This document shows positions 1-64,000 of a stretch of DNA of 64,000 nt, piece after piece. The first letter of the stretch is position 1; each line of letters begins with the position of its first letter. The notes below the pieces were generated by a model. That model ran no database searches, was not told the origin of the DNA, and saw only the letters and a list, made by a program, of their open reading frames with translations. This DNA comes from Paraphysomonas bandaiensis (lineage: Eukaryota > Protista > Chrysophyceae): the NCBI GenBank assembly GCA_965644295.1, contig CBFFRP010000128.1, positions 62,001 to 126,000 of the forward strand, read 5' to 3'. The translations under genes and the position numbers were made by a program.

Positions 1-68
1 CAAATCAAGGTGATTTCTTCTACAATGTGTTGAAGCAACCTTCTCTCACATGTTTGTCATTCGCAGCA
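1..68 (+). repeat. Left terminal inverted repeat (at least 68 bp)
   Basis: caaatcaaggtgatttcttc...tttgtcattcgcagca, a perfect inverted match to 3149-3216. Confidence 0.95.
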
Positions 69-78
69 CCATATTTAC

Positions 79-1109
79 ATGTATTCCGAGGCTTTCCGTC
101 TTTTAATTTTGGATGTGTTTGATCACTCTCTGGAAATCACAAATTCTGTGGCCGCATCACTAGATCATATATACGAGAAATACGATGTGTCCCAAAGCAC
201 AGTTAGAAGGTGGTTGGACAAATATCTGGACACTGGATCAGTTAAACCAGAGTCTTCACACCATTCGCACCACACTGTCATTTCACTCGAGCATATCAAT
301 TTTGTTAAAGAGTTGCTGGCAGAAAATTCAACTTATTCCAACGAAGAATTATGCGAAAAGGTTTTTAATGTGTACGGCGTGGCGTACTTGGAGCACCAAA
401 TGAAGCATGCCATGAACACTGAGGGCTATACCGTAAAAGTTTGTCAAAGAATTTCCCACAACAGAAATGAGGGCTTGAGGCGTTACTATAAGAATAATTT
501 GGCCCGATCATTGGATGAAATTCCAGCTCGCTGCTATGCTGTTGTGGACGAATCACATCTCCAGCCGGCAGAAGTTCTACGCCGATATGGGCGTTCACCA
601 CATGGCTACCCTGCCTTCGTGAGTGGTGATGTTATAGGCCACTTCAATCCCCAAGTTAGTTGTTGTGCCATTGCTGCAATGTCTATCGAAGGAGTTTTTG
701 CTGTTACTGTACACGAAGAAAATGTTGATCATAATACATTTCTAGATGCCCTAGAACATGACATCTTTCCCCACATGAACCCTTTTCCTGGGGATCGCAG
801 TGTGCTGCTCATGGATAATGCTTCGACGCACGTGAAGATAGATATTTATAATATGTGTGCAGAATTCGGCGTGATGGTTGTGTTTCTCCCCCTTATTCTT
901 ATGATTTTTCACCAATTGAACCCGTATTTCATCTTGCCAAAGCGCACATTAGAAAGAAGTGGGGAATTATGTACGCATATAAACCACTTGCAGCTCAACT
1001 ACATGAAGCTTTGTGGTCATGCTGTACTGCCGAAACTGCGTGCAATTTATTCAATCGAGTGGATATTACCGTTACTTGGAAAGAACAGTGCGAAGCCTGT
1101 AACTATTGA
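79..1109 (+). CDS. IS630/Tc1-like DD34E transposase with one frameshift near 890
   Basis: N-terminal HTH (VSQSTVRRWL), VDES and LLMDNASTH in ORF 79..1152. The final motif PPYSYDFSPIE is in the 855..1109 frame. Adding one C to the C-run at 888-892 joins them and gives D-x34-E spacing. Confidence 0.85.
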
Positions 1110-1463
1110 TCATTTGCAGATTATACTCTATACTCTACTCACTAGTTACTAATATAGATGTACTGATGATTGAATGTGATATGCTTGCTACTACTTCGTG
1201 ATAGAATATGATTAATTATACGCAATAGATTCAAGTAATATTAATAAATCAAAAAAACAAAATTTTGAAAAGTTTGTGGAGAATTTAAAATATCAGTTCA
1301 TACAGTTGCATACTAAGAAGAAAAAAGAAAATCGGTTAGTGAGTCTAAACCTAAATTTCGATGCATCGGAGCGTATGTGTTAAATTCATCCAAAAATTAC
1401 CAAGATTCGAAATAAATAATAAATGAGACCCGGCAGATAACGATTGACTGCAATCTGTTCTAT

Positions 1464-3149
1464 TTAGTAAGGGTCGGCAGGATAAGGAATTTCATACTCG
1501 GCCTCATATGCTATCCACTCACCCCTCTCATCCTTTCGCATTCCTTCTCCCCAGGCAAATCGCTGTTGGCGATAACGCGATGCATAATCAAAATCCCTGT
1601 GGCCGTGGTAATATTCTGGCGGGTAGCCATACAGCATGTGATGCGGATAATGCCGAGGAGCAGATCCCTGTGGGTAATACGGAGGAAGCTGCTGCTGAAA
1701 AGGAAAACCCCCAGTTGGATAAATAGGAGGGGGGTATACCCCGTAGGGCGATGGTCCACAGTCTGGTGGAAGGGGAAAAGGGACACCAAAAGAAGGGCCA
1801 CTACTTCCAGCAGGGGGAACACCAATTGGGATAGGCCAACCTTGTGCTGGAACACCTGGAGGAGCTGGTAGAGCAGGGGGCGGTGGTGGTGGCGGGTGTG
1901 GTCCTATTCGAACCGACGAGAATATGATATTTTCACGGGCTGCAGGTATTGGCTTATTACCCCCCTTGAGGTCACTATATTTTGGGAAGCCTTGACCCAT
2001 CCAATCCAACTTGAGAACCCATGTATCGAGTGTCGGGTCATACTCCAACGGGTCTTCAGCTGCACGTTCTTCACCTTCTAGGGTACTAAAGTATTCACAT
2101 AAGTATGTTCTTAACTGCGAGTAGCTCTTTACTTTCTTGCCCTCGGGAAGCTCGAGTAGATCTTTCAATTTGCTATCAGAAATCAAATCTTTCTTGCTCC
2201 AAGCTTTGGCACGACATCGCTCGATATGCAAGCGATTCCTTTGTGCTTCCAAATGACTCGATGTGTCCGCCGCATCATGTTCACTGGCGGTTGAAAGCTT
2301 AAGACCTGATTGACCACCGTGACCAAATCCTCTCTGCTTGCGGATACCACTTTGCATACTTTTTGGAGGATTAAGCTCGAAGAGTCTTTGACCCTCTTCA
2401 CTGCACTCGGTCATGGCTTCTTTCATTGCCGGTGACCAGTACGTGTTCATATCATTTCCTGGACGATGATTCAGGCCAACTTTGAAATATTTTGAGTGCA
2501 TGTATTTACAGAGGGGAAGATCATTCTGTTTATGTTTAACAAGCGCAAGGGAAGAATCAACAAAGCTGAGCTGTCTCTGTAGTATCACATCGTCTGGGCA
2601 ATTTTGGAACGGGACACCAGCAATCACCACATAGTGGGAAGCGTTTTCCCGACAACACTTCCTATCGTGATCTGTCTGGCGTCTAGTGGGAAGTAACGGT
2701 ATGTCCAATTCTCCATCGGGAGGGATCATGTGGAAATTACCAATGATACCAGAACTTGTTGCAGTTCGAACAGTAATACCTCTGCTGAAGTCTATCCTGA
2801 GTTGGTCGTTGAAGTCTGATAGTGGTGGCAATAACTTTTGATTATACGCTTGCCTCGCTACGCCCTCAACGAGTGCATGCAAGAATGCATGACCTTTGAC
2901 ACGCCAGATATTACTATCGTCTTCAAAAAGATTACCTCCTGGAATCTAAAAAAAATGTTATATTAAAACATCTTTAGCAGTAATTGCAGTAATTCTCACC
3001 CAAATCGTTAATTGGTCTGTCGAAGAAGTTAACTCGGACCGATTTACAGAGAATGCCTGTGCTTCCTCTCGAAATTTAGTCAAAGCGACAATTTTTACTC
3101 GCACCCACAGACCTTCTTCTATTTCAGAGTTTTGGCTGTCTGATGACAT
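1464..3149 (-). CDS. Transposon-borne orphan protein, 543 aa, 2 exons (3149-3000, 2945-1464), Pro/Tyr-rich C-terminus
   Basis: ATG at 3149. A phase-0 intron GTGAGA...TTTTTAG (2999-2946) joins exon 1 in frame to the 472-aa ORF. No family recognised. Confidence 0.8.
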
Positions 3150-3216
3150 GCTGCGAATGACAAACATGTGAGAGAAGGTTGCTTCAACACATTGTAGAAG
3201 AAATCACCTTGATTTG
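3149..3216 (-). repeat. Right terminal inverted repeat
   Basis: Perfect reverse complement of 1-68. Confidence 0.95.
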
Positions 3217-3681
3217 CAGTGCTTATCATGGTAATTGTGGGTTTATGGTACTGTTTAATGTAGGTGAGCAAGTTTTGTAATCGCGATCAAAGAAGATTGA
3301 AGAAGAGAGAAAAAAAAGTTTTTTTCACACCCGCTCTCCCTCACAATAGCAGTTGCAGTTCTTTGACGTATGTCATTTGTTCTGTAGTTGAATGTACTGC
3401 TGTGGTTCTATTATTGCAGCTGCCAATCAATGAGTGTATAGGTACAAGTATGGGTGGTCTGTACACGTATATCCAGCTCTCTGTATGAATGTATGTATAC
3501 ACGAGTCAAGCTCAGAGTGTTCTGTGTACATATATATGCATACATATCTGTAAGGAGGGGTCATTATATTGTACTCTAACACACAGCACCCCCACTATCT
3601 TCCAGTAATGTCTATAACCATTAACCCTCCTACACCTGTCCCTCCATTCCCCCCCTATCACTCCCTGTAGACTCATAAGGC

Positions 3682-4935
3682 ATGAATGTAAAGCGACATA
3701 ACAAACGGGATGTAAAGGACATAAGAGAGGTATATATACATACATAGACTCCCTCTAGTGGTCTGATAGGACTCATATAGATGCTGTATCATGACTTGAA
3801 TTGTTCATCTTCGACTATGACGGCTCGAGTGTTAAGCACACGTACAAGTGAAGAGGGAATGAACGAGAGTAAACTGCAGGTATGCTGCACTATTGCACTG
3901 TACTGTACGGTAGTGTGATTGTCTTATGTGTATTTGTTTTGAAGCTCGATCTGCATGTTTTGGAAGGGCCGTATAAAGGCGGCTCGTTTAGTATAGTCAT
4001 GACAGTTCGACAAGATTACCCCTTCAAAGGTATATATATTCCACTTCTGTACATGTTTATTTATTGTGTGGTGTGTAGCCCCATTACTATATTCGCCGGC
4101 ACCTCTATGGCACCCCAACATTGACCCGCGCACTGGACAGATTCACCTTCCGCTTGAATGGTCGCCAGTTCTGAAGTTGTACTCTGTGGCGTTTGCTGTC
4201 CAGGTAGGCAGTTTCACTTGGTACTCGTCCGTGATGCTCACTCCTCCGTAGCTGATGTTCTTAGAACCAAGTATGGAATGCGTGGTAAATGCAGAAGCGG
4301 GGCGACTTCATCAGTGTAACCCCGCAGAATTTGAGCAGTTCGTACAGTGTCTCTTGCGAGGGGGCGTGCATGGAGGTATTCCTTATCCGGACTACACTGC
4401 TGCATCTCACAGCATCAAATGCCGGAACGTGGTCGAAGATACCGATGGCTCAGACATGGCCATTTCTTCAGATAGTGGGTTCCTGGGTCATATTCATGGA
4501 GAGGAGCCCCAGCATCCCCTGGAACACCCGAACCCCTCCAGATCTCTTGACCTTTACCCAACTACCGATTGGTGTAACACGAAAAACACACTGTTACAGA
4601 AGCGGAAGGCCAATTTCGATCGAGGTAGCAGCAGCGGGGCAAGTGACAGTCTAAGTGTATGTGACGGAGAGGGTACCGATGAAAGCGATGGCGCTGTAGT
4701 AGTAACGAGATATGTGGATGAGCTCTCCCATCTCAGCAGTGTGCGCATATCTGATCCAGAGCGGAACAGGACAGCAACGAATGGATCACCTGCAAATTGG
4801 GTTTTAGGTAGCAATTCTGATAGTACGCTTAGATACAGAGCTGGTCATCAGTGCAAGCTTTTGAGGAGAGCTATAAGTCCGATTGGGTCTGCGGCCTGGA
4901 CGGGTATTCAAGGCCTTTCTCCAAACAATAGTTAA
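3682..4935 (+). CDS. Ubiquitin-conjugating enzyme (E2)-like protein, catalytic Cys replaced by His, long C-terminal extension; about 5 exons
   Basis: GPYKGGSF...DYPF, WHPNIDPRTGQIHL, EWSP and MFLEP...VNAEA motifs across short GT-AG introns. Confidence 0.8.
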
Positions 4936-5512
4936 CTTCCCCTCTGCGGTGGCATATCCTGTCAATATGTTGCATTTAATGCTACCACTCCTTTTGAGTT
5001 TGTTTAGAGCGCGCAGTTTTCGCAAACTGACTACTTGATATTTAAAGTGTGTCTTTTTATGTGTGAGATACACTCTAGCTCGGAGTTCCCGCGTATCTTT
5101 CGATTCGAGTTTAGGATAAAGCTTGTATATATGATATGCGATATTGCATACACTGTGTATCATGTACTAAATTTAAATTGTGTATTGACGATATAAGCGT
5201 TCTCCGACACGTCTTTTGGTATAACGTACTCTCACACTAGGAATACAAAAAACAACTACTATATAGAATATACAACACCCTTATATATGCTATGAGTCTA
5301 TGAATGATAGCGCTTATCTTTTTTCACTTCTCTCTATAAACTATAAACTACTTCAATGACTCCAGAATCCAGCAGTACATGATTCCACTGTTCTTATACC
5401 AACGACAGAAGGGGGTTTTCACGGCACCAAGTTGAAGTGGACAGAGGACAGGCATTTATTAATTTATGTAGTTGTAGAAACGTATTTCAAAGTTGGTGAA
5501 TACCGTAAACTA

Positions 5513-7226
5513 GTAGTGAATGTCTGATTATTTAGCAATAGGCGTTGAGACCTTGCATCAATTAGTGGCTAGAAGAATGCTAGTCATACTAGTTAGACCA
5601 CTACCCGTAACTAATCAATACAAACTCTTTTATCCTACTATTTAACGCTACAGAAGCTGCTTGTGCGTCGCCGCAAGCACCAAGGTGCAACCACTTCCGT
5701 TCTTTTTGTGTGTTATGAGGCTCGCCATGATCGTGTGTCCTGGGACTCACCGGCGCTATTGATCTGGGGGTCTCCCTTTGGGATGGGTCTCCATTGGTTT
5801 TGGAGGGGGCTCAGCGTTCTGAATTAGGGTCTTGAGTGCACCTAGTTCCAGATGTGTGGGTTGAGGGTGGTGGGGATTGTTGGGAGGAGGGGTAGGGTTT
5901 GTAGTCTGTGTTACTGTGCTCCTGTGGGGCCGTGGGTGTAGATAGAGTTGTCGAAGCCGTCGGCGTTGTGGAGGTCTGGGCAGTCCAGTGCTCTGTCGGG
6001 TAGGACCTGTGAGGTGTGCACGTGTGTCTGGAGTCGGATACGCTGTGGGGGGTCGTCGTTGGACCCCTAGTAAGCGAAGGACTCTCGGACGTTGTCTTGA
6101 CTGACTGCGTTTCGGACGGGGTCTCAGGAGTAGCCTGGGCGGCCTTTTGGACATGGTGATATAGCGACAACCGCGATCCTGTAACATAAGCTTCGCTGCA
6201 GTGTAAAGCGGTTGCAGGAGATTAATAACCGCTGTTTCTAGGTTCCGTAGACTGTGTGCCGTCAGGTGGTTGTGTATGGCATCTCCGAAGACCGTTTCCA
6301 GTTGGGCTGCTGTGATGGTTCCAGTCCAGTATCTCTCGACCTGTGGGATGGAGGGATTCCAGGCTCTGCTGGAGAGTCTCCGTAGTGCAAATGTGATCCA
6401 GTTGGGTAAGGTCTGAGTTCTCTGTATTTCGTGGAGCACATTTTTATGCGATTGAAATGCAGTTTCCCTTATTTGGGTGATGGATTCATGTGTGCAGTCG
6501 AGGCACATATGTTTTAGGGAATCTAGTCGAAACCCGCAGCCAGAGCATGCGGCTTTGGTCAGCAGGTCAAGCCCCTGTTTGGTTTTGGCCCGGTTCCTCC
6601 CTATGCAGAAAGATTTGTCCCATGTCAGTGCCGTGTTGAGTATTCTTTGGCGTAGATTTGAGCTGAGTTTGTCTTTGGATGCACTGCCATCCGCTTGAGC
6701 TAGTTTGCGCGGGAGGTGTACTCCGCTATTGGTCCAGTAGCCAGGCGCTCGATCAGGATTGTGTCCGTAGCGTTGATCTCTGGTTGAAGTGTAGTTCTCA
6801 AGTGTCCTTAGGTCGCAGAGATCCTGGAAATTAGTAAGGAGTGGGCTAGAGTAGTATGGCCGTCTTGTACTGTGCATACGCCAGTGCCATAATCCAGCAG
6901 TTAGTAAGCGTTCGATGGCACTGTCAATCGCAATTGTACAGACAGTGTAGTTATTTTTTCCAAGGATGCGATCGACTTCATGCCAGTCTTCACCCGCAAC
7001 TGCGTCAGCAATATAGATGCCCTTGTCCTCAAACGTCCACTCCGTTTTTCATCTGTGGTACGTCGTTCGGGATGAGACCTCACCCAGGTCACCTGTCGTT
7101 TGCAATCTCTGCTGGCCGCGATGCTTTCAAGTAGTACCCCTTTTGCACGGTGACCGAGAGCTCTGCGTCTTGTGGAGAGTGCTTCCTCAGTGCGGGTGCA
7201 CACTGCCTGACAGTCTGTGTGGCTTC
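5513..7226 (-). mobile_element. 5'-truncated non-LTR retrotransposon (LINE) with RNase H and zinc-binding domain
   Basis: 13-bp TSD ataccgtaaacta at 5500-5512 and 7227-7239. RNase H motifs HTDCQ, WVRSH and GIYIADAVA; zinc-binding motif CSGCG...SLKHMCLDC; 3' UTR 5755-5513. Confidence 0.85.
5756..7226 (-). pseudogene. C-terminal part of LINE pol (RNase H plus zf-RVT-like), frameshifted
   Basis: ORFs 6901..7203 and 5756..6877 plus an intervening frame. RT is absent because of the 5' truncation. Confidence 0.75.
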
Positions 7227-7339
7227 ATACCGTAAACTAAAACCCGGTAACCGTTAATGGTAACGAGGTTAATGGGCCATGAATGATAATGCCATTATAA
7301 TAGGAACTGGGCAGCCATTAATGACATTTACTGGTGCAT

Positions 7340-8210
7340 GCCCTCAACAAAGTCAGAATCGCACCTTTCTGTTGTGTTCTGGGAAACAAGTACCGAAGAT
7401 ATTTCTCCCAGAAATTAACATGAGCCGCGTATATAGTCAGCAGATATTGTTCTGCCGTTCTGCCCACTCATAGCCAAATGCTTGTGTGGTATATTATATT
7501 GAAAGTCTTATTATTAGCAATAGGCGTTAAAAACCTGCACTAACTTAGTAGCTAGATGAATGCTAGACAAACTAGTTAGACCTCTACCTGTAACTAATCA
7601 GTACACACTTTTTTTTATCCTACTATTTAACGCTACGGAAGCTGCTTGTGCGTCGCCGCAAGCACCAAGGTGCGACCACTTCCGCTCTGAGTTCTTAAGG
7701 TGAACATCCCGGATGCTTGACTTCAGCAGGCAGCCCAATACCCCGGTTACCCTTCAGGTGGGCCCTGTCCCGGATGCCCTTGAGGTGGACCCATTCCCGG
7801 ATGCCTGTTTATTCGTCAGGGCCCAAAGACGTCTACACAAGTGACACTTATTGGTGTCCCTTGTACCACACAAGCATTCGGCTATGAGTGGGCAGAAGAA
7901 TATCTGCTGACTATGTTTGCGGCTCACGTTAGTTTCTCAGAGAAATAACTCCGGTACTTATCCCCCAGAACACCACGAAAAGGTGCGAGTCCGACTTTGT
8001 TGAGGGAAGTGGTGCGGGTTGTGAGGCTTGTGTGGTACAAGGGACATTAATTCACTAATTAGTGTCACTTATGTAAACGTCGTTGGACCTAAACGAATGA
8101 ACTGGTATCCAGGACAGGGGACAGATCCCACATCAAGGGTAACGGGCATTGGGATGCCTGCTGAATATATTGTTGACTGGTCCAGATTCCAGATATTATG
8201 TTCGCCTTAG
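7340..8210 (+). mobile_element. Older, diverged copy of a SINE-like family, split by a younger copy (pieces 7340-7491 and 8026-8210)
   Basis: Both pieces align colinearly with 20959-21250. Confidence 0.75.
7492..8025 (-). mobile_element. SINE-like non-autonomous retroelement, 534 bp
   Basis: 12-bp TSD gcttgtgtggta at 7480-7491 and 8026-8037. Its 3' roughly 185 bp (7505-7688) match the LINE 3' UTR (about 5522-5702). Short AT-rich tail. Confidence 0.85.
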
Positions 8211-8463
8211 CAGTAAGTTCTAGGCATGTCCAGCGAATGTAGTATAGATATTTTCAGCACTTACGAGAATATTGGTTATACATGATTTTCACATATAACT
8301 CACATTTATACAGTGCAATCAAATTTCAACGTCAAAATGTGACTTATTAGTATGCATTATGCATTGCGCTTTGATATTAGTTACACAGTATGTACTTCAT
8401 ACAACCAGAAAGCAAACCAAATTCCTGAGCACTACTTCCACTAGCTACATCAGAGGAGGTAGA

Positions 8464-9878
<1,415 letters not shown>

Positions 9879-9984
9879 GGTCACACAGGAACTAACCACA
9901 CGGGAACAAGAGGACAGACACTCCACTATAATAAGATACAAATTAAACTAACCTGACAACACATACAATACTGCCGTATACACC

Positions 9985-10322
9985 TGTATGTATGTATGTA
10001 TGTTGTATGTATGTATGTATGTATGTATGTATGTATGTATGTATGTATGTATGTATGTATGTATGTATGTATGTATGTATGTATGTATGTATGTATGTAT
10101 GTATGTATGTATGTATGTATGTATGTATGTATGTATGTATGTATGTATGTATGTATGTATGTATGTATGTATGTATGTATGTATGTATGTATGTATGTAT
10201 GTATGTATGTATGTATGTATGTATGTATGTATGTATGTATGTATGTATGTATGTATGTATGTATGTATGTATGTATGTATGTATGTATGTATGTATGTAT
10301 GTATGTATGTATGTATGTATGT
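9985..10322. repeat. (TATG)n microsatellite, about 335 bp
   Basis: Near-perfect tetranucleotide tract between divergent genes. Confidence 0.99.
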
Positions 10323-10466
10323 GTGTATAGGCAGGTAGGTCTATGTATGGGTGTGTATGTATCAGTATATAGTACCATGACTTGTTAGATGTCATAACTC
10401 CCCCATCACACCATATCATCTCCTCCCCCTCTCCTCTTCTTATCCACATCTACTCAATCCCTTATC

Positions 10467-13169
10467 ATGCCAAGAAAGAACAAGCGGTCTCGTCCAGTTC
10501 CGTGTGATTTAGAGGAGAGGAATAACGAGGCCTTAAAGTCGGGTATGTGACCATAGCACACTCCTTCTACAGAACTTAAGTCATTTTTGTGCAACATACA
10601 GCCAAGGAGAATGCATACAATATGCTGACTTATTCGTTGATCCGTAGAGGGGGTCTCACTGAGGAGTATGAGTTACTCTTGAGTGGTACGTACACACCGG
10701 TATTGTGAGCCTGTTATAATATGAAAGATATATAGACCTGGCGGAGGCCATTGACCTTCCGTTGTCGTATACCCCGAATCAAGAGCGTATCATATTTAAG
10801 AAGTTAGATGATGATGATGAATCGAGTAGTAATGGAACAAAGCGGCGTCGGAGCAGTCGCATACAGCAAAGCGAGGATCCGCACAATGAGGTGTGTGACG
10901 TATGTGATAAAGGGGGAGACCTTCTCTGCTGCGACAGCTGCTCTTTAGTATTCCACATGGCCTGTGTTCGTCCCACTATTACCGATATACCTGAGGGCGA
11001 GTGGCACTGTCCTTATTGCATTGCATCAAAGGTTTATTGCTGTGGGGTTAGGTTTTGTTGTAACTAGTGTGTTGTGATAGAGCATATCTCTGGAGTGGTC
11101 TGAAGAAGATATCACAGCTGCTCGTATTGCCTTGCGCCGTATGCGAGCTCTCCGATCAGCAGCGCTATACAACAGCTTCTCAGAAGATGGTGCAGATGGT
11201 GAGGACATCGATGGTGAACCAGGTATGGCGGAGGGGGAATTAGATAGCAGTCTAGTGGTTACTCGAGCCGGGAGTAGACTTGTGGTCAAGAAGACCGCGC
11301 TTGGCCTAGGAGATGACCCCGCATACGGGGCCAGTATGACGGAGATATCTAGGTGTGGCATATTCTGTATTTTTTGGTGGTATCGTAGCTAAACTTCTCG
11401 CACACTCACTATATTGTGATTTGATGTTCAGGTGGTGGACTTTGGAGGAGGCATTCCAGGACATTCGACAACTTTCAGATATTCCCGTAAAGCGCAAAGA
11501 AACCGATGATAGCGAAAGTGAGGAGGACGAGGCATTGTGGTGCACATACTGTATTGATGACCCAGCCATCACGCTGTGCTGCTTTTGTGGGTGTCGGGTA
11601 GGATTGTGATACACTCACTATGCGTGTAGCTGCTTTGATGTATTGAATGCACAGGCGTGTTTTGGTAAACATGATTCGAGCTATCTGCTAATTTGTGATG
11701 GTTGTGATGTGGAGTTTCATACATACTGCCTGAACCCTCCCCTGGAAGCCATCCCCGAAGGGGCGTGGTACTGCTCACACTGTCAGGCTACCCGGCCTCC
11801 TGAGGAGATTGTACCAAAGGCTGAAGAGGAAGAAGAGACGTAAGTTATAAATGCGATTGGTAGACGTGATGATATGTATTCTCGCAGGCCAATAGAAGTA
11901 CCGAAGCGGCGTGGGCGAGGTCGTCCGCCGGGTTCATCCAAACAGAAGTTACATCACCAGGCTGTGACTCCAAAGACTCATAGCTTTAAAAAGGATATTA
12001 GATCATCAGTACTAGCCGGACAGCCTAATATAGTCCCTTCTAGTATGTCGCATAGACATCCTCTGCCAATGACTCTTGCTGCAACGAAAGGGCTAGTATC
12101 TGATGTGGTAAATATGGGGATGAAAACGCATGGCAATGCATCGGGGACACTGGAATGCTTCATTCGTTGGGCTCCTTGTGATGAGCTGAGGTTATTGTTG
12201 GCTGATATGACTACTCATAGAGAAGAGCTTCTCACTAAGTATGTATTATTACGCTAATATAGTTGCTCTGTGTAATATTATCCTGTTAGAATGAAAGAAT
12301 TGGACCCTGAGGCCTACGAGAAACTGGATTTTTTCAAATATGGTATGAAGAGGACAGAAGAAAGTTCATTGATGTCTGCTACTACCGTGAAAACCGAAGG
12401 AGGTAATGCCATGGAAGTGTCAGAATCTGTGAGTGCTGTTGAGGAAGAAATAAAGGCAACTGACGGAGTAAAGCGGGAGACATGTATAGAGGAGCTAGAT
12501 ATTGTAGGGGCGGACGCTGTACAGAAGACTCAGTGCAAGGCTGGAGTTGCTGATGGAAAAAAAGAGGTGGAATTATTAGATATAGCTAAAGCGGCGACCT
12601 CAGCGACCAAACAGACAAAGAAAAACACATCTGTATCATCTACTTCTGAGACCGATGTTGCAGACCCTGGCGAATCTGTACGACCTCCGCGTGCACGAGG
12701 AAAAGGGAAATGCCGCAGTCCATCGCGCAATGTGGAGAATAACCGCAGTAAGAAAGCGAGTCGACGTGGAGGTGGGGCAAGCCGAGAGTCATCCGACCAG
12801 TCTGCAGCCCGGAGTTCCTGTGCATCTGTCACAAAGACTGGCGATCTGGATGATCCGTCTTTGCCCGACAACAATGACTCTGCAGTTGGCAATATACGGA
12901 AACCGCCTTCCCCCCATTTGCAAGACTTCATTCGATTTTCGAAATTAGTAAGCGAGCAGGAGGCGAACCAGCAACTTCCCCTGGCCTCTCCTTTGCCAAC
13001 CCCCGCAGATGCTCAGAGAAATGCGACAATCTTCAATCCTGAGGAGGGACTCCTATTGAGTCCTGGAACCTCAAGTGTATCGCGTAAGGGCAGTACAGAG
13101 ATTCTTAGTGAGCTGAATTCAGTTTCCGCTGCAACTCACATCCCCAGTACTAGTGAAATAGAAGAATAG
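10467..13169 (+). CDS. PHD-finger chromatin protein (2 PHD fingers, AT-hook, low-complexity C-terminus), multi-exon
   Basis: [24 protein letters not shown]...WHCPYC; [15 protein letters not shown]...WYCSHC; [11 protein letters not shown]. Confidence 0.85.
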
Positions 13170-13978
13170 TGCAGTGCTAGCATATTTACGAAAGACAAGT
13201 TATCTGTATCGGTTGTTGCTCTATGGGGTAGTGATTGTTGGTTGTGTATTGTTGTACGACCATGCTCCCAAAACGTGTACAATGAATGAAAATATTCTAC
13301 AGCTTATTGTGGTGATTAAATTATGAACTGGAAAATATGACGATATCGATTTTCTCTTGCTGATATTTCTTTCGTACTTCCTGCTCAGGGTTCCTCCGAT
13401 ACAATACGAGAAACTATTGGTAAGCACGTAAGCACAGGTTTAGGAAATATTCAACACTCAACACGTATAGAGACAAGTTAATAATAAAATCGACTATCAA
13501 TATGTTCATGACATACTAAACCGCTCATCAGTATGTCTACCAGTCACAATTGGTTGCCCCACTACTAGTAGTATATAGCATGCCCAGTTATTAGTTATTC
13601 TACAGATGTAAAACTAGTTTCTATACACATCTGCTCTCATGGAATAATCAGACATTCTTATAACAGTCACTACTCTTTAGTATAGCCAACACTTTGGAAA
13701 TGATGATACCACTTACATTAGTATCTCAATGACAACTTCTTTTTATTGTAAGTCTTTACTCCTTACTGTTAACTAAGTCTATCTTCTTATAGGACGTATA
13801 CTTTGCATATGTAGTCAGCCCAACTGAGCCCCTAAGAGCTATTGTACGAATCTTGATAATTCAGCTAAAGCTTACTTAACCGATCCATGCTTCTCACTTC
13901 TCTCATCAAATTAATCTAGCCACGATGACCACAATAGAAATTATTAAATGACAGTCATTTACTTACACTACCACAGTT

Positions 13979-16342
13979 TCATTTTCTCCACATATCACCG
14001 TCAATAAAATAAGGAACGTTAATTGCAATCACAGCAATCACTAAAAATACGACCGATAGAATAAGTAAAGATGGCCAAATACTCGAGCTCCTGGGCACAT
14101 GCGATTCATATTCATCTTCAGGAAAATCATCAATTATTTCCCCATCACTATCATAAACGGGTTTTCCAGAATAATGACCTTTCGAAAAGCGATGAAGATT
14201 TAACGAGAAGTCAAAACGTCGACCAGGACGCATATTATACCTACAATATATGAGCCAAAGTGTATACAAAGTGTTCACTTATACCAATCAGATATCTGAT
14301 ACATTTTCTCTTTTCCTTCTGGGGTTTTAAGATGATCGCGAAGCTTGGCAAGGGCAATTCTTGTGTGAATTGCTCCCTGTCTTTCGTATTCATCTGTAGA
14401 CAGCAACTGCACACAAAACTCCATTACAATATACATTATATCCATTTTACGCAATGAATAGTACCGGCTGACTAGAATAAAGATAAGTCGGAGTCTGTCG
14501 TGCAGCTGCTGCAGTTATCCATAGGTAATGTGCCCATTCCAATAAGGTGTCTCTATTCATAGCCGCAACTGCCAAAATACAAGATATCTCCATGTTAGGG
14601 GAGCATCGCGTCAACACTAATACTGCTCCTAGACTGCGTAGGAACATACGCAAAATCGTGTGGGAGTTGGAATACTCCTCAAACATTTTCCACCTCCGAG
14701 CCAAAAACAATGATATCGCCACAGAAAAGAGGAAGTATGCCTTGCCTAGCCACGGTACACCAAACGCTCCTTCGACCCTACGACACAAAAAAAATAGATT
14801 GGGTCATAATTATCAGTTGTAGATACGATAACATACCACAGGTCGACTATCCTATCGAATATATACTCCTGAAAAGTGTGGGTTGTAAGGAGTAAGGATG
14901 AGCCCATAAATAGAGCAGATAATGTAGAATGGAAAATACCACCAAACATTGGTAGGTTATTCTTCAGCATGTACGAGCTAAGCCTGATTCAAAACTTGTC
15001 ATCAGCATGAAGGTGGCACTCATCATCAACAACATATATATCCAACTGTATATATTAACCTCGAATATACATGTACCAAGAAACATTCATGACAATCGCT
15101 TTTACCTGTAGAACAATATCACAACCCATATGACTGCCACGAAGATTCCGAAAACACTGGCAACTACGTATTTTGTAACCGGCGAGGATGCAACAGAATC
15201 CTCTACACTAAGTAGACACCATGCAACGAACATCATCGTCGGATAAACAGGAACCCATTGGAAAAGCACTGGGAAAATATATTTTTCCAGAAATATCAAT
15301 GTATCCTGTGTAAACAACGTAAACAAGGAATATCATCCATAACGGAAGGCAAATATAACACGGGACATAGAATATGATTACGCGGCTCCAACTCATACGC
15401 GATATATATTTTAAAAATATCAGTTCTGAGACACTATATTTTACCTCAGAATATTTTCGTAACTGTAGTGATAGCCATAGACCGTCTATGTTTAGTAGCG
15501 ACTGAATAGTCAGGGGAAGAACAGTCAGACAATTGCTTGCCCACTCCAGAGTACTGATAATAATGCCACCCCAACCCACGGACCCAATAGTTGGTACTTC
15601 TAATTTGTATGTCACTTCTGAGATGTCATCTGATTGGGACAAGTACCCAACACACGCAGAATGGAAGGGATCTACTGAGAGTTGGCACTCATCATCCACT
15701 GCGCTGGTAGCCGCACCCGCACAGGGGTCAGACAGAGCACACCAGTTTTGAGGGGATCCAACAGATGGAGGTAATATCTCCGCATACTCAGATATTGCTC
15801 TACCATTCCAGCAACCGCACATCTTTTCGACACCAGAGATTTCACTACCAAGAAAGAAATGTACACCACTGCATGCCCACTGTTGCAACAGAGGCTTCTG
15901 CTGAAGTAAAACAACATCAGAATAATAACTCAACCCTCCCAATTTCGAACGATTTATACGAAATACGCCATCAGATACGAGAAATGCAAGAGGAAACTTT
16001 GTGTGATAAAATAACCGAGAGAAGGATATCACTATACTCTTCCACGCCTGTTATATACACACATAAGAGACTAACGGCTACATATCTACACATATGTATA
16101 TATATATACACACATGCCATCTCACATACATTAAACAGAGCCCCGTGATACTGTCCTTCATGAGAACTCTTTCCTGTATCTACTTGAAGGTTGTCTATCT
16201 CTATAGGGGAGATTAGTGTGACTATATCTCCGATCGTGGGCTCTGCTGCATTGTTACATAGTACTGTATACTTCACAGCGCTATAGGCTTGATTGAGACA
16301 TAGCAGTACTGTGAATAAGATGAACACAAGGTTAGCGTTCAT
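13979..16342 (-). CDS. NEMP: NEMP family nuclear envelope integral membrane protein, multi-exon
   Basis: Signal peptide MNANLVFILF, several TM helices, and LLSTDEYERQGAIHTRIALAKLRDHL resembling the NEMP motif LLTEEEY..QG..ET.KAL.EL. Confidence 0.75.
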
Positions 16343-16850
16343 GGTTAAAGGGGTATGTAGATATGGGGGGTGAGGAGTGTTAATGGGATGCTGTGTGATC
16401 ACTGCGCTGGACATACATACACATCCATATATACATACAGCAGTACAGTACATACACAGGTACATATACATACATACACAGCAGTATAGTACATCAATTC
16501 TCAACGAATACTATTCACTTCCATACTTCCACACTCTCGATTTCTTTGTATGGAAGTACATAATGAGTGTCTAAAGGTACAGCTATCGAGAGGTACCATA
16601 TATATACAATGCCTGTATACTGTTCAGGTATACTGTAAATAAGAACCACACATTCTTCCTCATATGACACGAACCTACACTGCAACCCATACACACATAC
16701 ACTCCTCTAATCTAGATACAGTAACCACACATTCATCCCACTGCCAGTAGTGGTGTGCCTATACATACATACACTACACTCCATACAATACTCTCCATAT
16801 AAACTCACCACTTATCTATCTCCCATTAAACTCCATCATACACACTAATC

Positions 16851-19800
16851 ATGTCGAGATTTTGGGCCGGGGGAAGTTCCAGTGAGAGCGAGAATGAATC
16901 AGAGAGTGATTCTGATAGCAGCGTACAGCAGAACCAGAAGATTGGAGGGGGAAAGTTCATCGGAGCCTTTGAGTCTGATAGTGGTAACTATACATAGAAA
17001 CACACGCATATATACTCTTATATATATATATAGAATCTGAAGATGAAGTACGTGTAGTGAAGTCGAAGAAAGACAAATCATGGGATTCAATGCGTGATGC
17101 GATTAGTCGTATGAGGAGTGCGATGAAGATCAACGACTGGAGTATCATACTGGACGAGTTCAAAGCTATTAATAAAATAGTTGAGAAATCTAAAATGCTC
17201 ATATTAAAGAATGGTCTTCCCAAGTTTTATGTCAAGATTCTTGTTGATGTTGAAGACTTTTTGAATCAGACTCTTAAGGATAAAGAGAGCATTAAGAAGA
17301 TGAAGAAAGAAGTTGCCAAGTCCTTTAATACAATGAAGCTGACTGTCCGGAAGCACAACAAAGCATATGAAGCCGAGATTGAAGCGTGTCGTGCGAATCC
17401 TCAGGACTATACTGAAGAAAGTAGTGATGAGGAAGATTCCTCTAGTGAGGAAGACTCTTCTGATGAGGACTCTTCTGATGAGGATAGCGATGAGGATAGC
17501 GACGAAGAGAGCGAGTCAGAAAACGAAGCGCCAGTGAAATCTAATGCGTCAAAGGTAAATATAGTGATACTAAACATGTAGTGTCGTATATAGAGGTGCA
17601 GTGATCCCTCATTCCTCGTTTCCGACTGGGTTGTGTTGCGTGAGTGTGGTGGGTTAGTCATTAACTCCGAGAGGAGGACTTTCTTTCTACCTCACACTCC
17701 TTCTCATATGAGACAAATCTAATCAAGTTTAAGTAGTATCTGAGCACCTATTCTCTGCTATACATTCATACTATCTTTGTTTCGTTGCTCAACTTACAAC
17801 TATCCCTTCTCAGGTCAAGTTTGCTATGGGCTCCGATTCGGATGAGGACTCTGAGGACTCTTGGCCAAGCGACTCAGACGACTCGAGCAGTGACAGCAGC
17901 GATGATGAAGACGACAGAGGGGAACTCAAGGGTCGTGAGCGATGGTTGAAGAAGAAAGTTGATACTTCCGCGTTGGATAAAAAGAAAGCGAAACAGCAGG
18001 CTAAGAAAGCTCGTTCCTCTGGCCCAAGCACTAAGGCCAGCTCCATAGAGAGTCGTGTAAAGTCGGCATCCTCACACTGGAAGATCGACGAGAATATGAC
18101 CGAGGAAGTGATTGACAGAAAGGTCAAGGAGATTGTGTCATCCCGTGGCCGCAAGAGTTCTCTCCCGGATGCGATGATATATCAGCTCGAGGTGCTTGCT
18201 AAGGTTGCTCGTTATTATGGTCCGCATAAAGAGATTCCCATTCTCGGACATCTAATTTCCGCTATGTTTGATGCTAACAATAGCTTGGACAGCTATATGG
18301 ACCTGCGAACATGGAGGACATGTTGGGGATGCATGATGCGTATTGCGACTTTGCTCGAAGAGAACAACCGTATCATTCTCGGTGTATTATCTGCTGAAGA
18401 CTTGACAGATTTCCTAATGGCTGACAAAATGCAGAACGACCTCTTTAAGAAAAACGAAGAGGATAGCACACCAAAATCGAGTGATCCAAATAAAATCTAC
18501 CTCGTGGGTGATATGGAAACTCATTTGGTAAGACTGGAGAGAGAATACACAAAGAGCCTACAGCAGATCAACCCGCATACTCAAGATTATGTTATACGTC
18601 TCTCAGATGAGGCGCTACTGCTTGAACTGGCTGAGGGGCTTCAAAAATACTACACTCGTGTAGGAAATAAGTCTGCGATTGCCAGTGTTGCTCTCCTTCG
18701 CTTAGAGCACTTGTACTACAAGAACGAGAATATGGCCCGCGAAGTACATCGGGCTTATCTGTTCGCCAAAAAATGGGGAAGGTATTCTGATCTCCATCCT
18801 GCGTGCACTGGCAAGATTTCGGACAATGTGACATCAGCTCGTGATTCTTCTACCACTCACCCCGCCGCGTTTCAAGGAAATCCCTCTGTTTCTTTTCCTG
18901 ACAGTCACAATGCTTCTAAAGAAGTGGAGGAACTATGTAGTATTATTTTTAAGGTTGGAGACGGTGACTCCAAGTCGCGTGCATTATTATGCGCTGTATT
19001 CCACCACGCGATGCATGACCGATATTACCGCGCACGTGATCTGTTTTTGATCTCTCATATCCAGGATAACATCGAGGACTTCGGTGTTTCGACACAGATT
19101 CTTTACAACAGGGCGATTGTCACACTTGGTCTTGCTGCTTTCCGTCAGGGCCATATTATGAAGGCATACGAGTGTTTGGGAGGTGTGTGTGGCGGACGTG
19201 TTAAAGAACTCTTAGCTCAAGGCACTATTCGTTGGCACGACAAAGGCGTTGAGCAAGAAAATGAGGAGAAACGTCGTCAGATTCCTTACCACATGCACAT
19301 CAACCCTGATCTGCTTGATTGCTGCTATATGATATGCGCTATGATGGTGGAACTCCCATTCATAGTTGGCAAACCTTATGACCGATCAGTTTTGGCCCGT
19401 TTCCATTTCCGTAAGTATTTAAATGGCTACAACCGGCAGTTGTTCACTGGGCCGCCAGAGAACACTAGGGAGCATGTCCTGGCTGCTGCTAAAGCACTAA
19501 TGACAGGAGATTGGAAGAAGGCTGTCAACTACATCCTCAATTTGGATGTGTGGAACTTAATTCCTAATGATGGCGGGGCCAAAGTCAAGGAAATGCTCAA
19601 CATTAAACTTAAGGAGGAAGCCCTGCGTATCTACCTTTATTCCAGTGTGGCATCCAACTACGAATCCTTGTCATTGAGCAGTATCTGCTCTCAGTTTGAT
19701 ATGGACTCAGTGACTTCCCGGCGTATCATTAGCAAAATGATTTTCCGCAACGAGGTGTCTGGGGCATGGGACCAATCCGCAAACGGGGATGATGTGCTTG

Positions 19801-20192
19801 TGTTATACAACGTCGGCGCTACTCCAATGCAAACTCTCGCACTGCAAATGGCGGACAAGGTTAGCAATCTCGTGGAGAGCAACGAGCGTATCCTCGATTC
19901 TATGACAAGTACATACGGATACAAAGACGATTGGAACCAACAGAGGAAACCTCATGATAGCCAGTACCAAGGGCAGCAGAGAGCTAAGGGTGGCTTGAAA
20001 GGACCGGCGTACAGAGGACAGAACCGCCACCAGTCCGGTGGAAAACACGGAAGTGGGAAGCATTCTAGAAACCCTCGTGCCGGAAATGCTTGGAGTAATC
20101 AGGGCAAATCAAAGACGTCATACAAGAGCCAGCAGATCAAGAACTCTATATCCAAAAAAACTACGGTCATGGGGTGGGGTGCACCTATGTAA
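16851..20192 (+). CDS. EIF3C: Eukaryotic translation initiation factor 3 subunit C, 3 exons
   Basis: MSRFW start, acidic N-terminal region, QIPYHMHINPDLL, GPPENTREHV, PCI domain; introns near 16984-17033 and at 17555-17813. Confidence 0.95.
17594..17749 (+). ncRNA. Candidate intronic box C/D snoRNA (snR57-like guide for SSU rRNA)
   Basis: 6-bp terminal stem aggtgc/gcacct, C-like GTGATC, D box CTGA (17740-17743). The guide attcctcgtt upstream of D' CCGA is complementary to conserved SSU AACGAGGAAU. Lies in an unusually long intron. The C box is non-canonical. Confidence 0.6.
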
Positions 20193-20415
20193 TTTATCCG
20201 CATGTATGTGTTCTTGGATCCTAATGGTGGGCATGGTGGCATGAGTTTCATGGTGAGTGAATATGTTCCATGATAGCTAGCATTGCTTAATTTCAATAGT
20301 TTGCAACAACTTAGTAATAAACGTACATCATAATGACAAGAAAATGATTTGTTTTTTAAGATCAAGTACATGTAGTACAGGATTAGAAAGCTCCGAGAGT
20401 AAAGGATAGTGTGGG

Positions 20416-20791
20416 CAGGGTTAGGATAGTAACAATTAGTTGCAATTTATTGTGCCAATTATTGTCTAATTAACTTAGTTACTCATTACAAGCACGTATA
20501 GCATCTTCAACCGTACTTGCATTCCACAGAAATCTATAAAGGCAAGAACATAAGGGCCTCTAATCGATGCGGTGCCATAGATCCAAACTTGTGATAATGG
20601 GTTGTATCTATGATCAGTAGATCAGTAGCTATACATATTACATATTAAGACGCTATATATAATTTAGCCAGCCAATTAATTGGCAACAATTTCCAATAAT
20701 AATAATTGGAATTATCACTATTAAAACCAATTAATTTAATTGGCAATTATTGCCAATAAATTGAAAACCAAATAATTGTTTCGCAAGCCTG
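20416..20791. mobile_element. Possible degenerate MITE (CAGG...CCTG ends, CAATT/AATTG subterminal repeats)
   Basis: Imperfect inverted ends; no TSD seen. Confidence 0.35.
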
Positions 20792-20958
20792 CTACTTATA
20801 GAAGGGCATTGAGCATTACATATACACTATGGATCAAGCTGAACTAAGTTTTGTAGCTCAAAATCAAGAGGAAAGACAAATCATCGACCGTTCAACAACT
20901 GTATATATATGCATTAGACAGCTAACGGTCATAATTCGAATAATTATCTAGCTTCAAT

Positions 20959-21450
20959 ACTCCCTCAGCAAAGTCGGACTCACACCTTTTCGTGGTGTTC
21001 TGGGGGATAAGTACCAGAGAGATTCTCTCTGGGAAACTAACGTGGGCCGCAAACATAGTCAGCAGATATTATTCTGCCCACTCATAGCCGAATGCTTGTA
21101 TGGTACAAGGGACACAATAAGTGTCACTTGTGTAGACGCCTTTGGGCCCTGAAAGATAAACAGGCATCCGGGAATGGGCCCACCTGAAGGGTAATCGGGG
21201 AATTGGGCTGCCTGCTGAGGTCAAGCATTCGAGATGATGTTCACCTTAAGATCTCAGAGCGGAAGTGGTCGAACCTTGGTGTTTGCAGCGACGCACAAGC
21301 AGCTTCCGTAGCGTCATATAGTAGGATAAAAAATGTTTGTACTAATTAGTTACAGGCAGAGGTCTAACTAGTTTGTCTAGCATTCATCTAGTTACTAAGT
21401 TGGTGCAGATTTTTAACGCCTTTTGCTAAATAAACAGACTCTTAATAATA
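20959..21450 (+). mobile_element. SINE-like family copy (near full length)
   Basis: Reverse complement of about 7500-8010 over its whole length. Confidence 0.85.
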
Positions 21451-21927
21451 TTGAAATACTGAAATTTAGGAAATGACTACATTAGTGATGAAGTTATTAA
21501 TTACAAAACACAAGACATTATAATCATTAAATAAACATTTTCCAACTTCCTAGCGTGGCTGCGAAAACTCGTACTCCGACAAATATCAAGATGGAAAGAA
21601 AGAAGATAAAAGAACAATTCTAGAGTACAGTACGTCGCTATGGTACATCCTATACAAGAGGTACAAGGTGTAAATTCTAGCTCTCAATATCAAACGTAGC
21701 AGTTTCTAATCATTACTGACTTCAAGAATGATCTAACTTCAAGCGACGGTGTAGAAACTGGTGGCTTGATAAATGTCAAGTTAATGATTTAACAGATCAT
21801 AAATATTTCTAGTCTTGGACCTTTCTTTTCTGGAAAACATTAAGTATACATTATACATATTTACTTTACGGATGCTGCAACACAGTGTAACCCTACATAT
21901 CCGACTACCGATCCGACACCAGATATG

Positions 21928-23046
21928 TCATTTTGGTCCATCATTTTCGGTCCCCGAAGTTGGATTGGTGTCCACTTTCTCTGGAGACGCTAGATTACAC
22001 TTGCCTCCACTGATACGGTCAACCATTTTGTATATATCCTGCGCAAAAGGTGACGCATCTACTAACTCCATGGCCGCTCTCTGAGCACGCACAAAAAAGG
22101 CGGTGGGAGTGTCCAATGCAGGACGGACATCTAAGTGCATGGAAATCTGGGCGGAGGGGGCCGCAGAACCCGTATAAAAGTCTATAACATAACGAACCTC
22201 CTCACCATTACTATCAATTAACCAGTCATGCCGATCGAAAGGAAGTGTATATCTACATCACATATGAAAGCGATTGAGAGGAAAGGATTTACAACGAGTC
22301 AAAACCTTACCCCATAAGAGCTTTAAGATAGGCTTTAGGAGATATGTCCTTTGCTTTTCCCATAAATCTTTTCAGACGAGGGTTGGAGCTGAATATAGCA
22401 TACATGACATGGGCAGATATAATATCACTACGATATACTGACCATCCTCTAAGCCTTTCCCATTCAATAATTTCCTGCCATCCTAAACAAAACCCGCAGT
22501 CAGCAATAAGGTGATAGCACGTACAGTATGTGTAATGAGTAACCTTTCTCGTTAACCATATTGTGGATGGCAAGGATGACGGCCACGTCCTCTTCCTGCG
22601 GGTTATATCCTTTTCTCTGCATACACCATCACCTCAACAGACACATAGTCAATCATTTCATTTACTTTCATCGCATTATAGTACTGTTGTTGACTCGGAT
22701 ATACCCATCGATCGAGTGGTTTGGACCCATGAGGCTGATGCTCGGGCGTATACTCCCCTTTCGGGATGTTAGATATGGACCGTGTCTTCGATAGAGGGAT
22801 CCTCTGATCCGGATGAACGTTATCACCAAAGACTAAATCATTAGCTAGTGTGTTATGTTTGGATGTCTCTGCTGTCTGTGAGGGTGTGGAGGGTGTATCA
22901 GGAGCAGCAGGTGAGAGAGGAGAGGGTTGAGTTGATCCGAAGAGAAGAGAAAACACTGAAGAGGAGCGAGAGACAGAGGAGGAGTCATGGTCCACAGGAC
23001 AGCCCTCTGAGGGGGAGGAGGATTCACTTGGACAACCACTTGGCAT
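21928..23046 (-). CDS. HCCS: Holocytochrome c synthase (cytochrome c heme lyase), multi-exon
   Basis: CPV heme-regulatory motif, [42 protein letters not shown]. Confidence 0.95.
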
Positions 23047-23129
23047 TTCCTAATTAGATGAGGACAGAGAAGTAACCTGACGATATATACACCCTCCACA
23101 AGAACAATACCACCATACACACATACACA

Positions 23130-23355
23130 CATACATACATACATACATACATACATACATACATACATACATACATACATACATACATACATACATACAT
23201 ACATACATACATACATACATACATACATACATACATACATACATACATACATACATACATACATACATACATACATACATACATACATACATACATACAT
23301 ACATACATACATACATACATACATACATACATACATACATACATACATACATACA

Positions 23356-23382
<27 letters not shown>
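23130..23382. repeat. (CATA)n microsatellite, about 250 bp
   Basis: Tetranucleotide tract between divergent genes. Confidence 0.99.
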
Positions 23383-23387
<5 letters not shown>

Positions 23388-23588
23388 CAGCAGTACATCA
23401 TCACCCTGTTAGTCCCAATTTGTTATGGTGTTCTATGGTTCACCAGATTTAGAGTTCCTGGAGTGCTGTTGGAGTGAAGTGAGAATATGTGTGTAGGTAT
23501 GCATATACGGTGTATGTGTATCTCATCAGCTCAGTCATATGCTCACACTAACCTCATCCTACCTAACCATACATCCAATACATCAACC

Positions 23589-25310
23589 ATGAGTGATTCT
23601 AAGATCCTCCAATGGCTGGGATGGAGTTCATATGATAAATTCAATGAGAATGGAACAAACGGTCTGTCAAATGAATCAGTAACTAGTGTATGCATGTCTA
23701 TTAAAGAAATACGATCTAAACTCTTTACTTTTATTGATAGAAATTTCTTTTTAGTGTTTGTTATTGTTGCTATCATGATAGCAGCTGCATATCCTTATAT
23801 GGGCAGAGAGGGGGGACCAATCAGACCAGAGTATACTGTATCATATGGTGCGACGATGCTTGTGTTTGTTATATCTGGATTAACGCTAAAGACGGCCCAA
23901 CTCAAGAATGCGTTTCTGGATATACCTTTCAATGTGTTTGTGCAAACGTATAGTCTTGTGTGCATACCATTAGCCGTATGGATACTGACTCTGTTACTTC
24001 GGGATACGACAATACACCCTGCGTTGCTTGATGGACTTAGAATATGTGGAGCACTGCCTACGACTGTTAGTATGTGTGTTGTGCTCACTAGCTCAGCTGG
24101 AGGGGATGATTGTGCTGCTCTATTTAACGCAACATTTGGGAATTTTCTCGGAATATTTATAACACCTCTCTGGCTTGTTACACTTGTGCGCATTCACGCA
24201 TCTGTGTCATTTACTTCTGTGTTTCTTAAGCTTTTAATAAAAGTGATAATACCTGTCACGTGTGGACAGGTTGCTCTGCAACTAATGTCCAATGATATGC
24301 GCGCAAGAGTTGCGGTATGGAGCTTCTTATGCTTTTTGATGAAGTGTCAACTTCAATCACGTAGGCTCATGGTAAACACCTCAAAAGAACTCAGGACTGT
24401 CTTTTAGTAGCAATTGCATTTACGGTATGTGTATGTACAACTGATATAAACCAATCTTACTCTTAAATGAAAAATAGACGTTTTCGACTGCTTTTTCAGC
24501 TGGGTTTTCCGTGACTTGGGGAGACTTATTTTCAGTAACCGGAATTGTGCTTGCCTTACAGGTATCTTACTACAAGATTACCAATAATACCTGTAACCAT
24601 ATTGTATCAGGTTTTGTTTAGTGGAATAGTATGGAGAGCAATGTCAGTCCCATGCCTGAAATTATCGCCTCGTCGTCGTGTTGCCGGTATGTTTTGTAAT
24701 TTTGTGTAAAAATATTTGATATAGCTTAACCATGGGTGATATGTACATTGAAAGAGATGTAAATTATGTTGGATGATAACTCGAATTGTATGGCTATCTG
24801 CGTGCCTACTTTTATTAAATGACAGTGAGAAAGAACCCATATGGGGTTTCCGGCTACCCATCTGATCATGTTTTTTGTTAGGGCTGTTTGCGTCCACCCA
24901 GAAAACAATAGCTCTGGGAATTCCTCTAATAACGGCTGTGTTTGAAGGATCGGATAACCTTTCGTATTACACAATTCCCATTCTCATATATCACCCTATG
25001 CAGGTAAAGTATTCATTTTAGAATTATACTTCTAACTGTACAACGATGTATGCGTCACGTGATATTTTTAATGGCTGGTTCTTCTGTATTATTGACCTTA
25101 TTATTCCAGTTGGTGCTTGGTTCATTACTTATTCCACACCTCAGTGATTATATCAAGGTATGTTCGTAAGTTCTAACCTTTCATGAAATGTGATACAGTT
25201 TTTTATAGAGATGCGATAGCGAAGTTGTAGAGCAATCTTTGCCCGAAGAATCAGGCATTGATGAAGGGCTAGAAGTCCTCCCTGTATCTGAATCCGCTGA
25301 CTCTTATTAA
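23589..25310 (+). CDS. SLC10A7-like sodium/bile acid symporter family protein, multi-exon
   Basis: FVISGLTLKT, LPTTVSMCVVLT, ALFNATFGNFLGIFITP, STQKTIALGIP; multiple TM helices. Confidence 0.88.
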
Positions 25311-25868
25311 TAATCAATGCAATATAAATTTGACTCCGCTTCATCTTAAATATTTTAGACATAAACCTTGTGTACACTGTGTATTTGGCACCGTTACAGT
25401 GTTACAATTATATATACTATATACTATATACGTGACATAGGTTTTGACGTTTTGACATAACGACGTTACAAATAACACAAGTATCAATGCCTATCGCAAT
25501 AAGTGAAGTAAATTTTAAATACATATAAAAAAATATAGTGTGTATGTTTTGAAAACGTAGAAATTTTATTGTGTGAGTGATGTCATACTGATAGCATGAG
25601 AGTTTTATAATATAAAGTTATATATTCCATCATGGGTCGAAGGAGGTTGAATATTTTGAAGCGAGGGTGTTAAAAGTTCGAGTGTTAAAATACTCCTTAT
25701 CATTACGATCGAAATAAAAACTACAACATTACGATATCATATACAAATTTCGATATTGTGCTGTCAAACATTTCAACATGCCACACTCTATACAACGGTT
25801 TATCATTTGTCTACCAAAGTAGATAATATAAGAACAACTACCATAAAGTGCGGCATATAGACAGTGAA

Positions 25869-26929
25869 TTATGCATTTCTGCGTAAGGGAAATGCCGCTT
25901 CCCCTCCTGCCAGCCAAGCAGCGCAATCAGGATCAAGCTTAGCAGCCACAACCTCGTCATATTTACGCAGCTGTTCTGGGGTAAGCACTCCCTTCCATCG
26001 ACCGTTCGTTCCTTTGTTAATAAACGTCTTTCCACCACCCTCGAATATTGCCCCTCCCACAGGAATAAGAGCGCTTGTGTCAGCGTTCTTTTTCATGGTC
26101 GAAAACCGGAAACTCTCTATCATGTCATCGAAACCATCCTCATGAATAGGAATATCCAGAAACGCGGCAATATCCCTGACAGTTCCTGGAAGGTCATCAA
26201 GAAGATCTTGAAAGTGCACAAAGAAAATATTGGGAAGGTGGCGATATTCCCACCACGACCGAACATTATCAAACAATGACCAAAAGGGGTATCCATCGGT
26301 CTCTCCCTCGATGCCTTGACCTCGGCTGATCCATTCATCAAATAAGGACTCTTCAGTCCATCCCGCTTCAGACCACCGCGGTAACTTCTCTCCAACAAGG
26401 CCTAAAGACCCATCACACTATGATTATACTAGTGAACATGCAAACCATAAATCTACCTGGAGTTTCGTTAAGGAGTTGATACCACAGATCATTTCCAGAT
26501 CGATAGTGGTTACAGAGGCTCATATAACAATCACGACCATCACGACCAATGTAAATATACTTTGCTTTCTCGTTAAACACAAGAGCATCCAGTCTAAGAT
26601 GAGTTTTGATCTGTCGTCTCTCTGTAATCGCTTCTAATACAGGCAATTGAACATGTATAGGAGGTACACGTAGATCAAGCCATGGGAATAATTCAGCACA
26701 ATTCTCTAATAATACACAGTTATATACACCATAAGATCATATTCTTATTACCTGGTATTTGTTTCTGTTGATATACTAGTCCCATTACGATGTTTTGCAT
26801 CCATGTGGTTCCACTCTTGTAAGCTGTCGCTATGATGATATCATCATCACGTACAGGAAAATTATTCCATTTAGTTGAATCAAAATGATGATTATGAAGT
26901 TCTCTTGTTTTTATAGGATGATCTGACAT
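25869..26929 (-). CDS. PAPS-dependent sulfotransferase, bacterial type, with introns
   Basis: DDIIIATAYKSGTTW (5'-PSB), YIGRDGRDCYMS (3'-PB), FINKGTNGRW. Confidence 0.92.
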
Positions 26930-27022
26930 GGTATGGATATGTAGATGTGATGTAGCTGGTTAATATATGAGTGGATCCATATGACTGTGACTGTGACTAT
27001 ACATACCTTCACTGTTACATCC

Positions 27023-27166
27023 GTATCGGCATCCTTTGTATATTTTTGTTCAAAGATGCCTCTAAGTTTGAGACAACAATTATCTGTATTCAAGACGTAG
27101 TTGTATTTCCGTAATATAGAGGATATTTGCTTCAATTTATTTCCGAAAAATAAGATGCTGACTGTC
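27023..27166. repeat. Dispersed repeat of about 140 bp, copy 1
   Basis: Aligns colinearly with 44679-44823 (ggcatccttt...gttcaaagatgcctctaa...atttgcttcaattta...taagatgctgactg). Confidence 0.85.
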
Positions 27167-27527
27167 ATCACGTCAGCAGCATGTGGATACCCATATATAC
27201 CCATATATACCCATACACCAGTATATAAGTACGGTGAAGATATCTTTTTGTTGAAATCATCGTATAGTTATGAATGTACTCCAGTATACTGTACTCCTGT
27301 ACATGTCTCACAGTACACATCTCAGATATAGATACTACAGCAGTGATCTGGACTATAGATATATACGCACATACATACATATATAATCACCATCAGGTAG
27401 CTTATTAACACACCCATTGAATGCTACTGTAAGTAATTCATGGCCGATAGAACAATCCAGTCTCGTATTTAGATAAGTGTTATTGTTAACTTACTGCGTA
27501 TACATACACATACATACATACCACTGC

Positions 27528-29244
27528 ATGGATTCAGAGGAGGTGTATATGAGTAGTAACGGAGATCAAGAGTCTACTCTCTACTATACTCAGATTGCTA
27601 TGGTTGAGTTTATTGGTACTTTCTTTCTTTCTCAACTAGTTGCATCCAAGTATGTGTTTGCTATAGACGGCAGTCAGCCGATAGCTCTTGGGTTAGGCTA
27701 TGTGGGGATATTATATGCAACATTTCCTATCAGTGGAGGTCAACTTAATCCTGCAGTAACTTGTGGTCTACTATATAGAAGGAAATTGAGTTTACGAGAA
27801 GGATTATGTTGTATTGTTGCTCAATTGCTTGGCGGGATATTTGCTGGGCTTGTTTCATATGCTATATTCAATAGTAACTGGGATAATGTTGGTCTGTATT
27901 TTTGCTTTTTTCGTTGTTGTACTCACACCTGCGCAGGGTATCCTGAGATCTCCGAGGGATTTCATGCATCAAATGCATTTGTCGCTGAAATACTCGAGTC
28001 ATTTTTGCTAGTGACAGTCTACATGAACGCCACGACAACTAAAGCACAGGAAGGTAAAAGTTTTTATGGAGTTGCAGTAGGATTTGTTGTACTATCCACT
28101 GCCCTCTTGGAGGCCACTCAACGTAGTACATGTAATAACTCTGCTGTGGCTATGCTTGCCCTTCTCCAGGGATCGTACAAGGACCTATGGGTCTATTTCT
28201 GCGCCCCACTTATTGGTTCGTTATTCGCTTGTTTAGCATTTCCTATACTTAACCCAGCCGAGGATCAGCACGATATCAGTACCGCTGCAAAGCGACTTGC
28301 CAGTCTACTTACAGAGTTCATTGGGACATTTTATTTGTCGTACACCGTTGGGATGAGTGTAAATGCGGCTTCTTTCAGCAACGGATTCTGTGCGATAGGG
28401 ATGATGGTCGCCTCATTGATTTACATGGGTATGGTACATCTTCAACAAATTTGTTACTTTTATGTGAAGTGTCGGCGAATTCATGCTGATTATTTTACTG
28501 GTCTTGTATATGACTTAAATATACCTTTGTAAAAACTTTTGTCATTGGAAGTCGAAATGTTCTTGCAACTGCAATAACGATTTTTTAGGGGCAGCCATCA
28601 GTGGAGCTCAATATAACCCTGCAGTTTCACTTGCCATTTTTATTCGACGACGTTGGTCATCATCATCAAGGGCACCTACTATGAAAGTAGTAGACCTTGT
28701 AATGTATAGCATTGTACAAGTGCTTGCGTCATTTGCAGGAGCTCTTGTTGCGGGGTATGTTAATCAGGATGTAGGAGGCATTACTACTTTTAAGGTCAAC
28801 ACAGATCACTATACTCTTTTTGCAGGAGTTGTTGTTGAAGCGTTGTATTCGTTTCTTCTCTGCTTCACCGTACTCATGAGCGGAACCCTTAGATATGTTC
28901 AAGGGAACAGTTACTACGGCATGGCGTGTGGATTTGTTGTTACAGCCGGAATCGCTGCCGTTTCTAATATATCTGGTGTGTGCTCTTCACATAACATAAT
29001 TTGGTTGATCATACATGCACTGCAATACGCTAGCTCTTTTTTTACTGATTTTTTAGGTGGTGTTTTTAATCCTGCACTTGGTGTTTCGCTTCCGATCATT
29101 GCAATGAAACATGTAAAGGACATATGGGTGTATGTCGTTGGCCCATATTTTGGTGCTGTAGTGGCGGCTCTTGTTGTCAATTTTGTTAGTTTTGTGGAAG
29201 ATGGGGCGGAAAAGACAGACCTGTCGCACTTGACGGCTTTCTAA
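27528..29244 (+). CDS. Tandem double-domain aquaporin (two MIP units in one polypeptide)
   Basis: Unit 1: EFIGTF, GGQLNPAV, loop E NNSAV. Unit 2: EFIGTF, SGAQYNPAV, GGVFNPAL. The intron at 28429-28588 splices in frame. Confidence 0.85.
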
Positions 29245-29749
29245 GTTGTCTTCCTATGCTACCAGTTGCCCGTGGTTTCACATGAGTATCTGAATATAAT
29301 TTCGTTGAAATTACAGTGATTATACATGTATTGTTTCCGTAGCACTGATCTTCATGTGACAATGATTGTATATAATAGATAACATATTTCCATATATGTA
29401 TCAAAAAGATCTTCTGTATATGCAACCTCTTGAAAATATGACATATATAGTCATGTGCCCTTGTGGAGTATAAGGTGATTTCGCTAGACTGTCACTAGCA
29501 AGAAAGTCTTACGTCGAATGTACGATAATTAGTCATATAAAATTGATAGTAGAAATAACTGTATAATTATAGAATTGCAACAAAAAACGTCACATTTTAC
29601 GACCTGCCAACCGTTATATACTTTGTATCCTGCTTTAAACACACGACATTGCAAACATGTATTTAGTATTCATACTAATGATTTGAAAAAACAAACACAT
29701 AAAAAGGTCAAAGTACGACAGGTCCATATGTTCTTTATCAAGCATATAT

Positions 29750-30839
29750 TCATATTTGGGATATGCTAGATGGCTCTACTGTTTTGATACCCTCCGCAAT
29801 TTCTTTATTTACGTTTCTAAGTTTCTTCTTATGTCGCCGTTTCTGTTTGACCATTTCAACATCTTTGTCTTTCATAGTATCATCAACAGGTTCCTCGTCG
29901 GTTTCCGAATCTGACTCCACACGATAACCAGTTGACTTTGCATTCTCAGGCATGTGGTACTTGTGCACATCTGCATTGCTACTGACGTCACCCTCATCTT
30001 CCTCCACGAATACTAAGTAACACATAGCCGCCAGTACCGCCCCTACCCCCGGACCAACATAATATATCCAGCTCCAGGAATCCCATAAGTTATCTCCAGC
30101 AAAGCTATTCACAACCGCTGGTCCAAATGTGCGTGCAGGGTTGATTCCACATCCCGTGAACGGGATTAGTACTATATGTGCAATAAATATGGAGAACCCA
30201 ATACAGAGGGGTGCGAGATTGGGCTGGCCATCAGTAGGCCCCCCACCACGAACTGCAGTGAGAAGGATTACAAGGCATAGCAAAAATGTACCCATCATTT
30301 CGAATAGAAATCCGTTTCCAGAGGTTAAGTCGCTATTCAATGAATTAGCACCCAGAGCAAAAGGAGGAGAGCCGACATCATCCGACCCCATACCAGATGT
30401 GGCCCCCCAAGTGAGAGCTGAACCGAGTACAGCGCCTAATAATTGAGCTATTATATACGCCACAGCACGTGGAGGACTGATCTGCTGAATCAAACATAGA
30501 AATAGAGTTACAGCGGGATTAATGTGTCCTCCAGATAGATTTCCTGTGCTGTACACTAGTACCATAATAGTCATACCGAATGCCATAGCTATAGGCATCA
30601 ACCGCCCCACCTGTATATATATATGCCACTGAGATCAATAGATCCACATATGAATCACTTACAGTATTCTCTCTAGCTACTCCATCTTGTGTGAGGAACT
30701 CTCCTGTAGCTATCACACTCCCAGTGCCAAAGAATAGAAACAGAGTCATAGAGAGAAACTCTGCAAACATTGCTCGTAATAACTCACGTGACTTGTTACA
30801 GTCATTAGGGAAACCCATTGATACCCATGAGATAGCCAT
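29750..30839 (-). CDS. Aquaporin (MIP), PIP-like, charged C-terminal tail, 2 exons
   Basis: AEFLSMTLFLF, SGGHINPAVT, TGCGINPARTFG. Confidence 0.95.
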
Positions 30840-31117
30840 GTTTGTTGTTCAGTGGTATATGGATGTGGATATGCGTGTGTTTTATCACTGTGGAATTGTG
30901 TATAGTATCTATATAGATACAGTGCACAGTGCGTATGATATATATAGACACACAAGTACGTACGATGTGCATGCTGGTTGTGTATGGAGACGAGTGTATT
31001 ATGCCACATTAATACTAGTACCTAAAACCAAGAACATATGTTAGGGAAGAGACAGCGAATAGTGGGCCCGGAAAGTGATATTGACAACATTGATTGGGCA
31101 GTAGAATTCGAGGTTAG

Positions 31118-31409
31118 GTATGTATGTATGTATGTATGTATGTATGTATGTATGTATGTATGTATGTATGTATGTATGTATGTATGTATGTATGTATGTA
31201 TGTATGTATGTATGTATGTATGTATGTATGTATGTATGTATGTATGTATGTATGTATGTATGTATGTATGTATGTATGTATGTATGTATGTATGTATGTA
31301 TGTATGTATGTATGTGTGTATGTATGTATGTATGTATGTATGTATGTATGTATGTATGTATGTATGTATGTATGTATGTATGTATGTATGTATGTATGTA
31401 TGTATGTAT
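31118..31409. repeat. (TATG)n microsatellite, left part of the interrupted tract
   Basis: Abuts the 5' LTR. Confidence 0.99.
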
Positions 31410-31616
31410 TGTGGCATGAAACCCCTGCCTTTTGGGAAAACCTTGGGTTTTTAGATTTGCGATCACTCTCCTTCAGGGTTTGCCTTAGGCACGTCCCTTC
31501 AGGATCGTGATATAGTGATAGGCAGTTGCTTCATGCCAGTCTATACATACATGATTCTTATATACATAATAACCATATATTCCTAGTCTACATTCTCTTG
31601 GTGTCTGTCAGCTACA
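31410..31616 (+). repeat. 5' LTR
   Basis: Differs from 35283-35489 at 2 positions by my reading. Confidence 0.95.
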
Positions 31617-31677
31617 ATATCGATATTAGTTTAACTGATATCAAGGAGAGCAAGGAAATGAAAACGCGTTTTTGAAC

Positions 31678-32077
31678 AAGAGTGTGAGGGGGTTCCTGAG
31701 GAGCCGAGACCCTCCAGTGTGATGGAAGGGAAGGAGGCAGGGGCCTCCGACCGAGAACTTCCAAAGAGTGATTTAGATTATGAGGGTGAGGGGGCTCTTG
31801 AGGAGCCGATAACCTCCAGTTCAACGGAAGGGAAGGAGGCACGGGCCTCCGACCGAGAACTTCCAAAGAGTGATTTAGATTATGAGAGTGAGGGGGCTCT
31901 TGAGGAGCCGATAACCTCCAGTTCAACGGAAGGGAAGGAGGCAGGGGCCTCCGACCGAGAACTTCCAAAGAGTGATTTAGATTATGAGAGTGAGGGGGCT
32001 CTTGAGGAGCCGATAACCTCCAGTTCAACGGAAGGGAAGGAGGCAGGGGCCTCCGACCGAGAACTTCCGAAGAGTGG
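31678..32077 (+). repeat. 102-bp tandem repeat, about 4 units, open as a 34-aa acidic repeat
   Basis: EGKEAGASDRELPKSDLDYESEGALEEPITSSST units spaced 102 bp apart. Confidence 0.95.
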
Positions 32078-32159
32078 TTCGTATGGAAAATACTCCAAAG
32101 GTGAGTTCTGCGAATTATACTCGGCTGTCATGGGTTGAAATGAGCAGGGTGGGAAAAGG

Positions 32160-35043
32160 ATGTGCAAGGCTCTGCTTGATACTGGCGCGTCGGCGAACTT
32201 TATTAGTAAAGACGTTGTACAGTGGTTGATAGAGAGTGATTCTGTTCCAATACCTGTAATTAAGAATATTGCGGGTGGCTTGAAGTCTGCTTTTGCATTG
32301 TGTAGGAGGGGTGTACCCTTTGATGTAAAAATCCTTTCGGAGGCAAAGTAGCCTCCGGGGTTGCAAGCTAGGTTAACTGCTTGGGAATTAGATTTAAATT
32401 TTGATATTATATTAGGAATGCAGACTGTACGAGAACTAGATTTAGTTGTACATTGCCCTAATGCTTTATGAGCGCGGACAGCGCATGGCGGTTAGCCAAC
32501 GTAGTGGGAAACAGCGCATTCCTTCATGCGAGAGAGAGAGATGATCAGTCTGGGGGAGCCGTGCCTCTTGGCCTGGGCGTGCACGCGTCTTACCCTTGTG
32601 GGGGGGAACGAGCCAGCGTTCGTCTACCGCTACGCAAAAATTATGACCTTGGGGTGCAGAGAGAGTTAGCTCCACTCGAGGTAGGAATCATGAAGGTGGT
32701 GGCGAAGATTGGTCATACCCAGTGGAGGAGCAGTTGCTCTCTCTGGGGGTCGAGGACCCTACTAACTTCTCAATCAGGTCCGCAAGGGACCGAGAGAATA
32801 TGAAGGAGATTCGCGATGATCAATTGGAGTCTATTGATTCTGATTATTTAAGTGCGGAAAAGGATCCGCAAGTGCTTCCAGATAAGATATTTGGATCCCC
32901 GAGTTTACAGAGTCGTATCCAGGATGTCCTGGGGGAATACAAGGAGATATTCCGATTAGAGATTCGTAAAGGGGAACCAGCCAAGCTGGAGCCTTTTGAG
33001 TTAGAAGTCCGGAACCCGTCTGACACGTGGTTGATACCGGCACATAAATTGCCTCCCCGGAGGTTAGACAGGAGTCGCCAGCGCGAGCTCCAACATTTGG
33101 TGGATAAGCTAGAGAAGTTAGGAGCAATCCAACTTAGCACAGCCACTCATTACAGTCATCCCTTTGTGGTGCCGAAGCCAGATAATAAAGGGCGGTGGGT
33201 AATAGACTATAAAAACTTAAATCGGGTCACGACTTCAGAAAGCTGGCCAATTCCAAATATAAGAGATATGATCTATAGAATTGGTGCCAGGGGGTAAACG
33301 ATCCCGTGCTGGGTTGCCTTTATTACTCAAAACGGGGTGTACGAGTGGCTCCGGCTCCCCATGGGTTTAAAGTGCGCTCCATCTTATTTCCAGAGGCAAA
33401 TGCAAAATATAGTGCTTGCGGGCCTGGTATAAAATGAGTTTTCTTTGCATGCAATATTGGGAAATAATACAAAAAGTCTCAAGCGCATCGGAAAGTGCTC
33501 GACTGGTCAGAGGAGGCCACGGTAGCATTCGATGAGCTGAAGGAGCGAATTCATGAGTGTCCCTTATTATTTTTTATGGATGATGTTTTCCCCATCTATC
33601 TATATACTGATGCATCAATAATAGGGATTGGGGCTCATTTGGTGCAAATCGTGGAGGGTCACGACGCACAATAATTGATATGATTAGTAAGACGTTCGAG
33701 TCAACCTTGGCGAAATGGCATACCTGTGAGCAGGAAGGATTTGCCATTTTTGTATGCCTTGAATAAGTGGGAATACTTGTTGAGAGATCGACGTTTCATT
33801 GTTCGAACTGATCACGACAGCTTAAGCAAGAACACGGTATCTTAAGCGTGTGCAACGCTGGTTTATGTGTTTTCAGTCGTTTGATGTACTTAGCAGGAGA
33901 ACTTAAGGTGATTGCTGATGCTCTTAGTCGAATTTGTGGGGTGGACGCATCCGATGAGATCGGTGAAAATATCTGTTCTTCACTCGAGCAGTGCCTTGAG
34001 GTGGAGCAGGGAACAGAGTGTGAGCATATCCTTAGTCGCTGCTGGAAAGTTATTTAGACCTGTCACAATAGTGTAGTGGGTCACCATGGGGTAGAACGAA
34101 CCATGGGAAAGTTGCGAAGGAGCAACAACATTTGGAAGAACATGCGTCAGCATGTAATAACTTTTATTAAGAGATGTGTGTGTTGTCAGAAAATGTCAAC
34201 GTTGAAACCATCTGTGTGGGTTCGTCCATTTACACTGTCGAAATACTCGATGGGAGAATGTATTTATATGGATTATATTGAAGGCTTGATGCCGGATGAA
34301 TATGGGTTTACGAGTATATTAGTGCTGATGGATGCCTTCGCGAGGTGGGTTGAGTTATTCCCCACGAAAGGCATATCGGCGAAAGATACAGCCCGGGCTT
34401 TATTTTGGATAGAAAGAATTTATCATCTCGGGAGAGTCGAGATTTATCACAATGGGTGGCAGACAGACTTGTCGCTCAGGATAAGGTTAGGGCGTATGCA
34501 CGACAGAATTTGCGTATCCGAGACCAGCATCAAATTGAGTCTAGTATGCCGGAGGGTATATCCTCATATCCGGTAGGGGCTTTGGTGCTTGTGGAATATC
34601 GCCAGAACTCGTTGAGGAAGGGTCCTCCGAGCAAGTTATTACCATATTTAAAAGGCCCCATGAAGGTGGTGGCAATAGATGGTGGAATTTATACAGTGCA
34701 GAGTCTTTTGACCAAAGGCACAACGAAGCATCATATCTCGAAGTTACGCCCGTTCTGTTATGATCCGAGGGTTGAAGACCCGGTGCAGATTGCGTTACGG
34801 GATGACACAGAGGGCGCCGAGTTTGTGATGGAGAAAATAACGAACATGCGAGGGGATGTAAAAGGGTCACGATTTGACTTGTACTTTGAGGTGTTTTGGT
34901 CTAATTATAGTGTACCAACTTGGGAGTCTTGGAAGACAGTGCGGGGTTCAGAGGCACTGCTAAGATACCTGAGGTCCCACTCTAACTATCTTGTTCGGGC
35001 CCTATTACCCAAGAGAGGAAAGAAGCGCTCCAGGTCAAGTTGA
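32160..35043 (+). pseudogene. Degenerate pol: protease, partial RT, RNase H, partial integrase, chromodomain
   Basis: ALLDTGAS; RWVIDYKNLN; LPMGLKCAP; YTDAS; GHHG...CVCC; FEVFWSNYSVPTWES. Many stops and frameshifts; the RT YxDD motif was not found. Confidence 0.9.
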
Positions 35044-35282
35044 TTCGACGGAAGAAGAAGCCCAATCCGAGGAGGAGGGATCGTCGAGTTAGTTTAGGGA
35101 TTATGAGTTTTGACGGTTAAAATCCGCTCTGTCCTTGTAGTGGACACCTATGATAAGGTTCTCGTAAGTCAGAATAATCCTTGGAGTGATATGTAGGGTA
35201 GTAGTGGTGAGTTTTTTAGGAGTAGTAGTTTTCGTAGGCTAAATGCCAGGTTTTTTTCAAAAAAAAAGGAAGGAAGGGGTAG

Positions 35283-35489
35283 TGTGGCATGAAACCCCAG
35301 CCTTTTGGGAAAACCTTGGGTTTTTAGATTTGCGATCACTCTCCTTCAGGGTTTGCCTTGGGCACGTCCCTTCAGGATCGTGATATAGTGATAGGCAGTT
35401 GCTTCATGCCAGTCTATACATACATGATTCTTATATACATAATAACCATATATTCCTAGTCTACATTCTCTTGGTGTCTGTCAGCTACA
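35283..35489 (+). repeat. 3' LTR
   Basis: Preceded by the purine tract and followed by GTAT. Confidence 0.95.
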
Positions 35490-35738
35490 GTATGTATGTA
35501 TGTATGTATGTATGTATGTATGTATGTATGTATGTATGTATGTATGTATGTATGTATGTATGTATGTATGTATGTATGTATGTATGTATGTATGTATGTA
35601 TGTATGTATGTATGTATGTATGTATGTATGTATGTATGTATGTATGTATGTATGTATGTATGTATGTATGTATGTATGTATGTATGTATGTATGTATGTA
35701 TGTATGTATGTATGTATGTATGTATGTATGTATGTATG
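35490..35738. repeat. (TATG)n microsatellite, right part of the interrupted tract
   Basis: Abuts the 3' LTR. Confidence 0.99.
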
Positions 35739-36583
35739 CAGGTAGATAGGTGCATTATATATAGGTACGTTGTTCATGGTATGTGATGATATCTTCACTA
35801 CATTTTCCGTTAAGTAGTACACAGCCACATACAAGACGTCTCTCTATTTTACCATACTGTCTTAGGGAGGCATAGACACTGTGGTGATCCAATTAAATAA
35901 AACATCAGAATCATTTAATCCATCTCACAGCAGTATAAATATAGCTCTTCATCTTGATACGTCACGATATGAAGTTTCCCACTATCACTATCCCAGAGTA
36001 TCTTTATTGATGTTGATACCACTGCATTGATATGAATGCATGCATGCAACTACTATTATATCAATAAACAATAGTCATAATATAGTCATCACCACTCGTT
36101 ATGGAATAGTCTGGTATCTGGATATATTTCAGGAAGCACTGTGGAGCAACCACGCTCTTCTGGATTTATAGTCAACACATTACCATTACCCATAATCATA
36201 CCAAAACACTAACGCTTGACACTTTTGACCAGATGCGTATATATTTCAATTAATTTTATGTGAATAAGAATAATGAATTTCGATATTAGAAAAGTATTAC
36301 AAATGTATTGCTTAGTACTTGCCCTGGTATAGTGTAGGTGTGTAGGTCGTATCCGTAGATTACAAATAAAATGAATGTTTACTACAGTTAAAATTCTCAA
36401 AATAAAAACATACTAGCAGTCACAGAATGCTATTATTAATTAAGAAATATACTATTACTTGTACTATCCAGGTGTTCCCGAAAATATCAAATAACTCTTC
36501 GACATTAGAAACTAGCTCTGTCAGCACCATATTTAATACACATATGCAAAACAATCGTCCTATTACAAATGCCAAGCATCGCA

Positions 36584-38104
36584 CTAAATACTTGTCGTTT
36601 CCCCTGCAACAACAACGGATGCAGTAACAGTGGGACTCTGACTCTTCTTCATTTCAAACTCTGATTCACAGGAAACTAACTCGGTCGTACTATGAGTCGA
36701 ATCATCATATATCATGGCCTGTATCGAAGGAGCACGCCAATAACCTTTCACTGTCGGCAACGAACCTCCATCATTAGCAGATCGCTGATACGCAAACATA
36801 ACCATCCCGACTACAGCCACAACCAATACCACGGAGATAGATATCAAAGCTGTTCATACATTTGCTTAAACTAGTTGCGTATATTATAAAATATAAGGCG
36901 AGATACCTGCACTAGGTGCCGGAGTGTGTTGGTTTTCGGAGTGGAGATCAGAGGCCTCCATCATGGGTATCTCATCACCTTCGATTCCTTCCCCGTTACT
37001 ATACCAGCACGGTTTTTCTCCAGGTCCGGGTTTTGGCTTTGGTTTCGGCTTGGGCTTGCCACCTTGCAATCGTCGATTTTCCGCTTTCTGAGTATTGGCC
37101 GGACTGGCCTTCGGTTTAGGGTGCCCTTCCTGCCCACCAGGGGGGTGCTCTGTGCAAGCTGAGTAACCTTCCACAATTACCAGACATTCCTCTGAGAAAG
37201 CCTCAGAATCAGTTTCAGCTTTTTCGCGTAGGCAGTCAAGCACATCATGCGGCAAGGTTGCTTCTGGACACAGCATACTCGATTCCTTTGTGCAAGGATA
37301 GTCTTCCTCAAGATAGGAATCCACCTACACAAGAACGCATAACACAATATATAATGTACAATCCCTAAGCTTACCTTCTCGCGACATTCCGAGGAGAGCT
37401 CGTTGTAGTTGTCTTGTAGACATGACAAGACATAACTCGTTTCGTCATTACATAAGGACGAAACATCGTATTGACATTCATCGAACATATTAGCCAGCAT
37501 TGAATTCATAGCGACGGAACATGCCCCAGACAACTCTGACATGTGATTCTGACACAAATAATTATTAAGTTAGAAATGCACCACAGTGACACACCTCAAT
37601 ACAAGATACTGCGTCTTCAAATGTAGGGTTTGAAAGGTGGCAGGTAGTAAACATGGCCTGTGAACACTCGTCATCTGTGTTAGAAGAGAAAAGGGGTGCT
37701 GTGTCGATTTCGCTTGCAGAAGAATCCCACTGACAAAGTGTGACAAGTTCATCTACCGCAGGAAAACAGTGGTTCAAGCTCTCATAGCTTGATTCAAGGC
37801 ATGGACAAGAAGTACTTGGCGTATTTAATACATTCGTTGCAACAGTGGCAATAAAGCTCTCTGGATGAGCGCTTATGAAATCATGTATTGACCTTTCACA
37901 GTCATCTCGTTGACCATCTCCAGAACACAAACTAAAATCAGCAGCAGCTAATTCAAGCAAATCATTCGCATTAATATTTCTATTAATAGAAAGACAGCTG
38001 CCGATATCACTACTGATAGATAGAGCGCTGTCTGCATCATATGAGTCACATCCATACACACTATTCACAGTGAGGCTTATGAGAAGACTAATAAGAACCA
38101 CCAT
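36584..38104 (-). CDS. Type I membrane protein with Cys-rich GLG1/ESL-1-like repeats, 4 exons
   Basis: Signal peptide; repeats like CQYDVSSLC...VLSCLQDNYNELSSECRE; one C-terminal TM helix. Confidence 0.7.
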
Positions 38105-39445
38105 ACTGAGATTGATTGTATATATGAGGCTATACGACTATATGGCTGTTAGTTACTGTTGATACTGTTAATAGCCGTATATGATATGTCGGCAGTTAAT
38201 ATCACCAGTCAGATATATGAGGAGTGATTCAGGGGTCAGGAATATACTGGATTATATCCTGGCTATGTTGTATGGTAGTATAGTAAAGAACTCACTGGTC
38301 GAACACACTGATAGTAATATACAGGCGTCTCTATAGTCTACTCGACCCCTCCATATACACTCTACTGCTGTACACGTACACATATCTGTATACATAACCT
38401 AGACGATGTTCTCCATACATAAAGGCCCTTATATACCGCCGTGTAAAGGCATACACAGGCTCCATCTGGCCAAATTTTCACCGAACAACTACAGTGTATT
38501 ATGAAGTCGGATATACGGTCGAATGTACTGATATACTGCTGTATGTACGTACAGCAGACAGCAGCTTGCATGTGGACATCATATGGACACCATACCCAAA
38601 TATAAACCCTGTTGACTAATTCATACATCTTGAAGTGAGGTTATAGCGACAACTAGATTACAGATAATGTAATAACATCCGTCACTTCATAATTGTATCA
38701 TACTCGTCCTTCAACATCTTTACTCTGGAATGTGTTATTGTGCTTATGGGTCGGAGCGACAACAATGATTTAGATGCTGAGAAAATGTACTTGTCTACAC
38801 ATATAACATGTACTTTAAAGGTTCGTTTTACGCTTTCTTTGACTGTCTACGAAACATGGGGTTATATCCCTGTCAGATATAACCGACACTTTCTCTGACA
38901 GTTTTGATCGGCCAAAAACCAATTCAGTACAGTACAAAACGTTAAATATATATAAAATAATGTATATACTTCGTAAGATATAATAACTTCTATTACATTA
39001 AGCAACTAATACTGCCCTAAATCATCGTAATCTTTTTTCATTATTCCGCCGATAGCTACAATAACTCTAACCGAGTGTAAAACACATCGCACTAGTACTT
39101 GTTTCCTATGTGCAGCTCTAATATTCATCTATTACTACTTCGTTAATATGTTGGTAAACACTTCTTGAGAGTTGTTCTTACATTTACAACTATTGTCCTA
39201 TCGTATATGTTTAAAAAGTGAAATGTCTTGATTTAAGGAGTTAAACATGATACCAATGGAACTGACCGAAGTATCTGTTAATGATAAGAGCTACTAACTA
39301 AAGTGCAATATTAAAACATCAACAGTATTGAAGTCCAGTTATTAGAAATATAAATAAAATGCACATAACTTGCACAGTACGTAATGTGCTTGACACAGAG
39401 TACTCATCATTAAGAGACACTACTCGTAAAACGTAAAATAAGTAC

Positions 39446-40451
39446 TTAGTAACTTTCTTTATGCTTTGCAAAGAATCCGTTTCTTCCTTGAGGAAGCATG
39501 TCGAATAAATGGTTAGCAGCATTAGTGACATCCAGACCTACGAATCAAGAAACGTAATCCACTTTTAGTGTTAGACCCGCCTTTCATACCTCTAGATTGT
39601 GCCTGATAAGTAAGATATACTGCCCCAGAGTCATCTTTGTAAAAGACAGAGAGGCCCGGGTAAAGGCCGCATGGAAATCCCCAGCCTGAACCAAAGTTGT
39701 AGAATGATGAGTCCTTGTTGGCCTACAAATACAAGATTTAGCACACTACCTATATGTACATATCATGGTTAATCACCTTCTGCTCCTGCGTTCCTTCAAC
39801 CCCCATGTCCTGATTAAAGTCTGGAGCTTTAACAGAGGCCATTTGGAACCCCCATTGTTTGCGTGTTTTAAGTGTGTTTAGTTTTTCCACTGTATGAGGA
39901 CAGAAACATAAATATACATACTTCACCCGCAAAGAAATAGACTTACACGAAGCAGGTGAAACTGCTACAAAGGATGTATCGTTTGCAAGGATATGGGGAA
40001 GTTGTCCATTGTACCCATCTGCGAAATAAGAGCATATTGAGCAGCACTCGGCGTCGTCAGGACCAAACATCAAATGCTGGATAATCTACACAAAAAGTTA
40101 TGGATAGTACATATAGCAAGTAAGACAGCACCAGGTTGTGTTTTCCATTAAATAAATCTGACAGAGTAACAGCTCCAGTATCTGTTTCGAAACGATATTC
40201 TTTATTGATTGGTAACCACGGCATATCTCTGCGCGCTTGGACGACTTCATCATATGCTCGACTGTTCATAATGAATTTCCCATATGCTATATGTTCATAC
40301 AGATATACCTGAGTTCTTTCTCTTGCTGAAGGACTTGTTGTCGAGTTTGTATCCATTCCTCTCTACTGGATGCTCTCTGTCTTTTCTCTGCGAACTGAGG
40401 ATCATTACATGCCTGATGGATTGTATTTAGCTTCTGGCGTTTGATTGACAT
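39446..40451 (-). CDS. DUF899 family thioredoxin-like protein, bacterial type, multi-exon
   Basis: SREEW...QEKEL, RRDMPW...KEYRF, TLSDLFNG, CSICS..AD, PGLSVF, RGLD...DMLPQGR. Confidence 0.88.
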
Positions 40452-40945
40452 GGTAGGAGAATGTTGTTGTATGAGTTATAGATCCAATGGAGTTATATTG
40501 GTGTATATAGCAGTCTATATGATACCACTGCTGCCTGCACCTTATCAGATCACACTGTATCTACATGCGCACATGTATATACTGTATACTGTATGTATGT
40601 ACTGTATATGATGATAGTGTAGATTCTGATCAAGAATGTTCCGTGTTGGACAGACATATCTAGATACTGCTGTGTATGGATATACTCTGTAGCAGTACAT
40701 AGATTTGAAGTACGGCGGTACAGCAATCTCGTACACAATTACGGCAACTTGCTTCTTATAAATATGAGGTTTACTCAAATTCCGTTTGCTGAAAGCGCCC
40801 TTTTATATACAAAACCCTATATTTTCCGCTGTTTCTGTAACGATATTTTCTCATTCAAACCATCTGCTTAAGATGATTATCTGTCTAATCCACTGGGAAT
40901 ATCAAGATATGTTGCATGGAATCCCTATAGATCATTAATCAGTGC

Positions 40946-42111
40946 ATGAAAATGTCTACCACAGTCGTCAGTATCCCGCCACATCGTTTATTTAATTGGC
41001 TTCAGAATATGAACCGTTCGTTGGTCATTGACATGAGGAGTGAGGAGCACTACAATCGCTCACATATCAAACAGTCTGTGCATGTATTGGATGATGATAC
41101 TCAACAACAGAGAATTAAACACATTATACGACATGTTGTATTCGTTCCTGGTGATTGTTCTGACATGGAGTATCAGTCCAGCTGTCAACTAGCAGATGCT
41201 CTCGTTGTAAAGTTGCAGTCACAAGACACTAATAATTGCTTTGAATTTTACCGTCTTGATTGCACGTACGAATCTTTTAAATCGTCTTACACGGACTGCC
41301 CGTTGATGTTTTATGATTCCTCTGACCCCAACATGTCCCGTAGATGCTACCCCAATGAGATCATCCCTGGTCGTCTCTTTCTTGGTAATGCCAGGTATGA
41401 GATGAGGTATACTTAAGAATGCATTCATTTAGATGTTTCTTCTATAGACAGTCTAGTGACATGGCCGTACTAAGAGATCTGAACATTACTCGTATCCTCG
41501 ATGCCAGTGGACAAGAAGTGTCTCGCAGCGCAGCCGAAAAATCTCAAATAGAGTACTATCATGTGAACATTGACGATTTTCCTACAACAGATATTGCCGC
41601 ACACTTCAAAGACACTAATAGATTTATTGCTTCTGCTTTAGAGGCACCTAGTGCAAAGGTTCTTGTTCACTGCCAGGCCGGGGTGTCCAGAGGCTGCACC
41701 TTTGTTGTAGCTTACCTGATGTACTCGAGAATATCTGTTTCATTGCAAGAAGCCATGCATACTGTCCTTGCTGAGAGGCCATGGGTGTGTCCCAATGTTT
41801 CTTTTCGTCAGCAATTACGAGATTATGAGGCTACCCTTCATCCTTTATCCTCTCCTTCGTTTGAGAGCGATGAGGCTCTAATGAAGATGATTCATTCGTA
41901 CTTCGACTGGAACTCAGAGTCGATATTCACCTCAGTATTCGACGATACCCCTGTGGTGGCCGGAAGAGAAGAATTGGTTTTAGAGAAAGCAATAGCCAAG
42001 TATGAAGAAGAGCAGGCGGCGATGGTCATAACGGCCCCCGTCAAACCAAAGAAAACGTTCTTGAAACGAGGGCAAGGTTATACTTCAGCAAGAGCAAACG
42101 TCAGGAAGTGA
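40946..42111 (+). CDS. Dual-specificity (MAPK-type) phosphatase, rhodanese plus DSP domains, 2 exons
   Basis: VIDMRSEEHYNRSHI; PNEIIPGRLFLGN; VHCQAGVSR. Confidence 0.92.
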
Positions 42112-42759
42112 CTACAAATGTTAAATATATTTATATCTGCCTTTCAAGTTATATTGTACACTATATTGTACACTATACCCTGAATGCAAAAGTTCGGTTC
42201 TATTTCAATGTATATATTACTACAAACGTATATGACTACATAATATAAAGTTATTTAAATTTAAATAAAAACGAGGAGAAGTTATGAAATTGAACTAATA
42301 GTAAATATCTGAAGTTACGAAGTAAAGTTTTTTCATATGTGTGTTATAGTCACCAGTGAATCAATTGATGTTTTGAAAGGGCATTAATATCAATTTCAAA
42401 GGATACTGAAAGACCATTGATTTGTTTTGGGCTGTATTTAGATGATGGATGATATATTTTTTCCAGATAAAGGTAATTTGGACAAATTTTCAATTGATGC
42501 AAATAATACATCTGAGTATGACTTGCAGAAGAATTTATTTTCTCATAGCTAGTAGTTGTAGTTTTAAAAAGAACATTTGTTGTATAATTCCTTAATGTCT
42601 GTTCTAATACTTCAATTATAGAAGTCAGTTTAGACATTCAAGTTTTATTTCCTTCAAGTAGTAAATGTCTTATTTATTCGCAAAACTAATTTAGGATTAC
42701 AATTTCACTATCTAGTGCTTAACTATGATATGTTGCAAATCAGAAACAGTGTGATGGAA

Positions 42760-44268
42760 TTAAGAAATACAGCACCCATATGAAGCAGCTCCAACCAAAG
42801 TCCCATTCGCAACAATCATACAAGGATTATTGGCAAGCTTCTCAACCGCAGATGTACCCTCCGAAATGTATTGCTGTATTTGTTGAGAGAAATCCGAACC
42901 ATTACGCTCGTCCAATATATAGCTACCCAAACTTGCCATGGAAAAGGGATATATTCTATGGGGTCTACCATTGCGTATTCCGTCAAATGTGATCCAATTT
43001 TGATCCGCAAAATGCAAAATGTTGTAGATTAGATTTTCAGAAGCGTCCAGGCGATTTTTCTTAATCAGTTTTAACCAAATTTTGTGAACCTCATCGAAAT
43101 TAAGAGGCATGAATTTCTCTTCCCAAGCAACAGATATTATATTTCGAATGACTGTCTGAATAGAAGCGTTGACTGGAAAAATATCAGCACATAAGGTTCG
43201 GTTCTTTTTTTTTAATTGCTTCATGATTTTGTTCCACAGTAAGAATCGGCCCCCAGGCAACTCTTTCTCCGGAGTAGCCACACCAAGTAAATCATGCTCT
43301 GGGTAGGATTCTTTGACTACGCGTTCGACATTACGGGCAAAACACCCGGATGAATATGCGACTAATCGCAAATATGGCTTATTATTATCGTCGAAAGGCA
43401 GGTCCAGGATTTTCGCAACCTCATCCAAGTCGACAGGTGTGGTAGAATAGACACGCTTTGTGATGAACTTGTTGTCGTTTAAATTGGTGGCCCCGGTTTT
43501 GAGCAAAACAAAATCGTCTCGCAGTCGCCCATCGGCGTTAGATGTTATAAGATTTTCAATCATTGCGGACGAGCTACATACTAAAACGGCTATTCTTCCG
43601 GACGGCTGGTTACCCAAGTAGACCAAGTCGTGAAGGCTCCGTACAACAGCTGGATAAACCTTGCCATTAACTTTGTAAGCTTGGTCCAATTCATCCACAC
43701 ATATGTGCAGATAAACACCTGCTTTACTCAAGGCTGCGATTATTCGCTGGGCTAACATTGGCAGACGCACATCGTCTTCAAATGTTATACCAATGCGTTT
43801 CAACTCGTCCGCAACAATGTCTAAAATAGAACTTGTTTGCATTGGGCACCCTTTAGATAGAATGTTGTTCATACTAATATACAATTCGATCAGATTTTCA
43901 AACGCATATTTCGCGGTCGCGTTAAATATTTTGAGGGTTGCTGTCTTTCCAATCCCTTTAGCCCCAACCATAGTTGTAGCACATAATCCATGTGTGCCTT
44001 TGTAATTTCCCTTACACAAATTATCAACTTGTGACCAAAGTATAGAGAAAATTTGATTTTGGGTTGTGGTCCTGAAAAGCCTACTGGCTACATGAGTGTG
44101 AAGATCATTCATAAATGCAGTCCGATTTTCAATTTTATGAAAAGAATGACGAATGGGTCCATGGCATAAAACATCAGCATCCATCTGCTCAAGAAGTATA
44201 GTGGCTCTCTCCGTCTTGACATCTGTGAGTAGAGATGACTGATCTGCTTCTGATTTCTCTTCAGTCAT
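42760..44268 (-). CDS. Intronless P-loop NTPase (AAA+/STAND-like), 502 aa, C-terminal CaaX
   Basis: Walker A GAKGIGKT, Walker B ICVDELD, ends GCCIS*. Confidence 0.75.
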   Translation of the reverse strand: MTEEKSEADQSSLLTDVKTERATILLEQMDADVLCHGPIRHSFHKIENRTAFMNDLHTHVASRLFRTTTQNQIFSILWSQVDNLCKGNYKGTHGLCATTMVGAKGIGKTATLKIFNATAKYAFENLIELYISMNNILSKGCPMQTSSILDIVADELKRIGITFEDDVRLPMLAQRIIAALSKAGVYLHICVDELDQAYKVNGKVYPAVVRSLHDLVYLGNQPSGRIAVLVCSSSAMIENLITSNADGRLRDDFVLLKTGATNLNDNKFITKRVYSTTPVDLDEVAKILDLPFDDNNKPYLRLVAYSSGCFARNVERVVKESYPEHDLLGVATPEKELPGGRFLLWNKIMKQLKKKNRTLCADIFPVNASIQTVIRNIISVAWEEKFMPLNFDEVHKIWLKLIKKNRLDASENLIYNILHFADQNWITFDGIRNGRPHRIYPFSMASLGSYILDERNGSDFSQQIQQYISEGTSAVEKLANNPCMIVANGTLVGAASYGCCIS

Positions 44269-44678
44269 AGATATGTCTGTGTATGTCTGTGTGTGATACC
44301 CCCACACACCACTCGTTCCACTGTATCGTATCCCTAAACTACTGATGAGTTAAATGTAGCCGCCCTGATCTATAGAGAGGGTTATCTCTCATCCTCCCAC
44401 CAGAACTCTCATCCACTGCACTGTCTGTTCTGATGAATCAGTTGTCTCAACTGCACCGGATCGTACCATACACTCACTGGATGTACATGTATGTACAGTA
44501 CAGTGCAGCAGTGTGTACATATACAGCCCACTTGCGATCATATAACGCGGTTTCTAGTATATCACTCGATATATATCGCGATTTTCATACACAAACCACA
44601 TTATCTATACTATAAACCCCTGGTTTTTGTGTATGGATATGTACAGTAGATACTGTGGCTTTGCATATCTTTGTGGTG

Positions 44679-44823
44679 GTATTGGCATCCTTTTTATATT
44701 TTAGTTCAAAGATGCCTCTAATATTGAGACAATAATTATATGTATTCCAGCCGTAGTTGTATATCAGTGTTATAGAGTATATTTGCTTCAATTTATTCCC
44801 GAAAAAATAAGATGCTGACTGCC
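44679..44823. repeat. Dispersed repeat of about 140 bp, copy 2
   Basis: Matches 27023-27166. Confidence 0.85.
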
Positions 44824-45224
44824 GATACGCTGCACTCCCATTGCAACTCAGTCCAGATTACTTGAATATATTCCTGTAACCATATGAACTAGTCATGGAA
44901 GGGTTATGGTTTCCACTTTCCTGATATGTGCAACTCTCATTAATAATGCATCCTGTCTAAGTTTAGACCACTGAATAAGACACACAGGAGTGTTATTATG
45001 TCCTACTCTGTAGCTACCATACTGATATATGACACAGAGCTTTACTGGTATTGATTATCGATGATTCACGTATGTATTATAAGTTTGTACTCTTCTATGT
45101 ATAAGTCACAACATGCGCTTATAGAATAAGCACTCAACTATACAGTAAAACTTAATCCTGCAGTTGTTGACATAAGTAGATGTGTCTTCGGTCTGTTGTG
45201 ATCTGAATAGATCAGTTATGAGAG

Positions 45225-45317
45225 GGGTGGGTGGGTAGTAGAATCAGTGCTATATCTCGATGTTCTAGGTGGTGCACCAGCCAGCCTACACTATGGCCAC
45301 GCCCTCGGAATGGGGCA
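45225..45317. repeat. Isolated right end of the TGCCCC...GGGGCA MITE family
   Basis: About 90 bp direct match to about 50250-50338. Confidence 0.75.
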
Positions 45318-45402
45318 CAAATGTATTCAAAATCTATGGAGAGAGCTTCTGTGTTTTGTTCATTATGAGATACTGTGGCTGTATCAGTGTCTCAATTTCA
45401 CA

Positions 45403-46052
45403 TGTTGAGTTCTGCGATATGATGTATGTGGTATATATTGTGCAATTGATGTGAGTTAATAGAGTCAGCAAAAACACCATATATCGAAGTCCAGCAAAGG
45501 TACGCAAACGATGCGCAAATGATCTTCATCATAATATGTTTACTGATGCTGACTGGGTAGGCGATCTGTTGACGAGGAGGTCGACTTCAGGTTATGTTAT
45601 GTTTGGAGCTGGTGTACCACTATCGTGGGGTTCTAAAATTCAGTCTACAAGTTAATGAATGGTGGGAGCTAGCTATACAAGCGGAGTCATACGTTCACCA
45701 ATGTCCTATGAGGTTCGGTGGTTGCGTCTCCGATAGCGATGTTCTTCACAAATTTTAGAATGGTTAACTACATCCAATTGAGTGGGAGTGTTGAGTTCTG
45801 CAATATGATGTGATATATATTGTGCAATTGAAGTGAATTAATAGGTGAAGTCAACTCATACGTGTAACGGGTGATTATAGTTACAAAGGAATTCAATTCA
45901 ATTACTGATGTGTGACTATTATACAAGATATAGATATATGATAAACAGATGTTGCTGAGAACAGATGTTTCATCAGATGTTACACGAATATGTAGTGAAG
46001 TGTTCAGAATAATAATTATAATTTCTTACTTGAAAGTGCATTGTGTTCAACA
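45403..46052 (+). mobile_element. Ty1/copia remnant: partial 5' LTR, RNase H fragment, PPT, 3' LTR (45789-46052)
   Basis: FTDADWVGDLLTRRSTSGY...LSWGSKIQ at about 45537-45650; repeated TGTTGAGTTCTGC LTR start; TCAACA end. Confidence 0.85.
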
Positions 46053-46124
46053 AAGCAAGGTTAAGGTTTACGGGTAGAGCAAAGTTAATTTCAGTGAAAT
46101 GTCCAATTCTAACATCACTTATTA

Positions 46125-46389
46125 CAGGGCTGCGTAAGAATTGTCAATTAATGACGCAGACAGTAGTTGATTGTAATTGCAATTATTGTTTGCTCTATTG
46201 ACAATTAACCATTTTCAGATGATTAAGATCGTTGTAAGAGAAGTTTAAGTTAGTCAAACTAGATAGATTACTTTATTATAATTGTATACGCAATTGTGTG
46301 TGTTGTCATGTAACACATGTCAACAATATGATAAATTATTTCGTTCATGTCAACCACTGCTCAACAAAATTCATTGCTACGCAGCCCTG
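46125..46389. mobile_element. hAT-like MITE
   Basis: 12-bp TIR CAGGGCTGCGTA...TACGCAGCCCTG; no clean TSD. Confidence 0.6.
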
Positions 46390-46609
46390 TTCACTTGTTG
46401 TGGCTAGGTGATATTCTAAAATTTATAATGACAGCATGAATAAGGTTTTGCATATAGTAATCATAAATATTTCTAAATCGGCATATATTATGGCTACAAA
46501 CTAAATTAGACGAGCAGTAGCAATCATGGAATTCATGTTAACAACATGTGCTGGTATATAGAGTAGAGTATGAATTCGAGTACCTTGGTAACACTTCGCC
46601 TGCTATACC

Positions 46610-48571
46610 TCATTGTTCTGTAATTGCTTGACATAAGCTTTTAAACTCTTCATCCGAAGTAGATAGATTGTCATTGTCAAGGTCGCCCCACCAACCACCC
46701 TCTACAGATCCAGATGGGGATGACTCCATTCCGGATTCCACTGTAGATTGAAGGCCCCTGCCATTGTCAAGGTCGCCCCACCAATCACCCCCTACAGATC
46801 CAGATGGGAATGACTCCATTCCGGATTCCACTGTAGATTGAAGGCCCCTGCCATTGTCAAGGTCGCCCCACCAATCACCCCCTACAGATCCAGATGGGAA
46901 TGACTCCATTCCGGATTCCACTGTAGATTGAAGGCCCCTGCCATTGTCAAGGTCGCCCCACCAATCACCCCCTACAGATCCAGATGGGAATGACTCCATT
47001 CCGGATTCCACTGTAGATTGAAGGCCCCTGTTATTGTCATGGCTGCTTAAACGATCGCATCCATATCCAGAGTGGAGTGTTTGTTCGAAATGGTAATTCC
47101 CACTTCCGTTTCCCATTGTATATTTGTTTTCATTAGATGAATACGATTGGTCCGAATTCATTCTATCGTTTACTTCTTTTCGAGAATTTTCATTTTTAAT
47201 GCGTTTATTAATGGTTTTAATATCGTTAATTTGCGACAAGTCACTATCTTGCTTTTCATCAGTTAGTATAATGTCATCCTGAGTGCGTTTTTTAAGCATC
47301 GTATTTTCAGATGTAGGTTCGTCTCCATCAGATGAATAATAACATTGATTGCCCCTGTAAAAGTCATGGTCGCTAATGCTACCGTTTATTTCTTCTCGAT
47401 CATTTTCATTTTTAAAGGCTTCTCGAGCATTTTCATATTTAAAGGGTTTATTATTGGTTTCTTTATTTTGTGACACATCATTTTCTTGTGTGCAATATTC
47501 GTTGTGAGTGCGCTGTTCAGGCGTGGGCTTGAACCGCACATAATATACGGAATGCAATTCATCAGATGCAATACTATGACTTTCTGTTTTCCAAGATGAA
47601 GATGTTTGGTCTCGAATGTTGTTCACATTCACCGAATTCATTCCATCGTTTAGTTCATTTCCAGTATGTTCATTTGGAAATTCATTTACCCCTTGTAACA
47701 GGTCATTTTCATCATTTTGTTCACCGGCATTATTAGGCTTGAACCTCACTTTTATAGGATTCAATTCTGTAGGTCCAACGCCAGAGCATTTAGTCACAAT
47801 ACGAACCACAACAGGTGGAGGAGCTCGTCTCTTAGACTTCAATCTGAATTGTATTCTCCACTTCCCATTATTTATATAGTCGTATTTCATCTCAGTTATA
47901 TTAATATCCATGCTCTCAGCAATGCACGAAATTATATCATCTATATCAACGCTTTGTAGCAAGTTATAGTCCATCACATATCCATTCTTATCTATCATAC
48001 TGACAACGACCGTGATGCGATTGGACTTATTTTTTGTATAAAAATATGACGAAATGCCATACTTCTGACGTTTTCGCTGAATGCCTTTGATGTTTTCAAT
48101 ACGTAGTTTTGCCCATACGACGCAATATGTTCGTAGTGACTCCTTACATCGCAGATTGCCATCAGTGCTCTCCGCACGTATACGAAAACTCTTACCAATA
48201 GTCTCTACTATAACACCAAACTTTAAAATACCGCAAGGAGGAATGATTACAATGAGTGTCGCCTGTATATGTGAGTTATATGAGTGGAGAGAGAGGTTTG
48301 ATCCCTACCAGTATACAGTTCGGATCAGATGCGTCCACAAACTCCACTTTAGTGCGTTTAGACTCCCTGAGGCATATATGAGGATAGTAGAGCAACAGTG
48401 TGATATGGATATGATGCACCTGCTGCCTAGTATATGGGAGCATTTCTCTGTGGTTTTGGCGTTAGTCAATACGACTAGAATCGTAGCACCCTCAAACACC
48501 AACTCTTCTTGATGTGCCTCTTCGTCATATGATTCATAACCAGGTGTATTTATGATCAAGCATTCTGTCAT
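46610..48571 (-). CDS. Hypothetical protein, 3 exons, with four 30-aa acidic C-terminal repeats
   Basis: Two short GT-AG introns (gtgcat...ctcag; gtaggg...atacag) join ORF 48571 in frame to the 462-aa ORF. Confidence 0.7.
46672..47038 (-). repeat. 90-bp coding tandem repeat, 4 units
   Basis: GRGLQSTVESGMESFPSGSVGGDWWGDLDN units, nearly identical. Confidence 0.95.
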
Positions 48572-49851
48572 TATGGTGGAACTTAATTAGTATGAAATGA
48601 AGTCGAGTTACAGTGATATTATGTGTGTGCATTGATCATTGATACATACATACGCAGCACAGTTGCAGCACACACAACGAGACAAGTGGAACTAGCAATT
48701 AATTCAGTGTTCTTGGAAACAAGCGTATCTTTCAGAGTCATCTGAGCTGAAAACTACCATCTAAAAACCACAATCTAAAACTACCATTTTTGATCACTGG
48801 ATTTTTAGAATTCGGTGTTTTTATGAAAGAAATCTGCTACGAATCGTATACAGTATACATTTGACAGTATTCCGGTATTCCTGGAATTGTGAATATTATT
48901 AATTCTCTGCATTGTTTTTATGAATATAAATACTGAGTTTCTACTTATGTTTGATCCAAAATGGGAGTTTTTATATATGCTGGATACATACCTACAGTAC
49001 CTACCTTCAGTATCTACGTACCTGTGTACGTACATACGGCAGCAGTGCACATAGCTGTTGTGCATGAATTCCTGCACCACTAGAGCAGGAAGTGGAGACC
49101 CTCATACCGATCTCAGTTTCTGTCCACTCCTATCACTGGTTCCTCACAGGGGTTGGGGAGGGTGTGGATGAATACAGTCCAGACTATTGCCTTCTTATCA
49201 ACAGCACCTCGGTATGTACCCATGAGATGATCACCCCGCCCGAGAATATAGCGCTGATGCGCGCAATGTATACAATAGTGGTGTTAGTGGATTGCCCAGC
49301 CAGTCCTGAAGGTCAGAAGTCATAGCTATGACTCACAATCGATTAATAAACTGTCGTAGATCTTCACATCTAGGGGGCTTCTGCCCTATACTGACAGCGT
49401 AACTAATCACTGCGTGCGGCCCCCTAGTGGGTGCTGCTGAGTGTTGCGACCGCGCACTTCTATCAATGTACACATTGCTCAGTTCAGCGGTTCCCCACTC
49501 TGGGTTCTCACTGCATATTCAGCGCTGAATACCGTGTGATAATGATGTAGCTTGTTGGGTTCAGTAGGTAGCTAGCAAATAACGTATGGGACTTAAATCA
49601 AGTATTAGTTAGGTACCCACCCGGCCCCCACCCGGCTCTACCTAAGTACGCGCTCAGAATGGGGCAGCTTCTGGACAGAATCATAAATGTAGTTGTATGA
49701 GGCTTTATCTTCTGAAATTTATCTGGTTTTTTAAACCTGTGGTATATTTCAGATGGCTCTTAGAAAGGAGATTGAAACACAGAGGGAAGTAACCGCATTG
49801 ATCAGGTTCGTATAACGCAATGGACCTCGTGGTTCGTCAAATAGCATTATT

Positions 49852-50338
49852 TGCCCCATTCCGAGAGCGTGCCCTAGTGAAGTGGTAGTGTTGACTAATA
49901 AGCTAAATAACGTATAGATTATTAATAAAAGTCGCAGCGTATTCTTTGTGTGTCGGCATCAAGAAAAATCTAGCTAGATCTACACCATACTTGCATAGCC
50001 TATATGATGAGATTACGAGGGAGGGGGGGTGGCCAATGTCACACTAGACCTATACTGAGTCATGCATGGTCACGAGAATCTATACGTAATCTTTGCTAGG
50101 TAATAATGGGAAAGTACACATGGTCCTACTAGAATCTGCGCGAATTACATATATAAAAGTCATGCATAGTTATGAGAAATCCCGCGTAATCTCAGCAAAG
50201 GTTAACACAGGCAACAGAATCTGCGCGTGATCTATGTGGTCAGCTACGCGGGTGGGTGGTATAATCAGTGCTCTATCTCCATGTTTTAGGTGGTGCACCA
50301 GCCAATCTACATCATGACCACGCCCTCGGAATGGGGCA
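49852..50338. mobile_element. MITE-like element with about 20-bp TIR (TGCCCCATTCCGAG...)
   Basis: Inverted ends with one mismatch; further right ends finish at 45317 and 49666. Confidence 0.65.
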
Positions 50339-50674
50339 ATCATAAATAAAAATTATAAATTATATACACTATATATATATTGGTCGTCTACAGATGTACT
50401 TTTATGAAAGTTCACTCTCTTGGCATTGTAATATTATAGACAAGGGACGATACTCCTTATCCCTAGTTTAAATTGTAGCTTATCCTCATGACGTTGAAGC
50501 TATTTATAGCATGCTTGCTGCATTAAGAAATAGATGTTCCCTGATTAACATTTAGAACTCATATAGTTTAAAAGCAATGATATGTATACTGTATGCTTAG
50601 GAAGTAGCAATAATACTAGATCAACTCAACACAATAAACCCCAAGTTTCTATAACAGCTACAACAAATGTACTC

Positions 50675-51086
50675 CTACCACAGAAGAATACTGAGGGAAT
50701 AGCAACTGCGAGTGTGATGATGAAAGTGTACAGTTATGAGAGGCTTCTTATTCCCTAAATTCGCATCATCATCACATTTATATACAGCAGGCCTAACCTC
50801 TGCTAGTGCACCTGATCGAATGATGTGTGTATGATATGAGGCACACAATATCCTGAGAAGCACGATATGGCCCAAACCCTGAAAGGACTGGGTGCCACTG
50901 CTCCTAACCACCTATATAGCATCAGATATGGTAATTAAACTCTCCTGTAAAATTCTTGAAGCTGCTTCGAACTCCTGGATATGAAGACAGATCACTTACA
51001 CTGACCTCATTATGATCTTCTACAGCAGTCGAAGGATGGAATATAACTTGGAGTGTTAGATGATCTGCTCTTGATAGTTGGCTCAT
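50675..51086 (-). CDS. Short hypothetical gene or gene fragment
   Basis: ATG at 51086 and a plausible first intron; the N-terminus weakly resembles TTC36 (D...LQ.IF.P); 3' end uncertain. Confidence 0.25.
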
Positions 51087-51394
51087 GGTTGTGGTTTCTC
51101 TATAGTAGTGTACTATAATGAATTTACATGCATACATACGACATGTCTCTATTTGCCCGGTGCTGATATGAGCGCCCTGTTGAGCCTAAATCAGGTAAAA
51201 AAAAGCTTTTTTGAGACATAATGGGGATAACTTAATACTTAATATTTTTAGCACTAACGTTGAAGACTTTAGGAATACGTAGTCGAAATTTCTACATAAT
51301 TACTTAATGAGATATGACAACAAAGGCCTAGCTATTTCTGTCAGATGTAATGCACAAAAACAGACACATGCATGAATACATGAGACATGCAGGA

Positions 51395-52114
51395 TCATAT
51401 CAGTCTAGGAAAAGATTCTCCAGCGTGACTATATCCCATTAAAGTTCTCCGTACAATTCGTTTAAACTGCGATTAGATAAAAAGTTAATGTGTTACAGAA
51501 AAGTTAATGGAATTTCTGACCTGTTCGCTATCAGAACGGAACAAATCAGCAGCTTCCCGGTTGAGAGGATCATCGGGGTTAGGTTCATAAAAAAGATAAA
51601 TTACACCATATATGACAGCGTTGACATCCAAAACAGGTTTCCAATCTTCTCGTAAGATATTTAAACACACTTTCCCTTGTAAATCAATATTGGGATGATA
51701 TATCTTTGTCTTGCAAAGAACCTTAGGAGGTTCATGAGGATACCCGGGTGGTATTTCAAACGTAAACTCATACGTAGCACCCTGCCATATACCGGTATCA
51801 GGAGAAACCCTAACATTGAAAAAAGTCAAGTCGTTTGGATTGGGAAAATCCACTGAAGCTATTCTGCCACTATCCAGATCAGCGATATCTTTTTGCACCC
51901 GAATCTCGCCTGGTGTACGTTTTTTACCCGTAATCTTTGTCCCTTCTTGTTTGGCTGCACGTCCTCCAATACCAAGTAGTTTTAATCCCCCGTTTCCGTT
52001 GCTCTCTGTTTCATGCTTGACGTCTGCAGTTGCTTGTGATGACTGGTCTGAGCCAGTGGCTTCATCAGGAGAAGGCTTCTTCTCTTGTTTCTTGTCTTTC
52101 TTCAATCGAATCAT
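51395..52114 (-). CDS. UBC12: NEDD8-conjugating enzyme Ubc12, 2 exons
   Basis: MIRL start, EIRVQKDI, HPNIDLQGKVCLNILREDWKPV, EPNPDDPLN. Confidence 0.95.
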
Positions 52115-52591
52115 AGAAGAGAATAAGATATGAGCAGTATGGAAGAGAGTGGAGTGCAATATGTATATATATGAGATGGTCCAACCATTGTTGCATATGT
52201 ATGCATATATATATACACGTATATACTGCTGTACACACATAGAGAGAGTGTGCATAGACATACTGCTGTATACCGTACTGTTGTACATACATGAATGTAC
52301 CACAGTACTCTGGACTCTGGTACATATATATCTGCGTACACTTTCAGCTACCCACCCATAAAATACATTGTGTTTCACCGTATTCCACCAATACACTTCC
52401 TGTCTATCCCTCCTATTCCATTCAATTTTTCAGTTTTCTAATGACGGTTGAAGATATTGACTGAAGTGTGGTGTAGGTGTTGTTTTCTCTTATGTCTCCT
52501 ACATATACATACATATACATACATACATACCTCCAAGAGGGCTTCATAGAATTAATTAAAGCAAGACGATTGAGTGTAGTATAAGTTCATA

Positions 52592-53180
52592 ATGGGTAAT
52601 GATTTCATTGTGTGCCTGAAACTCTTAATTTCATGTTTTTATAGTCAAGGTTAAGGCTCACGAACTTCGCAATAAGACTAAATCTGAGTTGTTGAAACAG
52701 CTCGATGATCTCAAGCTTGAGCTCTCTCAGGTACCTCAATCTCCTCTCCTACACATATATCTTATCATAACAATATCTCTTAAAGCTCCGTATTGCTAAA
52801 GTCACTGGCGGTGCGGCTTCTAAGTTGGCTAAGATTGGTGTTGTGCGTAAGTCGATTGCCAGAGTGCTCACTGTGTACAACCAGACCACTAAGGACAAGG
52901 TAACACTCACCCATTTAAACTCATTCATGTTATCAACTAACTGAATTGTATCATTCAGTTGAGAGAGAAGTATTCTGATGCCAAGAAGCTCCCTCTTGAC
53001 CTCAGGAAAAAGCAGACCAGAGCCATCAGAAGAAGACTAACTACTGAGCAGGTATAAATGTGGTTAATGTTTTCTGGGTGTAGTAATAATCCTATCAATT
53101 AGGCTAACAAGAAGACCGTCAAACAGGCTAAGAAGGAGGCTTATTTCCCTATGCGTAAGTTTGCTGTGAAGGCATTGTAA
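52592..53180 (+). CDS. RPL35: 60S ribosomal protein L35 (uL29), 5 exons (absent from the ORF track)
   Basis: [10 protein letters not shown]...[28 protein letters not shown]...[16 protein letters not shown]...[11 protein letters not shown]. Confidence 0.97.
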
Positions 53181-53784
53181 ATTCGCACGCACCTGAACAT
53201 TAAATGAATAATCAGTCGTCTTAGTTAATCCGCTTGTCCTATATTTATAGTATATTTGCCTCTCTGGTCTAGTCCACTGAATAGAAGCGATGTATAGCAT
53301 CTCTACTTTTAGTGTTTTTGCAACAAGCATATCAATATAGCTGTTATATAGAGTTTATAGTATAGTCAGTTTACTGATCAGGGTTAAGTATAAATCGATT
53401 ACTGTGTAATTGTTAATCAGGTAGAGAACATATATCATACAGATCGCGTTATTACACGCATATCATATATCATTCAATGATATATTATCATATCTGATAA
53501 TGTTGAATATAAAGATTATGCTATGAGTTCAAGTTCAGTTACTTAAGTTATTTCACCAAACGTCAAATGTTGATATATCAATTTGTGACAATCAGTTTGG
53601 TTATGAAGTAATAAAACAAAATATGTAATATTACTGCATGAGGTAACCATTGCGTTGTAAAAAAATATTCTCGACAGTGTGATGTATTTCAGTAACAAGC
53701 TTACAAGTCACTCCTCCAATCGTTTGATTATTTCACGAATAATTGTTACATTTAGTACTCGCACCACAAAGATCTCACTACAAT

Positions 53785-56700
53785 CTATGCCTGATGAGAC
53801 TCCATAAAATCAATGCATTCAGTGGAGCATCTAATAAAACAACAGGTACTAGGGGTGTTATAGCCTAACTCCTCCCATCGCTCACATCTTTCTTGAATCT
53901 CAGCATCTGTTGGTAAACAGTCTTCACAAAAAGAATTCGGACAAGCTTCACATTTAAACGCAAAACCCATTGCGGATTGTGACTTCTTGCACTCCACACA
54001 TCCACTGTGGTGGGGACAGCGCCACACCTTTGAAGGAACTTTCTTTAGGCCAGCACAAGCCATGTGATACGAAGCAGGACAGTTCGAGCAGCATATTAAA
54101 TGACCGCCGTCCCAGCATACCTGACATGTGTCCTGATTCTCGAACTTCTGCGTAAATAATGTCAGCACTGTGGTGAGACACTGTGGTACAGCATTACCAC
54201 TTTTTTTTCGGGCTCTTTCCCCCACCCATCCGCCATTCGTCCCTTCATCTCTCTGTTGTAGACACTTGGCTCTCCTGACTCCAAGGAATATTGGTTGACT
54301 TTCAACACATTTACTGTGCCCACTCCTTTAACATTAACCATCTCTACCCGAACATTTCTCGCCCGTTTCGATTTCTCGCCCTCTGATGCCCAAGCCTTGG
54401 CAATATCTTTCAACGTCGTTGGAGCTTCATCCTTAGGAATGAGTTCCCCATTGAGAGAACGAAGGCTCATCAGAGGAGCGTGTAGATCTTGTTGAAAGGA
54501 CGCCGCAGAGCATTCTTGGTTCTCGATCAACAGAGAATCATCAGATCTATTCACTTTACGTGGAGAAGATCCGGTCTTCAATGAAATAGGAGACAACGGT
54601 GAAAGTCCACGTTTTCGGTCAATAATACGATCAAGTTCGGCGTCAGATAAAGCGTTGAGTTGTGTTCCAGTTCCAAGGGAAAACATAGAGCTAAAACCAA
54701 ATTTTAACGCTTCCATCATTGTACTCATGTCAGCATGGTCGGTGCCGGGGTCACCAGTAGTTGGGCCTTCACTGTCAGCTTGATGTCGTAACTTATCCAG
54801 CTCTAATGCATTGCTGGTACTGCCACGATTGACCATAGAATCCAGAAAGAGCTATTGTACACTGACTTAACATATACTGCAAGAAATAATACATTTAACC
54901 ACACTGACCTTTTTCTGCGCTCTCTGGACGATACGCTCTTCCACAGTTCCGGCTGAAACAAACCTATAGATGTGCACCGTCTTTGTTTGCCCTATGCGAT
55001 GTACTCTAGCCATTGCTTGAATATCTACTTGGGGGTTCCAATCACTATCGAAAAGGATAACAGTGTCTGCAGTGTAAAGGTTGACACCTTCTCCTCCAGC
55101 ACGAGTGGACAACAAAAAGATCTGTATCGTGCTTCCCGCCTTGTTAAACTGACATATTCGAACTTCTCTGTTGACTCTGTGGGTGGATCCGTCCAACCGC
55201 ATATGTCTGTATCCCCTCATATGTAGGTAGTCTTGGATTATATCTAGTGTGCGAGTGTATTGTGAGAACAATACCACGCGATGACCTTTAGCAAATAACT
55301 TCGGAAGAAGTCTGTCCAGCATCATCATTTTGCCTGAAGCTGTGACAATTTCCTCTGTAGCTTCAGGGCTCGGGTCATCTGGGTCAACATCCTCAGCACC
55401 TTTGTAGTTAACATATGAATTAAATTAAATTGGCATGATATATATTCGTATACCTGGGAAGAGATAAGGATGGTTGGCCGCCTTCCTAAGCTGTGAGAGA
55501 AGGCTCTGTAACCGTTTCCAAGCTCCACTAGCTAGTTTGCCTATCAATAAATAAGGTACCGATTTCTACAACGGCATCAACCACCTACCGGCATTAGGTT
55601 GTTCAAGTTCACTCAGAATGGCAGAGTCCTTCAGTAATAGCCGCTTTGACCAAAACACTTGCATAGGAGCTAATGGGCACTGAATAACAGTTTCAAGTTT
55701 AGGGGGAAGTTTCTGCTCGACTTCAGACTTCACTCGGCGCAATAGGAAAGGGCGCAATAAATAGTGAGCTTTGTCTAACATTTCTTGGTCAACTTGGACT
55801 TCATTCCCATGAAAGTGAAATGCCGTTTCAAAACCTTCCGAGAGATCGAATACAGCTGGGTGAAGGAAACGCAACAGGGAGTAAGTCTCCTTCAGGTTAT
55901 TTTGCACTGGTGTGCCAGTCAACACTAACTTGAAACGCGCTTTGTATAGCAGGCACGATTTTGAAATATTGGAATCATCGTTTTTGATACGATGGCCTTC
56001 GTCGAGTACCATTGTGCGCCAAAAGACACGCCGAAGAGATGTTTCCAACTTTCCTTTAACCATCTCATAAGTCGTAATCACAACATCATAGCCTGTATCG
56101 CCAGCAGAGAGAGAATGAAGAATATCTTTCAATCTCTGCTGCTCTTTCGAGTCGTTCGAATGAAGACGTAGAATGCGCAGAGAAGGGCAGTAGGTGCGGC
56201 ATTCCAGGATCCAATTAAACAACACAGAAAGAGGGACTACCACTAGGTGTGGACCGGAACGGTTAAGAGAGTTGGTGATGTACGACATTAGAGATATAGT
56301 CTGCAACGTTTTTCCTAACGCCACATTAATAGAGGACAAAATAGGTTATATCTACTTACCAAGTCCCATCTCATCTGCTAGAATTGCGTTAATTCCTCTG
56401 GTGTAGTGATCTACAAGCCACGACAACTGCATACGACAACATATAAGCATAGTTCGCACAATACAAAAAACTTACTCCTTGAATTTGGTAATCGCGCATT
56501 ACTACATTTTTAATAGTGGGTGGTTGTGATGTGACCACATGACCGTTTTCATTTAAACTTTTCGCGGAAGATATTCTGTCGAGTACTTTCGTAGATATAA
56601 ATGGACGCAGCACATCAAGATACTGCTTTAGACTCCGGTCTGACAAACTTTCGACATTTCTTAGTTCCAAGATGTTTTTGGATGGCTTCCGGTCTTGAGA

Positions 56701-57006
56701 TTTAATGGCAGCGACTGCTTTAACATTAGAATCACTTACAGTCTTTTTCTTTTTCTTGCGCATTCCAACTGCAGAGCGATACGCATCTTCTTGCTCATCA
56801 AAGTGAACAATTTCTTTGCGTTTACGTTTTGTAGAGCAGGACTGTATGCATTCTTCTGTTATCGGTAAAACATCTTGTGATTTCCCGTCAAACCATTCAA
56901 TAGTTGCATGAGTAGAAGTTGCATCGATAGACAGCACCGTACCAAGGCTCCATAATTTTGATTCACTGGGTTTAGCAAAAACTGAATCCCCAACACTTAA
57001 ACTCAT
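53785..57006 (-). CDS. SNF2-family chromatin remodelling ATPase with C-terminal PHD and Cys/His fingers, multi-exon
   Basis: ADEMGLGKT, LDEGH, LTGTPVQNN, LLSTRAGG, DSDWNPQVDIQAMARVHRIGQ; CQVCWDGG..CCSNC...WRCPHH. Confidence 0.93.
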
Positions 57007-57704
57007 GGATACTATGCACTAACGACACTTCAATCGCCGATACAATAAGAATATGGTGCAAATGGATGCAATGGCGATGGCATTGATCGTTATGAGGAGA
57101 AATTGTGGACATGTTTTCCCCCACCACTACTGCTGGAATACAGTGCTGTATTCATGTATATATGTTGTGGAAAAGTGTATTCGGGTATACAGTGCTGTAT
57201 TATAGCGTAGGAATGGAGGGAAAGGACGGTATTCCCTTGTATTCCCCGAGGGGTTGTAGATACGGATATTTTAAGAATACAATGTATACAGAGATATACC
57301 GTATATCGTGCGATTGACTGAGTCAGTGGTGTCACACGCACACACCACACTTATAGTTATTGCATCGTAGCCGGTAATATCTGTGGATGGGGAAAAGTCG
57401 ACCAGGGGAAAAAATCCTAGTTTTATTGCTATATACTGTGGTTTTATGATCCATATATCTCACAAACAACCAAAAAAGGGTGATTCCCTCCCACAGATAT
57501 ACGGTATATACAACAAGGCAGTTGTGACGTAGAATTCGAGAGGCTATTTCCTGTTTCTCACTTGTTCTTCCTGCCTGCAACATGTCGCCTCAAGCACAGC
57601 ATGCCCATCCCGTTCCTACCTTACACTATAATATAACCAGATATATATACTATCTTCACTTTCAATATCTTAGTTTGCATTTATATTACTGAAACTAATC
57701 AACA

Positions 57705-58605
57705 ATGGATTACAACCAGAAATATCCTAAAATTTCGGTCGACTTCAGGAAACTGGATGTAAGGAAGTGGAGCCATTCCATTGTTGTGTTTGACCCCTTG
57801 TCATGCAGAGACCCGCACTGATAAGGATCATGAATTATTTCAAAGGTACTGTCGATTGTAGTGGTAATGGTCATGTGTAACTTTCATGTAGTCCGTCCGG
57901 CTCCAGAAATGACCACTTTGCAACTAGCGAATGCAGTTGCCAGGTAAGCTTCGAACATCTATGTACTTCAGTCACTAGCAGTTGATATATTTAATACTAT
58001 AGATATTTTGATGACTTCACAATTCCGGAGACTGAAACTGTGGAGAAATTTGCTGCGAAGTATTGCTACTCCACAGCAGACAAGTCCACTCCTCGCAAGC
58101 GGCAGCGAAAGAATTTGAGCCATCACGTGGCTCATCCTGCAGCATTGGGAGAACAAGTAAAATTTATAGTCTCATAATGTGCTAAATAGTGGCATCGTAA
58201 CGGTATGTTGTGTAGGTGGCGGCTAAAATCTCCAGCCCGGGTGACGAAGAAGGGTCCTGGATTCTGGGCAATGTGATGAAGTGTAACAATAAAACTAGGA
58301 CCTATGAAGTTCAGGACGAGGATGATGTGCGACGAATTGTTACTCTCCCATTTAACTCTGTGCGTCGGCTGGAGGATTCAGCAGCAGATATTCGACGGGG
58401 TGATCGTGTGCTAGCTGTCTTTCCTGAGACGACCTCTTTCTACGATGCTGTAGTGGTAAAAACCCCGAAGTCGCCTGCAGGAAACAACCAGTGGGAAGTC
58501 GTTGTTCGGTTTGAGGACGATGAAGATGAAACAGGAAAAGCTCCTCCTCGGAGGGTACCAGCCAGATTCGTCGTGCGTGCGTCGGCGTTTGAGAAGTCGT
58601 CGTAG
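57705..58605 (+). CDS. SGF29-type tandem Tudor protein with an N-terminal SAP30 Sin3-binding-like domain, 5 exons
   Basis: VAAK...WILG...YEVQDED, VLAVFPETTSFYDAVV, VRFEDDE...VPARFVV; N-terminal VDFRKLD..AL..I..YF...QLANAVARYF. Confidence 0.85.
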
Positions 58606-59268
58606 CGTCATGTGCTGCTGACACATACCGCGGTATTCCATCACGACTACGACACATATTGCACTAGTCCAAGTGATATGATTTTTCCGCGTTGTATATA
58701 TGCCACTTGTACTGGAGTTTTTCGTACCCATGATATATAATGTAGTTGTACTGATCACGAAACTGTGTTGCTTAAGCTAAACTATGACGTATGGTTCTAC
58801 GTTTACACCTCTTCATTATGTAAGTTTAATTGGAGGCGTACTTCACATAGGACAAAGCAATATCTATGAATATGTGACGATGTGGTTCAGTTCATTAATT
58901 ATTTCCACCACGGTTATTTTTGACTGTTGAACATGATTTAAACACAGCAAGGTAATCTCTATAAATAAGACAGTATCATGCAGTTCATAAATCTGAACCT
59001 ACAATAAAGCTTATACAGAACAATGACCTCCAGTTTCAAATTATCTTACAAAATGATGTACTTATATTTGTATCCAATACTGTAACCTCAAAACTCATTC
59101 ATCCATAGTCGAATATAATAATTAATTAAAATTTAATATAAAAGAAGTAAAGAAGTTCATCATCAACAATATAATCTATAATCTATAATCCAACATGAGC
59201 ATGTATACATAATCTACTCTGTTAAAAAATGTGTGATACTAAATTTTGTACGACTAAATATACATTAT

Positions 59269-59613
59269 CTACCTACGAAGACGGTGTCTGTAGTAACCTG
59301 GCTGTTGAACATCGAAAAATTCGTTCTCATATTCAACTGTTCGGGAGTCACTCGAGCGCACTTTCTCATGTATGATGGTGACTCGCTTAATAATTTTATT
59401 CTTGATAAGATTTCGGTAATCACGCTTGGGTGGGGAGGAGGTCTTTACATCACTATTCCGAGGGCTGAGTTTAAGTTCTCTTTTCTCAACAAGATCAGTG
59501 CACTTCGGTGCCACTACCATCGTTTGAATTTCACTCTCAGCGCATCTGGGTGACTCATCGCATATATTTGTCACGTCAAAATCAAGCTGCAAAGGCAAAA
59601 CGGTTGACTGCAT
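59269..59613 (-). CDS. Hypothetical small protein
   Basis: 114-aa ORF only; start uncertain. Confidence 0.3.
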   Translation of the reverse strand: MQSTVLPLQLDFDVTNICDESPRCAESEIQTMVVAPKCTDLVEKRELKLSPRNSDVKTSSPPKRDYRNLIKNKIIKRVTIIHEKVRSSDSRTVEYENEFFDVQQPGYYRHRLRR

Positions 59614-59818
59614 TTGATCGATTCACTATATATCAAGAGCACTCACAGTTCAGCCATCCATAAAACAGACTCGCAGCGTTATTGTCTATACATATCCGCA
59701 CTCACCACATACACTCCTATCAACAATAAACTGTGTGTGGTTTGAGTCTCTTCTCTCTACTCGTTAAGTGACTTCTTTGAATCTCCTGAGAGGACATCAA
59801 CATACACATACATACATA

Positions 59819-61393
59819 CAGGGTCGGTCAAAAATAAAACAACCACGGTTTTTTCGCGTTTTTTCAACACATGTCAAAAATCAGAGTAAACTCAAATAAT
59901 AAAAAATGTAGAGCTTTTCAAGATACGTATTTTGATATATGATGTTGTATATGTAATTTTTGCTCCTTCGTGAGATAAAGAGGCACCCTGGGTTTTCGCA
60001 TTGACTCTAAAAACCCCTGTGTCATATTAAAATCTTATTACCACTTAAATGGAAGCGTTTAGACGCTATTACTTATAGTGAACTATTAAATACATTGTAT
60101 GCACTACAGTTTGCTTCAGTTAGGATTGGATTTGGTTAATGGTACGTGTAGAACGGAGAGGCCGAAAGAAGCGAACTCCACGAAGGCATTATCACATGAA
60201 TAGTGCTGACAAGACGCAGCTACTCGCACTTCGACATGCCGGACTTACTTTTCGTGATATTGGGAAGCGGATGAAGCTAAATTCCGGCAATTTATGCAGA
60301 GTTTACAACAAAATATTCTCGACGAAAAGTTTCGACCGCACTCCTGGCTCCGGTAGAAAGTGAAAAACAACTGAAAGAGACGATGCATTGAATGTCAGAG
60401 AAGTATAGAAGAATCGTACGGTAAGTGGACCACACCTTAAAACTCTTTTTCCTTAACTTAAGGTATCAGAACGGACGTTAGACGCCGTATTAACAGTTGC
60501 TCCTACTTCCAATCGGAATGGGCCACAAGAAAGCCCTTTGTTAGCGAACGCAACAGGATTAGGAGATTGGAATGGGCGAGAGCTCACCTCAATTGGACTG
60601 TTGAACAGTGGAGAAAAGTTATTTGGTCGGACGAGTCCCCTTTTGTTGTTCGCTATCGCCGAAAGTAGCGTTGCTGGAGAGCTGTTGGCGATAGATATGA
60701 TCCGGCCTGTACTACAGCGACAGTGAAGCATGACGATAAAATAATGGTTTGGGGGTGTTTCTGTGCTCATGGCATAGGAGATTTGTACCGTGTGGAGGGA
60801 ATTTTAAGGAAGGAACAGTACCTATACATCGTTGAAAACCACTTCTATACAGTGCAGAGCGACTATACCCTGATTTCGACTGTATTTTCCAAGAAGATAA
60901 CGATCCGAAACACACCGCGAGAATTGTACGGCAATGGTATGATGACCAAGATCTTATCCGTATGGATTGGCCCGCTCAATCTCCTGATTTGAACCTGATA
61001 GAGGATCTGTGGGCAATACTAGATCATCGCATGAAAGACCGATCTTCCAACGACCTAAACGAGCTTTTTCAGCTGCTACTGAAGACATGGAATGAACTCC
61101 CAGTTAGCTTATTGTCTGATCTAGTAGATAGCATGCCTAGAAGGTGCCAAGCTGTGATAGATGCGAAAGGATATGCCATTAAGTATTAAGTGTGGGGTTT
61201 TTATAAGAAGCCTAAAAATCAAGGTTTTGACACTTTAATTAAGAAAATTTTCACCAATTTTTAAGCTGAATAGCTCATTAGAAAGCCCTAAAAAAACTAT
61301 ACATTTCCTATTATTAGAGTAATATCCAGTTTTTACATTTGCTTAAGTGAAATTCTCGAAAAACCGTTGTTGTTTTCTTTTTGACCGACCCTG
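59819..61393 (+). mobile_element. Tc1-like DNA transposon, defective
   Basis: TIR CAGGGTCGGTCAAAAA.AAAACAAC; TA TSD at 59817-59818 and 61394-61395; inserted in a short (CATA)n tract. Confidence 0.95.
60139..61189 (+). pseudogene. Tc1 transposase with stops and frameshifts
   Basis: HTH/GSGRK, WSDES, MVWGCF, QEDNDPKH, WPAQSPDLNLIEDLW. Confidence 0.92.
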
Positions 61394-62385
61394 TACATAC
61401 ATACATGCCCATATACACATACAGGATCATATCTGCAGATCACACATACACACACACCTCAAAAGCACCCCAATCGTCACAAAAAAACTGACGAAAATTC
61501 CGTCCCGAGGAAATCACATACTGGTATACGTGTGCGTATATGGCAGTATACCTCTGGGTCACTTCGAAGTGAATGTGATGTGGATATATGCATATATGAG
61601 TACATGATTCAGAGGCTCTGCTGCTGCCTCTACTCACAGACACGAGTGAGGACTATCAACAGTGTGTGGTCATAGTGGTGTATAGTGGTGTGTGCTCCTC
61701 ATGAGGAGAGAGACTCGTATGATCACATGAATAATACCGCAGCAGATACACACATATACATACAGAACACCCACACACATATACATGCATAGACCGCATG
61801 GAGCACCCTGAATAGTCATATAACCAACTATTCCTGAGAGCACAACATCTCTCGAGGAACTCTCCTCAGATAGCTGTTTCTGACTATCTAACATGGCGAT
61901 GGCATATGTAATAGAGATATTCAGGTTCTAACAAGTGAAAGAACGAGGCAGTTGTGCTCATTCTGGCTGGATACTGTGAGGAATCAGTTACTATGATCTA
62001 CGGGGATTACCTATAGACACCAGCGAGTGTAAAGAGTGTAAGCATCAAGGGAACATGTTTATTAAGCAGTTCAAGATATCCTCACTACCCCCCGTGGATT
62101 TTAACATGGTAGCCCTTACAATACGCCCAAGTGAACATTGTATCGCAAACTGAAGTTATATAATATATAGTTGCTGTCCCTGCCTGTGGATGCTAACCGA
62201 AGGCAACATTCTAAAAATACTCTTATCTGCCGATGCCACTGTATGTTGTAATTACTGGACTTTAAAATCACTAATAATATAGCCGCTCTTTCTTGGATTT
62301 GTATATTATGATACCAAGTAGTTGTTAGACAAAATCAATTTTATTTCAGCAAGGAGCTGTTGGCAGTTTTCAAGCTGCTTGAAAG

Positions 62386-62463
62386 CAGGGCCTGGTAACC
62401 ATTAATGGTAATGCCATTATAATTGCCGGGAACAAGACTACCATTAATGGTTATCAGGCCATG
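62386..62463. mobile_element. 78-bp hAT-type mini-MITE
   Basis: About 25-bp TIR (CAGGGCCTGGTAACCATTAATGGTA, 2 mismatches) and a perfect 8-bp TSD cttgaaag at 62378-62385 and 62464-62471. Confidence 0.85.
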
Positions 62464-63049
62464 CTTGAAAGGATAAGGTTGTTTTGTCAACACTCTCTGT
62501 GGGACACACCCGTGAAAGTATAGATATAAACTCTGTCCTAACATATACGATGTGTCTTCAATATATGTCTCCTGTATATGCATATATGCTGCAGATCGTT
62601 AGGGCCTTAGAGGTAGTGTTGACAGCAGGTAGAGCAGGTAGTCTGGAGTGGAGAGTAGAGTATCAAAATCTGTTAGAAATTCTAGCTGACTCCAATGTCT
62701 TCCCTACATTAAATGCGTCTCTTCCGGTCGAATGAAAACCTATTAAGCAAGAAATAAAATAAATCACACAAATGTACTTGACACTTCTTGGATCAGAGCC
62801 TTGTTGTAACCTCTATAAACTAGGGCAGTAGACACTAAGACCAGGTAGTAGAAGTGTGGTACGCATAACAGGTCTAAGTCAAATCACAATGCCATTATTG
62901 CCATGCATTCAGAGGAAAATTTGACGCATTGCCTCCGTTATTGGCCACACAGATGCCGAATAATGTAACTAATATTCTACTTCAATCCCTCAAAGCAAAC
63001 ACCATGTGTAAGTAGAATGTTGATATGCCTTATATCTGCTGACTTCAGA

Positions 63050-63340
63050 ATTTTTGAATCTTAAGGAGAACTTATCCCGGATCGTCGGCTTTATCAGGCA
63101 GTCCAAAATCCTGGATACCTTTCAGGCGAACCCATTTCCGAATGGCGTTTTTTTTGTCAAGGCCCAAAGACGTCTACTACACAAGTGACACTTCTGTTAC
63201 TTGCATCACTCAAGTATTTGGCTATGATCAGTGGGCGGAATATTATCTGATGTCTACAATTACGGTTCACGTTTGTTTCCTAAATAAAATTCTTCCTGTA
63301 TTTGTCACTAGAAGGTGTAAGACCGACTTTGTTGAGGGAA
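63050..63340 (-). mobile_element. Diverged partial copy of the SINE-like family
   Basis: ggcccaaagacgtctac, acaagtgacact and ccgactttgttgagggaa, colinear with 7690-8009. Confidence 0.8.
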
Positions 63341-64000
63341 ACTCTGCAATCATATGGAATTGTAACTTAACAAAGTTGGACTACTTCTGTATTCCCTCCG
63401 AATTCACGGGTTTAAGATCTAGAGAGCTGCTCTTTTAATGAAGATATTGGTCACTTTGCAAAGAAGGAGTGGACATAGCTGCTCCTTTAAAGAGGGCAGA
63501 TACCCCTGTTGAGTTGACTCAACATCCTCTTTGCATAAAGAAGTGCAAAACTCCAATGTGATTTGGGATCTCTCTTCCCACTCTTTGGGCTATGGCACCT
63601 ATGAGTATCATACTGGGTCTCTGTTGTAGACAGATTCAGTTCGTAGGCACGATATACAGTTACTATAGCTACCTTTAATCCTGTTAGTAACTTGTTCTCC
63701 CTCGCCTTGAGAGCTTATTCTGCATGTCCGATTCGGTCTACCCTTCCACAATTCATTTACACACGGATGCCACAATGGTTCTTGAAATAAGTGTGATATT
63801 ACTACAGTATTGAACGTATATTATAAGATATAGTCAAAATACATAGAACTTTACCTCAAGATTATATCTCCGATGACATACTCAGACCAGAATGCTCTGA
63901 GAGGAATATGAATATACAGCTATTCGATTAGACAGATCTCATTCGCACTCATTCCAGCTGCAAGTGCGTGTTGCACTACATTGGTGCATACAGCGGGCGT

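Follow-up and report, generated by a model that had tools for sequence, protein, structure and literature searches.

Introduction

Tc1/IS630 elements are the textbook one-gene transposons, and Fanzor carriers are among the multi-gene exceptions. Accessory partners are known from DNA transposons such as CACTA (TnpA) and Harbinger (a MYB protein). Maize MuDR belongs to the Mutator superfamily, which has a different transposase and longer target duplications. MuDR contains two convergent spliced genes and terminal inverted repeats (TIRs) of about 200-215 bp that carry promoters (PMC3440606). Multi-ORF IS630/Tc1 elements have been described in ciliates, namely TBE and Tec (PMC7325037, PMC4724952) and Sardine, Thon, Anchois, and Tennessee (PMC7325037, PMC4724952, PMC3464196); they are germline elements with three or four ORFs (PMC7325037, PMC4724952, PMC3464196), and TBE has telomeric C4A4 ends and an ANT duplication (PMC4724952). 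The functions of MURB (PMC3440606) and of the TBE 22kD and 57kD proteins (PMC7325037, PMC4724952) are listed as unknown.

This study concerns an IS630/Tc1-type element of Paraphysomonas bandaiensis at the start of the window, i.e., the whole stretch of 64,000 nucleotides that was analysed. Its transposase gene faces a convergent gene, here referred to as ORF2. Tara and MMETSP records place the host among marine protists, and the Atlas cluster closest to its eIF3c is mostly oomycete, which points weakly to the stramenopiles. The initial annotation proposed that the family has two components, one of them an uncharacterised accessory protein, and this is supported by the presence of both genes in 13 of 13 copies and by four further families in which the two genes are linked.

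Results

Extent and copies of the element

The window opens within the element: its first 68 nt (1-68) match 3149-3216 perfectly in inverted orientation, and when the upstream DNA is added the TIR becomes 198 bp, still perfect (G000:C128:61871-62068 and 65149-65346, the latter being window 3149-3346). A perfect TIR of at least 68 bp had thus been recognised correctly, but the extent of 1-3221 given by the initial annotation has to be replaced: as the upstream DNA yields a 198-bp TIR, the element ends at 3346, not at 3221, and it starts 130 bp before position 1. Its length, taken from the alignment of assembly copies, is 3,476 bp. The features are as follows, in window coordinates.

1..68, plus strand: left TIR, inner 68 bp of 198 bp; the outer 130 bp lie before the window and are preceded by a TA
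10..66, plus strand: leader (5' UTR) intron in the left TIR, 57 nt, GT-AG, spliced onto the transposase (RNA-run contigs L176-L179)
79..1109, plus strand: IS630/Tc1-type DD34E transposase of 343 aa with an HTH at the N-terminus; frameshifted (-1) in this copy
1110..1463, no strand: AT-rich spacer (3' UTRs) separating the convergent stop codons, with a nested MITE in one copy
2945..1464, minus strand: ORF2 exon 2, 493 codons and stop
2999..2946, minus strand: ORF2 intron, 54 nt, GT-AG, phase 0, at a position common to relatives L065 and L155
3149..3000, minus strand: ORF2 exon 1 (50 codons), with the innermost right-TIR base serving as the A of the ATG
3149..3346, no strand: right TIR (198 bp), matching the left TIR perfectly in inverse orientation
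3207..3151, minus strand: leader intron in the right TIR, 57 nt, GT-AG, spliced onto ORF2 (RNA contigs L073/L074)
3208..3346, minus strand: shared non-coding leader exon, CT-rich, and outer right TIR, with one upstream ATG at 3229
3347..3348, no strand: TA target-site duplication

The complete assembly (669 contigs, 62.6 Mb) was found to contain 12 full-length copies at 99-100% identity, a 13th copy split by an insertion of 1 kb, and a decayed relative on C375 with 76-91% identity. All 26 TIR matches in the assembly fall within the 13 copies (both counts being lower bounds), each of which has both genes, and no MITE or ORF2-less derivative with these TIRs was found in this assembly-wide search. 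The TIRs are perfect in 9 of 12 aligned copies, the termini read TTGTGAGG, and a TA duplication borders both sides of every copy. Since the flanks are unique to each copy, the insertions are independent. The element is an IS630/Tc1-type DNA transposon with TA as its target, autonomous and mobile in the recent past; its recent activity, previously surmised from the TIRs, is evident from 13 independent copies that are more than 99% identical and from splicing in RNA data. The spacer of the C217 copy contains a nested MITE (L031:1933-2967), which is 1 kb long, non-coding, and hAT-like, with short TIRs of its own and an 8-bp duplication, CTAAGAAG.

Transposase

The catalytic triad D157, D246, and E281 is of the DD34E type and invariant among aligned relatives. 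The transposase matches Pfam DDE_3 (PF13358, E 9e-10) as well as HTH models, and the intact 343-aa protein (L009) reaches 102.1 bits with the NCBIfam IS630 model NF033545, for which the cut-off is 100. The triad and the IS630 type are therefore as initially described, but the frame is not intact in the window copy, in which a -1 frameshift at 888-892 had been missed. The C run at this position has 5 C in the window copy and 6 C in intact copies, and the shift occurs before E281, so that the third catalytic residue lies in another frame. Five C are present in nine of the 13 assembly copies. In ORF2, the G run at 1729-1734 is likewise one base short (5 G for 6) in nine of 13, and neither shortening tracks the subgroups of copies defined by substitutions. 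Four assembly copies have the 343-aa frame intact, as does every short-read and RNA contig that was checked; the eight full short-read contigs checked and RNA contig L073 have 6 C and 6 G, and ocean metagenome contigs encode both proteins intact. Because the short-read, RNA, and ocean contigs checked carry intact genes, the shortened runs are probably homopolymer undercalls in the assembly. Real decay was judged an unlikely cause of the frameshifts.

Other IS630-like transposases with 32-50% identity occur in the genome at C249:10982-11929 (open frame of 349 aa), C37:50723-51430, and C219:240750-240959, and the genome-wide ORF2 search gave no match at any of the three.

A leader exon and intron shared by both genes

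The transposase-side splice junction (10-66) was seen in four contigs from other runs. With the leader spliced on both sides, the two genes share one leader exon and one intron, which are encoded twice by the TIRs. By sequence inspection, a donor/acceptor pair just before the ATG is also present in L065/L066/L166, L072/L169, L075, and L155, and in the relative L072 both ATGs lie within the TIR. A promoter inside the TIR is likely, and is put no higher than that because L073 continues beyond the TIR for 144 nt of flanking microsatellite sequence.

The leader contains a single ATG in ACC-ATG context, located at 3229 on the minus strand; the mirror copy in the left TIR immediately precedes position 1. 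In the spliced mRNAs, this ATG starts a uORF that is out of frame and overlaps the main start. The uORF comprises 25 aa on the transposase side and 17 aa on the ORF2 side and is possibly a translational brake on both genes. The parts of the L065 and L166 leaders that were read showed no such ATG.

The ORF2 protein

ORF2 encodes 543 aa from the ATG at 3149, with no internal stops. Spliced RNA contigs encode the identical protein (P0015; L073/L074), in agreement with the uninterrupted convergent gene and clean intron first reported, and MMETSP transcripts represent ORF2 (P0014) and a deletion allele (P0022), the frameshift of which coincides in position with a 13-bp deletion in the C241 copy. 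An upstream ATG at 3167 was discarded as a start, as it lies inside the spliced leader intron. Exon 2 encodes the rest of an N-terminal alpha/beta region and then a basic linker, an NLS-like stretch that precedes a conserved helical C-domain (about residues 270-395); the tail (401-543) is of low complexity and rich in Pro, Tyr, and Gly.

Nothing significant was found for ORF2 in Pfam, NCBIfam, and PHROGs, in PDB sequences (two profiles), in the ESM Atlas by features, or in structure searches (Foldseek against PDB and BFVD; VIA, wide and in a second look; Atlas). The protein had initially been left unmatched to the cargoes of TBE/Tec and Fanzor-carrying elements, and the profile and fold searches likewise came back empty. 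As judged from these comparisons, ORF2 is a new protein family without a fold match. A by-eye likeness of the C-domain to MBD or SWIB was not supported by any profile or fold search, nor was a winged-helix hint by re-alignment. Exact-pattern scans of IMG/VR, which have limited reach, returned no viral relatives of the transposase or ORF2.

Homologues, co-inheritance, and selection

Within the assembly, neither the single protein nor a profile found an ORF2 match outside the element. Word-indexed protein searches cover only proteins between 0.55 and 1.75 times as long as the query, so shorter or longer kin may exist; among 1.84 billion representatives, a full HMMER scan found six ORF2 matches. 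Homologues with about 20-41% identity are convergent to related transposases in four other families, which substantiates the linkage of ORF2 to DDE transposases. P0021 (41% identical to ORF2) is convergent to a 63%-identical transposase on L065, and P0024 (32%) to a 53%-identical transposase inside TIRs (L067-L069). L072 has a 45%-identical transposase, a three-exon partner, and TIRs of at least 127 bp, and L075, which was found by the transposase query alone, has a 50%-identical transposase and an ORF2 homologue with an HMM E of 5e-20. L155 is a damaged ORF2 homologue; its first 28 nt are those preceding the P0004 transposase on L166, which suggests a further family.

The ORF2-bearing transposases form one clade (SH-aLRT 99) in a quick tree, which included unnamed sequences only and in which two clade members are on contigs too short to score. 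Five-taxon trees of the transposase, ORF2-N, and ORF2-C have the same topology, with one weak ORF2-C node (37/61). Between ORF2 homologues pS is 0.71-0.88, i.e., saturated, versus a pN of 0.32-0.53, and the single unsaturated pair has a dN/dS of 0.19, so that selection on ORF2 is purifying. ORF2 diverges faster than the transposase (41 versus 63% identity). Every homologue has a low-complexity tail, which is Pro/Tyr-, Gln-, or Arg-Ser-rich depending on the family, as well as a basic NLS-like stretch ahead of the C-domain. On the evidence of these alignments and trees, ORF2 and this transposase clade have been passed down together for long enough to saturate synonymous sites; the linked homologues, congruent trees, and purifying selection together indicate that ORF2 is not recent cargo.

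Three more distant IS630-like transposases (L078, L080, and L167; 30-32% identity) also face a convergent ORF, which in L078 and L080 terminates in Cys-pair zinc-ribbon motifs. For the L078 partner, the similarity to the ORF2 N-region is borderline (hhalign E 0.03, above 60 of 60 shuffles). Homology of the L078 and L080 partners to the ORF2 C-domain was not significant (E 0.29 and 0.23; 8 of 60 shuffles as high).

Insertion sites and neighbourhood

Seven of the 12 copies lie in (TACA)n/(TATG)n, versus 5% of TA sites in the window, a background that consists of this one window. The two fully read flanks of the relative L067/L068 are not TACA tracts. Remains of a Ty3-like LTR retrotransposon with RT, integrase, and chromodomain-like ORFs (window 31118-35738) are flanked on both sides by (GTAT)n tracts; as this element also sits in such a tract, the microsatellite bias may be host-driven. 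Elsewhere in the window, a spliced ubiquitin-conjugating-enzyme-like gene (3800-4935) starts some 450 bp beyond the element's right end, and a cluster of aquaporin/MIP-like genes occupies both strands at 27477-30610. The element is flanked by two related non-LTR retrotransposon-like C-terminal fragments with the same end residues (window 5756-6877, minus strand, and L033:2338-2853).

Discussion

Proposed role of ORF2

One TIR feeds the DD34E transposase mRNA and the other the ORF2 mRNA, via the same leader exon and intron. The transposase, to judge from its family, would bind the TIRs, excise the element, and integrate it, and the TIRs would also hold promoters, by which the two genes would be co-regulated. 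ORF2 is in all probability a helper of the element's own life cycle (roughly 0.85). More tentatively, and at somewhat less than even odds, it may be a nuclear factor that sustains the expression of TIR-driven genes against host silencing. As such it would act on the chromatin or transcripts of the element's own TIRs, its low-complexity tail would recruit host transcription or RNA-processing machinery, and it would work like VANC or TnpA of plant elements, without homology to them. This proposal is made because of the activation-domain-like and RS tails, the basic NLS-like linker, the divergence faster than that of the transposase, and the CpG excess of the decayed copy (CpG transitions 12.2% versus 6.4%, Fisher p 0.003), which is compatible with host CpG methylation of the element family.

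The decayed C375 relative contains an inverted duplication of the ORF2 region (L032:2546-4506), with inner 303-nt arms that are 99% complementary and outer arms at 90-92%. This hairpin-forming structure recalls maize Mu killer and could be a small-RNA source against the family.

Other roles can be considered for ORF2. It might be a transpososome cofactor or target-selection factor that binds the transposase and aids integration, as has been proposed for MURB and the Harbinger MYB protein; this is the chief rival, although less likely than not. In its targeting variant, insertion would be biased towards (TACA)n/(TATG)n microsatellites, where it does little damage, and the seven copies found in such tracts speak for it. 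However, an unrelated LTR element in the window has a similar location, so that host selection or chromatin may cause the bias; Tc1/mariner transposases favour TA-repeat contexts unaided; and the bias is calculated against one window and is not seen in the L067/L068 flanks. Doubtful, and less probable than a plain cofactor role, is the more far-reaching idea that the element is one branch of a broad and so far undescribed group of two-gene IS630-like elements in aquatic protists, in which a mirror-image TIR cassette co-expresses the transposase with a new-fold ORF2 that is required for transposition and steers insertions into microsatellites; if true, ORF2 would be a protein-guided targeting module for a TA-specific DDE transposase. 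The convergent partners of L078, L080, and L167, and the borderline N-region match of the first, bear on this idea. An RNA-level helper, acting in leader-intron splicing, export, translation past the upstream ATG, or RNAi shielding of convergent transcripts, is improbable: the Arg-Ser repeat tails of three homologues (P0021, P0024, and L155) resemble those of splicing factors, the leader intron recurs just before the ATG in the relatives listed above, and convergent genes can give rise to antisense RNA, but no RRM or other RNA-binding domain is present and the tails of the window, L072, and L075 proteins are Pro- or Gln-rich.

The low copy number (13 copies and one relic) would also suit a negative regulator that controls copy number, or a host-benefit cargo kept by selection on the cell, and purifying selection by itself gives no sign of the effect. 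Such roles have a lower probability still, given that ORF2 has no known enzyme or defence domain, that it is never apart from the transposase on contigs long enough to tell, and that repressor-loss derivatives, which would be expected to spread, were not found. Least probable by far is a recently captured host gene or neutral passenger. ORF2 has spliceosomal introns like a host gene, but its start is tied to the TIR, and it is conserved beside related transposases at synonymous saturation. Host capture was rejected: there is no host paralogue, no match elsewhere in the assembly, and ORF2 is not single-copy. A helper of the element itself, tentatively a nuclear factor against silencing, is the preferred reading.

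Comparison with known systems

The element shares with IS630/Tc1 DD34E transposons (ITm) the DD34E RNase H-like transposase, the N-terminal HTH, the TIRs, and the TA duplication. In typical members the transposase is the sole gene, whereas here a second conserved gene is present in all copies and in four related families, and the 198-bp TIRs contain a leader exon and intron that serve both genes. Among the IS630-like sequences sampled, the clade of this element stands apart in the quick tree. Fanzor/TnpB-carrying Tc1/mariner elements likewise have a second gene beside an ITm transposase; Fanzor/TnpB has a RuvC D-E-D triad and a zinc finger, whereas ORF2 has no RuvC or zinc-finger match and its homologue alignment contains no conserved acidic triad or invariant Cys pairs.

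The ciliate elements combine an IS630/Tc1-type transposase with extra ORFs, partly of unknown function, and TBE genes are under purifying selection, as is ORF2. However, TBE has three ORFs, a zinc-finger/kinase protein, C4A4 ends, and an ANT duplication, as opposed to two genes, no Pfam match for ORF2, ends reading TTGTGAGG, and a TA duplication here. Tec, Sardine, and Thon have a tyrosine recombinase ORF and long or palindromic TIRs, whereas ORF2 has no Pfam, NCBIfam, or PHROG match and the TIR is 198 bp. Anchois and Tennessee differ in TIR length (about 22 nt versus 198 bp), and their hypothetical ORFs may be absent from the protein libraries searched. VANDAL with VANC (PMC10398659), CACTA with TnpA, and Harbinger with its MYB protein are also DNA transposons with a fast-evolving, family-specific accessory protein; they belong to other superfamilies, no homology was detected, and they serve as a functional model only. 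No VANC-type internal tandem-repeat target array was found in the element. In the open full text searched (subscription journals and Repbase being outside the search), there is no description of this two-gene clade and no entry with this cargo. The two-gene layout is new with this cargo, while multi-ORF Tc1/IS630 elements are already known in ciliates.

The closest architectural analogue is maize MuDR, in which a transposase and a protein of unknown function are likewise convergent and each launched from a TIR. MuDR has a MURA-type transposase and a long target duplication, whereas the transposase here is IS630-type and the duplication is the 2-bp TA; no sequence link between ORF2 and MURB surfaced in the searches. 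The clade represents an independent two-gene Tc1/IS630 design that converges on MuDR and goes beyond it in placing a spliced leader for both genes inside the TIR. Because the family is small (3.5 kb), young, and expressed, and occurs in wild ocean samples, it makes the role of transposon accessory genes experimentally approachable.
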